From: Phoronis australis
Lineage: Eukaryota; Animalia; Phoronida
DNA length: 64,000 nt
NCBI GenBank assembly: GCA_002633005.1
Contig: NMRA01000117.1
Location: 62,001-126,000, forward strand
Reading direction: 5' to 3'
The translations under genes and the position numbers were made by a program. The notes beneath the pieces were generated by a model. That model made no database searches. It saw only the letters and a list, made by a program, of their open reading frames with translations, and had not been told where the DNA came from. Positions 1 through 64,000 of this stretch are shown here, piece after piece. Positions within the stretch are counted from its first letter, which is position 1, and each line of letters begins with the position of its first letter.

Positions 1-1279
1 GTCGTTTTTGTTTCCCACTTCTTGCTTCTAATTTGGCCAAAAACCAATATTATGGCGGAGACGACTTTTTGTTCTTCCAGTCAGTAACCTCCAAATGTAT
101 TCTTCTTGAGTAATTCAGCTCTTTTCTAAGTTCAATATTCTTCACGTTTAGGATCAACTTGTAAAAGAAGTTGCAATAGCTTGATGTATCCTTGGGTTTT
201 GCCACGTACTTTCCACAATCATTTAGTTTCAGCATTTATTTGTAGTCCTCCGTCGAAGCCTAATTGCTGTCTTGTAAAGGAAATCGTGCGTTCAAATCCC
301 ACTGGGGCCTTCCAAACATCATCTTTTGTAATATCAAGGTCATTACTATTGATAATCTCGTAATCTTATTTCAAAAAAAAACGAAAAATGCGAAAGAAGT
401 AAAATGGTCGAAAGCATCAATACACGTACACTAAACTAATAAAACGAAAGAGAAAGTTGTCATAGCCTGGTTTTATTTATGGAAACAAAAGATCGTGATT
501 TGGTTGGTTTCTTTGGTTTGCAAATGTAGGATCAACGATATGTGTAAGCGATTCTTACATTTACGCGGTAAACTGCTACGAAAAATCTGTTTACTGTAGC
601 AGTCACATAGAGCTTTCATATATACAGTCATAGCGTGTGGAACGAAACAACAGGACATATCGTCAGGAAACCAAAAGGTTCATTACGCCTCGTAGATGGG
701 GAACCGTTCAAAATGTTCTTGATTTTTGTGGCATCTAGTATCGTCTAGTATCTGTCGGTATGGAAATGGCAAATAGTTTGCAGTCAGGAAGCCATTCTCA
801 GGTAAACCCACTAAGTCTTCAAACACAATCACAATTTTGTTTTTCATTCAGGCGAATTCTTATGAATTTGATTTTTGCCGTCTATATCGTAAAGATATGC
901 CGTGAATATTTCATTCATAATGACGACTCATCTTGTATCAAATATTCTACTGACGATTTACAGTTCTGTATGTCACTTCACAGAATTGCCCGCAGTAAAC
1001 TTCAACTGTTGTTATTTGTATCTTTTTGAAAATTTCTGATGTAAAAATTGCGTTATTGTGGGCTTTTCAATTACTAATAGATAAATCTTGTATCTTATAT
1101 AAGTTCAATGTTTGGGTAACCGATAAACACAGTTGATTGATACTTTGGTTTTCTTTGGAAATGATCTTCACTAACTCGCGTCCAAACCACAGTCTGTACT
1201 ATATGCGGCGTTTGACCACGGGGCAGTTTATTCTGCAATACACAACCGTCGTATGATACACATTTAGTTACCCGTCTCG

Positions 1280-1465
1280 TTTTCTCACGACCAATACAAG
1301 AATAACATGAGTAAGAAAATAAATATGAAATCACCGGATATGATTTCGCCACAGATAAAAAGTGGGTTGGATTAGTCTGCCGCGTGTCTGTTTACAGCTG
1401 CCAATCAACCGAAATGCAAGCATTGATTAGCTGCAGTCGCGCAGAGCAGGCACAGGGGCGGCGCT
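1280..1465 (+). promoter_or_regulatory. Putative SoxE proximal promoter
   Basis: CpG-rich sequence 140-330 bp upstream of the ATG. CCAAT boxes at ~1291 and 1401-1405, GC box GGGCGG at 1456-1461, Fox-type TGTTTAC at 1389-1395, Su(H)/RBPJ-type TTCTCACG at 1282-1289. TSS not determinable. Confidence 0.45.
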
Positions 1466-1604
1466 AAAGCAAAACCACATGTTGAATACACATTTTGACA
1501 ATATTGAACTTGCCTAATTTAAACCCCGAAAAGTTCTTTTGGGTTCATATCGAATCTCATTACCACACAATCAACTTCTATCAATCTTCAGAGGATATTC
1601 CAAA

Positions 1605-1924
1605 ATGAGCGATTCTGACGCAAGTTATTCAACAGAATCTCGGGAGTCCAGTCCGGATAGGATTATTTCTAAGCCTGACGGCAAGCCATCAGATGAGCTT
1701 ACAACTGATATCCACAATGCAGTTAGCAGGGTTCTCAAAGGTTACGACTGGTCGCTGGTGCCCATGCCAACACGGGGACCAAACGGTGAAAAGAGAAAAC
1801 CGCACATCAAGAGACCCATGAATGCGTTCATGGTTTGGGCTCAAGCTGCAAGAAGAAAGTTAGCCGACCAGTATCCACACTTGCACAATGCTGAGCTCAG
1901 CAAAACGCTTGGAAAGTTATGGAG
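1605..1924 (+). CDS. SoxE: SoxE (Sox8/9/10 group) HMG-box transcription factor, coding exon 1: dimerisation domain and first half of HMG box
   Basis: ATG at 1605 (AAAATGA). Encodes [20 protein letters not shown] (SoxE dimerisation domain) and [43 protein letters not shown]. Ends AG|GTGAGT at 1924/1925, the conserved phase-2 HMG-box intron of SoxE genes. Confidence 0.97.
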
Positions 1925-4900
1925 GTGAGTTGTTCATGTACTGTACGTAGCAGTCCGACACTTGCAGCCAATAATTAAACCGCATAAATGCTAAGTAATT
2001 CCACCGTGCTCTTTTTTAGATTTTGAAAATCAACGTTCCTTTTTCGGGTAGTTTACAATCACTTTTACATTGGACGGTAATCAAGACGCCAACAGTCGTA
2101 GGATGAAATTCAGGGCAAGATCATTTGCATTATCAAAGCTCGAGAACTGCTATGGAACACAATTCTTCAATGTTTTTCAGCCAGCACGGAATTTAGTGAA
2201 TCACCTTGTTAAACTCGAGTGTCGACTTTGCCCTCTGACCAATTTTATAGACATGTGTCGTCTTGGACACTAAGTTTTTGATGGGAATTACTGTCATTTT
2301 ATTGGGGAGTTCATCGAAAAACCATTCGTCCTCAGGCAATTTACTCTGCAATCTATTTATATTTGACAAAGAGTTATATCCTTTTTCTAAAATAAGTCCA
2401 CTCACCCGTTAATAAGAAGGGTGTTATTACATCCCTAAGAATAGGGGAGATAACTTAGGAAAGTACATTAATTTTAGGTTTTATGCTTGAATTTCCAGAC
2501 GAGTTAGGTTTTGACAAGTAAATAAATAAAATATTCTTAAAAGTTTTCAAGTAATTTCTAATTACTGTTTCTTCATCACACAGCTTTTAGAGCTGTTTAT
2601 TTTAGATGGTTTTATAATGGTAATCATTAAAAGTAATAATCATTAAAAATAATAATCACGGTAAAGACCAAATGAAAATATGAAGCCATCCAACTAAGTA
2701 GGCCTATTTTCAAAAGCAATAGATTGGAACTCAAAACCCATCCTTTCGCTCTTCCTGTAGAGCAGTTTCCAATTTCAAAGGTACACGTTCTTTATAAATA
2801 TTGTTTACACAGACGGCGACCTGTCGTAGCCCAGGCACGTGCAATGGGCGTATTTCTTCTGGCGATTGAAGGTAGTGTTTAGACAGGTTTCACTTCCTCT
2901 ATACAAACGTCACGAAACGTGTAGCATCCAGGGTCGCAAAGATTCTGTCCGTAATACTTTGAAAAAGTTAAAACCTCTTTCAACTGGCAGGTAAAAGTGC
3001 AAACACTCCGGTATGTAACTCGGAATTTGAAGAAAACCTATCCTTCTGAACACAGCTGTTGGACAATTAGAACGAATCTGCAATTGTGGACGTTACGTGC
3101 TTGTTTTATCCCTTTCAATCATTTGACTTTTGTGTATTCATGAGGACCCCGTAATTAACGTTTTATGCAAATAGCAATTAACGGTTGTGTAGTGCGGTAA
3201 GCTTGATGTAACCCTACTAAAAGAATTAGAGATCACGCCGCACACGCGTATCTAACAATACATTCGGCAATCCATCAATGGTTTTATGACACTATTTGTG
3301 ACAGAACAACCGGTGATGCAAGCCCATAGTTCATTAGCTGGTATCCCAGCCTGTGGTCTGGGGTGCAAACACTAATAGGAAACCAGATGTAAGACCCAGT
3401 GGGCACGTGCGGAAAATTGGTATTACCATTAACACGAATTATGCGTATTTATCATATGACAAATAGCAGTGGGTAATTTTCCCTTTCGAGTCTCGTTGCA
3501 GTCAATACCCGTTTTACGCTTTCGAGTTTTTGTCAACACAAAACACTAGATATATGGAGAAAGTCTGTCAGAATACGTAACAGTTAGGATCGGTTTCACG
3601 CTGGGTGTCCGACAATGACCATTCGGCTACTGGATGCGTAAACACAAGGGTTGATGAAACGGGGATATACATGCATGTATTGGCATAAGTGGGCTTCATT
3701 TTCGTCAGTTGTTTATGAAGAGTTAAAAAATGCAGTTCACATTACGGGATATCGTGTTTTATACATCAAGATATTTATTTGTACAAAGTATTGCTACTAT
3801 ATTAAATTTAAACCAATCACGCCTAGGAAAACCAAGGAAAAACGTGTTGTTAGAAAAGTAACTACATTATTTCTGCTAGTTTAAATAAGATAAATGTTTG
3901 CAATTAAGGTTTGAGTAGAAGGCAATAAAGCAAGCTAATTAAATTTACAGCCATTTAATTTTGTGTACACTGAGTATGTATTGGTTCCACTCAGAGTCTG
4001 CAAGTGATAGTGCTGTCACATTCCTGGAGTTAATGGAATGAACTAAAATCACCAACTGTCAATTTTAGTTTGGAGACAAAATTATTTTGACCCAAAGTTA
4101 ATATTGATTTAATGAACAGCGTGGGACAAGGGTTTAATGATGGGTAGAGTTGAATTAATATGCCGTGTTAACAATGTGTTGTTGCGAAACCTACTAAGTT
4201 GTTAATAGGTGACTCAATATTTTTTGTGTTCGAAGCTGACGTTATTGGCCAAAACAAAGCAACGATAATTCAATTAATTCAACCACCTTGGCGATAGTCA
4301 CGCGTCCGGTTACAACGTCTCAGTGCGGTGGGTGTGGTTTTTTTCGTTAGCAGATTTTGGTGGTCAGGTATTTCCTTATCGTATCCAGTCGGTGATCCCT
4401 AATCAGTCAATGACAACCGAGTGACGTTTCGCTAAAGTGGAATAAACTACGTGACAAATGAAGTGAGATTTCATGGCCCACGAGGACGCTTTCCTTCGAA
4501 AACTGTGGTCCCCCTCCCCCTCTACCCTTTACTACTTCCCAGAGAATCGACAATGCTGCTTAAAATGTTTGCTCGAAAACAACCTAACATGTGTCTTGAA
4601 TAATTAGCAATTACTTTCTATTTAAACACAAATTAAAGCCATTCTTTCCAGAGATATTTCTTGACCTGAATCTTGTTGTTGCTGGCGGCACCTTTGATTT
4701 AACATGTGGTTACCGATCGGGTGAGAGCAGGGGTCGGCAAACGTTGTTCTGTATTGCGGAAAGCAGCACTCCCACGCGTTAGCATTGGAAATGCTGATTC
4801 ACTGACCCAACTTTCAGGAAGAAACTAAAATGACTGTTTCTACTACAAAACGCCCCAGCTATCGCATTTAATTCCATAAATCGCTTTTTGATAAAACAAT

Positions 4901-5480
4901 ACAGGATGTACCGATGTATTATTTTATCGGATTTCAATGTAATTTATTATGGTGAAGTTTTTTTAATCTCCAAATCGTGAATCAATCTGAAATGACTGGA
5001 GTTAATTACTTTACAAAAACACCGCCACCAACGTTGATGACATCCAAAAATTACCAACACGAGATCACGTATTATTGAGAATGAACATAGGTGGCGCTTT
5101 AAAACAACGAAACCTCTCGTTTATGATGAAGTTCGTAATAAAAAGGCAAAAATGCCAATTTAAATGACTGTGGTTTGATTGCGTAAAGCATTGCATTTGA
5201 GTTCACAAACCTTTAACGCGATTAAAAAACAAGAGATGGCTAGACCAATGGACTAATAATTGTTTGGCCATGGCTCATGTGTTCACCATATTCCTACTTA
5301 AAACCGGGACAATTTTGTTAAATAACAAAAACACGTGATAGAGATGGAAATCATAACTTTTTGGAGACATTAGGCAAGGGTGTGGTTGAAAAAGATTCCC
5401 ACGTTGTCTGTCAAAACAAAGGAGAGTTTCAGTATGATGTCTACTCAAAATTCACCAATATTATATCCGTGTGTTGGCAG

Positions 5481-5644
5481 GTTATTGAGTGAAGCCGAGA
5501 AAAGACCATTCGTGGATGAAGCAGAACGCTTGCGACTACAGCATAAGAAAGACTACCCAGAGTACAAGTACCAGCCAAGGCGACGAAAACCTCTCAAGGG
5601 GTCCAACAACAGCACGAGCGAAAACCAAGGACAATTGTCGCCAG
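5481..5644 (+). CDS. SoxE: SoxE coding exon 2: second half of HMG box
   Basis: Acceptor GGCAG|G at 5480/5481 completes the AG|G Arg codon. Encodes [36 protein letters not shown]. Donor CCAG|GTGAGT at 5644/5645 (phase 1). Confidence 0.96.
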
Positions 5645-5873
5645 GTGAGTTTGAGCCTTGATCGAACAAGTGTGATAAGATGATAACGACTACACTCGAG
5701 TTGTTCACCCAAGCCTACTTTATTTCCATAAATGCTCCTTATTTGTTTATTTTGTTTTTGGTCTCGCTTGGGTCATCTTTGGTAATTTCACCGAGCAAAC
5801 CAAAATCTTTGCCACAGCAAGCACGCTACGGTTAAAAGTAGCTCCAATACAATAAGCTTCATCGCTATTGTAG

Positions 5874-6020
5874 GTATGCTGTATAAGTCCATACAAGACG
5901 ACCACTCTCCCGTGTCGGACTGCATGATGGGAAGTCCTGGACATACGGCTCACGGTCCACCGACACCACCTACCACACCAAACCAGCAAGAAATAATGAT
6001 GAAAATGGCCAAGGCTGCTG
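5874..6020 (+). CDS. SoxE: SoxE coding exon 3 (GPPTPPTTP motif)
   Basis: Acceptor TTGTAG|GT at 5873/5874 (G+GT=Gly, in phase). Encodes MLYKSIQ...HGPPTPPTTP, the SoxE-specific motif. Donor CTG|GTAAGC at 6020/6021 (phase 1). Confidence 0.9.
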
Positions 6021-6268
6021 GTAAGCCGCAAATAGATCTTCCAAAATTTTGTTCACTAAAATTATCTTCTACGTAAGGACTGGCAATAACGACTACTGCG
6101 GAACTATTTTTCTACATGAAGACGGAATTTGTACCCGCACTTTAATAAGATCATCCATTCCAGTACCTCTGCATAGCTGTCGTTTTGATTTCACTTTAAG
6201 CCGTTGGTGTTACCTGAAGTTTACTATTTTCATTGGTTACACTACTAACGAAGTTGTTTTCATTTTAG

Positions 6269-6894
6269 GACATGGCATCGACTTCAGTCGAGTGGACATA
6301 GGTGACCTGAGCGCTGAGGTCAATTTGGACGCTATCGAGGCAGAAGAGTTCGACCAATACCTCCCGCCTAATAGACTTCCCTGTAACTATGGTCACCAGT
6401 CATCGACCGCAACCACTTGGATGAACACCTATCGTGCCTCGGTGTGCCAAGAAAACCGTTCCCATGGTTACCAAGTTTCACCCAGCGGTGGACCGCAGCC
6501 ACTTCAAGACCACCGCACATACTCCAACCTGACTGGTAGCCAGCTCTCGCCGTCGCATGGTCTTCCTGGAAACCGTAGTCATGGTTACACAACCCTGACA
6601 CCGAGGCAACACTCTCCATCATCCATTCCAAGCAATATGGCTACCAGTTACCATAGTGACTCTGAAAGCACATTGGGCCCACAGTGCGAAGTGAAGGTAG
6701 AGATGGTCCCGCCATCCCAATATCAACGAGACCCCAAGTACTACGAAATGACCCCAGTTGCGTACCAGGAATCTTACCCGGTTACTACAACCAACAGTTA
6801 TTATTCTCAGGACTATTACAACCCAGCAGTGTCGTCTTCCGCACCCTTATTACTGACTGCCAATGGGCAATGGGATCGCTACGGACGACCATGA
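6269..6894 (+). CDS. SoxE: SoxE coding exon 4 (K2/TAM region and C-terminal transactivation region, stop)
   Basis: Branch point TACTAAC at 6243-6249 and acceptor TTTTAG|GA at 6268/6269. Encodes IDFSRVDIGDLS...EFDQYLPP (SoxE K2/TAM motif) and a P/S/Q/Y-rich tail ending QWDRYGRP-TGA. Exon lengths 320+164+147+626=1257 nt = 418 aa plus stop. Confidence 0.93.
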
Positions 6895-7385
6895 ACAATA
6901 ACTTTGCGTAATCTACGTGTATTTAAAAGTGTGATTTTTATGTTTTAACGTATTGTATTTTGTAAACTATTTATGATCTCCAAACAGTGCACGTGTAAGG
7001 CAACGTTGAAAGTGACACTGAGGTAAACAAGCTGAATCCACCCATTGTGAACGAAGTTAGGGGGAATCTCTAAGCTACGGCCATGTTATCATTCCTTTTG
7101 AAGCAAGACTGGTGAATGGTTTGAATGCTGTGAGCGATAGTATTTTGAGGGAAATACTGTATTATTGTGTAAATACCAACTGTGCAGCATGATTAAAGGG
7201 AATTTATTAGTGTTTACTAATTATAGTTTTTGCATGAATTTCCGACCGTATTGTTATTACTTTTATTTTACCAACACTGGTTGCAAATTTTATTAGTATT
7301 TTTAGTATTTTATTAAGTTCTAAATTGTAGATGCTATTTATGTTAACGTATTATGAATAAAGGTGTAAAAATACTTATTTCGTGT
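6895..7385 (+). promoter_or_regulatory. SoxE 3' UTR with poly(A) signal AATAAA (7356-7361)
   Basis: AU-rich sequence after the stop. AATAAA at 7356-7361 is followed about 20 nt later by GT/T-rich CGTGTTTTG. Pumilio element TGTAAATA at 7168-7175, several ATTTA, bantam seed match at 6973-6980. Confidence 0.7.
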
Positions 7386-10300
7386 TTTGCATCAAACGAC
7401 AGCTGTTTAATTCCTATCAAAGATTACTGATACACCAACATGCTGCATTGTGCCACAGACATGTGAAGATAAGATGAAACTGTCTCTTTAACTAAATTTT
7501 GACAGTTTTCATTCGCTTTTCAAGAAATTAAGTATCACCGGCAGATTTAATGCTGCGTGTTTGTATACATCTGAAATGTAAATATTTAAAGACTTAACAA
7601 AACACACTTCCTGTGTTTAAAAACCCGTGGAAAATTGTCCATCGCGTCAAGACATCCGATATCATTGACAGGGGTTTAGTAGATCACACTTGAGCTCCCT
7701 ATGTATACAGTGATGAGCTAGTTTTACGGGAGGATGTTATATCTCCCAGCTATTTCTAGATTGTTAGTTCTCGGGTGGCTCACGCATTTTTTTACAACCT
7801 AATGGGCGCGGGACGAACAAAATTATGCTAAATATATACAAAATAGCCGCGAGAAAAGTGTGACACGATTTTACCCCATATCAAGTGAAAAACTACATAC
7901 CAGACTAAACGCACAAAACCTAACACTAGAAATGCATACATGCGCATACGAATATCGTTATTGCAGCTATGAGAGAGGTAGAAATGATACAGTCATTAAC
8001 TTATATACAATAAAACAAAACAAACAATGATATGTTAATACAAACCGGAGATCTAGAAAGGCAGGAAACAACAATTAAGTTGCTTAAAATAACGACCAAA
8101 CGACTACGGATGGTTGTACCCTATTGTTTCATTGGAGTTATTTACGTTATAAAATGAATGAATCTATGTATTGTGTCTAAGGAGAACCCAACCTCGATGA
8201 GGCTTACAATATTGTAGCAATTAAACGATAATTACTTGATAACAATATTTTGTGACGTTAAAAGAAATACTCCCTTTCGTAAATGAGTGAAATTTAGAAA
8301 AATGCTCATTTCAGCAGTGATGAAAAACTACTTCTAGCCTTTCTAATTCTGCGTCACAGAGGAGGGACGCTGTAGTCATCAGTGTTTTAGCCAAGTTCCC
8401 GTTTCTTGCTTACAGCGTCCATTTTACATGACAAAATAGAAAGTAAGCGCTCCATAAAAGTTCTATCAACAATAACAAATTCAATTCCGATTTTAGAGTG
8501 GGCAATAACTGTACCACTTCTTGTAAAATTCTTAAAATGAAATGAGCAATTGTCTAGAAGAATTTGTGTAAGACCCAAATGAATCGATAATAATAGTAAT
8601 AACACACAATTATATCCGGCCGTTGCTGGTTTGTGACGTTGACCAAATGTCTCTTCTAGACAGTGGTTCAATCGCTTCGAGAGTTCGCTAAAGCAACGGA
8701 CACAAATAAGTTTACATTCACAGACAACTAGTCCAGGAAACCAGATACCTCGGCCATGTGTCCCATACAATCTGTAATCAGGCTTATTTGAGTAGCTACA
8801 TCACCACCTGTGTCCCATTTCAAAACATTTTTTCTGGTCATATTTCAGTAATAGCCACTTTATATCTTGTGATTTACTGTAGCTTTTAGCTTCTTAACCA
8901 AAACAGCGCGAGTAATCCCATCTCATCAAATAAGCTGTATTTAATGACCGCCGATGGAAAATCGCTTTACTTTTCGGTTGTACGTTTTAACGGTGTGTTG
9001 AAAAGCGATGAACGCGGTGATGATCGGTGAAATGGAAATGAAGTCAATCTATGCGACCAGATTATGAGATGTCCGTTATCCTTGAAAACGCGTTCAACTT
9101 CATTTACAATTACTAGATTCAGATTTGAAAGCAATAATATACAGCTGCCAACTGTTCCAAGTGATAAACAACTTCTAAAACGGAACTAGCACAAAACGAA
9201 AACAGCAGCTTTAAAATTTTTCATTACGTACTTTCAATGGTTATGAACTAGAGATACACATACTTTGGGATCCGTGCGAGAGAAACAAGCGGTTGTGTGA
9301 AGAAGAGTTACATCACGAGTAAATGACAGTGACTGACTCACGCCATATCACTTCTTTAGTGTTGTCAAGTGTTTATAAACAGTGAAAGTTGCATGTTATC
9401 TTAGTGATCTCCAGTACCACGCCAAGAATTTAAGTTTTGTGCTGTTTTAGAATTTCACACTGCTTAAGTACTTTTAATTACGTAACATGTTCAACATGCC
9501 TGAATGGCTCATGGGAAAGCAGTATATTTAGTGTCTTGGGTGAGCAAAAGGTCATTACCACACCAATGACAAAACCTGAGACAAAAGTGTTGGTCTTTTC
9601 TATGAAGCAGGCACAAACATCATTTTTCGCTATGACAAAAAAAGTTCAAGCAAGGCCTGTCCACTAATTTTTCAGCATAGTATCAGTACCATTGCACACA
9701 TTAACATATTTCAGTGTATTTAGTTTCAATAATAGTATGTTACCATTTTGTGAATGGTTTCGTTTCAGGGTTCCTTATTCCCAGCCCCCCCCCTTTGTTT
9801 GTGAATAAATAAACCAATAAGTGAAACTCAGTATTTGTAGGATCGCAACTTGTGTTAAAATGAGGAAACCAAATGCAAAGCTGACCAAAACGAACAAAAT
9901 ATCTTCATTTGTCCATCTACCATTACAAATTCAAATGCAATTATATATAGCTATCAAACTTTCCATCTTCAGCAGTGATCAGGACAAACACAATTATTAA
10001 AATTTGTAACCTTTTCTGACCTAATCATGTTCACCCTTCTGTTGAACATACCAAGATAAGGCAGCCAAATTAATAGGTGTCAGAAATATGAACACATCAA
10101 CACATTAAACATTTCAACAGAATAATAAAAATGATGATTCACTTGTGACCCCCAAGATTACAGGTTGTTAACAAAGACATTTGGATAATAATCTTTACAG
10201 GCATACTCATAACTTTATCAAGAGGATGGTAGTTGACAGATAAGTAGACAATGAAGTGGATAATGTATTAGTGGTGCAAATCTTTTATCAAATAACTTTC

Positions 10301-10618
10301 ACTTAATGAACAAGTCCCACCACAAACAGGTTACATACAAGGGTGATATTTCACTCTCCCTTTGTTGCAAACATTCAAAAACACCCAAAGGCAAATTTAC
10401 ATTTCCATATGCACTAGACAAACTCGGACAGAAAAAAATATCTTGAATGATTCAGAGCTAGACTAAGTATTACAGTATACGACTAGTAAACTCGAAATTC
10501 TGCACATTTCATTATTCACAAAATAGCACTACTGTCTAAGTCTACCACTCTCAGACAACAACTATCCGAAGTTCTTCTCTCCCCTGGGATCAACTTGCTC
10601 TGGAGGTAATTTAAACAA

Positions 10619-10679
10619 AATCAGTTTTCACAATGATCTCAGAAATTCAACAAATCTGTAAAATCAATGTGAAAACCAG
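10619..10679 (-). ncRNA. bantam: bantam microRNA precursor (mature 3p arm 10619-10641; 5p/star arm ~10655-10679)
   Basis: The reverse complement of 10619-10641 is UGAGAUCAUUGUGAAAACUGAUU, the bantam mature sequence (seed GAGAUCA) in the form I recall for lophotrochozoans. The reverse complement of 10655-10679 is CUGGUUUUCACAUUGAUUUUACAGA, a bantam-star-like arm that pairs with it across a short loop containing UGU. Lower stem ACGAAA/UUUUGU. Confidence 0.96.
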
Positions 10680-11119
10680 TTTCGTAATTTTGTAGAAAAC
10701 CAACTGCACAGAGATTCTGAACCATAGATCTGTAAAATAAAAATGCATAACATTTAGAAACATACATTTTAAAGTATATTTATACACACCAGTTAGGCTA
10801 CTATCTGTAACACGAAAGTAACCGTTAAAAAACCTCTATCCAAACAAGTTGTCCCCACCATAAAAATGTTACGAAAAGAATGCCAAATCGCAATTTAATC
10901 GATTGCCAATTGGTTTAAAATAAGCAAATACCAGATCACAAAGATAAAATATCAAGCACGTTAAAAAGCTCGGGTGTCTATTCTAAAGCACATTTCCAAT
11001 GATGTTATCAATTAATAGAACATGACAATATAATAAGATGTAGTCATTATTAATTTGTGAATATTGCCCATGGGTCTCATAAAGAGCTTCCACCCAAGAC
11101 TGAAATTCTGACACTTGGT

Positions 11120-11335
11120 GTTCGTTTCATGGAAGTGACTTACTTAAGACCTAAGACAGAAATTTACACTCAGACATCACTACTGCTGAAAAATGGTTTA
11201 GCAACACAATTAGCAGTTATGCTATATTCTCACATACTTTGCACTTTTGTTTTAAGTGAGATTTAATATTTTTTCAGAGGAATATTGTACCGAATCAAAT
11301 TTCTGACTTAAGTCTTAGTCACTTGTAGTGAAAGA
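11120..11335. mobile_element. Degenerate MITE (long imperfect inverted repeats)
   Basis: AAGTGACT..TAAGACCTAAGACAGAAATTT..CTGAAAAA (~11132-11193) is mirrored by TTTTTCAG..AAATTTCTGACTTAAGTCTTAGTCACTT (~11270-11324). Confidence 0.55.
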
Positions 11336-11713
11336 CAGTTGCCTTAACACATGCAAGTAGGTATTTTACAAATAGTGTAGTATTACAACCCCAGTAGATA
11401 CTATAAAATAAATCACAATACCACTTTCATAGTAAAAGCTTGCTGGTAAATCCCATAGAAAATATAAAAGATCTGATTTTTTCAGTTTTGAAGTAATCCA
11501 CAATAAGAAAACCACACACTAAATGCAAATCAAAGTGCAGTGTTATTTTGCATCCACTCCCAATACAGAAGTGTCAGTGAAAATTCATAGTAAATTGACA
11601 CAGGGATTAATTTGCAAGATCAGTTTATTCACTGGCTATAGAAGACAGGGCCAATTATTAAACAGCATGAGATGTCAAGCTATCAAGGTGACAGAGTACA
11701 AGGCAGAAAGAGA

Positions 11714-11755
11714 AGGGTGTATGATATCCCTCTCAGGGTGTATAATATCCCTCTC
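11714..11755. repeat. 21-bp tandem duplication
   Basis: AGGGTGTATGATATCCCTCTC followed by AGGGTGTATAATATCCCTCTC. Confidence 0.8.
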
Positions 11756-13914
11756 AAAGGGCATTTCCTATCACCATTTGGTGTTTACAATTCTGAAATC
11801 AAGATACGGATTACACAGAAACTTTCAACAATTTTTCCTAGAAACTAAAAAGTTGGTTCATGGCAATGTAGTTTTAGTGATATCTAAAATCACACAAGCT
11901 TCATGCAACTAAAATATACCAACACCCAATGAATGGGAGGTCACACTGAGAGGCAGGAAATGTAACCAAAATCTTCCCAGGGCCACTTTCTCATGCTAAT
12001 CAAACAGTGAGTTCAGCTGCACACCTACACAATCGATCCAATTATGAACTCAAAATGGGTCACAGGAACCAACCTCTGGTACAACTCATATCCCTGGTTA
12101 CCACACACACTCTCTAGTTAATTAGCCAAACACATAAACTAATAGGGGCCCACACATTTATGACCAATCACTGATCACCATCCAATGCAAGTGCATCTTT
12201 AAATGACAAACACATTTGAGCAGTGGCGAACCTGGCTAGATCATTGCACTAGCTTCCGCTATCAATAACAATAGAAAAACAAAAACAGACTAAATATAGA
12301 TTGGGCTTGAGTAAAAATAGCAGTACTAGTCCGAACAGAATGAATAACTGATCATTTGTTACTAATTATGAACCTCTCTGATTGATGTGGTCCTACACAT
12401 GGATACAACACACTCCAACAGAACACAGTGCCAACTGGATCCAGATTGGTGTATTTTCTTTTAAAACTTTCTGGCCATCTCTAATGTTGTTACACACTTC
12501 TCCCCAACCTCATGTTTTCACAGTGGGAAAAACTGTTCAAGGCCACAGGACCAGCTGATACATGGTGCAAGGAAAACATTAATCCACCTAAACAATAAAT
12601 CTACCACTGAGTACCTCAGAAGACTTTTGTTAAGATTCGTAGCAATACAATAATGCAAGTTTGGCTTTGCAGAGTCTCATACATGTCCATCTACCATAAA
12701 GCAACCAAATACTTAATGCAGGCAGAAGTAAATACAATTAAAGTGACAGCAGTAAGTTTATGTTTCTAGCAGATGATAGCATGCACATGTGCAGTCTTCA
12801 TACAGAAGGAAAAACTGCACCATACCAATTAACAACAACTGTATATTCAACTTCATCATAAAGGTAGATGGTGATGCTTTTCACACCTGAGTAAGAAAAG
12901 ATGTCAATCCAATCTCAAACGAGGCAGTAGTGAAAAGTCATCAAGTCAAACGGTACAGATGTAGTAGAAGTGATTAAGAACGCAGGGTACTCACAGCAGT
13001 GGCACGAAGATAGCAGTAACAGTTAAAGGTATTTTACAGGTGTCAGTGACATAAGTGTGTTTGTCTTGTCAAAAAACAGATGTATGGAAAGGATGTTCTA
13101 AACGAGCCCTGCAAACTGTTGGTGCCGAACCAATAATGAATGAAACTGCAACTAACATGCACTGGAAACGCGGAAATTCAAGTTAATTACAACACTTGCA
13201 AAATTTCTCAAGCAGGCTGGTAGATTTGCCGAGTATGATTAGTGAAGTTACAGCAGTGTCTGTTGCAATGGGCCTGTAGATGGCCTAAGTGACGTGCCCA
13301 CCTTTCCGTTTTGCAGACTTTATATAGCAAAATTCCGACACCACTGCCACATCACTGTTATTGTTGGTTGCAACTGCAGCGTTAAAAACATTCACATCTG
13401 AGTAGCAATTAGCTGAAGTGAAATGCAGAACAAGCTGTAGAACCCATTACCTGAACACTTCCAAACAGAGATGAGTAATAACGTCTAAATATTCATTCAC
13501 AGAGGACAGGGCAGTCAGTGAATGGTAATCCAATGCAGGCAGCTAAGATACAACTGAATGAACCCTGCTTAATTGAATTACATAACAGTCAGAGGACAGC
13601 ATAGCATATTGTAGCACTAATTATAACTTGATTTCCTGCAATACGGATTATTTTGATCAATACATCCGTTTAGTAGACTTCCACACAGTACGTAGGCTCC
13701 TCGGAACACCCTCTTCTCCATAACCAAGTTTTTAGTGTAAGCCCTCCAAGACTCCCTTTCTTTGAACACATTCAGTTGAATAGAAGAGTATTGTCATTCA
13801 TAAAGCTATCTCCCAAATAATGCCAATAATTTACTAACAGCTAAAACCTAGCTTATTTTTTAAAGAAAATTCAACACTGAACTCACAAGATTATATCGGA
13901 CCATAGAAAAAATG

Positions 13915-14350
13915 TGCAAATGGCCAAATTCAGAACGGTATATCTCAGAAATGAGGATCAGGTTCACTTGAAACTTTCTACTACTAAACTTCATGCATTG
14001 CTCTCCAAAATGTTAGCAATTGTTTTTTACAATGTTGCATTTTTGTATGAGAGACTATCAAAACAGAGGAATTAAAAAAAATCAAACGTTGCATAAAACA
14101 AGAACAAAATGATCATTAAGTGTAACAGTGTTTATAAGATGTCATCTTGGAACAATTATTTTAAATAAAGTTATTATATCGATAATGGAGACTTGCTATC
14201 AGTGTACCTTATGTTTAACTAAATTGTACTAAAAAGACATGGTCAGGTGACCCAAATAGTGGCAGACTGATAAAACAAATTCAACAGGCTTTTTACTTTC
14301 AGAAAATATGTACCTCCCCCTATCTATAGTTTTGTACAATATTTGGCTTA
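13915..14350. repeat. Old interspersed repeat family A, copy 1
   Basis: Shares TGGC.AA.TTCAGAAC...TCAC.TGAAACTTTC...CTCCAAAA...TTTTG.ATGAGAG.CTATCAAAA with ~24460-24615 and with 24944-24970 + 26710-27100. AAATTC.ACAGGCTT...TTCAGAAA is shared with ~27018. Confidence 0.6.
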
Positions 14351-16501
14351 ATGCAGACTTGTCGATAAGGTCCTACATAACTTTAAACCATAGTCGCTGT
14401 CACGAAAACACCTTCAGAAGAGTTAGTTGTATTCCAAATATAACGTGGTGAAGAAAATTTCGTTCACTGATAGCCTCTGCTCTAACAGTTGGCCCTGTAA
14501 ACTTGAACGTTAGTCTGGTTTAAGTTGACACTGTAAGGGTATTAAGATACTGTTTTAGATACAGCAAGTTTCAATTACAAACAGTTGACATACCAGTCAG
14601 GGACACAAAAAACACTCTAGCATAAGCCAAAGCTGCTATGGTGGTTAGTCAGAGATCTGGAATTGTGAGATGTCAGGTCCAAAATATAAACATCCTCAGT
14701 TCTGTGACTTTCAACAACAGGTGTCAAGATTATTAAACAGCACAATTAACCTGCTGGTTAGGAATATCACTGTTTTACAGTCAAGGACAGGCCAGTTGTG
14801 GCAGAGTCAGTTAGGTGGTCCAGATTGACATAGCTGCTTTGATGTAGCATGTGTGTTCCATTAGGTGGTGATAGAGCCAACTGCAGTTAGATTACTAGCA
14901 ACACCCACTGGATCTACCAGGGAGACCTCCATCAGCTCACACTAATGAGTTATACAATATTAACCAATTTTGCAAACTACTCAGCATGAGAAAAGAAATG
15001 TATATAGATTGCTTGTGTGTTATGTGGGGTCAGCAAGTGCAAATAGACCAGGCAGTGCCTCTTGACACATCTGAAGGCACAAGGCAAGTTGTATAGTAAA
15101 ATAACTCTTTTAATTATCCACAGAATCATCAATATTTGTCAAGTTTTGCAATAAAATGTGCACGCAAATGTGACAGCATCTTCAAACACTACACTTGATG
15201 TGTGTCACAAGGTCAAATGTTAAATATTGACTTTTTTGCATTAGTAATACTTCATGTTCCATTATAAAAATATATCTAATTCAAAACTCCACAAGCAGGC
15301 TAACCAAAGGTGACCACTTAATTAGCATTTAATCAACAGTTAAGTGATCAACCAAATGAATAACCACATTATTTGTCAAGGTGAGGCTACACAGTGTCAC
15401 AAGAAATTAACCTAACAATATCATTTGCCATAATTTAATTAATTCAAACTTTGGTAAAGTACAGTTCTTCAGAAAGAGGACACCATAAGGAACCTCAAAA
15501 CCAAAAGTGCACACAATTTTTAAGTGCTTTTATTTTCTTTTTATAGCAACAATACTGTGGCCTATGGTTAAAATGTGAAACAGCGCAGAAGTTATAGCCA
15601 AATTACTTTTTCACCAAGTTTTGATGGAATACGTCTTATAACTGAAAATTTAAATCTTGAAAAAGTCAAGGTCTAAACATGTTAAGCAGCGTACTGATTA
15701 AAATAATTCCAGTGTCTAGCCTAAAGAGACAGAGTAATTAAGTTTGTGAAAACCTCACACACTATTCATGGAAAATATCTGGATGGTGCAGCATTATGTT
15801 ACAGGGCAAACTGTCACAAGCATCATGTGACCACCATGGTGCACCCAGACTTCTGTAGTCACTCCAGCAGGTCGCCTGCTATGTTCTGATGAGACATTTC
15901 TGGGCATGGCATGTGTTACAGACATGTACTCCAACTGTTGAGCCAGTAGCTGTGCTTATAACCTGCAACTAACCCCTTGACAGTCAATCAAGACATCAGC
16001 CAGTGTACAAGTCTTCTAACAAGACTGCCCCAGAATATAAGGATAGCACATTGAGGCTAACAGTGTAGAAATGTAAATTTCACATGCTTGCAATGAGTAC
16101 AAGAACATGTTAATTACTACCAATCAGTTATTTTCAACGAACGCTCACAAAAAATGGGGTCTACAACCGGTCGTTAACCATGTGACAAATATCTCTTACA
16201 AATATTCCCAAAATCTCCCACCTCGTACAACAGGTTGGAAAGTCTGGGACTAATTTACTTATTTTGATACAATGTTTATATTTCCTCCTCCTGGACTCAT
16301 CCTTACTAAAAATAGTAGCACATGATTTGCATATGTTTGTGCAGACACTACTCAATAGTGTGTCCAGTATATTTAGTATGTTGACCCAAAGGGTTGTCTA
16401 GTTCATGTCACCCAGGCCAATGGTCAGCTCACAAGTACACTCTTGGGTCATTTGAATGCAGCTTACTTTAAGAATGATAACTTAAAGAACATAAATTGTA
16501 T

Positions 16502-16546
16502 TATAATAATAATAATTGCTATTATTATTATTATTATTATTATTAT
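16502..16546. repeat. (TAA)n/(TTA)n microsatellite in inverted arrangement
   Basis: TATAATAATAATAAT-TGCT-ATTATTATTATT...; the two halves are complementary. Confidence 0.85.
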
Positions 16547-17769
16547 TTTCACAACTCTTATTGCTATTAAATTTAACATCTACTCTTATTTAAATATATT
16601 ATCAGTAAACTATTAAGACTGAACTTTTTCAATGGTTAGTTAAAAAATTGTTTAATGTTCCATTCAATTTTTATACAGTTAAGGTCTTAACTACAAAAAT
16701 ATATGTGTACGTGCAGCTATCAAAACAAATGTTCAAATTTAATTTAACAGTACTGGACACATTAGAAGCAAGATGTATTATCTATCTTAACATAGCCTTC
16801 CAAAAGTAACAAGTTACCAACCATGAAACATTGTTTTATACCCCCACTGTTAAAAACAACATGGTCGCTCTGTCATAAGTCAGCCATGATCAAATTCAAT
16901 TTAAGCTGAAATGATACCGCTCACAGCATCAGCCATTTATGCTAATGAAGCAGGTCTCTTGTGTCAGTTTACAACTTGCTCCAAGTGCTAACAGCAGCCA
17001 TGTTTATTTGTGTTTTTTGTAGTTTTGTTTTACTACATGGGTTCAAGCAGACATCCCTCTCTACAGGCATCTTCAACACTAGTCTAACCAAGTGCTCAAT
17101 GTGTTTTGGTAAAGTACAAATGTAAACAACTTGTTTCCATGAGAACGATTTAAATTAATCTGTGACCTTCAAGTCCTGAAGCCAGAGGCAGCAAGATCAT
17201 GAACAGCCAAAATCTTCATCAAGTTTTGTGATGATAAAACACGCCTGCAATGGATTCTTAGTAAAACTACATTACAGTATTCATTCATAAATATAACTAG
17301 AAACAGACAACATTTCTGACTATAAATCGGATAACCACTGTATCCTAAGACAGATGAGCATGGTTTTACCCTTCTAAAAGTCTAGGTCCAAAAGTCAAAG
17401 TGCAAATGTGTAGTAATTCAAATAGTGATTTTCCTTTGTCACACTGCATCAGGAGATATGGTTTATTAAGCTATCAATCCCCATTAATGAATTATGACTG
17501 GCCCTCACACTGTTGGCTAATTAGATAGCAGGAAGTGGGATGGGTCCAACAGGTTAACTCTGCATGCAATGGGAACATAGTAATCCACACCCTGCAGAAT
17601 GGCTAACCAAAGTAATATACACAGAGTGCTCCAAGTAGGGTAATTTGGAAAGAAAAATAAGTATACACTTGTGCCACATAATTCCAATACTCAGGCTAAT
17701 AATTAAAATGAAGCTGTTGTCCACGGTGACGCTTGACTAACTAATGATGATTATGACAAAAATGATCAA

Positions 17770-18176
17770 GAAACTAAGATATGCAGTCGATGGTAAACTA
17801 ACAAAATTACGCCAGGAATAGGTCAACAAAAGTACACCAGGAATAGGTCAATAAAAGAGAAGTCATCATTAAGTCCTGAATCACTTAAACCTTAAAATAA
17901 AAATGAATGGCATAGTTCACATGGCGCTTGACGAGATCTATCTAAATATCAAGTTTCAGAGATTCTTCAAGACGGTAAAAAATGAAAATGAAATTGCTAG
18001 CACCACCTCGCGCCCGGTTTCAGCCAGAAACAATAAGCCTCAAGCTACTGCTGAGACATGTGTGTAAATTTCATGTCGATCGGACAAGAAATATGGCCTG
18101 TAGTGAGCAAACAATGAAAATCAAGAAAAAAAATTATAAAGGAATAATAAGACTTGTCTTTTTGGCCAAGTAATAA
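17770..18176. mobile_element. Degenerate HINE/Helitron-like non-autonomous element (second family)
   Basis: Motifs typical of such repeats (AAATATCAAGTTTCA, AAATTTCATGTCGATCGGACAAGAAAT), a terminal hairpin ACTTGTC..GCCAAGT followed by AATAA, and an internal ~25-bp duplication of CCAGGAATAGGTCAA. Confidence 0.35.
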
Positions 18177-21100
18177 CAAGATTCAGTTTGTTAATTCGTG
18201 ACAATGCATGAACAAGAAATTTTTAAAATCAAAAACCTTTAGCAGCGAGTACTGGAAAGGTATGAGTATGCAATCAGTTTTCCCCCTGAACTGACAGTGA
18301 AGCTGTACAAGCCAACACCCATCAGACATTTAATAATGGTTTTGTGAAATTAAGCAAATACACAATAGGTAATTCGATCAGGGATAAAGAGAAAACAACC
18401 AGGTAAATATAGCGTAAAAGATTATACAAAAGTTTTTCCTTAAGGCACTATTGTTGGTTTCAGATTGACTGGGCTCATAATTTGCCAAGGTAACCATTCA
18501 GAAAATGACTACTCGTTTAAACAGAGAGGAGACTGGGAATGAAAAAACACTCCGATTTCATGGCACCAGCGGACATTTGCAAGTCTGCTAAAAAGCAAAT
18601 AGAAGCGAGATTGGTGAATGGAAATGATCACGACAGCCCCTGAAACAGTGCAAGTGAGCACAAGCTGGCACCAAGCTGGTCCAATTCAAAGGAAACGCAC
18701 TCTATAGAAGGAGGAGCAAAATGAGAAGCCACAACTCGAGTTCATTCATAAAAATCTTATGCAAATACAGAGTGAGCATAGTGAGTGAGCAGCCTGGGGC
18801 AAATAACCTGGTGTCAACTTAAAAAAATCAAGCCATTGAATGTGTGAAAGAGAGTTTGTAAATATAAGTTGTATCAACATAAGAGAAGGGTTTTCACAAC
18901 TTGTTGAAAGTTCAACAGTTGTATGGAGCTATATTGTGCAGACAAAATGTCTGAGATAATATTTTACCAATTTATTTTGTCGCTAATAGAGAATGATTGT
19001 GTTTGTAAGGTAAACAGTGCGATGAGGCTGAGTCATACAGGTAGCAATAAGCAGAATAAACATTTCTGGAGCACATCTTTTAAGTATGATCCTTTGAAGG
19101 TTACCTTTGACCAGCGGGACTGACTGCAGTTCTCCCAACAGAATGTTTCTGAAAATAAAATTTTAAAAGGTAATACAAAAGTTGAAGAAACTATCATAGC
19201 CATTCTGGTTACTGGTCAGGGTTCTGTAATTTGGGAACAAAAAAATCAGGCATGCGTTAAGCCAAGCACGTATGCTTAAAAGCAAAACTGGGAGATAATC
19301 GAGTTAATGCCCATGGACCTACGCTGCTGACAGACTTTATGTGCAAAAGCCAAAAAAAATATTGGCGAATTGCAGACAATGTAGTTAAGGGCCTAACTTC
19401 CAAAATGGAGTAATCAGGTACACTATTTCAGTAGCGTGACCTAGTTTTTAACATTTTTAAAATTTCAGCTGCTAACATTACACCCAAACAATGCGCAGCT
19501 TACACGAATGCTTTCACTGTTTATGCACAAGAGTACAATACGGTAATACTACCAAGCACATGCGCCAACAGATCCATTTCAAGCCTCTTTCAGTAAAGAG
19601 CGGTAAAGAATGGGTATTATCCTGCCCAAATAAGGCAAGTTATAACTAAAACTAAATGACTGAGACATCAGTTGGAGTTAACTCGTACAAACATGGAAAA
19701 TGTGCATATGCATTCAACAGTAAAAAGGACATCAACTCAATCCGTACAATACCATTCTGTTGCTTTGTTGAGCAATTTTGCAATCATTCTGTATAAAATA
19801 TGTTTCCCAATCATAAGACATGCACGTACTAAAGAATGGCAAAATTAATTAATTCCAAAAATGTAAAAAGATTTTTATCTAACAGATTTCATATAGCAAG
19901 TTTTAGACGATAGCATTCGTATTTAACAGTATTTATAGAGGAGTCCAGTTTCAGGACAGTAATCATATTTCCATTTCAGCCAAAGGCCTGCAGATAGTGG
20001 TTACCTGTATGAGGTCACCAGTGACTCATTGCACAAACAGAGAACACAATGCAATGTCACTAGAGTTCTGCCTGATTGGTCATTTTATTGGAAAAGAAAA
20101 CCCTGACATACATGACTCATAATCAAAACCTCGGGTTTCTCTCCATCCATAGCCATTCATAACCTTACATTCACATTATGGTAAAATATTACCAATTTCG
20201 AACAAAACTATTGCCTAAATTGCCCTTTCCCAATTTTCAAGAGCATCTAACATTTGTATCCTAAATTGGTGGTTTTACCATGTGGCAAAAATACTACGCA
20301 TATGTGTGCAGAAAAATGAGGCATTCATATTCATGACTTGGAACATGCAATGAGGTTAAGACACAACATGCATACTATTTGACAAGAGCTGTGGGGTGTC
20401 ACAGTAATAGGAGGCGACTTGACAAATTTTGAGCTACACTGGTAACCAATTACATGGCCTAGAATATAAAAACATCCACTTCCTGTACCAATAAAGGCTC
20501 CAGCAAGGGGAAAGGGTCTGAACACCTCATGGGGGAGATTACCTAATAGCAATTTACAGACCTGCAGGCGTTATGCAATCTAGTTAAAGCTAATTAATGT
20601 GAAGGGACATCAGTCAGTTGATTGACATCCATCAAAGGATGGTCAAGTATAAATTTGGAGTTAGACATTGAACAATGGGTGCCATAAGGGGGCTCAGCTG
20701 AATGTTGCACCATCCTAACTGCATTACACTGGTAGGTTCATAGCAGGAACTGCTGAGAGCTAATTAATAAAACAAATTAAATAGTTAGAAGGTAAATGAT
20801 AGGAGACCAGCCTCTGGTGGGAAGGCCAAAAGGTTAACAAGAACACCCCAGGCAAGCCAAGGTTATTCAGTGCACTTAATTTTCCTACTATTTGTTAACT
20901 TTTGCCAAGGTAGTCACAATAATAGTTTGCTACACAGTGTAAATGCACAAAGCAACAACTTCAACCACATGGCATCTTATTTATACATTGAAGATATAAC
21001 TTGTGTTTTCCTTAATGTGTATATTCAGAACATCAAACAAGTTTCCTCAACTGAATAATAACATCTTTAAAGCCATTTCAGCTCAAGATATTATGGTTAT

Positions 21101-23750
21101 TTTAAATCACTTTCTCATAGTTATTCCACCAATACACAGTAGAAGAAACAAAGAACACCGAGAACCTTCATGTGTTCAAAACATGGTGTTAGGCATATGG
21201 ATTTGAAGAATAAGATATCAAAAATTGCATATTTTGAATTGGTAAAATTAAGACGCGTTATGATATATTACTCCACAAAAATGTTCTTAATCGTTCAATA
21301 TAATGACACAACTACCAACATATCCCATGTGAGCAAAGTGGACCCCAAAATGTCAATTTTCCCTTTCAGTGACACAACAGCCCCAAGCTTCAAATCACAA
21401 TCCATTGAATGATTATGGTGGTAACTCATGTACGCCCCATGACCATAGTGTGAAAAATATGACACTCAACAATACTTGGTGGTTGATATTTTACACTATA
21501 AAAATTGCAAGAAAAACAAGAGCACAAGTGTAACCAGGGGTTAATCACCTGTTACACTGGGATGGCCAATCACATTGTAAGCAGCAATACTATGTGACAG
21601 GTTCAACTATTTTCCAACATTTTCTTGAATTTGATAATGAAATGCCAATGTACAAATGTTGTTGAGGTTGTCATCCACCAGACACTGTTTAATAATAGGC
21701 AGTAACTGAACATGTCAAACGATATTGGTGTACTAATCAGCCACCGACCACCAGGTGTCAGCAGTAGCTCCTTTCCAAAACTTGATGGTTTTTGCCGAGT
21801 ACACCACTTTTGTTTTATTCTCGTGAACGGTTTTATCATGAAAAAACACGATAATTGGTCTTCTTCATTTACTACATCATAGTAACTTAACTCAAATAGT
21901 TGCAAAAGGCAAGGAATCTGTGATTCAGCACATCTTAGAAATCTGATCATGTCATACAGGATTCACCAAGGTTGATTACAATGAAGTGCAGTTCCTGTCC
22001 TCCCATTCAACTCAACTCAACCCTGACATGTACTTATTGTATTGCTATACACCCAATTGGCAATAATGGGTTTTTTATTTGTAATACACAACCAAGCATA
22101 ATTAGCAAGCTGCCAGTGATGGCTTGAAACGTTTCAGTAAATTGCAGTAGGACTTTCTCCCGAAAAATTGCCTCCACTTTATCTGATACACTGCAAAGTT
22201 AAAGGAGAGTCGGAAATGAAAACTCAAACCCAAAAGTGAATATACCAACTTATGACCACAAAGACAAAATACAAACACAGGGTGAAAGCAGAGTCAACAC
22301 TTCATAGCTACTGGACAGTATGTCAATTTATACAACTTTATTAAACTTCCTTTGATCTCTATGGCAAATAGACACAAATTTTAAGCACACAAGGGGTATT
22401 AAACAATTACCTATATCCCAATGAGTTAGTGGTGTCCTCAAATATTCTTGTGCAACTTTGTGCATCATTGCACTCATTTTGGAATTAAACAAGCAATCCA
22501 TGAACTTGTGTTGAAAATTTTATCAATCCTTTTGAACTCCATCCCACGATTAAATTTTGGGAATTGTTGGAATTACCGTGTCAACACCTGCACGCACTGA
22601 AGTCACCCCAGACTATAAACAAATGGTTAGAAGGTGTCTTGAAGGGCTGATCACATCACTACCCTTAAAAATGTTGACGGGGAAAACTGAATGAATCAAA
22701 ATGTAACTGCCATACACAGAGTGGATGTGAAATTGTAAACTGAAACAGAGATAACATCAGTTAGAGAGCTTCAAATCAAAACTCAGTTTGTTGTATTGTT
22801 ACCATTTACAATCTGAATCCAAAATACAATTGATGGGTGAAGAGCCTTATCACTGCGTGTGGCCACTGAATGAGAGCTTGATTAACTATTAACAAAAACT
22901 TTAATATGAAAAACTAGACGGAAGAAGAGCAAGTGGGCTAGTTTCACGGTTTCAACAGTTATTATAGTGCTGTAGGACATAATGACGAGAACAGAATTTC
23001 GACAAAAAATTCAACAAGAGTGAAATTGTACACTTCAATAACAAATCTTGTTCCTCTGACACAATTCAATTCTATCGTTTTGCTTAACACCTGCACGGCA
23101 GCTATCCAATACAGAGAGCAGCAGAACCATCAACAGAAGTCAGATGCGCAAGAGGGAAATAAGTCATTAATGATTCCTAATTACTAGATTTGTTATTGCA
23201 TAGTTTCAAATATCTGAGGCTAGTTTCACAATAACAACACAAATATCTCACAATTGAGCTTTTTAAATGTAAGCAAAATAAAACTTGAAGGCTCTATTAG
23301 TTATGTTGGTGATAACTGAAATTGTTCTGAATGAAGTGCTCACACTTTTGAGCTCAGTATTACAAAGCTGTCATTGACACCAAAGCAAGGGCAAACACTA
23401 TGGAGAATACCCATGTACAATAGTTGGATGCACCGCTTCATCAAGAGCATTTGAGCGCAAGTCACTTATAACGGGTGACTGGCGGGACTTGAATAGACTG
23501 GGCATATTACGAATTACAGTTAGTCTAACCAATTTAGGGCACAACATGACCAAAAGGTGAAATTTTAGTTTCCCATCTTTATTAAGATAAGAAAAATAGC
23601 ACAAAATAAACGTTGTATCATTTTATAAAGCCTGTACCATAGCAACCATGAGGAGAATGTATATAAGAAATTGTGACTATTCACAACCATCATAGAAGCC
23701 TTTAATAAATCAAAGACTTATTTTGGCTAATCATTTTGTCCAAAGTTGTA

Positions 23751-23914
23751 CGGTGGAGGATCCAGGATATTTTTTATAATGGGGAGTAGGGTCAAGGACT
23801 TTTTAAAAGGGGAGTCAAAGTCAACAATTTGAAAATTCTAGATTTGATATCACTAAAATCAAGGGAAAAGGGGGGTTCGGACTCCTTGGACCTCTCCCCC
23901 TAGATCCGCCTACG
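23751..23914. mobile_element. Short MITE of the GGCGGATCCAGG...CTAGATCCGCC type
   Basis: Imperfect TIRs CGGTGGAGGATCCAGG and CCTAGATCCGCCTACG, with G-rich/C-rich subterminal runs. No clean TSD. Confidence 0.6.
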
Positions 23915-24454
23915 GATTGGTAAGATTTTACCGTAGTAAGCTATACAGGGAAATGTTTATTTCATACTGGGACTTGCGCTACTAAGAACCAAAACCAAGG
24001 GTTCCACCCAAAGCTTACACCAAAATAATCAATGACAGTGTAGCATGAGGCTCTAAAAGGTTTAAGATGATTAAGACTTCAAATCAACATACACTATCAT
24101 CCAAATCATATAAGTTAAATTAATACATAAATGTTTTCTAAAATTACGTTTAACAAATGCATTACAATATAATACAGAAGTACACAGACAAAATGCCACA
24201 GCACAAATATTACAGAAGAGAGTTCAACTTGATTATGAACTGATTTCCAGGCATTTTAGACTAAACGGTTCACAGGTTAGCAAACAGTGCAAGACTGACA
24301 GAAATTATTTCACACACTCCACAACTAGTGCTGCCATCTTTTGCAATAACAATGGATGATGGTCTCCATATGTAGAGGGTACTGCCATCTGTTGGTCAGA
24401 AGTAATGGAAGACAAACCACAGGTGCTTCGATTTGTAGGACTTAAAAAAACATC

Positions 24455-27100
24455 CTAATTTGGCTAACTTCAGAACATCATAACTCCGAAATGGCTCACC
24501 AGCTTCATATGAAACTTTCAGATACTATAATTTATAAACTGTTCTCCAAAATTCAGGAAGGATTACTTTTCAAAGTGACCTACTTTTGCATGAGAGGCTA
24601 TCAAAAAATAGGACTGGTTTTTTTATAAAATTTATGAAGTTGAATAAAATGAAAATGAAACAATAATTAAGAAAACTGGAATTTTAATTTTATGCCATTC
24701 ACTGGGTCATGGAAGCGAGTGTTTTCAGTAAAACTTAGCAAAAAAAGTTATAGTCTTAGCAAAACAACAGTAAGATGCCGCCTCCAAACACTGCTACAGA
24801 CTTTCAAGTTATCACTTCCCTTTTTGTTTGCCGACTTTTTAAAAATATCCTTTAAGTACTTTTTGGCTAGCCAGTCCTATAAAAACGAAACATTTAAATA
24901 AAATTCCAAACAGCACTGAGGACCTCGGAAGAATGTCCAAATCTGGCTCACTACGGAACATTACATCTCAAACAAGAGCAACGCGGAGCGTTGAAATGCG
25001 CCCACAAATGCATTGCGAATGGTGTGCTTTTAGGGTTGTTTATTTGTATCATAAAAATGGAAACTAGATGGTGCAAAAACAATCCATTCAAAAACAGAAA
25101 CATGCCATATTTCATAAAAATCTGTCAAAGAACTTCAGAGAAACAAAGGAAAACAGAATAAAATGAAACTGCCACTAGTGGGCACAGTGTCCGTTGGATC
25201 CGTCTGAAAGTGGTCGTCGTCTGTTGTTATCTTCATATTATTAAATTTAGTAAAGATCCTGCAGTGGGTTTAAGAGATACAACTATGGGCGCAAAACAAA
25301 ACTACCACTAGGAGGTGCCACAGTAATCAGTCACCATCATCAAAGGTGGTCTTCACACTGAGAACATATATGCCAATTTTCAAATGATTTGGTTGATACA
25401 GGGATGGACACCAAAAACAAGACTTGAAAACAGCAAAAGTGACCACTAGGTGGTGCAAAATATCTTGATTCCATCCCAAAACTGGCAGATAACATCATCA
25501 CACCAATAGATGTCTATGTTTAAAATTTTATGAAAATCTGTTGAGCACCTTTGAAGATACTGAGTTAAACATAAAAATCTAAAATTGACATTAGGGGGCA
25601 CAGCAGTAGTCAGATCTGTCTGAAAGTCGTCATCATCCGTAGTCAACATAACATAAATACACTTGCTAAATGAAGTAAAGATCCTGCGAACGGTTTAGGA
25701 GATACAGCCATAGGCGCAACAAAAACAAAACTGCCACTAGGAGGTGCCAGAGTAGTCGAAATCGTCGGAAAATCATCGTCAACCATCCTCTTTATAGTAA
25801 GCCCTACATGCCAATTTTCACATTCACCCTTTAAGCGATTTTCACATTCACCCTTTAAGCGGTTTGGTTGATATAAGGGTGGACGCAAAAAACAGATTCG
25901 AAAACAGTAAAAATGGTAACTAGGTGGCACAAACTACGTCGAATCCATCCGAAAACGAGAGGATAGTGGAATCTCACCAATAGGTGCCTACATATTAATT
26001 TCATGAAAATTCGTTAAGGACTTTTGAAGATACAAAGGTTAACGTAAAAAAATAAAATTGCCACTAGGGGGCACACTGGTAATCGGATCTGTCCAATAGT
26101 CGTCATCCTCCGTTGTTAACATCATATAAATACACTTAATAAATTTTGCAAAGATCCTGCGAACGGTTTAGGAGATACAGCCATAAGCGCAAAAAAACAA
26201 AGCTGCCACTTGAAGGCGCCACAGTAGTCAAAATCATCGTCAACCGTAATCATCATAGTAAGCACATACATGCCAATTTTCACAATCATCCTTTGAGCGG
26301 TTTGGTTGATAGAGGGTTGGACGCAATAAAAACAGACTCGAAAAAAGTAAAAATGGCCACTAGGTGGCGCAAACTACGTCAGATCTATCCGAAAACGGAA
26401 GAATAGCGTCATCTTGCTAATAGGTGCCTACATATCAAATTTCATGAAAATCCGTTCAGGACTTTTGAAGATACAAAGCGTAAAAAACTAAAATTGCCAC
26501 TAGGGGGCACACCGGTAGTCGAATCCGTCCGAAAGTAGGCTCATGCCGTCCCATTCATGAATGGAGCATATATGCCAAATTTCATGAACATATGTCAAAG
26601 GGTTTTGGAGATAGAGCAGCGGACGCCAGACGGACGCACCCAGACGGATGGACGGAGACGACGGCATAATGCTTCCACATATACTTGTAAATATGTGGGC
26701 ACATAAAAAGGCTGATCGGATTCACATGAAACTTTCAGATATTAAGCTTGGCACACTGATCTCCAAAACAACATTTTCAACATGTCCCGCTTTTGCACGA
26801 GGGTCTATCACAAATAGGACTTTTACAATTTTCAAGGAAAATCAGAAAAACAAAGTAACAGTGTTTTTGAGATTTCACTTAACATGTAGTTATACATCAA
26901 GCAAAATATGGCCATGTTATGGATACCAATGTTACTTTCCATTCAAATTTTACTTAGAGGATATGGCCAAGAGACCCAATTGATGCCAGATGGGTAAAAT
27001 GTCGAAAAATAAACACAAATTCCACAGGCTTGCTTGCTTCAGAAATATATACTTTTACTGAGTGTAAGTCCATAGTTTAATGGATATTTTGCATAATTCA
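24455..27100. repeat. Old repeat family A, two adjacent units; the second is split by a HINE insertion
   Basis: Unit at ~24460 reads TGGCTAACTTCAGAACATCATAACTCCGAAATGGCTCACCAGCTTCATATGAAACTTTCAGAT. The second unit is rebuilt by joining 24944-24970 to 26710 onward. Confidence 0.6.
24971..26709 (-). mobile_element. Helentron-associated non-autonomous element (HINE/DINE-1-like), copy 1, with internal tandem array
   Basis: Read on -: subTIR plus palindrome (CCACATAT..ATATGTGG, ~26675-26704), (GTCC/CCGT)-type microsatellite (~26620-26664), ~420-470-bp tandem units made of ~145-bp subunits, second subTIR ATGCGCCCACAAAT (24996-25009), 3' stem-loop CAACGC-GGA-GCGTTG (24979-24993). Inserted in an A-run. 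Confidence 0.85.
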
Positions 27101-29962
27101 TAAACCATTTCATAATAACCGAAATAACTGCAAGAAAAAAGCATCAAGCAGCCGCTAGCTACATCTCTGAGTTACTTTCCATGCATTAACAATTACTTTA
27201 TAATATGTGTTTTTAAATTGGTCAACGGAAGTAGTGCTACCAAATGACCTTGAGCAGAAAATATTGAGAATTAAAAGTCCCCGAGTAGTAGATGGAGGAA
27301 GGGAGGAGCAAGGTTCAGGATCAACAAGCAAGTAACTGCTTTGTCCGCCAATAGATGGCAGCAGATGTCAGCAGTGAACCAACTGCCCTCTGCTAAATCA
27401 GATAAGTGAAAGGAATGTGCACAGGCCTGGATGGTTTCAGTTGGCAGCCAATAACTTCAAGTATCTGTTACTTTAAACAGTTCCACACACACAAATATTA
27501 ATAGGCACTAAGTTGCTATCAGTTTATGTTATTGCAAGCATTCCAGTGTCTGACAGATGAAATATAGGAGCATGCATCATGTACCTCTGATGATAACAAT
27601 AGCACCTGAATAACAAAGTGGAGTGGGAAAGTTTGCACAGAAATGTCTGGCAATTTGGGGACAGTGTAATATTCATAAGTCCACATATGACTGTTTTACA
27701 CTTTATTGGTAAATTTTTAAATCATTACTTTGATCCCACCCTCCCTTCAGTTCATGGTGTTACCTTACATAAGAAACACTAACAAGTCATTACAAAGAAT
27801 CAAAACAAAGGGTTCCACTCCATAGCATTTTCTTGCAAACATCACTGTAACTCCCAAAATAGGAAATTATGTTGCTAGACACAGGTCAACAAACGAGCAA
27901 GTACCTAAATATTTTGAGAGAAATAGCTGGTCTGTTTCAAAAATAAATAGAATTTGAAAAAGTAGATTCTACACAGAGGTTGGAACTGTTTTCTATAACT
28001 GAAATTCGATATATTTATGGCCACCCAGTTGTTAAAAAGGTTATCAGTATTGTGCCAGAGATTGGGAAATGCTAACAGTGAATGATTACACAGAGTGCCT
28101 ACATGATATCACATCCTTGTGTTTAGATTGTCTACAGCTTTTTAATTGCTGCTGTAAGCAATAATGTTGCTAAAAGCCTTTGTTCAGCATGTTAATGTGC
28201 CTTCTACTTTACAGTACTTTTTAATCACCATTTCCTAATCACAGTATAATACCATAATATGTGAGCGTTCACACACAGAAGATTCAACAATGAGTTGCCA
28301 AAATCTGAATTTCAGCCAATATATCACTCCAACAACACAGCAAACACCATCAGAGTACCTTATCAGGTTGATTTATATAACAAGACCCAATTACTGGCCT
28401 GATATGTGATTAGCACGCAGGTAATTAGTTGACCACATACTTCCGGCTTTATCATATCAATGTTTATAGAGAGCCACAACCTGGTTGCAGTTGAGACTGT
28501 GCATCAATAAACAGACTCTATCCCAAGTGTCATTTGCTCAATATACTTCTACAGTAAAATCTCACCAATTTTGGACAAAAATAAATGCTAAAATTGATAT
28601 TTGCCAATTCTTTAACAATTTTACCATTGTTGTGAAGACCAAATTTCCCAAAACAATGACTGATGGCAGTTATTGTACACAACTTTAAAATGTTGAAGAA
28701 TTAACCATAGTACAGCAAACATCAAGAGACCTTCAAAATCTGAACATAATGATGATAGTTCATAGTAACAGTAGATTTCCATACAATAGGTAAAATTGGA
28801 ACTTGGAAGTTTGTAAATTATATTACTTATATAGTTCTCAACAGGGTACGTTCGATGGTACTTATCTCCTATGGAAAAAATAAAACATAAATTACAATTA
28901 TCCTCAAAATTGTGTCCTAACATAGTGAAAATTTACCATGGTCCATGTTTTGCTAGCCTTTCTTCAACAACTCATAATGTAAGCAGTCACAGAATCAAGT
29001 GCAAAGAAGCAATATTCCCATTTGGCCATCAACTAACTGCCATCTGAACCCATTAATTGACCATGGTTGGCCAGAGACCAATGTGCAATAATTACAAATG
29101 GACTGATTTCACACCAATTTGCCAAAGCAGCAGTATGCTCTGAAGATTGACAAAGCGTTAATCAGTGTGTTCCTTGTCAATATTGGATACTAAAAATGAT
29201 AACTATTGGCCAAGACCAATAGACATTGAGGATATAACAGAAGTTATGAAAAAAGGTATCCTTGAGAAGTTGTTAGGTTGATAAAAGCATGCGTTACAAA
29301 TGCCTGCCAAAAAGTAAAACGTGGTTGCAGGGACGTAAGTCTGTTTTTCTGGTACATGAGTTGGAGATCAGGAGAAACTTCAACAGTTTTGTGCATCTGA
29401 GATGCGCATGGGCACCATAAACTTGGGACGCCAATGAAATAGCACCACTGTTGCAGCAGCAGGAGTATGAACCCTGCTGTGATATTTTTGTTCCATGACT
29501 TGCCAACTGTTTAGACTACAATCAAAACCTTCATCTAATCACTGACTTCTGTATTTAACTACATGTGCCACATGACAAAACTGATGCATTTTATATCCAT
29601 ATTTGCCATAGAACAATGCAACTGCACAATCAAGAGGCTTAAACTGAAATGAAGGTTGCAAACCTAAGCTGGAGAGAGGCCCCTATGGATAGGTTTCATC
29701 TCACTCTGTGTAAATATATTAAGGTTTTTCATCAAAACATACTCTGATTTCTAGGAAATATGCATTGGACAACAAGAAATTTGGGACCAAACCCGAGGCC
29801 AAAATCAGCATTCTACCCGCAAAGCCCACATATTCGCCCCAAAGGAAGAACTTAATACAATATGAAAATTGCAAAAGATGTTAGTTTCGCATGGTCAGTT
29901 ACAGCTCTCAGGGGGAAACACAATTACTTTATTGATGCAACTCTGACAGGAAGCTTAGCGAG

Positions 29963-30026
29963 TCCTCCTACATAAAGTCTACCACCCATTGCCAAGAGAG
30001 CTCTCCCACATAAAGACTACCACCCA
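29963..30026. repeat. ~39-bp imperfect tandem duplication
   Basis: CTCCTACATAAAGTCTACCACCCA ... CTCCCACATAAAGACTACCACCCA. Confidence 0.7.
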
Positions 30027-33000
30027 CAAGCAATAGGAGTAATTATTGATTTCATAAACTTAGGTAAGAAATGGAGAAAGTGGCACCTTAAATGAAAAAA
30101 GAACATGAAACATGAAAAGGAATAGAACATCAATTGTTTTGTCAAATAGCTGCTATTGCCTGTGAGACTGTTACAGTCGTCAAGTTCCCAGAGAAGTTTA
30201 AGCGCAAGCTTTCACGTCACATAAAAGTTTGATTCAGGCAATCATGGACATGTAACATTAAAGTGAGATACTGTATATACATGAACATGGCCCAACTGGA
30301 TCTAGGTTTTAAATGGGTTGCTGACTCATACATGATTCAACAGAAAGGACTACCTTTGCTGAGGGGTTCCAAGGTACTCAACTCCTAAATCTCCTTACAT
30401 TCCCAAAATCCTTTTACAGAATTAGCAGTGTTTAGTTTTTTGTTAATAGTTAAAGCTTGACATTACAACTGGGCAAAAAGGAATATAAGATCCTATACAG
30501 AGTTTAAAAAATTAGCATAAAAAGTAACATGCATGAGGTGAAGGGGTATGCGGTATTGCGGCAGGATTATAAAGAGAATAAAGAAACAATGAAAGAATAC
30601 TTTAGGAATACAGACCAGTTGATGACCAAGCTTGAGTGCACAGACCACCAGTGTCTTCAATGACTAGGAGGTACAGCTGACATCCTACAACACAAATCAC
30701 CAGTGGTTGAAGAGGGAGGTCAAACACAAGTCCAGGAATGTCTGCTATGCACACACGCTGTTTAACTGATTCTGGCATCTTTTACAGCCAGGCCAAACCA
30801 AAACAAACAGTTTATCCAATGTTACAGATTGGCAGAGGATGGGGAGTGGCTGGCAGGAATGTGCACACTGAAACGAGAGGAGTAAGGAATTACCAGGCTG
30901 GCATTGAGGAGACAGCATTGTTACAACAGGAAAATGCAATACTGGCCAGATTACAGTGAACAGTTAATGTGGTCATGAAATTTCACAGAGGAGTGTTTAA
31001 TTCATGGGTGCATGCCATGGTAAAATGGCACAGATGCTATTTTGTTTGAGGTTGTATCTCAAGTTAACAAACGTCAGTGACCCACAATGACCTTGTGACC
31101 ACATACTGTACTTTAGATAGATCATGTGGGTCATTCAAATGTAGCAAGTCAAATATTTGCACTGGCGCTGAGCTATAAAGAGGAATGTGAACTAATAAAG
31201 ACCTCACATGAATGAGTGAGAAAATAATACAAACTGGCTTCCAGATAATGCGCAATGCAGCAACACCACAAAAACTATCTCAAAGAGAAAAAAAATGTTT
31301 TCTTTTCTTGTTTGAAAAAATACTAGGGCTTAAGCTAGAAAGTTGACCATGGCTAGCCTGGAACACTACTGGAATGACGAACGGCCCAGCGACAAGGCAG
31401 GGTTTGGGAGTAAATCTGCTACATGAGGGAGCCCTAAAGAGCAAACACTCCCAACACTAAGATGGGTGTAACTCTGCAAGTGACTGTGAGTGAGATGTAA
31501 GCTGATATGGTGATTAAAGCTGGAACAAAGTTTATGTGAATTTTGCATTTTGATTTTAGAGACAAACTGACAACCTTCCTTTTAAACGGAACAACAATAT
31601 GTGATAAAAATGGCCAAACCATTCAATGACCTACATATTGAAAATAATAACTGACTAGAATCAAATTTTTTTGATAAAAAGTTTAATTGAGTAGGCTGGT
31701 GGTCTTTAATTAAATGTTTCTCTAGACGTACAAACTCTGAAAGATTACACCTAACAGCTGTTTGAAGCACAAACTGCTATTTTTATAATGCAGCCAGACA
31801 CCAAGAAGTAAGTAGAAGCAGTGTAATAAATGTAGCTCTTTTAAAACTTGTAATTAGCAAGCTATCTTTGGAATTTTCGTAATAGGCAATCAGTGAATTC
31901 ATATTTTATGCCAGGGTATATGGCCACATGAAGATCAGAGGCACCATCAGATAAGAAATGTTTTCACAGCTTTGTGAAGAGAAATTTTTTATCATCACTA
32001 GAAAAATCTTAAGTATCTACCTTTTAAATTGATTTAAAAGAAGAATTTTACAAAAACTTGATAGAGAGGCCAAGAGAATTTCTCTCTACACAACTGACCT
32101 TACAAGTTATCAGATTTTGTCTTAGATTTATAAGAGATTCCATTATGAGCAAAGATACATCTGACCAAAATGTGATGCAAAGTATTAATTTTCTCACTAA
32201 ATGGACTTGCCAACAGTTTATTGAGCTGCCAATAAAATTAAGATGGTATAATTGTAACCAGTGTTTGTAACTGTTTCAGTAAGTTAATTCAGCATTTGGC
32301 AACTGGGAAAAATGTTTCAGATAGTGCATTCACTCACCAGATATGAAGTGAAATTAATTAAGTATTTTGGATCGTAAATTCAAACCGGAATAATAACTTT
32401 CTAGGGCATTATTAACCATCATTGACTAATAAGAATGAGAAGATGGCAAGTGCCCTCCAGCACTACAGGTGATAGAATCCACACACACATTTTTTGTTTG
32501 GCCTGATCTACTGTGAAGGAATGCAAATACCCTGTCCAACCCAGATTGTTGGATTCACTGGTGAAAGCTGGACAAATGAGCATGGGAAAACCCTGTTAGC
32601 TCAGACTGAGCAGGAATTTTTGACATTCCTAGATAAAGTGCTAAAGAAAGTTGTGACTTTTTGAAGAGGGAAATCTTGAGCCCAGCACTGCCTGTAATAT
32701 GTTTCAAATAGACTATATAGAAATATCCTGCTAAACTGAATAAAAGGCATACTTACAGAGCACAAAAAGGTTTCAAAAGGTAAATCATCTGACTGTTGAA
32801 AGCACTCAGTATTAAACTTCCTTGTGCTATCAAGTTTCAGTTTAATAAAACAAAAGACAAAATAATGGCACTAAGCAAATATACACTGTCCACAAAGACA
32901 CCCACATGACAAGAGCTGTCATAAGAAATGTATCCTCCAATTTGAACATTGTCAATGCAGTCAAAGTGGGGATAGTAATTATTAATTAAATATCGAAATC

Positions 33001-33654
33001 ATTAGTTTAATGTAATCATGCCTGTGACATTTACTAACTACAGGATAGTGGGCAGCTATGATCGTGGCCACGCTTCACTGATGACACCACATACGCATGA
33101 CCGACAGTCACGACACAAAAGCAGTTCACATGAAATGTGGTCACAAGTTGGACAGTTCAAAGCTCACGCCCTGCAGCATTCTTGGCAATAGTAGCATAAA
33201 GGGGAACAGTTTGATGCCCTTATTCAGTGGAGAAAACTGCTTCTCAAAATGCAAGATAGTCCAAATTACTTCTTTCTCAGCAGGGTATGACATAACGACT
33301 ACAGGGTCAAGAATTGTGACAAAGTACTAGTCAACATAATTGGCCCAGCTGGAACTCAAGTCAACCTGGTTTCCCAGCAACTTTTGACCTGGGAAATGCA
33401 AATAGCTTTGTTACTGACATTCAAGTCTTCCATTTTGGCTGGGACATCTCAGGGTTATTATGATTGTACATTAATAGCAATTTGCAAGAACTAAACCTTT
33501 TGACAAACGATTAAAAAGTAATTTATAACGCAAATTCTGATTAATTTAATCTCCTTTTATTGTAGAAATCAATGCACTCTCTTAAAGTTCAAGGAAACCG
33601 TGACTGGAAGTTTTTGGATTCCAGGATGGTTGAATGGGACAAAGAATGATGACG

Positions 33655-33856
33655 AATTTTGACGCAGAGTGGAGTACAGTCTAATTGTGGACAGTTCATA
33701 GTCTAAGTTACAACACACAATTTTGACGCAGAGTGGAGTACAGTCTAATTGTGGACAGTTCATAGTCTAAGTTACAACACACAATTTTGACGCAGAGTGG
33801 AGTACAGTCTAATTGTGGACAGTTCATAGTCTAAGTTACAACACACAACTTTTGAC
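33655..33856. repeat. 64-bp minisatellite, 3 identical copies
   Basis: Unit AATTTTGACGCAGAGTGGAGTACAGTCTAATTGTGGACAGTTCATAGTCTAAGTTACAACACAC. GACGC starts at 33661, 33725 and 33789. Confidence 0.95.
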
Positions 33857-34747
33857 AGTTCATTTTTGCTCTTAGTAGAGATAGCGAGGATTGGCTAACT
33901 TTGCTGAAACATAGAATCAGAATTTGGCCGTACTAATTGCCAGTTCACTATTGTCAAAATACAATGGACATATCACTTTTAAAACAAAAAATAAAGCACG
34001 TGACGCACAACAGTCATCATAACTTGGAGTTTGATCCCTGCTGTGGAACTAAAAATTCACTTAGAAATGAATTAAATAATAAAAATTAAAACTATTACAA
34101 ATCCCAAGTATTTGCAATTTATCACTTTGGTCTATGCCAAGTGTAGCGCATACTAATCAAATATCATTCCAGCAACACCACTGGTCTTTTAGTGACAATT
34201 TTGGAAATACATTTTCAAGCTGGATTTCCTAGTTTCAACCTGGAATTTTATTCCTAAATGTTTCTTATGTTGAGGGCTGGTCTTCAAAAATTAATGGCCA
34301 TAACGTGCATTTTCAAAACTGAAAGATTTAGATGATGCATAGATCTGTGTACATATGCAGTTTCTGTAGGCAATTCCACACATTATGGAGACGGTCAGTG
34401 AAAGTGGTACGACCGTATACTCTCCAGTACTATTTTGATAGTGTCTAAGATACCCAGTCCCACAAGAGTACTACAACATTGGCCTGCATTCTGTGTTTGT
34501 GGTAGCACTTCCTTCACCATTACATGGAAGACAGCCTCAGGACAATGAAGAAGCATTGCTTACTTTATCTAAAGCTATGCCTGTTTTTCCCTAATGGGTG
34601 GCCAAAGAGCTTCAAAAGATTCAAAAGGGGGACAGACAATATAAATTTGTTTGGTGTCCCCCTGTAATTCCATTCGATTGATGGTTACATCTTTTAACAT
34701 TAGAATTACAAACTTGACACAAAACACAAAAAGCAAAATACATAAAC

Positions 34748-35297
34748 CAGCACACGATTCGACAACCCGCAGGTCGCATTGGTGACCTCAGATTGTGTTT
34801 GGTGAACTGGTAAAAATCCGAGTCTCCACTGCGAGTTGCAAAGTCAGACAATAATTCCCTCTAAATTCCTTTCAAAATCCACGTTGACTTCCTAACTTTA
34901 AATTACCAACAGTTTTCCTAGATTTATTATCTTTGATTCACAATTGTTTTGTTGATTTTGTGAAATCACGCATTTGCCACCACGCTTAAATTACAACAGT
35001 GACAAGTCGGAATTGCTTGGTAAAAATCGAAATTCACGACACCAGTCCATGTTCGTTTGCCGGCGGCAGGACTTGAGTTAGACCATGAAGGTACGCCTAC
35101 ACTTAAGATTTACGGGGGAGTGGGTGGCAGTACGGTTGTTCGACCTTCTTTTATGTCAACGAACTTTTAAACAGCGGATAGGAGACAGGAAAAATCAGGA
35201 ATTAATTTGGACGGCCGAGATTTTCAGTTTAGGCAACCTCAGATTTCGTTTGGCAACCTGGGATCTGGGATTTTTGCCAGCTAAGCATCGAGTGCTG
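34748..35297. mobile_element. hAT-like MITE (CAGCAC.CGAT termini)
   Basis: Left CAGCACACGAT and right ATCGAGTGCTG match 10/11. CpG-rich interior in a CpG-poor background. Diverged relative at ~60713-61148. Confidence 0.6.
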
Positions 35298-35734
35298 TGA
35301 ACCAAGTAATGGTATTTTAAGATATGGGGGTTTATATTGCTCCATCGTGGAGAAGTTGCCAGCATGGTTCTATAGGTGTGGGCACAAGAAAGGGAGAATA
35401 CGATGTCTACCGTTGTACTTTTATAGATCATACTGAACAATTTCAGGTATCTACCTTTTACAAAAGATAAAGTACACATTATCAGCCACTAGATACTTAT
35501 ATTTCATTCAATAAGCTCACCATATCATCCCACATCACAAAATGCTGGTAAGTCTGTCAAGTTTTGGAATGGCACTACCTAAAAAGACACAAGCAAAATT
35601 TGTCACTTAGGAATTTGTAATAGGGGATGCCTGGAGAAAATTCGCAGGAAACAATAAACATTACTCCACTATTGATCCTTGGGGAAAGAACCACCGCAAG
35701 AACTATGGACAGATCAAAACATACAAGCCATCCA

Positions 35735-35796
35735 GGTGTATTACTGAAGGTACATAAAAATATGGTGGTGTATTACCGTAGGTACATAAAAATATG
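35735..35796. repeat. 32-bp tandem duplication
   Basis: GGTGTATTACTGAAGGTACATAAAAATATG followed by GGTGTATTACCGTAGGTACATAAAAATATG. Confidence 0.8.
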
Positions 35797-37194
35797 AGTG
35801 ACAGGATTGCTACTGTTTCAGGAACATGCATTCTTAATCACAAATAACTGAAGACAGCAATGGGAAGCATTGAGACCTACCAAGGTTTAAGGTAAACTTT
35901 GATTAATTTTAACAGCATCTGTAATAAGTGTGGTGGGTGGATGCCTAAGTGCTGTGCCGGTAACTATGACAAAAATTTAAAGCAACTCTCCATCACCTCA
36001 GTAAGTGTGATAAATAGGTAAAAAGAGACTGACGTAAATGTTGATGTGGACATCCTGTTATCAATCATCTCAACATTAGCTATTTATGTCACACAAATCT
36101 ACCAAGTAGTTGACACCATTACGCTTTGAAATGCTGTGAACTCTGAGCGATTAAGGTGGGAATTCATTCATGAAAAGTACAGATCTTAATGAGTAATGTT
36201 GACAACATGGTGCAGTATCATGAAATACACAGCGAGATATTAAACAAATAATGCCAAAAAACAGCCTACAGAAAGCTTTCAATGGTTCTTGACTGAAAAC
36301 ACAGTACACAGAAAATTGTCAAATTCAAGGTCGAATTTCAATCATCAATTAAACCTTTGCCATTTTAAAACATGGTGCTCCAACATTCTACCATACATCT
36401 GAAGAACAGTTTTGCCATTTGAACAAAACGTAAATACGTGGTGACATGGTTTGTTTCACCATTATGGCGTAACTTAACACCATTTTTGACAGATTCTAAA
36501 AGAAGACTTATGGCCAGTCATAAGTTTTAGCGCAAGTTTGTGGAAAAAATTTAATAAAGTGACACGTTTTGGTAAAGAAGGCCTCCAACATTAAGAAATA
36601 GTCGCTTTAACAACACTCCTGCCTAACAGGTGAGAAATTATTAATACATACCATGCTAAAGATGTATCAATCATGCTCAACTGATGACTCTGCTCTACAA
36701 CTGACTTTATAAGGACATGGATTGACCTCAGCACTAACAGCCCACACTTCAAGTAAATTAAACCCACCTTCTCACTAACGACTTGGTTCTATAAAATTAA
36801 GGTGAGTGATTGAAAATGTCAGCGTACCACAAGATCGCCATTCAGGGAAGGTGTTCAGTCCACCTGTTACAACACGGAAAACAAAGTCGCACTTTAACGA
36901 GATTGCCCCAATAATGTAAATTTACAAACAATGTGGGAAGATCAACTAGAAATGTAATAACTGCAATTTATTTGTTTTTGTATATTTTTATCAATAAACA
37001 GGGGGTATCTTCCAATTAACAAATCACCCACACAATACCATACCATTAAAACCATCAGTAAACAAAATACTCAAGGGAAACTAGAAACTTCCGTTGAACT
37101 ATTCCTGGAAATTTTCAATGCTGGTACTTGCACAATGCCGACTCACCACAACTCATAACTAAAATGATCACATTGGAAACAATCTACGGTACAT

Positions 37195-37716
37195 CAAGGG
37201 GGAATCAACATTTGGTCCGATTTCAAAACTAATTGCCTGGACCTCAAAACCAGTCGGCTGGACTACAAAACCAAATGGCCAGTGTTCTAACTTGGTGGTT
37301 GGATCTCAGAACAGGTAGGCCGATACTTTAAAACCAGATAGCAGCACACAAAAAACTGTTAGACCGGACCTTAAAGGGATTGGTCAGTGTTCAAACAAAA
37401 TGACCAAACAAAGCGGCGATTTTGAGCAAAACAAACAGGTATGAAAAAGACACACTAGATGTCACTTTAATCCTTCCAGACATTTTAAGGGAGTCTCTGA
37501 AGAAGTCCGGCCGTCGAGTTTGATCTCCAGCCAACTGGTTATAGTACAAGCCATTTTGTTTTGGATCCAGCCAACGAGTTTTTTTGGGTGAGGCCATCGT
37601 ATTTTGAAGTCCAGACAACACGTTTGATCACTGACCATTTGGTTTGCAGTCCAGCCAACTGGTTCTGAAGTTTAGGCAAGTGGTTTTCAGTCCGACCAAA
37701 TGTTGATACCTGCTTG
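37195..37716. mobile_element. MITE/foldback element with ~100-bp imperfect TIRs
   Basis: CAAGGGGGAATCAACATTTGGTCCGA...AACCAGTCGGCTGGACTACAAAACCAAATGGCCAGTG matches the reverse complement of 37620-37716 (CAAGCAGGTATCAACATTTGGTCGGA...AACCAGTTGGCTGGACTGCAAACCAAATGGTCAGTG). Confidence 0.8.
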
Positions 37717-38464
37717 TATATTCTATTGAATAAAAGAATGTCAACTTCACAACTTAAGGCTCTGGTCTACATAACTTTTATTTTTTCCTAAAATGTCAAT
37801 GCTTTTAAAAGATGAGACTTAAACTAAGACTAGGTACCTAATCATTATAACCTTTTTGTTACCTATCACTAATTAAAAGTTATATTCTCTTACTAAATAT
37901 GTGCATGGTAAAACATCAGCAACTTAGGACACATTATGAAATATATGCAATACCAAATTGAATGCTTTTCCCCGTTCAAGTTTCGTACCACAGTAACCAT
38001 CAGACGAAAGTTTTGAAAATTTGTCCTTCACAATCAAAATGCTAGAGGCCTGTGAAAAATTAACAAAGGCATTTTGTTAACTCTTTTTGTCTGAAATTGT
38101 TGATATTACTGTAATAACCAAAGTTGAAAAATACCGATAAATAGTCATATTAGTACATCACAAATTGCAAAGAATGACGATGAGTAATAGTAATTGTTTT
38201 AGAAAACTTGCGACTTGGAGAATTAAGAATAGTCAAAATTCAGGGGCATGAACACAAACCTTTGCCCAGTTTTAATAACATTTCAAATGTTGTAAACGTC
38301 CTGATGTTGGAGTAGAATACCCAGGCCTTAATCAAGATGAAAATTAAAACAAAAACTGAGCAGAAACTAATGACGCTATGAGGGCGCTATAACTTTCACA
38401 ACAAAACCTGATTGTCATCCAATCAATGATTAGGAACACTAACATTGAATTATAAATTTGTTAC

Positions 38465-39011
38465 GTCGTTTTCCCAATAGAGGCGAACTTTCGCCTTTGT
38501 TTCAGTGAGTGGGAAAGGTAGCTCCAGTAGATAATCTGCAAGGGAAACTTCGATGGAAATAGTGTAATTCAAAAGCGAAACTTTAGTACGCAATGAAACT
38601 TCGGTGTAGCGTGTTAGGTCAGAGTGAAACTTCGCCGAAGTTATCAGTAGAAGTTGCAGCAACGATATACAATCATGCGAGACTAGCAAAGCATACCCAA
38701 CATGCTCTCAATAAACACATGTAAATAAATAAAAGAAAGCATATCTGGTGAAGAATAACATAGATTGTTTTCATAAACACCCATATATGACAGGAGAACA
38801 AATTTGAGTTAGCCTCAAACCCACTTCTCACTATTCGTTTGAAAGTACGAATGAACTGCGTCATCTGGTATCTTAGCAATAACTTTGATATCGCAGCAAT
38901 AACTTCAATATCGCAGCAATAACTTCGATATCGCTGTCTAGTCGAAAACGTAAGCGAAGTTTCACAGAAGCTTCGGTAAACCGAAGTTCCCCTTAGTTAT
39001 GGGAAAACAAC
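38465..39011. mobile_element. MITE with GT.GTTTTCCCA termini and repeated (G)AAACTTCG subterminal motifs
   Basis: Left GTCGTTTTCCCAATAGAGGCGAACTT; right GAAGTTCCCCTTAGTTATGGGAAAACAAC. Internal 20-bp x3 tandem AGCAATAACTTCGATATCGC at 38875-38934. Confidence 0.7.
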
Positions 39012-40642
39012 AAGCACCAAGGTATACTTCGACTGCAGTCACAACCACTTCCTTTTACTTTGACAAAATAACCTGAAGCAAAAACAAGTAGAGCATTTAG
39101 TTGGCGTCCCATAACTGTCGCAGCGTATATTAGCAAAAAGATACCATAACAAATACCTTGGCGCATAAAAATGGAATCACCCAATAAAAAGGTGTATATA
39201 AAAGCCTTTGTTAATGGCTATCCAAAACATACTTTGTTGTGTGAAATAAACCAACCTTTCACAGCCAGTTTTGGAATTTTATACCAATGACTAGAATGAT
39301 TTATATATTAAAGTATACTCAAGGGCCTGTATTGAAAACATTTTGACTGCCCGTTTAGCAGCATCCACTTAAAACTGGATTACTTAACTCCAGATAACAA
39401 GTTTAAAATATGCATAATGCATTAACATATCTGGTACACCAATAAAATCATCAAACTACAATCAGCGAGAGATCACGTAACTTCTCAATAACATAACATA
39501 CTTGAAGTTTATGCTTTTTAAAAAGACTACAAAGCACTCGAAAACTATGTCATTTCTTTGATCATTTTTCTTACAAGGATTAGGTAAAAATTAATAATTT
39601 CATGATGAAAAACTGTTGTTCCTTACAGGTTTTATGGTCACATGAGATGCCACATCCTGTACTACCCAGTGTAAAACTAAAAAATGAAGATGAAAAGGAA
39701 GTATGTTAATGATAACTGACCATGAATGGCCAATAATGGCAAACCACATCCCTCTTGTACGGTTGCTTTAATTTCATTTTCTATTCCAAAAATGACAGGG
39801 GATATCATAATGGTTTTCAGGCAGGTAACCACATCCAACTGTGGAGTGCCATATTGAATTTTAGATAAAGTCACTTTCCATAAAAGCAAGGCCTCATATC
39901 CACACTGTGAATGAAAATTAAGGATGGAAACAGACAGCTAAGTGTGAAGCCAACTATCATTCTCTACAATGTACTGTCTAGGTGGAATGTTGAATCCAAG
40001 CCAAAAAGCTCATTCATACGTTTCTGGTTTCAGCTGATTTCAACGAAGGGAATGCCAAAAACAACACTCAGAAGATGAGTCAATGAACATATAGTGTTCA
40101 ATAACCATATTTCCTAACAAAAACCTAAAGATGTTTATTTGATTGCAGCAGTTTTCAATGACAGCAAAAATGCTCGTTTCCCCTTTTTTGTAATTATTTC
40201 ACATGCAAGTTGCAATTCAGACAAACTATCTATCATTTCATGACAGAACTTTTTAAGATAAAATTCACCACTATGTTACTCTGCACAACATGATCAGCAG
40301 TAAACCAACAGATGTTTACCCACACATTTATTGACTTTTAAGGTATAAGAAAAACAAGATTTAAAGCCTACTTTTGATGCTAAAAGTGGCATAACAATTT
40401 GATTGCTAAAACATCACTCTGACCACAGCAACACTACAAATTGCAAAATTAATGGATGACATATTGACTTTTATTAGTCTATGTCCTGCGATAACCCTTA
40501 CTTAGTGTTCTGTTCTGACTCCCATTCATACTACTTTCGGCCTTTCATTGTTTGCTTTGTGTTCTCATGGTGACGCAAACTGGTGCAAAAGGGCAACTTG
40601 TAATGTTACAAGCTAAATTAATGGTAGGACTATTTTGGTAGT

Positions 40643-41073
40643 CAGGGCTTGGAATGACCAATGACAAAAAACGAAACTTTTACGGCCCAAATCATGCCCG
40701 ATAACCAGCCTTGAAATGGTCAGTAGCATGCGTCTGCGTCCTTTTAGCTCGCCCGTCCACTCCCAACCCACACTGGCTGCAGAGTGGTAGTATTTGTCGC
40801 CGCGCTTAACAATAACACGAGACGCCATTGAAAATCCCACCTCGCTGTCCCAGATGCCCCGGCAATGTTGACAATTAACGTTCCTCCGAAACACAAAGAG
40901 CAACTTCCGCTTTTCGAGGTGAACGTAGTCTGCAACGCCGCGGTAAGAAAGGAATTTGCCGCGGAAATTTTATATCAAATCTGATTTTTTTACGCGGAAA
41001 TATTATAAAAAAAGCGGAAAGCACATTTGAAAAAAGCGGAAATCCGCGTTTCCATGGAAAATTCCAAGCCCTG
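40643..41073. mobile_element. hAT-like MITE with perfect 13-bp TIR and GGTAGT direct repeat
   Basis: CAGGGCTTGGAAT ... ATTCCAAGCCCTG, flanked on both sides by GGTAGT. Repeated CGCGGAAA subterminal motifs. Confidence 0.85.
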
Positions 41074-41264
41074 GGTAGTCCAATACATCTAAAATAACAA
41101 AAATCCATTCAAGGAAGGCTTTCTAACATTGACATGAAAGAGCCTGTGACCTAGAATTCAACTAACAGAAACTATGAAAGTTTCAAGACTACAAAAATTT
41201 GCCAAGTCTATGGTAAGTGTGAAGCATCAAATGGGTCCATGCAAGAAGTTAAACACAAAATAAC

Positions 41265-43024
41265 AACAAGTGCAACGCAGAGCGTTGAAATGCGCCCACA
41301 AATGCATCGCAAGTGGTGTGCTTTTAGGGTTGTTTATATGTGTCATAAAAATGGCCACTATATAGCGCAAAAACATACAATCCATCCGAAAACACGAACA
41401 TGTCATTGTTTCTTTAGTAGAAAGCTATACACCAAATTTCACAGAAATCCGTCACGGAACTTTAGAGAAACAAAAGAAAAAGATGAAATTGCCAGTAGGG
41501 GGCACATTGTCCATTGGATCCGCCTGAAAGAGATCACTGCCTATTGTTAGCTTTTTTATAAATACACTTACTAATTAAATTTAATTTAATAAAGATCCTG
41601 CAGAGGGTTTAGGAGATACAGTTATGGGCGCAAAACAAAACAAAACTGCCACCAGGAGGTGCTACAGTAGTAAAAGTTGTCATCGTCAAGCATCCTCTTC
41701 ACACTGAGAACATATACGCCAATTTTCAAATCCACATTTAGAATGATTAGGTTGACAGAGGGTAGATGCCAAAAACAGATTTGAAAACAGCAAAAATGAC
41801 CGCTAGGTGGCACACAATACCTTGAATCCATCCGAAAATGGGAGGATAGCGTCATCTCACCAATAAATGTCCGTATTCAAAATCTTACGAAAATTTGTTG
41901 AGGACCTTTGAAGATACAGAAGTAAAGGTAAAACTAAAATTGCCACCAGCAGGCACACCAGTAGTCAGATCCACCTGAAAATCGTCATCTTCCGTTGTCA
42001 ACATCATATAAACACGCTTGTTAAATTTAGTAAAGATCCTGCGAACGGTTTAGGAAATACAGCCATGGATGCAAAAAATGAAACTGCCACTAGGAGGTGC
42101 CACAATAGTCAAAGTCTTCAGCCATCCACTTCATAGTAATAACATACATGCCAATTCATACGGTTTGGTTGATAGAAGGGTGGACTCAAAAACAGTAAAT
42201 ATGGCCATTAGGTGGTGCAAACGATGTAGAATCCATCTGAAAACCTAAAGATAGCGTCAACTCACTAACAGAAGCCTGTAAACCAAATTTTATGAAAATA
42301 CGTTGAGGGCCTTTGAAGATACTGGGGTAAACGTAAAAAAATAAAATTGCCACTAGGTGGCACACCAGTAGTCAGATCTGTCCGAAAGTCGTCATCGTTC
42401 GTTGCCATTACCATATAAATGCACTAACTAAATTTAGTAAAGATCCTGCAAACGGTGAAAGAGATATAGTCATAGGCGCAAAAAAGAACAAAACTGCCAC
42501 TAGGAGGCGCCACAGTAGTCAAAATCATCGGAAAATCATTGTCAAGTGTCCTCTTCATAGTAAGAACATATATGCCAATTTTCACAATCATGCTTAGAGT
42601 GGTTTGGGTGATAGAGGGATGGATGCTAAAAAACAGGCTCGAAAACAGTAAAAACGGCCACTAGGTGGTGCAAACTACGTTGAATCCACCAGAAAACGGG
42701 ATGACACCGTCGTCTCACTAATACATAGTTATATACCAAATTTTGCGAAAATGTGTTGAGGACCTTTGAAGATACAAAGGTATACAAAAAAATAAAATTG
42801 CCACTAGGGGGCACACCGGTAGTCGGATCCGTCCGAAAGTTCGCTCATGCCATCCCATCTATGAAAGGAACAAATGTACAATCTCATGAACATATGTCAA
42901 TCGGTTTTGGAGATAGAGCAGTGGACGCTGAACGTCAGACGCCGCCCGGACGCCACTCGGATGGACGGACAGACGGAGATGACGGCATAATGCGTCCACA
43001 TATAAATATGTGGGCACATAAAAA
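41265..43024 (-). mobile_element. HINE/Helentron-type non-autonomous element, copy 2 (same family as 24971-26709)
   Basis: Same ends as copy 1: AACAAG.GCAACGC.GAGCGTTGAAATGCGCCCACAAATGCAT ... GACGGCATAATGC.TCCACATAT..AAATATGTGGGCACATAAAAA. Same internal array (AAAGATCCTGC at ~41591, 42032, 42439). Confidence 0.85.
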
Positions 43025-46000
43025 TACATTTAATTCTTACTAAAAAGATGGCTAATGGTTTTAAGGGTGTGTCACTCAAAAGCAAATTTTGAAAACTACA
43101 AGAGGTAAAACTAAAGAAATGAGAATCGTCCATTTTAATTCTTGGTTATCAGCCTAACTATTCCACCAGACGTGCCGGATTTTTCCAATTTCTATTCTAG
43201 TGCAATTATTGCTCTCTTAAATGGACACCAAGAATTTGGGAGAGTGGGTCTACTAGACAGTGGACCTCGTGTTGGCAAATGCAGGGTGAACACTGCTGTA
43301 CATAACTTAAGTATTAAATTAAGCCATGGGCTATATTTGAAATGTGATATCAAAAAATTACTTTTCATATTTTGCACACAGGAACACGTCCTCAACTGGA
43401 TGTTTCAATGTCTTTTGTCTAGTCTCAATTCATTTCAAATACTTACCATGTCAATATCTATCAATTAGATGTGTAAGAAACTTGCTTCTTGAATTTACAA
43501 AAGTGTTTAACAATTCAGAAACAAGAGCAGCTTCACATACAGGCGCACAAGCTTTAACATGCACATTGACAGCAGTCAAGAGACTAGTTGTATTACATAA
43601 AGCAACACTACCTGGATAACTGATCTGGACAAATCACACAGCTGCAGCACCTAGAAAGAGAACAAGACTAGTCTTTATTAAGAATATTACAACAGGAAAC
43701 ATATTGTCAGTTACTATCATAAACTAAAAAACAATTAATTTCTCTGAGATACAAGCATTTAATTATTGATACTATACACCCTATACCTGTGCTTTGTGAC
43801 ACCTTAATAACCATGACTGTCTCTAATGTACTTTTCATACCAACGTAGATGCACTATGTTTTGGGAATTATTGGTCAGTGAGAAAGGTTAACTTTGGTCA
43901 TAGATTGAAAATAAAATTTCCAGTAAACAGGTGGAAAGTGGAGCATTAATTTTACAACAGTGTGAAAGTTGCCTTCAGTGTCATTGGCATGTGTCAATGT
44001 CAATACACAATCCTTCATACTTACAAAATAACATATGCATAACATTTTTGAAGCACCATTTTATAACAACTTCGATAACCTGACCATCAACAAGAGCTAA
44101 CTTTGGTGCCCATTAACTACAAAAGCCGATCTAATAGGTTCACAGCTTCGCAGCTTATATCGATGCTCCGCTTGCCCAAATAAGTTAGTCTGAAGACTGT
44201 TGTGCAGTAATCAAGTAAGGCAATGATAGTATCGAACAAATTCGTAACTTCCACATATCGTATTGTACATACATTTCAAAACTGTAAACAATGAAGAATA
44301 AGTTAGTAACTTTACTTAATCCGTAGTCCCGTACAAAAACATACCTTGAACAAGGTTGAATTTCCAACACATTCCTCTAATGATTCAAATTGTTATTTAT
44401 TACAATTACAAGCCAAATAACTTCAATTGAGAAAAGAACAATTATCTACAGAATCTAGGAAAATTACCTGATGAGTAAAGATAGGCGCGCCAATAACTGC
44501 TCCCATTCCCATCAGCTGTCTTGATAAACTCTAAAAATAAAACGCAGATAGGTTACTCACGCACCATCGCTAACAGTAAGTCTTGAACTAAACAGAATAC
44601 CAACAAACGTACCATCATAGTATTTCATGATTTAAAAAAAAAACAAGTCGAGGTATTGAATTCGAGTTTTGAGACTTATAAATGTCTCTTCTCAGGAAAT
44701 TAATTAATGTCAAATTTCACACAACTTCATTTATGACATCAAGCAGGTTTATTGAGGAAGAGACTATTCTTAACGCCGATTCATCAAAATCAAGCCAATA
44801 AACTATGGTACACTCACTTCAGTTAGTGAATGAAGCCCACGCAAAAACGTGCCGAGGAGCTCTTTAATTCTATTGGACGGCTTGCCTAGCATGAAAATTG
44901 TAACGTGTTAAATATTGATTTCTTACCCTCATTAAGTAAAGCTTAGTTTTTATGAATGAATACCATAAAGGCACATAACCACATGACCCAAGCTATCTAT
45001 ATGATTGGTCAACAAGCAATGCCATGTAAAAGTACCCACAGCTTATTATCAGAAGCATTGCATTTATTGATCGACACAACCTACACACATCCACTGAAGT
45101 CATTAACATGAAACATCCGCACCCAAAATATCACTATGAGGCAAATGTGGGGGCTGCATTTAGATGCGGTACAATATTACAGGTCAGCTTAACAACAAGT
45201 CTTTTAACAAATGCTGATAAGTTGGTTTTGGTAAAACGTTTATCTACTGAGTTATTAGAAATGCTGAACTTAACGGAGCACAACTACAGGCATGAATCTA
45301 GATCCAAGTGTTAGAATCCAGCATAAAAACAGTGTCAACACAATTCAGGAACTTCCATCAGGTCCTCGCAAATCATTAAATAATTTATTAAACACAAATA
45401 AATATGATTATAGTGTCTGACGTCACGTTTATCACATGACATTTACTCACGACAGGAAATGTTCTTCAGTTAAGGAGCCAGTAATACTCCAGTATGCTCC
45501 TTGTAACGACTTGATTAATCCACGAACAATTTACACCCAAGCTGAGCAAAGATTTATCTAGTACCCTAACATTAGTTGATTTTTTCAGCTAACACACCCT
45601 ATCATTTTGCCTATTCCTTTCACTAAGACTTAATGCTAGGTATAAGGATGATGGATGGGAATAAATTGATTACAGGGCACAAAGTGTAACAAATGCAAAT
45701 GCGCTCGCTCTGACCAAAAATTGGTATTCATCTGTCTAGCAGCATTCTTAAATCTTGTCACTTCACACTACAATCATACATTTTACCTATCCTTTTGAAA
45801 ATGACACCATGGGGTTTCCATTAACACTGGCAGCAACTTTCCAAAATTGCTCTGGGTGCATTTTTAGCTTGCACCTATATACCTGTAAAATTCCAGAATG
45901 TCTATGGAACTGCCTTGGGCCTCATATAAAACTTCCAATGCACTATGTCAGCTCTTTTTAATAAGAACTCAAACAATCAATCTTCCAGAATTCCTTCCAA

Positions 46001-47940
46001 ATTAAGGGAAGATCAACAAAATTAATCACAGAACATCAATTTTTGCAAGCAAGTCACTTTTGTTATTTTTTATATTGCATAAGTCGACAATGATGTATGT
46101 CAGTATTCAGTGCAATGTTCTCCATGACCTGTTTTGAAGTGTGTCACCACATCTTGGTTGCTGGCACCTTGTATTTCATCAACAAATCTAGAACTGCTGT
46201 AGTGAAGGAAACCTGCTTATAAGGAACACTGATCTAAGATCCTTTTGTGTGGAGCAGATCAATTATTATATTAGCATGATAGATGATAAAACACTGCTAC
46301 AATACATTTACACACTATGGACTAATATTACTCATGAAAAGTGAAGTTATCCTGATGAAAAGTTAAGTCATCAACTTTTTTACCTCAAAAATACTATCAA
46401 ACTTAGCCATAATCATATGTTAGGTTTCGATTATCTGGTACCCGTTGAAGAAAGTGGTTCTATTTGATTAATAACTCTTTGAACCAAGGTAGTTGATTGG
46501 GCTGCAACTTGCAGCACTGGACATAAGACGTGGCATTGGGCCAGATTGATATCTGAATTTAGCTTCCATGTGGAAACTGCTGCCCTCTGCAGATGAAACG
46601 CAGTGGGAGGTTTTTGTAACATACGCTAGGGCTTGCTTTTGAATGGCTTATGACTGGTTCGACCAATTTGGGAAAAAGGCATCAAAAGCTTTATATCGCT
46701 AACCCTTTGAAATTACACATCAGGCAACAAGACAGGTACATCTGAGATAATTTCGCTAAAATATTTACACTTTAGAAAACGGCAGTTGCGCTCTTTCGGC
46801 ACTTGAGCGTATAAAAACAAGAAAATAAAATTTCACTCATCTAACATGTTTGCATCAAAATTCCCTTAAAGTTTAACTTGATTTATTGGGGATCACTAGA
46901 GTTGTGACCCAAATGGTAAGAGAGAACTTATGAAGTACCCTGCTTCATAACGCTCACAGCTGCTATGTGGGTGTTTACAACGAGTGCTCCAGGAAGTCCA
47001 ATATTGATTGCACTTTCTTTAAACTTATACTGAATTAAACTACATTAGGACTTTTTATCATGATAATAAAGTGCACGAATACCAGACTACGTGACATCTG
47101 AGAGTTGAGCAAGTAGAATAGTTGTCTCATCATTACAGTTATTTCATCACTACAGGATATTTACCGTATCAACAAAAACCGTTACATAACAAATATCTCT
47201 GCTACACTTGTCTTAAAACCTACCTTGAACAGCAACACATCAAAGTCATAAATTCCCAAATGTAATTAACCGTTATTGCCCGACTTTTGTCTACGTCACT
47301 ACGTCACTGCAACTTAATTCTAACAGAACCCACAGCAGATAGCTACTCTTACCGCAGATATCAGTGAATGTTTAAAACTACTACCATAGGCCGTTCTTTG
47401 TATGCTGTTTTCTCATAGTGACATCATGTAACGCAAAAAGATTCTTCACACATAGATGAAAAGATTACTACTGGACTTCAAAAAACAAACTTCCAGATGC
47501 CGAGGACCCACCTCTTTCTTCTGAGGGTTGAAGACTTGCCTGGTTCCCAAAAAAATTTCGACACCCTCTGCCAGTGTTGACACCCTCTGCCAGTGTTCGT
47601 CAACTACAACTAATTGTACACTCCAAGAACTCCCCACAACCCCTCTCTCTCAGTGTCAGGTGTCAGATTTTAACTATCTGACTCATGGTCCATGGCCTTA
47701 CAGTCCTTGTTGACCAGCCAGATGGCTCTGCAACATTGTGAATTTTAATAGCAAGTTCAGTATCAGTAGTCATGATTTATAATTTTATGCAACTATTTAT
47801 TCACCAGGATTAATGATAATATCCATCGTCAAATTTTCTTTACATATCACTTGACATGCCTGTGTGTGAAAGTTGAATAATGCTGTAAAACTATTGTTAA
47901 GACAAAATAGTACAATACATCCAGAACGACAATCTCCGTA

Positions 47941-48440
47941 AGGCTCTTTCACACTAAAGACGACGCGTCACATCACTGTTTTGGGGAGATGCGGTCAGAA
48001 TGAACAGTTAACCTCGGTCTTGGATTGAAGTTAATAGCGCCAGTTAACCTCCCAGTAATCGAGTGGATTTAACATTGGACCGTCGACGCTGCTATGCGGT
48101 ATGAGCAGACAACTCCGGTCTCATTGAAGTTGTCATCAGGGGCCACTGCTATAGTCAACAATTAAGACATTGTCTTTGCTATTAGTTGCTTAGACTTCGC
48201 ATTAGAATTAACTTTTATATCAATTACAAGAGGAAAATGTTCTCACATTGTCGCATTAAAAAAAATCTTAGCGCACACAGATGGATCAGCGCTACCTTGC
48301 GACTACTTCAATGAAGACAGCGTCAATTACCGTTTACTTCCATGCCGTTAACTACTGAAAGTGGTATGAATCATTCAATTAACTTTGCAGTTTATGTCAA
48401 CACTCCACTCATACCGGAGTTAAGTTTGTATGAAAGGGCC
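47941..48440. mobile_element. PIF/Harbinger-like MITE family B, copy 1
   Basis: TIRs GGCTCTTTCACACTAA ... TTTGTATGAAAGGGCC. Interior homologous, in opposite orientation, to 62398-62884. Confidence 0.75.
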
Positions 48441-48542
48441 CCTTTTAGAGGAAGGCACCACAGTTGACTACTGCACATACAAATATTAATTTAACATTAA
48501 TCACCAATGACAAACTGGGTAAAAAGACATGAACATTACACT

Positions 48543-48859
48543 CAGGGTTCCAGGATTTCGAAAAATAGGGCGTACAAAATCGATTTCCCAATTTCTCAAG
48601 ATTTCCATAACTGATCCGTGGAGACATGGTTCTGTATTAAATTTTTTTGTATCTTTTAAACCATTTTTATTCTGGACAGGTGAATGAACTTCAGCGACTG
48701 CTACTAGCAAGTTAAAAAGAGATGCTCATGCTTACTAGTACTAGCTTACTTTACATAGGCTTCCAAAGGCTCAACAGGGAATACTTGCTGGGCTGTCTTA
48801 AACATTTTGAGTCAATGAGTCCATTTGGATGCCCTGGACACCTTCTAGATGAAAGCCTC
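48543..48859. mobile_element. Degenerate hAT-like MITE
   Basis: CAGGGTTCCAGGATTTCGAAAAATAGGGCGTACAAAA ... TTTGGATGCCCTGGACACCTTCTAGATGAAAGCCT. The inverted AGGGCGT.CAAA / TTTGGATGCCCT pair is subterminal. Confidence 0.4.
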
Positions 48860-48860
48860 A

Positions 48861-49261
48861 TAGGGCCATCGCGGATTACACACGGCCATAGAACTCTCCT
48901 TAGTCCTAGAGATAAGAAACCACATGACCTCGTTTTCGAAATCAGGCACATTTTCATGCCGTCTCTCATTGATGTCTAGAAGGCAAAGAATTTCACATCA
49001 TGCATTCACAGGTATTTGTCCACCTTATCAAACGTTCTCACATCAGTTGCAGCCCACAGCACAGCACACTTCGTTGGGATAGAAAGGGCGAATAGAGTAA
49101 TGCAACCGAGAAAAACTTGTGAAGAACCAGACAACAAAAAATGACACATAAAACTTCAGTGGCAAGAAAACCAGGCAGCCAATGTGCCTGACTGATGTAT
49201 ATGGCATTGTGGGTAAATACTGCGAGATTCAAGTGTCGCTGTGTAATCCAGGAAGGCCCTG
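48861..49261. mobile_element. hAT-like MITE
   Basis: TAGGGCCATCGCGGATTACAC matches the reverse complement of GTGTAATCCAGGAAGGCCCTG (17/21). No clear TSD. Confidence 0.55.
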
Positions 49262-50527
49262 TAACACTTAGATAATTCAAATTTTGAATGCACGCAATAA
49301 GCAGCTAACTTCAGGTATTTGCACGCATAAAAACAGCGAAACGTTGAGTCAATAATTACCACATCACATGAAGATCAGTCGTCCTCACTGAAGCTAACTT
49401 CCGTCACCAGGTCTGAATTCCTATTCAAGACTGTTCCTCCCTGTTCTAGTAGATTACATACGAGGCGGCAACAGAAACTGCTAGTTTTAGCCACGGCAGA
49501 GGGTGAACTTCATTAGCCAGAGTCTTAATATTGACAGCAACATCAACACAGCACAGATAGATCAATGGACTTAGGTTTCCTCAGCAACATAACTTAAGAT
49601 CCATGAAAACTTAAAATAGGATTACAACTACATTGGTTAAATCTTCACTTCAAGATTGCTGACAAGTCATGTGACTCAGTCACAAGAAGCTTTATCTTAC
49701 ACGTTTCCACATGAAGTCTTGGCATTTATTCAACATTTATTTCTCAATCTGAACTGCATGGACAGTCATTGCACAAGAATTTGTCAAGTATGTGTGTGGG
49801 AGGACACCTTTAGAACCTTCCTAACTAGTAAACTTTTCCCTTGCCAACTAGAACAGGGCCCCACATGTAGAATATAACTCCAATACTCTACTGTACAGCA
49901 GATGTCAAGATAGAGGTAATTCACAAACACTGGACAATTTTGTGTTGTCAATAGCAGAATGTTCTCCTCAACAGAGTTAGGACATGCAGAAAATAAAAGA
50001 ATCCTTTGGTTCTCACAGACAGAAAAATGTCATAAGAGTATGTAATTAACATCTCACATTACCTAATAAGAGCCATTAAACTATTGAATTAGTGGATAGC
50101 ATACAAGCAGTAGGTTTCTTTGTGTGCTGCCTATTACCCAATGGTGTGTAACTGACAGATTTATATAGTCTTATAAAACTCATGCACATCACCTTATACA
50201 GGGAGACCAGCACCTGAAAGAGCAGTGACATTGTACCGCAAGAACATGGCCCTTTTATTAAATTTAATTCTTCACTTTGTTGATGAACTGCAAGAAAACG
50301 GTGAAAGATGCTTTAAAATACGTTTTGATGTTCAAACACCACCAATGTAAGTTTGTTCTTGCAAGCAGTGTCATCCCATTCTTATCCTTTGTTTGAATCG
50401 AAATCGGTTAAAATTGATCACCTTGAATTCCCATCATGGGTACACTGTCTTGGTGACAGAAACTAACTTGCCATGACATGCAACTTTATGGGCGTGGTTT
50501 GAAGTAACAATTTGACAGTTCTTGTAA

Positions 50528-50810
50528 AGGCCCTTTCATACTAATATCGATGCGTTGATGTTTTGAGGAATTACGGTCAGTATAAACAGTAATCGCAAGG
50601 GTCCCCTGCAGTTGCTAATAGTGTTGTCGCTAATAGTTGCTTACATTTTGCTCGAATAATCACCAATCGATTTATAAATAAGCTATATGTCAATTAGCAC
50701 ATGTAAATTTTCCCAAATTGTCCCATCAACTGTTTACTTCGATGCCATTACCTACCAAAGCTGGTAAGAACGATTCAATAAACTTGAGTTAAGTTAGTAT
50801 GAAAGGGCCT
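50528..50810. mobile_element. PIF/Harbinger-like MITE family B, copy 2 (internally deleted)
   Basis: Perfect TIR AGGCCCTTTCATACTAA ... TTAGTATGAAAGGGCCT; left flank TAA. Shares CGGTCAG.AT.AACAGT and GCTA.TAGTTGCTTA with copy 1. Confidence 0.8.
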
Positions 50811-53800
50811 TCAAAACTCGAAATCATTTAAGTCCATGCCCATATTATGGGGAGTTTGTGAGTTAAGTCTTGGAGTGACTGGTACCAAAATATTAAAATA
50901 TACTAAATTTGCCTAAGAAATGACTAATCTCCCAATACTACTATTTTCATAGGTTTTCAAATTCGACACAAGTAAGCCAAACTCGCCATGACAAAATTCT
51001 AACTTGACGCAGCAACGAGTCAAAACAAGTTGTGGAGAAAACAGAGAAGGCATGCATTAACTGTGAAATTAACATCTTCTCTGAGATTCAAAAGTGCTTA
51101 GTAATCACGATGGTGAAAAATATTTCATTCACAGCGTTACCACACTAGTCGTTATCACACTAGCCGATAAAGGGAAAAGGTTGATTGCTCCTTCATTTAG
51201 GCCAGGAAGTGGAAGCACAAACATAAATAAGACAAAGTTCAAAAATAGACACGAGATGCACTTCTCTTACAGCACACCATTGATATGTTCAAGTAGTGGG
51301 CAACTTGCCAAATCAACTATCAAGATTCGATTACACAAGCCATGTGATGGTCATGTGAGTGTGGGGGCGGAACACCGTGGGCCTGTTTACACACCCACTA
51401 ACTTCTGAACATATGAATAAGTACTTTATTACACAACTTGAAAGACTGATACTTCCAAATCACAAATATGTTTTATCTATCAAACAAGGCTGACAACAAA
51501 CCTAGGCATCAAAAAAATGAAAAATGTCTTCCAGACACTTATTACAACAGCTTCCAGACAGGCAAATGCCCAGGCACAAGCTACCCATCAGCTGACCATC
51601 CAAACGGACAGAGCATCCACCAGTGTCATGGTGGAAACAATAAGAATAAAATCACTCTATACATGTGTCTCAAGAGTAAAGTGCTTGCATAAGCTGAGCG
51701 GCGCCAGAGCAAAGCGGATAAGTACTTCTGCCTTGACACCACTTCTATCCATTCTATCCATACTAGAACTTAAATCGACACAATTGGAATGAGGGGAACA
51801 TGCTTTACTGGTGCCAAGGTTGTACTACTTTAATTTTTGCCCACATGATCAGCCAATCTCGTTGTTCCTGGGCAATTTGCGGTTGGGCAAGTGGCTGTGG
51901 AACTTTAAAAAGTAAAACATCAGTAATAAAGCAATGGCAGTGAATGCTACCTGTGGTACAACTAAACAGCAATTAAAATAACATTTTAGCTTGTAAGTTC
52001 GTAGCTAATATTAACATTTTTGTTCTGCCAGTCATATGCACAATGCAAGTAGTGTTTTTGTCTAATTGAAATGCCTGTCGAAATTTCTTGCTCATGTCGA
52101 CTTCATTGTTCCCATGGCTATTTTGTCTGAAATCACTGTGTATAGTTTTAAAAAACAACTGAAGAATGGAGTGCAGTTGCCGGATTGTTTATGAAACCAG
52201 AAAATCGACAACAGCTAAGGTATTTTATTCTGTCAAGAACTTTTTTACTGTTACAACGGTTCTGTATGTGACTTGGAGTTGCTCCCTCCGAGTTACTGTT
52301 GCATCACTTCAGCATCTCCAACAACCATAATTTACATACCATCAAAATCAGTGAGAAATCCATCCACACTAACAGCATTACCATAGCATCATTCTGAAGA
52401 TGTTCGGCATTGAAATCAACATGTCTACAAATAAAACCCTTTTCATAATTCACTTTCATTCAACTTTAACAACTTATTGCTTAATCACCATCAAAATAAA
52501 ATTAAGGGATGATTCAGTGATAAAATTGTCTAGTACATATGATAAATTGCAATATTCCTTTACATTCAGTACATGAACAGTGCTCAGAGGCCCCCATAAT
52601 GCAAATATAATCAAAATTGTTTATGTCAGTATAAATTTTCAATTGTAATCACAGGGAAAACCACCAATAAATGTAGATGCAAACAGAGTTAATATTTTCC
52701 AGGTATTGCTCCCATCACTAGAATCAATACACAGGACTTGAGGATATTATGCAAACAGGTCATTAACCTCAGCACTGACATAATATTGCTGCTTTCACTA
52801 AACAACAACCAAAAGCAAGTACTTACAGTAAAGCCAATCCCATTAAATAAAATGACAAACTGGGTGCAACTTTGCTCAACATTAAAGGTAAGACTCACAC
52901 TCATGAGATAGAAAAGCAAATATTTATTAGTTAACAATGAAAGAAAAATACCATGATTTCTACAATTGCACTCATTGTTAGCAAATCATAAATCCAGAAA
53001 AAGAAAGATAAAAATTGTAATTTAGGTCAATGCCATGCTTTTACACTCCTTGATAAAATATACATCCATTTACCAAGAAATCATTTATCAACTTTCAATA
53101 CATTCTATGCAGCATTCATTCAACACCTATTCAAAAGAAGGATACTTGGCTACTGCATGCTTTGCATAGTTCACTAAACCAGCCTGAACTCTACAGGACT
53201 GCAACACTTATCTATCTAAAATATACATAGCAGTTGTCTATCCAAAAATATTCATCAACGAAACAATGAGACTAGTATGAACTTAATTTTTCATATTGAT
53301 TCCTAGATTTGACAAAATGGTAGTAGTTTGTTTATAATAAATTTTACCCACAAACTCCTGTCCTAAATTTTGGAAAGGTTATCAAAGCTTAAGTTATGAA
53401 TGAAATATTACCAGGTATTCATGGCCAATGCAATCTGGCAAACAAAACATGGAGGTCAACCAAGCATAGTTGTGGTTAACATTAATGTTCCCTTGCAGAT
53501 AAAAGGCTGGAGGCATGTAACTTTGATGGGAATAGGAACTCAGCCAGTCACTGTGTCATTAATAATACAGTTTTGAATATTCACATGATCACATACCAAA
53601 TCTAGGAAACTTCTAATAATCAACAGTTATTCAATTTTTAAGACGGACTTTAGTCAAATTACTACAGAAATCAATTTGTGAAGTTAATCATTAATCTCCC
53701 TCAAATGCATTCGATTTTTCTTCACTTAAGAATTGATTTTTGTTTCAACAAGGGTCCATATAGAGTAAACAAATGACCACTCACTTGAAAGCCAATACTA

Positions 53801-55287
53801 GCGTGTATCCTCTTACTGATATAGTGCACCAAAGCTTGTGCAAAACCTAGTTTACTTCCACAATTTGGTTGTTAGAGCGCAATGTTAACGTAGCACAAGC
53901 ATTGACAAGGGATGCCCCTCACTGGAAAAGGTCATCCCTAGCGGGGTCAGGCTGACTAATCATCCACTTCCTAACCTTGCAAAGTTCAGTAACAAAGTGA
54001 GTTTTCAACACTTTTATCAACAGTATTTAATTGTAGTAACAGCCTAATGAACCATGTTGTGTCTCAGATTTGACATGTCTCATCACATCTCGCTTAATCA
54101 CCTGTTTTTATGTTTTTTGGTCAATGTTATGTAAAGTTAACACATAAGAGTACACGTGAAGTGTTCTCTTATGGGCAAAAGTGACCAACAATTTTACATG
54201 CGACATTTCAAACAAGGGGAAAATGAAATTTTATGTCATTCTTTAATCCTGAAATTACCTTTCAAACCATAGCAATGATTTCAAGAATGTTTCTAATGAC
54301 AATAGGCCTTCCACCTCTTATACTCAATACATAGAGAATGCGTGCAATTAATCTAAGAAGTCAATAATCAAAGAAAATTGTGCACACTTGTGTTCTGTGA
54401 TCAAACTGACAGGTCTATATTTGAAAGGGTCTACATTTGCAAGAGCCCCGAAGTTTAAACATTAGGACTATGATGTGAGCAATGGAAAATTTTGCTTTAC
54501 ATTAAAGCGGCCCATATACTGAACTTGTTCATCCATAGTATTGATCTCAATATTGTTTGATGCACATTCAACATATACTGCGCAATACTTAATATATGCT
54601 TAACAGTCACAATGGACAGATCAACCACGATAACTTTTGCACAAGTCTAGGAGCGAAAAACAACACAGACAAGAAAACATCAAATAATTTGATGGAACTG
54701 ATGAATAGGTTTGAGTATGTATGGGCAGCCGATTTATAGATCTTCATATTACAGATCCTAAAAACTATGTAACCTGTACCTTTGTGACTGGACCAGCAGG
54801 TCCTTACATACAGAGTTCTAGTCAGTAACCCACCTTGGAAGCATGGTTTATGAGACAAGAGATGGCAGGAAAGGGAAATGTTATTTTTCATTTTTCAACA
54901 TATTTAGCACCCACTAAATGCTTCATCATATTACGTTCTACACCACAGCTACTATTAGACACTTGTTTGAAATTATGGGGAATCATAATTATGTTATTAG
55001 TCCGAAAGAAAAAAGGTACATTTTACCAATTATTTTTATCGGAAAAATGAGATATTTCACTACACTTTCCTCCAAACCAGTTAGATAAAGCGGAGTGAAC
55101 ATTACATTTATCAGGCTTCGTGAAAGGTAAGCTGTGAATTTTTTTGGTCAATGCCCTCAGAACTATCTATTTAATTACACCTTAACCACAACCAGCAGCT
55201 TCTATGAACAAACCACAATCATTCCCTTCAACCACAGGTGGTGAACATCTACTGTATTAGGTTATTCACCCCCACCCACAGCCTTAA

Positions 55288-55668
55288 GAACCATCCACAC
55301 ACTGACTTACCTAAAACGAGTTACTCCAGGAATGAGTTGTCGCTAGCTTTGGGGGCTGTCTGGATGTTACTTTAAACTAGTGCACTTATCGAAGTAAGGT
55401 TACTTGTTCTAGGGTAACTTATGCCACTTCTAATTGCAGTGTGGCCGCAAACCTGGGCCAAGGCGGAAGTAATTATCAGCTGTAGTTACATACAGACGGG
55501 TTTTCTTTTGCGTACCATACTTGCATCAGCTGTTCATTGATATGCACAGAGCGACAACTTCCGCCTTGCACTAGTTATAGGATATGTGTGCGAGAGGACG
55601 CTTCACTAAAGTGAGGCAAGTTGCACCAGTGCAAGTTGTTGTAGGGTAAGTCTGTGTGTGGATCGGGC
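55288..55668. mobile_element. MITE flanked by TTAA (Harbinger-like if the TSD is TWA; TTAA-specific superfamily also possible)
   Basis: TTAA|GAACCATCCACACACTGACTTACC ... GGTAAGTCTGTGTGTGGATCGGGC|TTAA. Confidence 0.75.
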
Positions 55669-58600
55669 TTAAGTGCTGGTCAGCAATCAATTCCTTTTTG
55701 AACTGAAGTTAAAACGACATCATACTTTCAGAGGAAAGGGTTAAAAAAGATTAAACTACATTTTGGGGACATTATCCTAAGTTGTTAGTTACCTGAAACA
55801 CATGAAAGCACAATTCAACCAGAACAGTTCCTCATGCTATCCGTCATTAAGTGGATCTTATGGTTCAAGGTAGTTTGCCTTTCCTGACAATTGCCGCTCA
55901 AAATGTTGGGTTATAATATAATCTTAAATCAGGGCTCACCTCATATTTCACAGTTTTATTCCTGTTTTGTAGTTAATAATTGCTGCAGGTTTTAATTTTT
56001 TAAACTTCAGCATAATAGGATTTGGATACACATATTGTTTTACTGTTGCACTACACTTAAACCTGGACAAGAATTCTTCAAGATTTACACTCCCTATGAG
56101 TTCTCAGGCATATGATCATTTCTATTTGCTTTTGTGCAAAATCAGCAAGAGACAATTATTACCAGGAGTACAGCACAATAGAGACGAACTTGACCAATAG
56201 AGAAATACTGCATATTTAGAGTAGAGACTAGCTACAGTGTAAACAAAATAGTAGATCTATAGTGAAATCATTGATTATGTCAAGCTAAACATCCAACGAA
56301 CCAATCAAATCTGTTCATCACGCATAAAAAAGATATTTATTAAGAGTGGCACAGTGAAATACAAATATGTCACTTGAACGAAGAGAGAACAAAGAACCAT
56401 GCCAGAGCTAGAAAATTGCTTTCTCTTCCCAAATTCCAAATCTTTGAATAAAGGTATACTGTACCAATTTCAATGTTATAGACGTTGCTGGAGTAGAGTT
56501 AAAACACAGACACACAAGAGGCATTAATCCAAGATCACACACATACAATGACCAGCTTATTCCCACATTCTTGTTAGAGCGCTTAAAAATTTATCACTTA
56601 AATGGGAATGGCTATCATGTGAACCCACTGAGCAGACCTGGCACACTGCCAAGATCTATACATACCACTGCTGGCCCAGGGAAGATAAGGATAGAAAGGC
56701 CGCCTGGTTTTATGCCATGCCATCCATATGTTACATTTGCATTACATGTAAGGCAGAGAAACCAAAAATTCTGAAACCTAATACAGCTCGAATAAACGAT
56801 GTTGATTTCTTACATTCAACACATGTGCTTGTAAAAATAAGTCAGTGTACAAACTACCTACAAACAGATTTTCATTCTGAAAAGATAAATTTTGATGTTT
56901 AACAGGCAAGGAATGGACACTTCAGAATATAGAGCAATATAATTTTACACAAAACTCATACCAGGCACATACCACAGACATGTTTAGATTATTGTTAAAA
57001 TATCAGACATTAGTTGGGGGATGACCACCATGCACGGTGCACGTGACTCTTGTCAATGACAATGTATTACATAACACAACAGTATTCACATCACAACAAT
57101 AAAGAATTAAAATAAAATATCCATTACAAATACCATATTTTGATATCAAACATGACAACACTCAAATCAACCATCAAATCTACCATCATCTAAAAATCTA
57201 ATCACTAAAGTTCGCAAAACATGGCTGCACATTAAATGTCATGCATGATTTCACTACACAAAATCCCAAAAGGCTCAGTATCTACTTCCTTCAACCAAGC
57301 CCAATTTGGCCTCACAATTAGAATGCAATGCTTCTACAATAACTTACAGCACTGACACTGACATCCAACACAAGACTGTCCTTGGCAGGTTAGCTGGCAA
57401 AACACTGTTTTTCTTCTTCCACTTCATGCCACACAAGCAGCAACAGAGAGGATGAGAAGCAATGTGTCTTTGTTTCCATCTCAATCCAAGTGATCAGGAC
57501 TAGCCAAGGAGCCCCACCTCTCAGCAACCTGATTGGTTAATGCATGTAAATATTGGCATACCCCAGATTCCAGGCATATTATTACTAGTATTATGAATGG
57601 GCTTTATTCAGTGACCTAGGCCATTTAATTTAAAGAACCTACCCCCCCTCCCCTTTGCCTGGGAACCATCTTTCAATGCCTATCCCAAAAATGTAAATTG
57701 CCAATTGGATTGTCAATGGTTGCATAACATATTAACAACACTCATCAATAGCCCTTTCTCAGACTAACAAAGGCTGGCTACCTGCCCACCCCAGACTTGA
57801 GAAGAACACAAAAGAAAAATAACTTGACCCAAGGCAGTTAAATAACTTGTATGTTGGTGAGTGCATTGGAATAAGTACAAGGGGGTGTCTATTCTGATAA
57901 GAATTAGCTACAAAGCATAAAATTCAACCTGTTTCACTGATGACTTATACACCTACACAGCCTTGTCCAGAATGGTGCAGAATATGCTAGAAGCAACGTC
58001 CCAGAGGGCTAAACTTGGAGCTATGTAAACTTGACAGGTATCAATCCTACAGTAGCAAATTGTGAAAATTTAAACCAGCTATGAAAACTCACCCTCTGTC
58101 AGAAAACCAAGTTTTGATTTCGACCACTTACTATTATGCAATACGTCTAAAATTATTCCTTAGTCAAAATAAGTATGTTTTCTTGACTTGGAGAGAACGG
58201 AAAGTTGTTAGTGCATTAGACCAAATAAAAATCACAGATTTTCCATCTGAGTAAGAAACAAGTCGGTAAAAATAAAAAAGAAATAAATTTGGTGCAATAC
58301 AGGTTTGTACCCATTTGAAAGGCTTTAAACTTGAACAGGGACACAATTTTCACATCAGAAAATTTTGTGATAAATCTGTAATATTGTTAGTTGTAACTGA
58401 TGACAATGAAGTAAACTTTAAGGATAATCAAGTTGTCAGATTATGCAAAAAGCAGTCCTTTTTAGGCTCTGGCACTGACCTATCCAAATCTCGAACAAAA
58501 CTGAACCTTTTGTGTCAGTGCTTTTTGTTCAATCGTACCAGTAAAATACACCTACTGCACTGTTTGGCATTTTTGATCTTCACAGAGGAGCAAAAAGGTG

Positions 58601-59103
58601 GAAATGGTCCAGTTTAGAGCTCTAAAGTTTGTTTTTAACAATAGCCGCTCCACGTTTGTCACTACTGACAATAGCGGATTTGCAGCGCAGACGAATTACG
58701 CATTGCGCATGTGCGAGTTACTTCCTTCGCGAAGGCTCATGGGATAGCTTGTGGTCAGGCATGTCTTGAGCAGGCTGGATACTGTGTGCATTTGGAGTGA
58801 TTTGCAAACAAAAAACCATGTTTCATTTTTTTCCTTTATAATACCAAGCAAGTCCTTTCTCTCGTTTGTAAACACAGCGTAGCTATGATCAGTGACCGTG
58901 TGACCGAGGGCACGTCATGTTCAACAGCGTTGATTTCGAAATCTCCTCCGGTTCAAGTTGAGAGTTCTTGGGTTGCTTAACTTTTGTAGCTTTCGCCGCG
59001 GATATGCTAGAGACGTTAATTTTAAAAGGAAACTCGGTACGAATGTTGTTCTCATAAGTCTTTTTTCCACCAGGAAAATGTTCGCTGCACACACGATGGC
59101 CCC

Positions 59104-59644
59104 TAGGGAATTACATCGCACTGGATGCCGCAGGCATTCATGGGCGATAGTACATCCTCACAAAAAGTTACTCATTTCAAAATACAGCAAATAAAATCAA
59201 ATGAACCATACATATAGGAACACGGAGTTATAATTAACACATACCACGACTTTGGATACAATTTAGTCAGCAAAACTTGAACAAATCGATGAAAATCTGT
59301 CGCGGTTTGCTCGAGTTTCTCTCAGTTACCGGGTGCCATTTTGAGGAAGTTACGTGAAATTACGCATGTTGACGAATAAAAAGTCCAAGGGACGCACATC
59401 TTACAAGTTTCACCCGATACCTTCTCATGCTATTTTACAAGTGTCGCGCGATAGCGTCACGCGCTTCGCTCAGTCNNNNNNNNNNNNNNNNNNNNNNNNN
59501 NNNNNNNNNNNNNNNNNNNNNNNNNNNNNNNNNNNNNNNNNNNNNNNNNNNNNNNNNNNNNNAAGTAACGAAATGAATACAGAAAGCGAATGGAAGTATT
59601 GTAGCCCCTATATGGCCAACCGAGGGGCTACGTGTTGCCTACTA
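59104..59644. mobile_element. Nested insertion with 9-bp TSD GATGGCCCC and TAG...CTA ends (spans assembly gap)
   Basis: GATGGCCCC at 59095-59103 and at 59645-59653. Insert begins TAGGGAATTAC and ends GTTGCCTACTA. Confidence 0.75.
59476..59562. other. Assembly gap (87 N)
   Basis: Run of N characters. Confidence 1.
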
Positions 59645-60712
59645 GATGGCCCCGCGTTGGTTTGAATGCGCTAAATCTCCCCTTACTCCCAGCTCTCCTA
59701 ATGTTGTTTATCCATTTTTCACGAAGTTCTTGGTTTGCAGGGAACACATAAAAACTCAGATTTTTATCTCTCTTGTTGTTTTTGAAGCAGCCTGGAACAC
59801 AACAAGTGTATCCGCCGTAAGTTTTCTTCGCGGTCATACCGCGTATTATGCTTGTTACTATGGCCGCTTTCGGAATCCTGACAACAGCACCCACAATGCA
59901 CCATATTAACCTAATTTCAATATGGCGTCGCTGCAAATCCGCTATTGCTCAGTACTTCCATCCTCTGATAGTAGGCAGTATCTGCTGTCATCTCAAGAAT
60001 TTTTTTAAAACCTTTGAAAACCAGTGTTTTTGCTCACGTTTTGGGAGTCACCATTGGATTTAGTTCTTAGCAAACAGAGTTACTAAGACACCAGAATAAA
60101 ATCACGGACCGAATGTAGTTCATTAATTAATCGTTTCCACAGAAAGATCACTGCTGCTAACTTGACTTATCAGAGTTCGAAGCTTTAAACTTTGGCGTCA
60201 TCTAATTATAGCTACATGAGACTTTTAACATGTTAATTGCATTGGCTCTTGTACCCTGAAATGCTTTTCTTTCTGGCAGTTTTCTTACTCAAGAAAAAAA
60301 GGATTTTGTGTCAAGATTCGACTCCATCACGTGCAGTCTAAACTCAATCCACCATTTAAAGTTCACCAACCCTAAAACTAGGAATTGAAAATGGTGTAAG
60401 TACATGTCACTTGAGACTTGAGCAGATAACGGAAACAGAATCACCCTACCACAGTAAGGAATAAAAGACCGATTCTGTAAGAGTAAAAGGTCCAGTTTGA
60501 TTTTCACTTTTAGCCAAATAACCTTTAATTTAGGACTCGGAAAAATGCACTTCTTGTCACACATGGGAATGCATTTTTCGTCAAGCATGGAAATGCATTT
60601 GGTTAATGGCATGATTAAGATTTTTTAGAAAAGAACTCTGAATTAGTTTGTCCGCATAGTGAAAATCGTCTCATTAACTTTGTAGACATTTGCTGTATAT
60701 TAACTTGTACAT

Positions 60713-61148
60713 GGCTCAACTTGACAAACCATAAAGCTTGCCAATGCGACGTCAGATTTTGTTTAATAACCTGGTAAAAATTCAAAATTACGAGGTCGCC
60801 GCATTTTTGTGAGTAGCAGCAACCAAGTCAGAAATTGGATAAATAAAACTTCATTGTTGTAATTCGCTTTGAAATTTGTGATGACTTCCAAACTTCAAAA
60901 ATTAACAACACTTTTTCAATTCGTGAAATCAGTGTATCTGCCCCTCTCCCTCAGCACACATCCAAGCAGGGAGTCGAAATAGTTCAGCAAAGACACAGTG
61001 CCAGACCATGCACAAACAACGTGTCCTCATTGCTAAGACTTTCACAGTGCTGCATACAGGGTGTCCTTTTTTTGGCAAGCTTATTTCCCATTTAGCGACC
61101 TGGGAATTTTGCCAGGTTGTATTTGGCAAATTGACGAGCATCGAGCTT
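60713..61148. mobile_element. Diverged relative of the 34748-35297 MITE
   Basis: GACGTCAGATTTTGTTT..ACCTGGTAAAAATTC and GCGACCTGGGAATTTTGCCAG..GCATCGAG align with the corresponding parts of 34748-35297. Confidence 0.5.
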
Positions 61149-61683
61149 ATTGCACATAATTGTTTTTGTTGTATCGGAAACAAGCTATAGAGTCAACATT
61201 TGTAATTTGTTGTTAAATAAACATAAAATAGCCTTTTACACATTTTACATGCTTTTGCTTTTACTTAACTATGAAACCAGTGCACCAAACCAATGCCATC
61301 ACAGACATTTTCTCTATGAAGATACTTTCCAGCAACAAAGCCAAATTTTTTAAAAATCAGCAAAGCATTATCTATAATACCACCAAAGCAGATCCAGAAG
61401 TGTCACTATTTGGAAAATCACTTTCTGTTAAGTCAGAAAAAATTTTGTACAGAAAAATGACGTTTTCTTATACTAAATGGGCAATAAACCAGTACCTTGT
61501 ATGAAAATCATCTTTTGAATAAGGTCACTTACTATAAAAAATTGGCTCATCTTATTCTTTAGTCAGATTAAAAAAATATTTCTAGACTTGAGAAGAACTG
61601 ATAGGTCGCTTTTGCTTCAGCCCAAGCCCATTAAAAGTAGAAATGCCAGGGTCAACCTGGATTACCAATTCCCAACACTACTA

Positions 61684-63714
61684 CGGTGTTTTCTCTATTA
61701 ATTCGCACACTCTATTAGTTCATACAGGACCCTTGAAACGTGCTGTTTGTCTCCAATAGTTCGTACAGTAGGAGTCCGAGGGAAAAATAGTTCGTACACA
61801 TATTTGCGTCGGAAAAAATAATTAGTACAAGCTTTTAGGATCGATAAAATGGAAATTTTCATTCTTATAAAAGAACACAGATCAATAAGCGCCAATTCTA
61901 TTCAAGTGATCGGAATCCGTTATTTGCTTTGCTACGCTAGCATAGAGCTCGAAAAGTCGTTTTTCAGATCGCCATTTTTGGCGACAGAAAATGTAGAAAT
62001 AGCGATAAGATTTTCCAGTGCGTCGCCAAATGGTGGTAAAATTGTCATAACAGCGGATTTTCCCAACAAGGTCGTGTTATCCTCAGATTAGTTCAACACG
62101 AATAAATTTATAAAAGTGCGAAGTAACAGTACAGTGCCGTCCCATAGTCTTGTTGGAGCTGATTCCTGTGACTGAAGAGTGCAGAAGACAAATGACAATA
62201 CAGTGCTCCAGTTTGATTGCAACCATTCTCACATGGCGAAGTGCGCGTGTGCAATCTTCATGTCTTGCAAAGGTTACATACATAATCAGGATTAAATTTA
62301 TGGCCACAGTGGTCCCGTGACATGAGTAGAACTATGTGCGTATTAACTGTAAAGTTCTGAGTTCAGAGAACAATTAATCAGTTGTTTGACGAAATAAAGG
62401 CCCTTTCATATTGACTTAACTTCAGTCTGAGCGGAGCGTCGACGTAAACAGCGCAGTTAACTGGACTGTTCATACTGGCTTCGGTAGTTAATAAGCATCG
62501 AAGTAAAGGATTGGTGACGCTGACGTCAAGGAAGTTATTGTAAGATTTTTTCAATGTGACAATTTGGGAACATTTAAATGTGCTAAATGACATTAAACTC
62601 ATTTTTAAATCGATTGGTTATCATTAGAGCAAAAAATAAGTAGTTATTAGTGATGTCACTACTCTGTAACTGTTGACAATAACAGTGGCACCTGACGATA
62701 ACTCCGGTTGGACCAGAGTTAAGCATTCATACTGCACTGCAGCGTCGACGCTGCGTCTTAAATCCACCTGTTAACTGCGATTTTAACTGGAGCTGTTAAC
62801 TGCGATCCAGGACCGGAGTTAAGCGTTCATACTGACCGCAACTCCCCAAACCATCGACACATCGACGTTTGTAAGAAAGGCCCTTAAATGTTTGAAAAAC
62901 TAATTCAGGTGTTTTTATGGTTGGGTATGTTTATGTTCTAGACTTTGAAACCCAATGAGTTGTCAGCATAAGGTTTAGAGCGGCTATCTTATCTCGTACG
63001 CCCGGCATGGCTAACTTCAGTTGCCATTGCGTGAAACACACTATGTAATGAAGATGAGAATCGGAGGTAAGCGGACATGAGCCAGTTGTCCATCAAAAGT
63101 TAATTAACTCTTTGAGGCACACTTTCCTTTCCACAGCACCCTCAGTAACCCGGCAAAATACATTTCCAGAAAGCTAAGACGGGTGTATTTCATCAAAATA
63201 GGGAGAATTTGACACTTTTCCGTGGGGTACGAGAATTGTTCAAAATCCGAGAGCTTCCTTTCTAAATAGAATTGGAAGTGTTGGCAAAACCATCGTCACA
63301 TTTCTGTGGCCTGATTTTTTCGAATACATGTTTTATCTAGAGCACTGCAGTTGGAAAAAGTGCGGCAGACGACATCGCAGAAAGCGGGGTTCTGAAGGCG
63401 GCGTGGTTCCTGAAGTTTGCGAACATGGGAAGAAAATAAAATGACAAAGAGTTAAGTACTATATTTTGAAATAAATCCATCACCCGGGAAAATAATTTGT
63501 TACTTGTTGTTATAATTCACATTGCCAAGTCACCATCTCGGAGGCCGTCGTTGCACTCGTCGTTATTGTCGATCTTTATCTCTAAAAATTCAAAGACTCG
63601 ACTTTCTTCTCTAATAGTTCGTACGGACAATTTTGTCTCTATTAATTTGTACACGAAGCTCTCAAGGCAAAAGTAATTCGTACACTAGTGTACAAACTAA
63701 TTGAGAAAACACCA
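61684..63714. mobile_element. Tc1/mariner-pogo-like non-autonomous element (TA TSD) containing a nested MITE
   Basis: TA|CGGTGTTTTCTCTATTAATTCGCACAC ... GTGTACAAACTAATTGAGAAAACACCA|TA. Repeated TA(G/A)TTCGTACA subterminal motifs at both ends. Confidence 0.8.
62398..62884. mobile_element. PIF/Harbinger-like MITE family B, copy 3 (nested)
   Basis: TAA|AGGCCCTTTCATATTGAC ... GTAAGAAAGGCCCT|TAA, i.e. a TAA TSD typical of PIF/Harbinger. Confidence 0.8.
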
Positions 63715-64000
63715 TAAGCCCGAAGTCCAGTAAACTCTAAAAAGTTCAGTCACATCAGGTTTGCCTAGAGTATTATTGTAGCCTCAAATTTCTTCTAGAA
63801 GGTGAACATTATCTGTGCATGTACAAACCATAGTTATACACCCAATAATTCTAAACTTTGAAAGTCACTTAACTTACCTTATGACTTAAAGTCCACTCAT
63901 GCACAGTTAAAGTTTACCTTCGACGAGATTTAGGCTATGAAAATACCCAGTGTTTCAGTTAGTCCAGCCATTCACCTGTTACTAGTAATTGCGATTTCCA

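What the first reader, a model, noticed from the sequence alone, without database searches (positions are those of the whole stretch)
1605..10679. SoxE and the bantam microRNA sit tail-to-tail, and SoxE's 3' UTR carries a bantam site: candidate linked miRNA-target module
Seen: SoxE (+) ends at ~7380. The bantam hairpin (-) is at 10619-10679, ~3.3 kb away and convergent. The SoxE 3' UTR contains ATGATCTC (6973-6980), complementary to bantam nt 2-9 (GAGAUCAU), ~80 nt after the stop in AU-rich context (7mer-m8 class; position t1 is C). Established: bantam is a protostome growth/anti-apoptosis miRNA, and SoxE factors act in gonad, progenitor and skeletal-matrix programmes. Inference: the neighbours may share a regulatory landscape, with bantam buffering SoxE. 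I know of no description of this pairing, but I cannot search the literature. One 7-mer in a ~480-nt UTR arises by chance roughly 3% of the time (480/4^7), so conservation is the key test.
Basis: partly seen in the sequence, partly recalled or inferred. Interest (0 to 1): 0.85.

Follow-up and report, generated by a model that had tools for sequence, protein, structure and literature searches.

The report
Ancient bantam microRNA–SoxE gene pairing
The growth-control microRNA bantam sits right behind the developmental gene SoxE in this animal and also in DNA of copepod-like crustaceans and of a third, unplaced animal lineage, so the pairing is likely very old and likely kept for shared gene control, whereas the bantam docking site in this SoxE message is missing from most of the other animals checked and is likely a local extra.

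Summary
In detail: a four-exon SoxE gene (+, 1605-6894), an Rfam bantam hairpin (-, 10612-10693) and a 7mer-m8 site at 6974-6980 inside the expressed 3' UTR. The linkage test passed. Of 33 bantam lineages taken from metagenome contigs, 6 have SoxE as the first gene downstream. In four copepod-like lineages the two are convergent, with the SoxE stop 127-276 nt from bantam. In two unplaced lineages they are tandem, 2.1-2.6 kb apart. A seventh, copepod-like case came from the SoxE side (about 60 nt). Four lineages have another neighbour, four show no gene in 5-10 kb and 19 are too short. The site test failed: 1 of 6 other SoxE tails has the 7-mer (11% expected by chance), and it lies behind two poly(A) signals. 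The window's site has no 3' pairing and a chance of 0.3-4% depending on the null. Verdict: a likely protostome-old bantam-SoxE adjacency that ten full-text searches did not find in print, nor this scan on other DNA. It is probably held by shared cis-regulation; a conserved miRNA-target module is not shown. In some copepods the SoxE tail may overlap bantam antisense, which would give a perfect site.

The parts
1605..1924 (+). SoxE exon 1 (ATG, Sox_N dimerisation region, first part of the HMG box)
   Evidence: PF12444 E 2.6e-12, PF00505 E 1.3e-14; RNA reads
1925..5480 (+). SoxE intron 1, 3,556 nt (GT..AG)
   Evidence: bins 2201-5200 have no RNA depth in 4 of 4 runs
5481..5644 (+). SoxE exon 2 (rest of the HMG box)
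5874..6020 (+). SoxE exon 3 (PPTPPTTP motif)
   Evidence: SoxE profile E 6.4e-8
6269..6894 (+). SoxE exon 4, coding part to the TGA stop
   Evidence: SoxE profile E 1.4e-19
6895..7380 (+). SoxE 3' UTR, 69% A+U; its end is inferred from AATAAA at 7356
   Evidence: RNA depth in bins 6701-7700 and none in 7701-9700
6973..6980 (+). Match to bantam nt 2-9 (7mer-m8 at 6974-6980, t1 = C), without 3' supplementary pairing
   Evidence: duplex -10.3 kcal/mol, the weakest of the 12 such words in the window; unpaired probability 0.12, 76th percentile of the region 6901-7200
9891..10744 (.). Stretch covered by two contigs of run X5 (labelled RNA only as a guess); likely part of the bantam primary transcript
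   Evidence: pieces 9891-10578 and 10589-10744, depth also in bin 10701-11200; contigs give no strand and no end
10612..10693 (-). bantam precursor hairpin
   Evidence: RF00727, 86.5 bits, E 5.4e-17
10619..10641 (-). mature bantam-3p arm
   Evidence: Rfam alignment

Best explanation
bantam lies within 4 kb of SoxE in this animal and in six other animal lineages read as DNA, an arrangement likely inherited from an early protostome and likely kept because the two genes share transcriptional control, while the seed site in this 3' UTR is likely a lineage-specific extra rather than the reason for the pairing. Shown: the adjacency; SoxE always on the downstream side of bantam; tail-to-tail order in the window (a spiralian, by its SoxE) and in copepod-like contigs; tandem order in a third lineage. 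Inferred: one ancestral origin, because spiralians and ecdysozoans bracket the protostomes. Inferred and untested: the constraint is cis-regulatory, with enhancers of one gene lying in or beyond the other, for example in SoxE intron 1 or in the 53 kb upstream of bantam where no host gene was recognised. The 7-mer could give mild repression where both genes are expressed in this species, but nothing shows it is under selection.
For: SoxE HMG exons lie next to bantam in 7 of 54 contigs, which form 6 of 33 hairpin-bearing clusters. Among clusters with at least 5 kb downstream, 4 of 8 have SoxE; 0 of 5 with at least 5 kb upstream have it upstream. A random single-copy gene would fall within 10 kb with probability 1e-4 to 2e-5 for genomes of 0.2-1 Gb. 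L022, L026, L029 and L032 SoxE group with Tigriopus (SH-aLRT 100); the window groups with Lingula and Owenia (95); L020 and L035 group with each other (100) (quick tree). The six SoxE-linked hairpins match Rfam's bantam clan at E 1.8e-9 to 9.5e-6. From the SoxE side, 6 of 8 members of the P0128 cluster read through a TGA into the antisense translation of both bantam arms about 20 codons later, in two frames, and a seventh begins just before them. The adjacency also survives a change of orientation (L020, L035; ATG 2,624 and 2,107 nt after bantam). The site is absent from 5 of 6 other SoxE tails. A prawn table lists no miRNA for a 3,568-nt Sox9 transcript while listing bantam for other genes (PMC5607309, passages; weak, as I did not read how the table was filtered). 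22 of the 23 ORFs of 90 aa or more between 12 and 64 kb were scanned and only a THAP domain was found.
Against: The linkage is not universal. Four clusters have another first neighbour (KTI12 in L023, COP9 subunit 3/PCI in L034 and L038, a CUB gene in L053), four have no recognised gene in 5-10 kb (L015, L009, L027, L051), and two contigs whose hairpins resemble the copepod type by eye (L017, L039) show no SoxE in 1.1-1.3 kb. Nematode bantam/mir-81/82 is tied to another gene (PMC3282659, passages). Fly Sox100B is on 3R (PMC6307133 supplement) and fly bantam on 3L (recalled). No non-coding sequence other than the hairpin is shared between the window and any contig at blastn level, so no shared enhancer is shown. 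No co-expression data. The positives reduce to three independent lineages, one of them unplaced. All six linked hairpins score below Rfam's gathering thresholds. Under the UTR's own dinucleotide make-up the window's site is rare (0.26%), which favours selection on it.
Confidence: 0.55

Rival explanations
1. A linked miRNA-target module: bantam represses its neighbour SoxE, and this is why they stay together. The window's animal does it through a 7mer-m8 site; copepods would do it through overlap of the SoxE 3' UTR with the bantam gene, which puts a perfect complement of the miRNA in the mRNA.
For: The site is in the expressed, AU-rich UTR, 79 nt past the stop and fairly accessible; its chance is 0.26% under UTR shuffles. 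In L026 bantam's 3' end is 127 nt from the stop with no AATAAA or ATTAAA before it, and the next such signals (+719, +995) lie beyond the hairpin. In the P0128 lineage the gap is about 60 nt. L022 has a 7mer-m8 at +194.
Against: No 7-mer in 5 of 6 other tails; 1 of 6 fits chance (P 0.11). In 3 of the 4 copepod-like lineages with DNA, AATAAA lies before the hairpin. In the tandem lineage there is neither overlap nor site. The window's duplex has only the seed and is the weakest of 12 matches; the chance from window tiles is 4.3%. A miRNA acts in trans, so targeting alone does not need linkage (established knowledge).
Confidence: 0.2
2. A neutral relic: bantam arose next to SoxE in an early protostome and the pair has simply not been broken in slowly rearranging or compact genomes. 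Neither shared control nor targeting holds it.
For: At least 4 of 33 clusters have another neighbour. No shared non-coding element was found. Orientation changed in one lineage. Short gaps are small targets for breakpoints (inference).
Against: No other gene is shared between the window and any contig (tblastx), yet this pair stays within 4 kb in lineages that split early in protostome history, and stays adjacent after an inversion.
Confidence: 0.2
3. The linkage outside the window is an artefact of assembly or of mistaken identity (false hairpins, non-E Sox genes), or arose independently more than once.
For: The supporting contigs are animal DNA in metagenome assemblies and carry no species names. 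The same pattern also hit three stretches without a proper hairpin (L012, L040, L055).
Against: Six distinct sequence clusters, one of them held in four separate contigs. Both arms of the hairpin pair. The Sox genes group with named SoxE proteins. The P0128 cluster was found from the SoxE side.
Confidence: 0.05

Closest known systems
miR-10 in the Hox cluster (PMC3562263, passage seen); miR-196 and miR-iab-4/iab-8 (recalled)
   Same: A deeply conserved miRNA kept beside a developmental transcription-factor gene across phyla; targeting of the neighbours is proposed there.
   Different: Here the partner is a single SoxE gene, the pair is tail-to-tail or tandem rather than inside a cluster, it is broken in several lineages, and the target site is not conserved in the lineages checked.
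Nematode bantam/mir-81/mir-82 linkage to T07D1.2 and its Brugia homologue (PMC3282659, passages)
   Same: A bantam-family miRNA with a conserved protein-coding neighbour.
   Different: The neighbour is not a Sox gene and the link is reported for nematodes only; C. elegans has no SoxE (PMC2386450, passage).
Genomic regulatory blocks around developmental transcription factors (recalled)
   Same: Neighbour genes kept together over long times beside a gene-poor stretch.
   Different: The bystander here is a miRNA gene that is itself a growth regulator, and no conserved non-coding element was detected.
Convergent cis-natural antisense pairs (recalled)
   Same: In copepod-like contigs the two 3' ends are 60-276 nt apart, so the transcripts may overlap.
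   Different: In the window there is no RNA depth between 7.7 and 9.7 kb; overlap is untested in copepods.

Membership tests
bantam miRNA family (Rfam RF00727) | Precursor hairpin scoring above the family threshold, with the bantam seed on the 3' arm | tested here: met
   86.5 bits against 61; fold z -5.7
bantam miRNA family (Rfam RF00727) | Mature small RNA produced in this organism | not testable with these tools
   No small-RNA run was offered; only contigs of a guessed RNA run cover the locus
SoxE (Sox8/9/10) group | Sox_N region followed by a SoxE-type HMG box; grouping with named SoxE proteins | tested here: met
Linked miRNA-target module (Hox miRNA type) | Linkage of miRNA and transcription-factor gene conserved across distant lineages | tested here: met
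   6 of 33 clusters plus the P0128 lineage; other neighbours in 4 clusters
Linked miRNA-target module (Hox miRNA type) | Canonical site in the neighbour's mRNA | tested here: met
   7mer-m8 at 6974-6980 within the read-covered 3' region
Linked miRNA-target module (Hox miRNA type) | Site conserved in orthologous UTRs | tested here: not met
   1 of 6 distant SoxE tails, behind two AATAAA; chance 11%; close relatives not available
Linked miRNA-target module (Hox miRNA type) | Seed-dependent repression or Argonaute binding | not testable with these tools
   Needs a reporter or CLIP
Genomic regulatory block | Conserved non-coding elements shared across the block | tested here: inconclusive
   blastn of the window against 54 contigs finds only HMG exons and the hairpin; the distances are likely too great for alignment
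Genomic regulatory block | Shared enhancers or co-expression of the two genes | not testable with these tools
   No tissue data or chromatin data on hand
Convergent cis-natural antisense pair | Overlapping 3' ends in the window's animal | tested here: not met
   No depth in 7701-9700 in 4 of 4 runs, at low SoxE depth
Convergent cis-natural antisense pair | Overlapping 3' ends in copepod-like lineages | tested here: inconclusive
   Gaps of 127-276 nt; no canonical poly(A) signal before the hairpin in 1 of 4; no RNA could be laid there

The most novel reading that the evidence does not exclude
bantam was born tail-to-tail with SoxE in the first protostomes and has acted as a built-in brake on it ever since. 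Where the gap is 60-130 nt (some copepods) the SoxE mRNA runs through the bantam gene and carries a perfect, sliceable site; where the gap widened, as here, a 7-mer in the UTR took over. This would be a cross-phylum miRNA-transcription factor module outside the Hox cluster, tying a growth and anti-apoptosis miRNA to a gonad and progenitor regulator.
Probability: 0.15. Interest if true: 0.88.

Novelty: new member of a known kind. Interest (0 to 1): 0.62.

Why it matters
Few miRNA-transcription factor neighbour pairs are known to hold across phyla outside the Hox cluster (my recollection). A bantam-SoxE pair in both spiralians and crustaceans suggests where bantam may have arisen, gives a synteny anchor for finding and naming bantam and fast-evolving SoxE copies, and makes a question testable: whether growth control by bantam and SoxE-dependent gonad or progenitor programmes share enhancers or regulate each other. 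The fly, where both genes are best studied, appears to have lost the link, which may be why it was missed. The very short gaps in copepods offer a natural test of antisense overlap between a miRNA gene and an mRNA.

Tried and rejected
No whole genome is held for the window, so no genome-wide null for UTR 7-mers could be built. The bantam pattern found nothing in viral contigs and one stretch in prokaryote genomes that lies in a bacterial ORF without a miRNA-like hairpin (L055). L012 and L040 were dropped from the 54 contigs as one cluster with no paired mature arm and, for L012, no Rfam match, leaving 33 of 34 clusters; my notebook's figure of 32 was a miscount. Only 18 contigs were scanned with Rfam gathering (3 bantam matches) and 7 with the E-value mode; the rest rest on the exact mature match plus a folded hairpin. 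Pfam was run on 137 of the contig ORFs, most of them from the 182 listed for 18 contigs, so short contigs of several clusters were not scanned for other neighbours. No RNA holder was listed for the stretch by the index. The UTR end is known only to 500-base bins. L014 has a 235-aa ORF ending 810 nt from bantam, convergent, with motifs reminiscent of copepod SoxE tails, but BLAST, a copepod tail profile, Pfam and the ESM Atlas did not assign it, so it was not counted. L020/L035 could not be placed: best named hits were 64-85% over the HMG region only, and a profile search of their last exon gave two unnamed relatives. The L022 7-mer as a decayed copy of the hairpin was not supported (6% of shuffles align as well). 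No seed match for the bantam 5' arm was found in the UTR for eight start positions. The careful tree did not finish; the quick tree is quoted. Matching published coordinates of bantam and SoxE in spider, horseshoe crab and honeybee failed for lack of a shared assembly or table; the supplement of PMC4987109 could not be read and 18 of 27 files of PMC5535294 were not searched or held no text, and these may bear on linkage in spiders.
Full report
1. What is in the window. The + strand holds a four-exon SoxE gene: 1605-1924, 5481-5644, 5874-6020 and 6269-6894 make one open frame of 418 residues with GT..AG introns. Exon 1 carries Sox_N and the start of the HMG box. The best named relative is Lingula SOX-9, and a quick tree puts the protein with Lingula and Owenia (SH-aLRT 95), so the animal is likely a spiralian. 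The - strand holds the only Rfam match in the 64 kb, bantam at 10612-10693 with 86.5 bits. The genes converge. ATGATCTC lies at 6973-6980, 79 nt after the stop, followed by C, so it is a 7mer-m8. AATAAA is at 7356. Upstream of bantam, 22 of 23 ORFs of 90 residues or more were scanned and only a THAP domain near 59.7 kb was found; short exons would have been missed. No second Sox gene lies in the window.

2. Expression. Three stranded RNA runs of the same species label cover SoxE exon bins on one strand at low depth. The bin with the stop and the site has reads in 2 of 3, bin 7201-7700 in 1 of 3, and 7701-9700 in none of 4 runs. The site is therefore probably in the mRNA, and the mRNA does not appear to reach bantam. 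Contigs of a fourth run, RNA only by guess, cover 9891-10578 and 10589-10744, which would fit a bantam primary transcript ending far from SoxE; contigs show neither strand nor end. The UTR end is known only to the 500-base bin.

3. Is the site more than chance? The answer depends on the null: 0.26% with dinucleotide shuffles of the UTR (it is poor in TC), 2.1-2.3% with simpler models, 4.3% of 486-nt tiles of the window. The word occurs 12 times in the window against 6.3 expected (4 of 100 shuffles reach 12). The duplex has only nt 2-9 paired and is the weakest of those 12; accessibility is above the local median. It is a plausible but unremarkable site.

4. Linkage in other animals. A scan of metagenome contigs with the mature bantam pattern gave 54 contigs, or 34 sequence clusters. 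One cluster (L012, L040) lacks a hairpin and was dropped, leaving 33. tblastn found SoxE HMG exons on 7 contigs, in 6 clusters. Four clusters are convergent like the window: L003/L029 (with L046 and L021 holding the SoxE tail), L022, L026 and L032, with stop-to-bantam gaps of 272-276, 262, 127 and 186 nt. Their SoxE proteins group with Tigriopus (100), and Tigriopus is the only named hit for L026, so they are copepod-like. Two clusters, L020 and L035, have SoxE on the same strand, starting 2,624 and 2,107 nt after bantam; their proteins group together but could not be placed. All six hairpins match Rfam's bantam clan at E 1.8e-9 to 9.5e-6, below the gathering scores, and fold with both arms paired. 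A further case came from the SoxE side. In the P0128 cluster, 6 of 8 database proteins read through a TGA and then spell the antisense translation of both bantam arms, in two frames, about 20 codons after the likely stop. That is protein-level evidence only; its DNA was not seen.

5. The misses. Four clusters have a different first gene downstream: KTI12 (L023), COP9 subunit 3/PCI (L034, L038) and a CUB gene (L053); these could be broken links or second bantam copies. Four have 5-10 kb downstream with no recognised gene (L015, L009, L027, L051); in the window itself the nearest HMG exon is 5 kb away, so those near 5 kb are weak negatives. Nineteen have under 3 kb. Two of these (L017, L039) have hairpins that look copepod-like by eye yet no SoxE in 1.1-1.3 kb. 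Among clusters with at least 5 kb downstream, 4 of 8 have SoxE; 0 of 5 with at least 5 kb upstream have it upstream. Chance adjacency within 10 kb is 1e-4 or less per genome. The positives collapse to three independent lineages. Two of them, a spiralian and an ecdysozoan group, share the same tail-to-tail order, so the simplest reading is one origin near the base of protostomes, with later losses (inference).

6. Is the site conserved? In the six other SoxE tails (stop to bantam, or 340-390 nt for the tandem pair) the 7mer-m8 appears once, in L022 at +194, behind AATAAA at +97 and +166; no 7mer-A1 appears; the chance of at least one is 11%. The copepod geometry raises another possibility: where the gap is 60-130 nt the SoxE tail may run into the hairpin and carry a perfect complement of bantam. 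L026 has no AATAAA or ATTAAA before the hairpin and its next signals lie beyond it; the other three have AATAAA before it. This is untested.

7. How it most likely works. I favour an inherited pair held by shared cis-regulation (0.55). The pair stays within 4 kb while no other neighbour is shared, it survives an inversion, and it does not depend on the seed site. The constraint itself is inferred: no shared non-coding element was found and there are no co-expression data. A true miRNA-target module (0.2) and a neutral relic (0.2) remain open; artefact is unlikely (0.05). One untested idea for the tandem order: SoxE occurs as a head-to-head pair in Hymenoptera (PMC2386450, passage), and the two Lingula SoxE entries list the same longest-contig length, so loss of one or the other copy could give either orientation.

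8. What is known. Ten full-text searches found no paper describing the link: bantam with SoxE 0 papers, with Sox100B 0, with synteny, Sox and protostome 0; searches with Sox9, Sox10, copepod, brachiopod, microsynteny and genomic location gave listings only or unrelated passages. I saw passages of PMC8703358 (no mention of Sox), PMC3282659, PMC6307133, PMC2386450, PMC3562263, PMC8915122, PMC5607309 and PMC3130749, and supplement hits of PMC7815833, PMC6307133, PMC5535294 and PMC4704047; no paper was read whole. Subscription journals and miRNA databases were not searched. Four look-ups in this scan's earlier findings showed nothing on this pair. The closest known kind is a conserved miRNA beside a developmental transcription factor, as miR-10 in the Hox cluster (PMC3562263). 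This case meets the linkage feature of that kind and fails the conserved-site feature, so I file it as a new conserved miRNA-transcription factor adjacency, not as a proven miRNA-target module.

9. Verdict. Observation confirmed; interpretation partly supported; new member of a known kind; interest 0.62. The boldest reading left open, an ancient bantam brake on SoxE that works by antisense overlap in some copepods and by a seed site here, has probability about 0.15 and would merit 0.88.

Noticed in passing
proteins P0128, P0233-P0237, P0239 (cluster 4): Database protein predictions for a copepod-like SoxE that read TGA as Trp and run through the antisense strand of bantam; the C-terminal extensions are likely annotation artefacts, but they reveal the miRNA about 60 nt after the stop.
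   Followed up: yes
L026:1392-1514 and L032:1733-1837: bantam precursors with unusually long loops (Rfam matches of 123 and 105 nt against an 82-position model).
   Followed up: partly
L014:3-707 (+): 235-aa ORF convergent on bantam and ending 810 nt from it, with motifs resembling copepod SoxE tails; not assigned by BLAST, profile, Pfam or ESM Atlas.
   Followed up: partly
L034, L038, L023, L053: Other neighbours of bantam: COP9 signalosome subunit 3 (convergent, two related contigs), KTI12 (same strand), a CUB-domain gene (convergent).
   Followed up: partly
window 59628-59948 (-): ORF with a THAP domain (PF05485, E 1.9e-9) next to an 87-base run of N at 59476-59562; likely a transposon piece.
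   Followed up: partly
window 24971-26709 and 41265-43024: Two copies (75% alike) of a 1.8-kb element with an internal repeat of about 450 bases; likely a dispersed non-coding repeat.
   Followed up: no
window 14075-14390: Short repeat-like stretches that attract many partly matching RNA reads on both strands in all four runs.
   Followed up: no
L035 and L022, SoxE exon 1-2 junction: Both have an intron just after the DWSL/DWTL motif of Sox_N, which the window and L020 lack.
   Followed up: no
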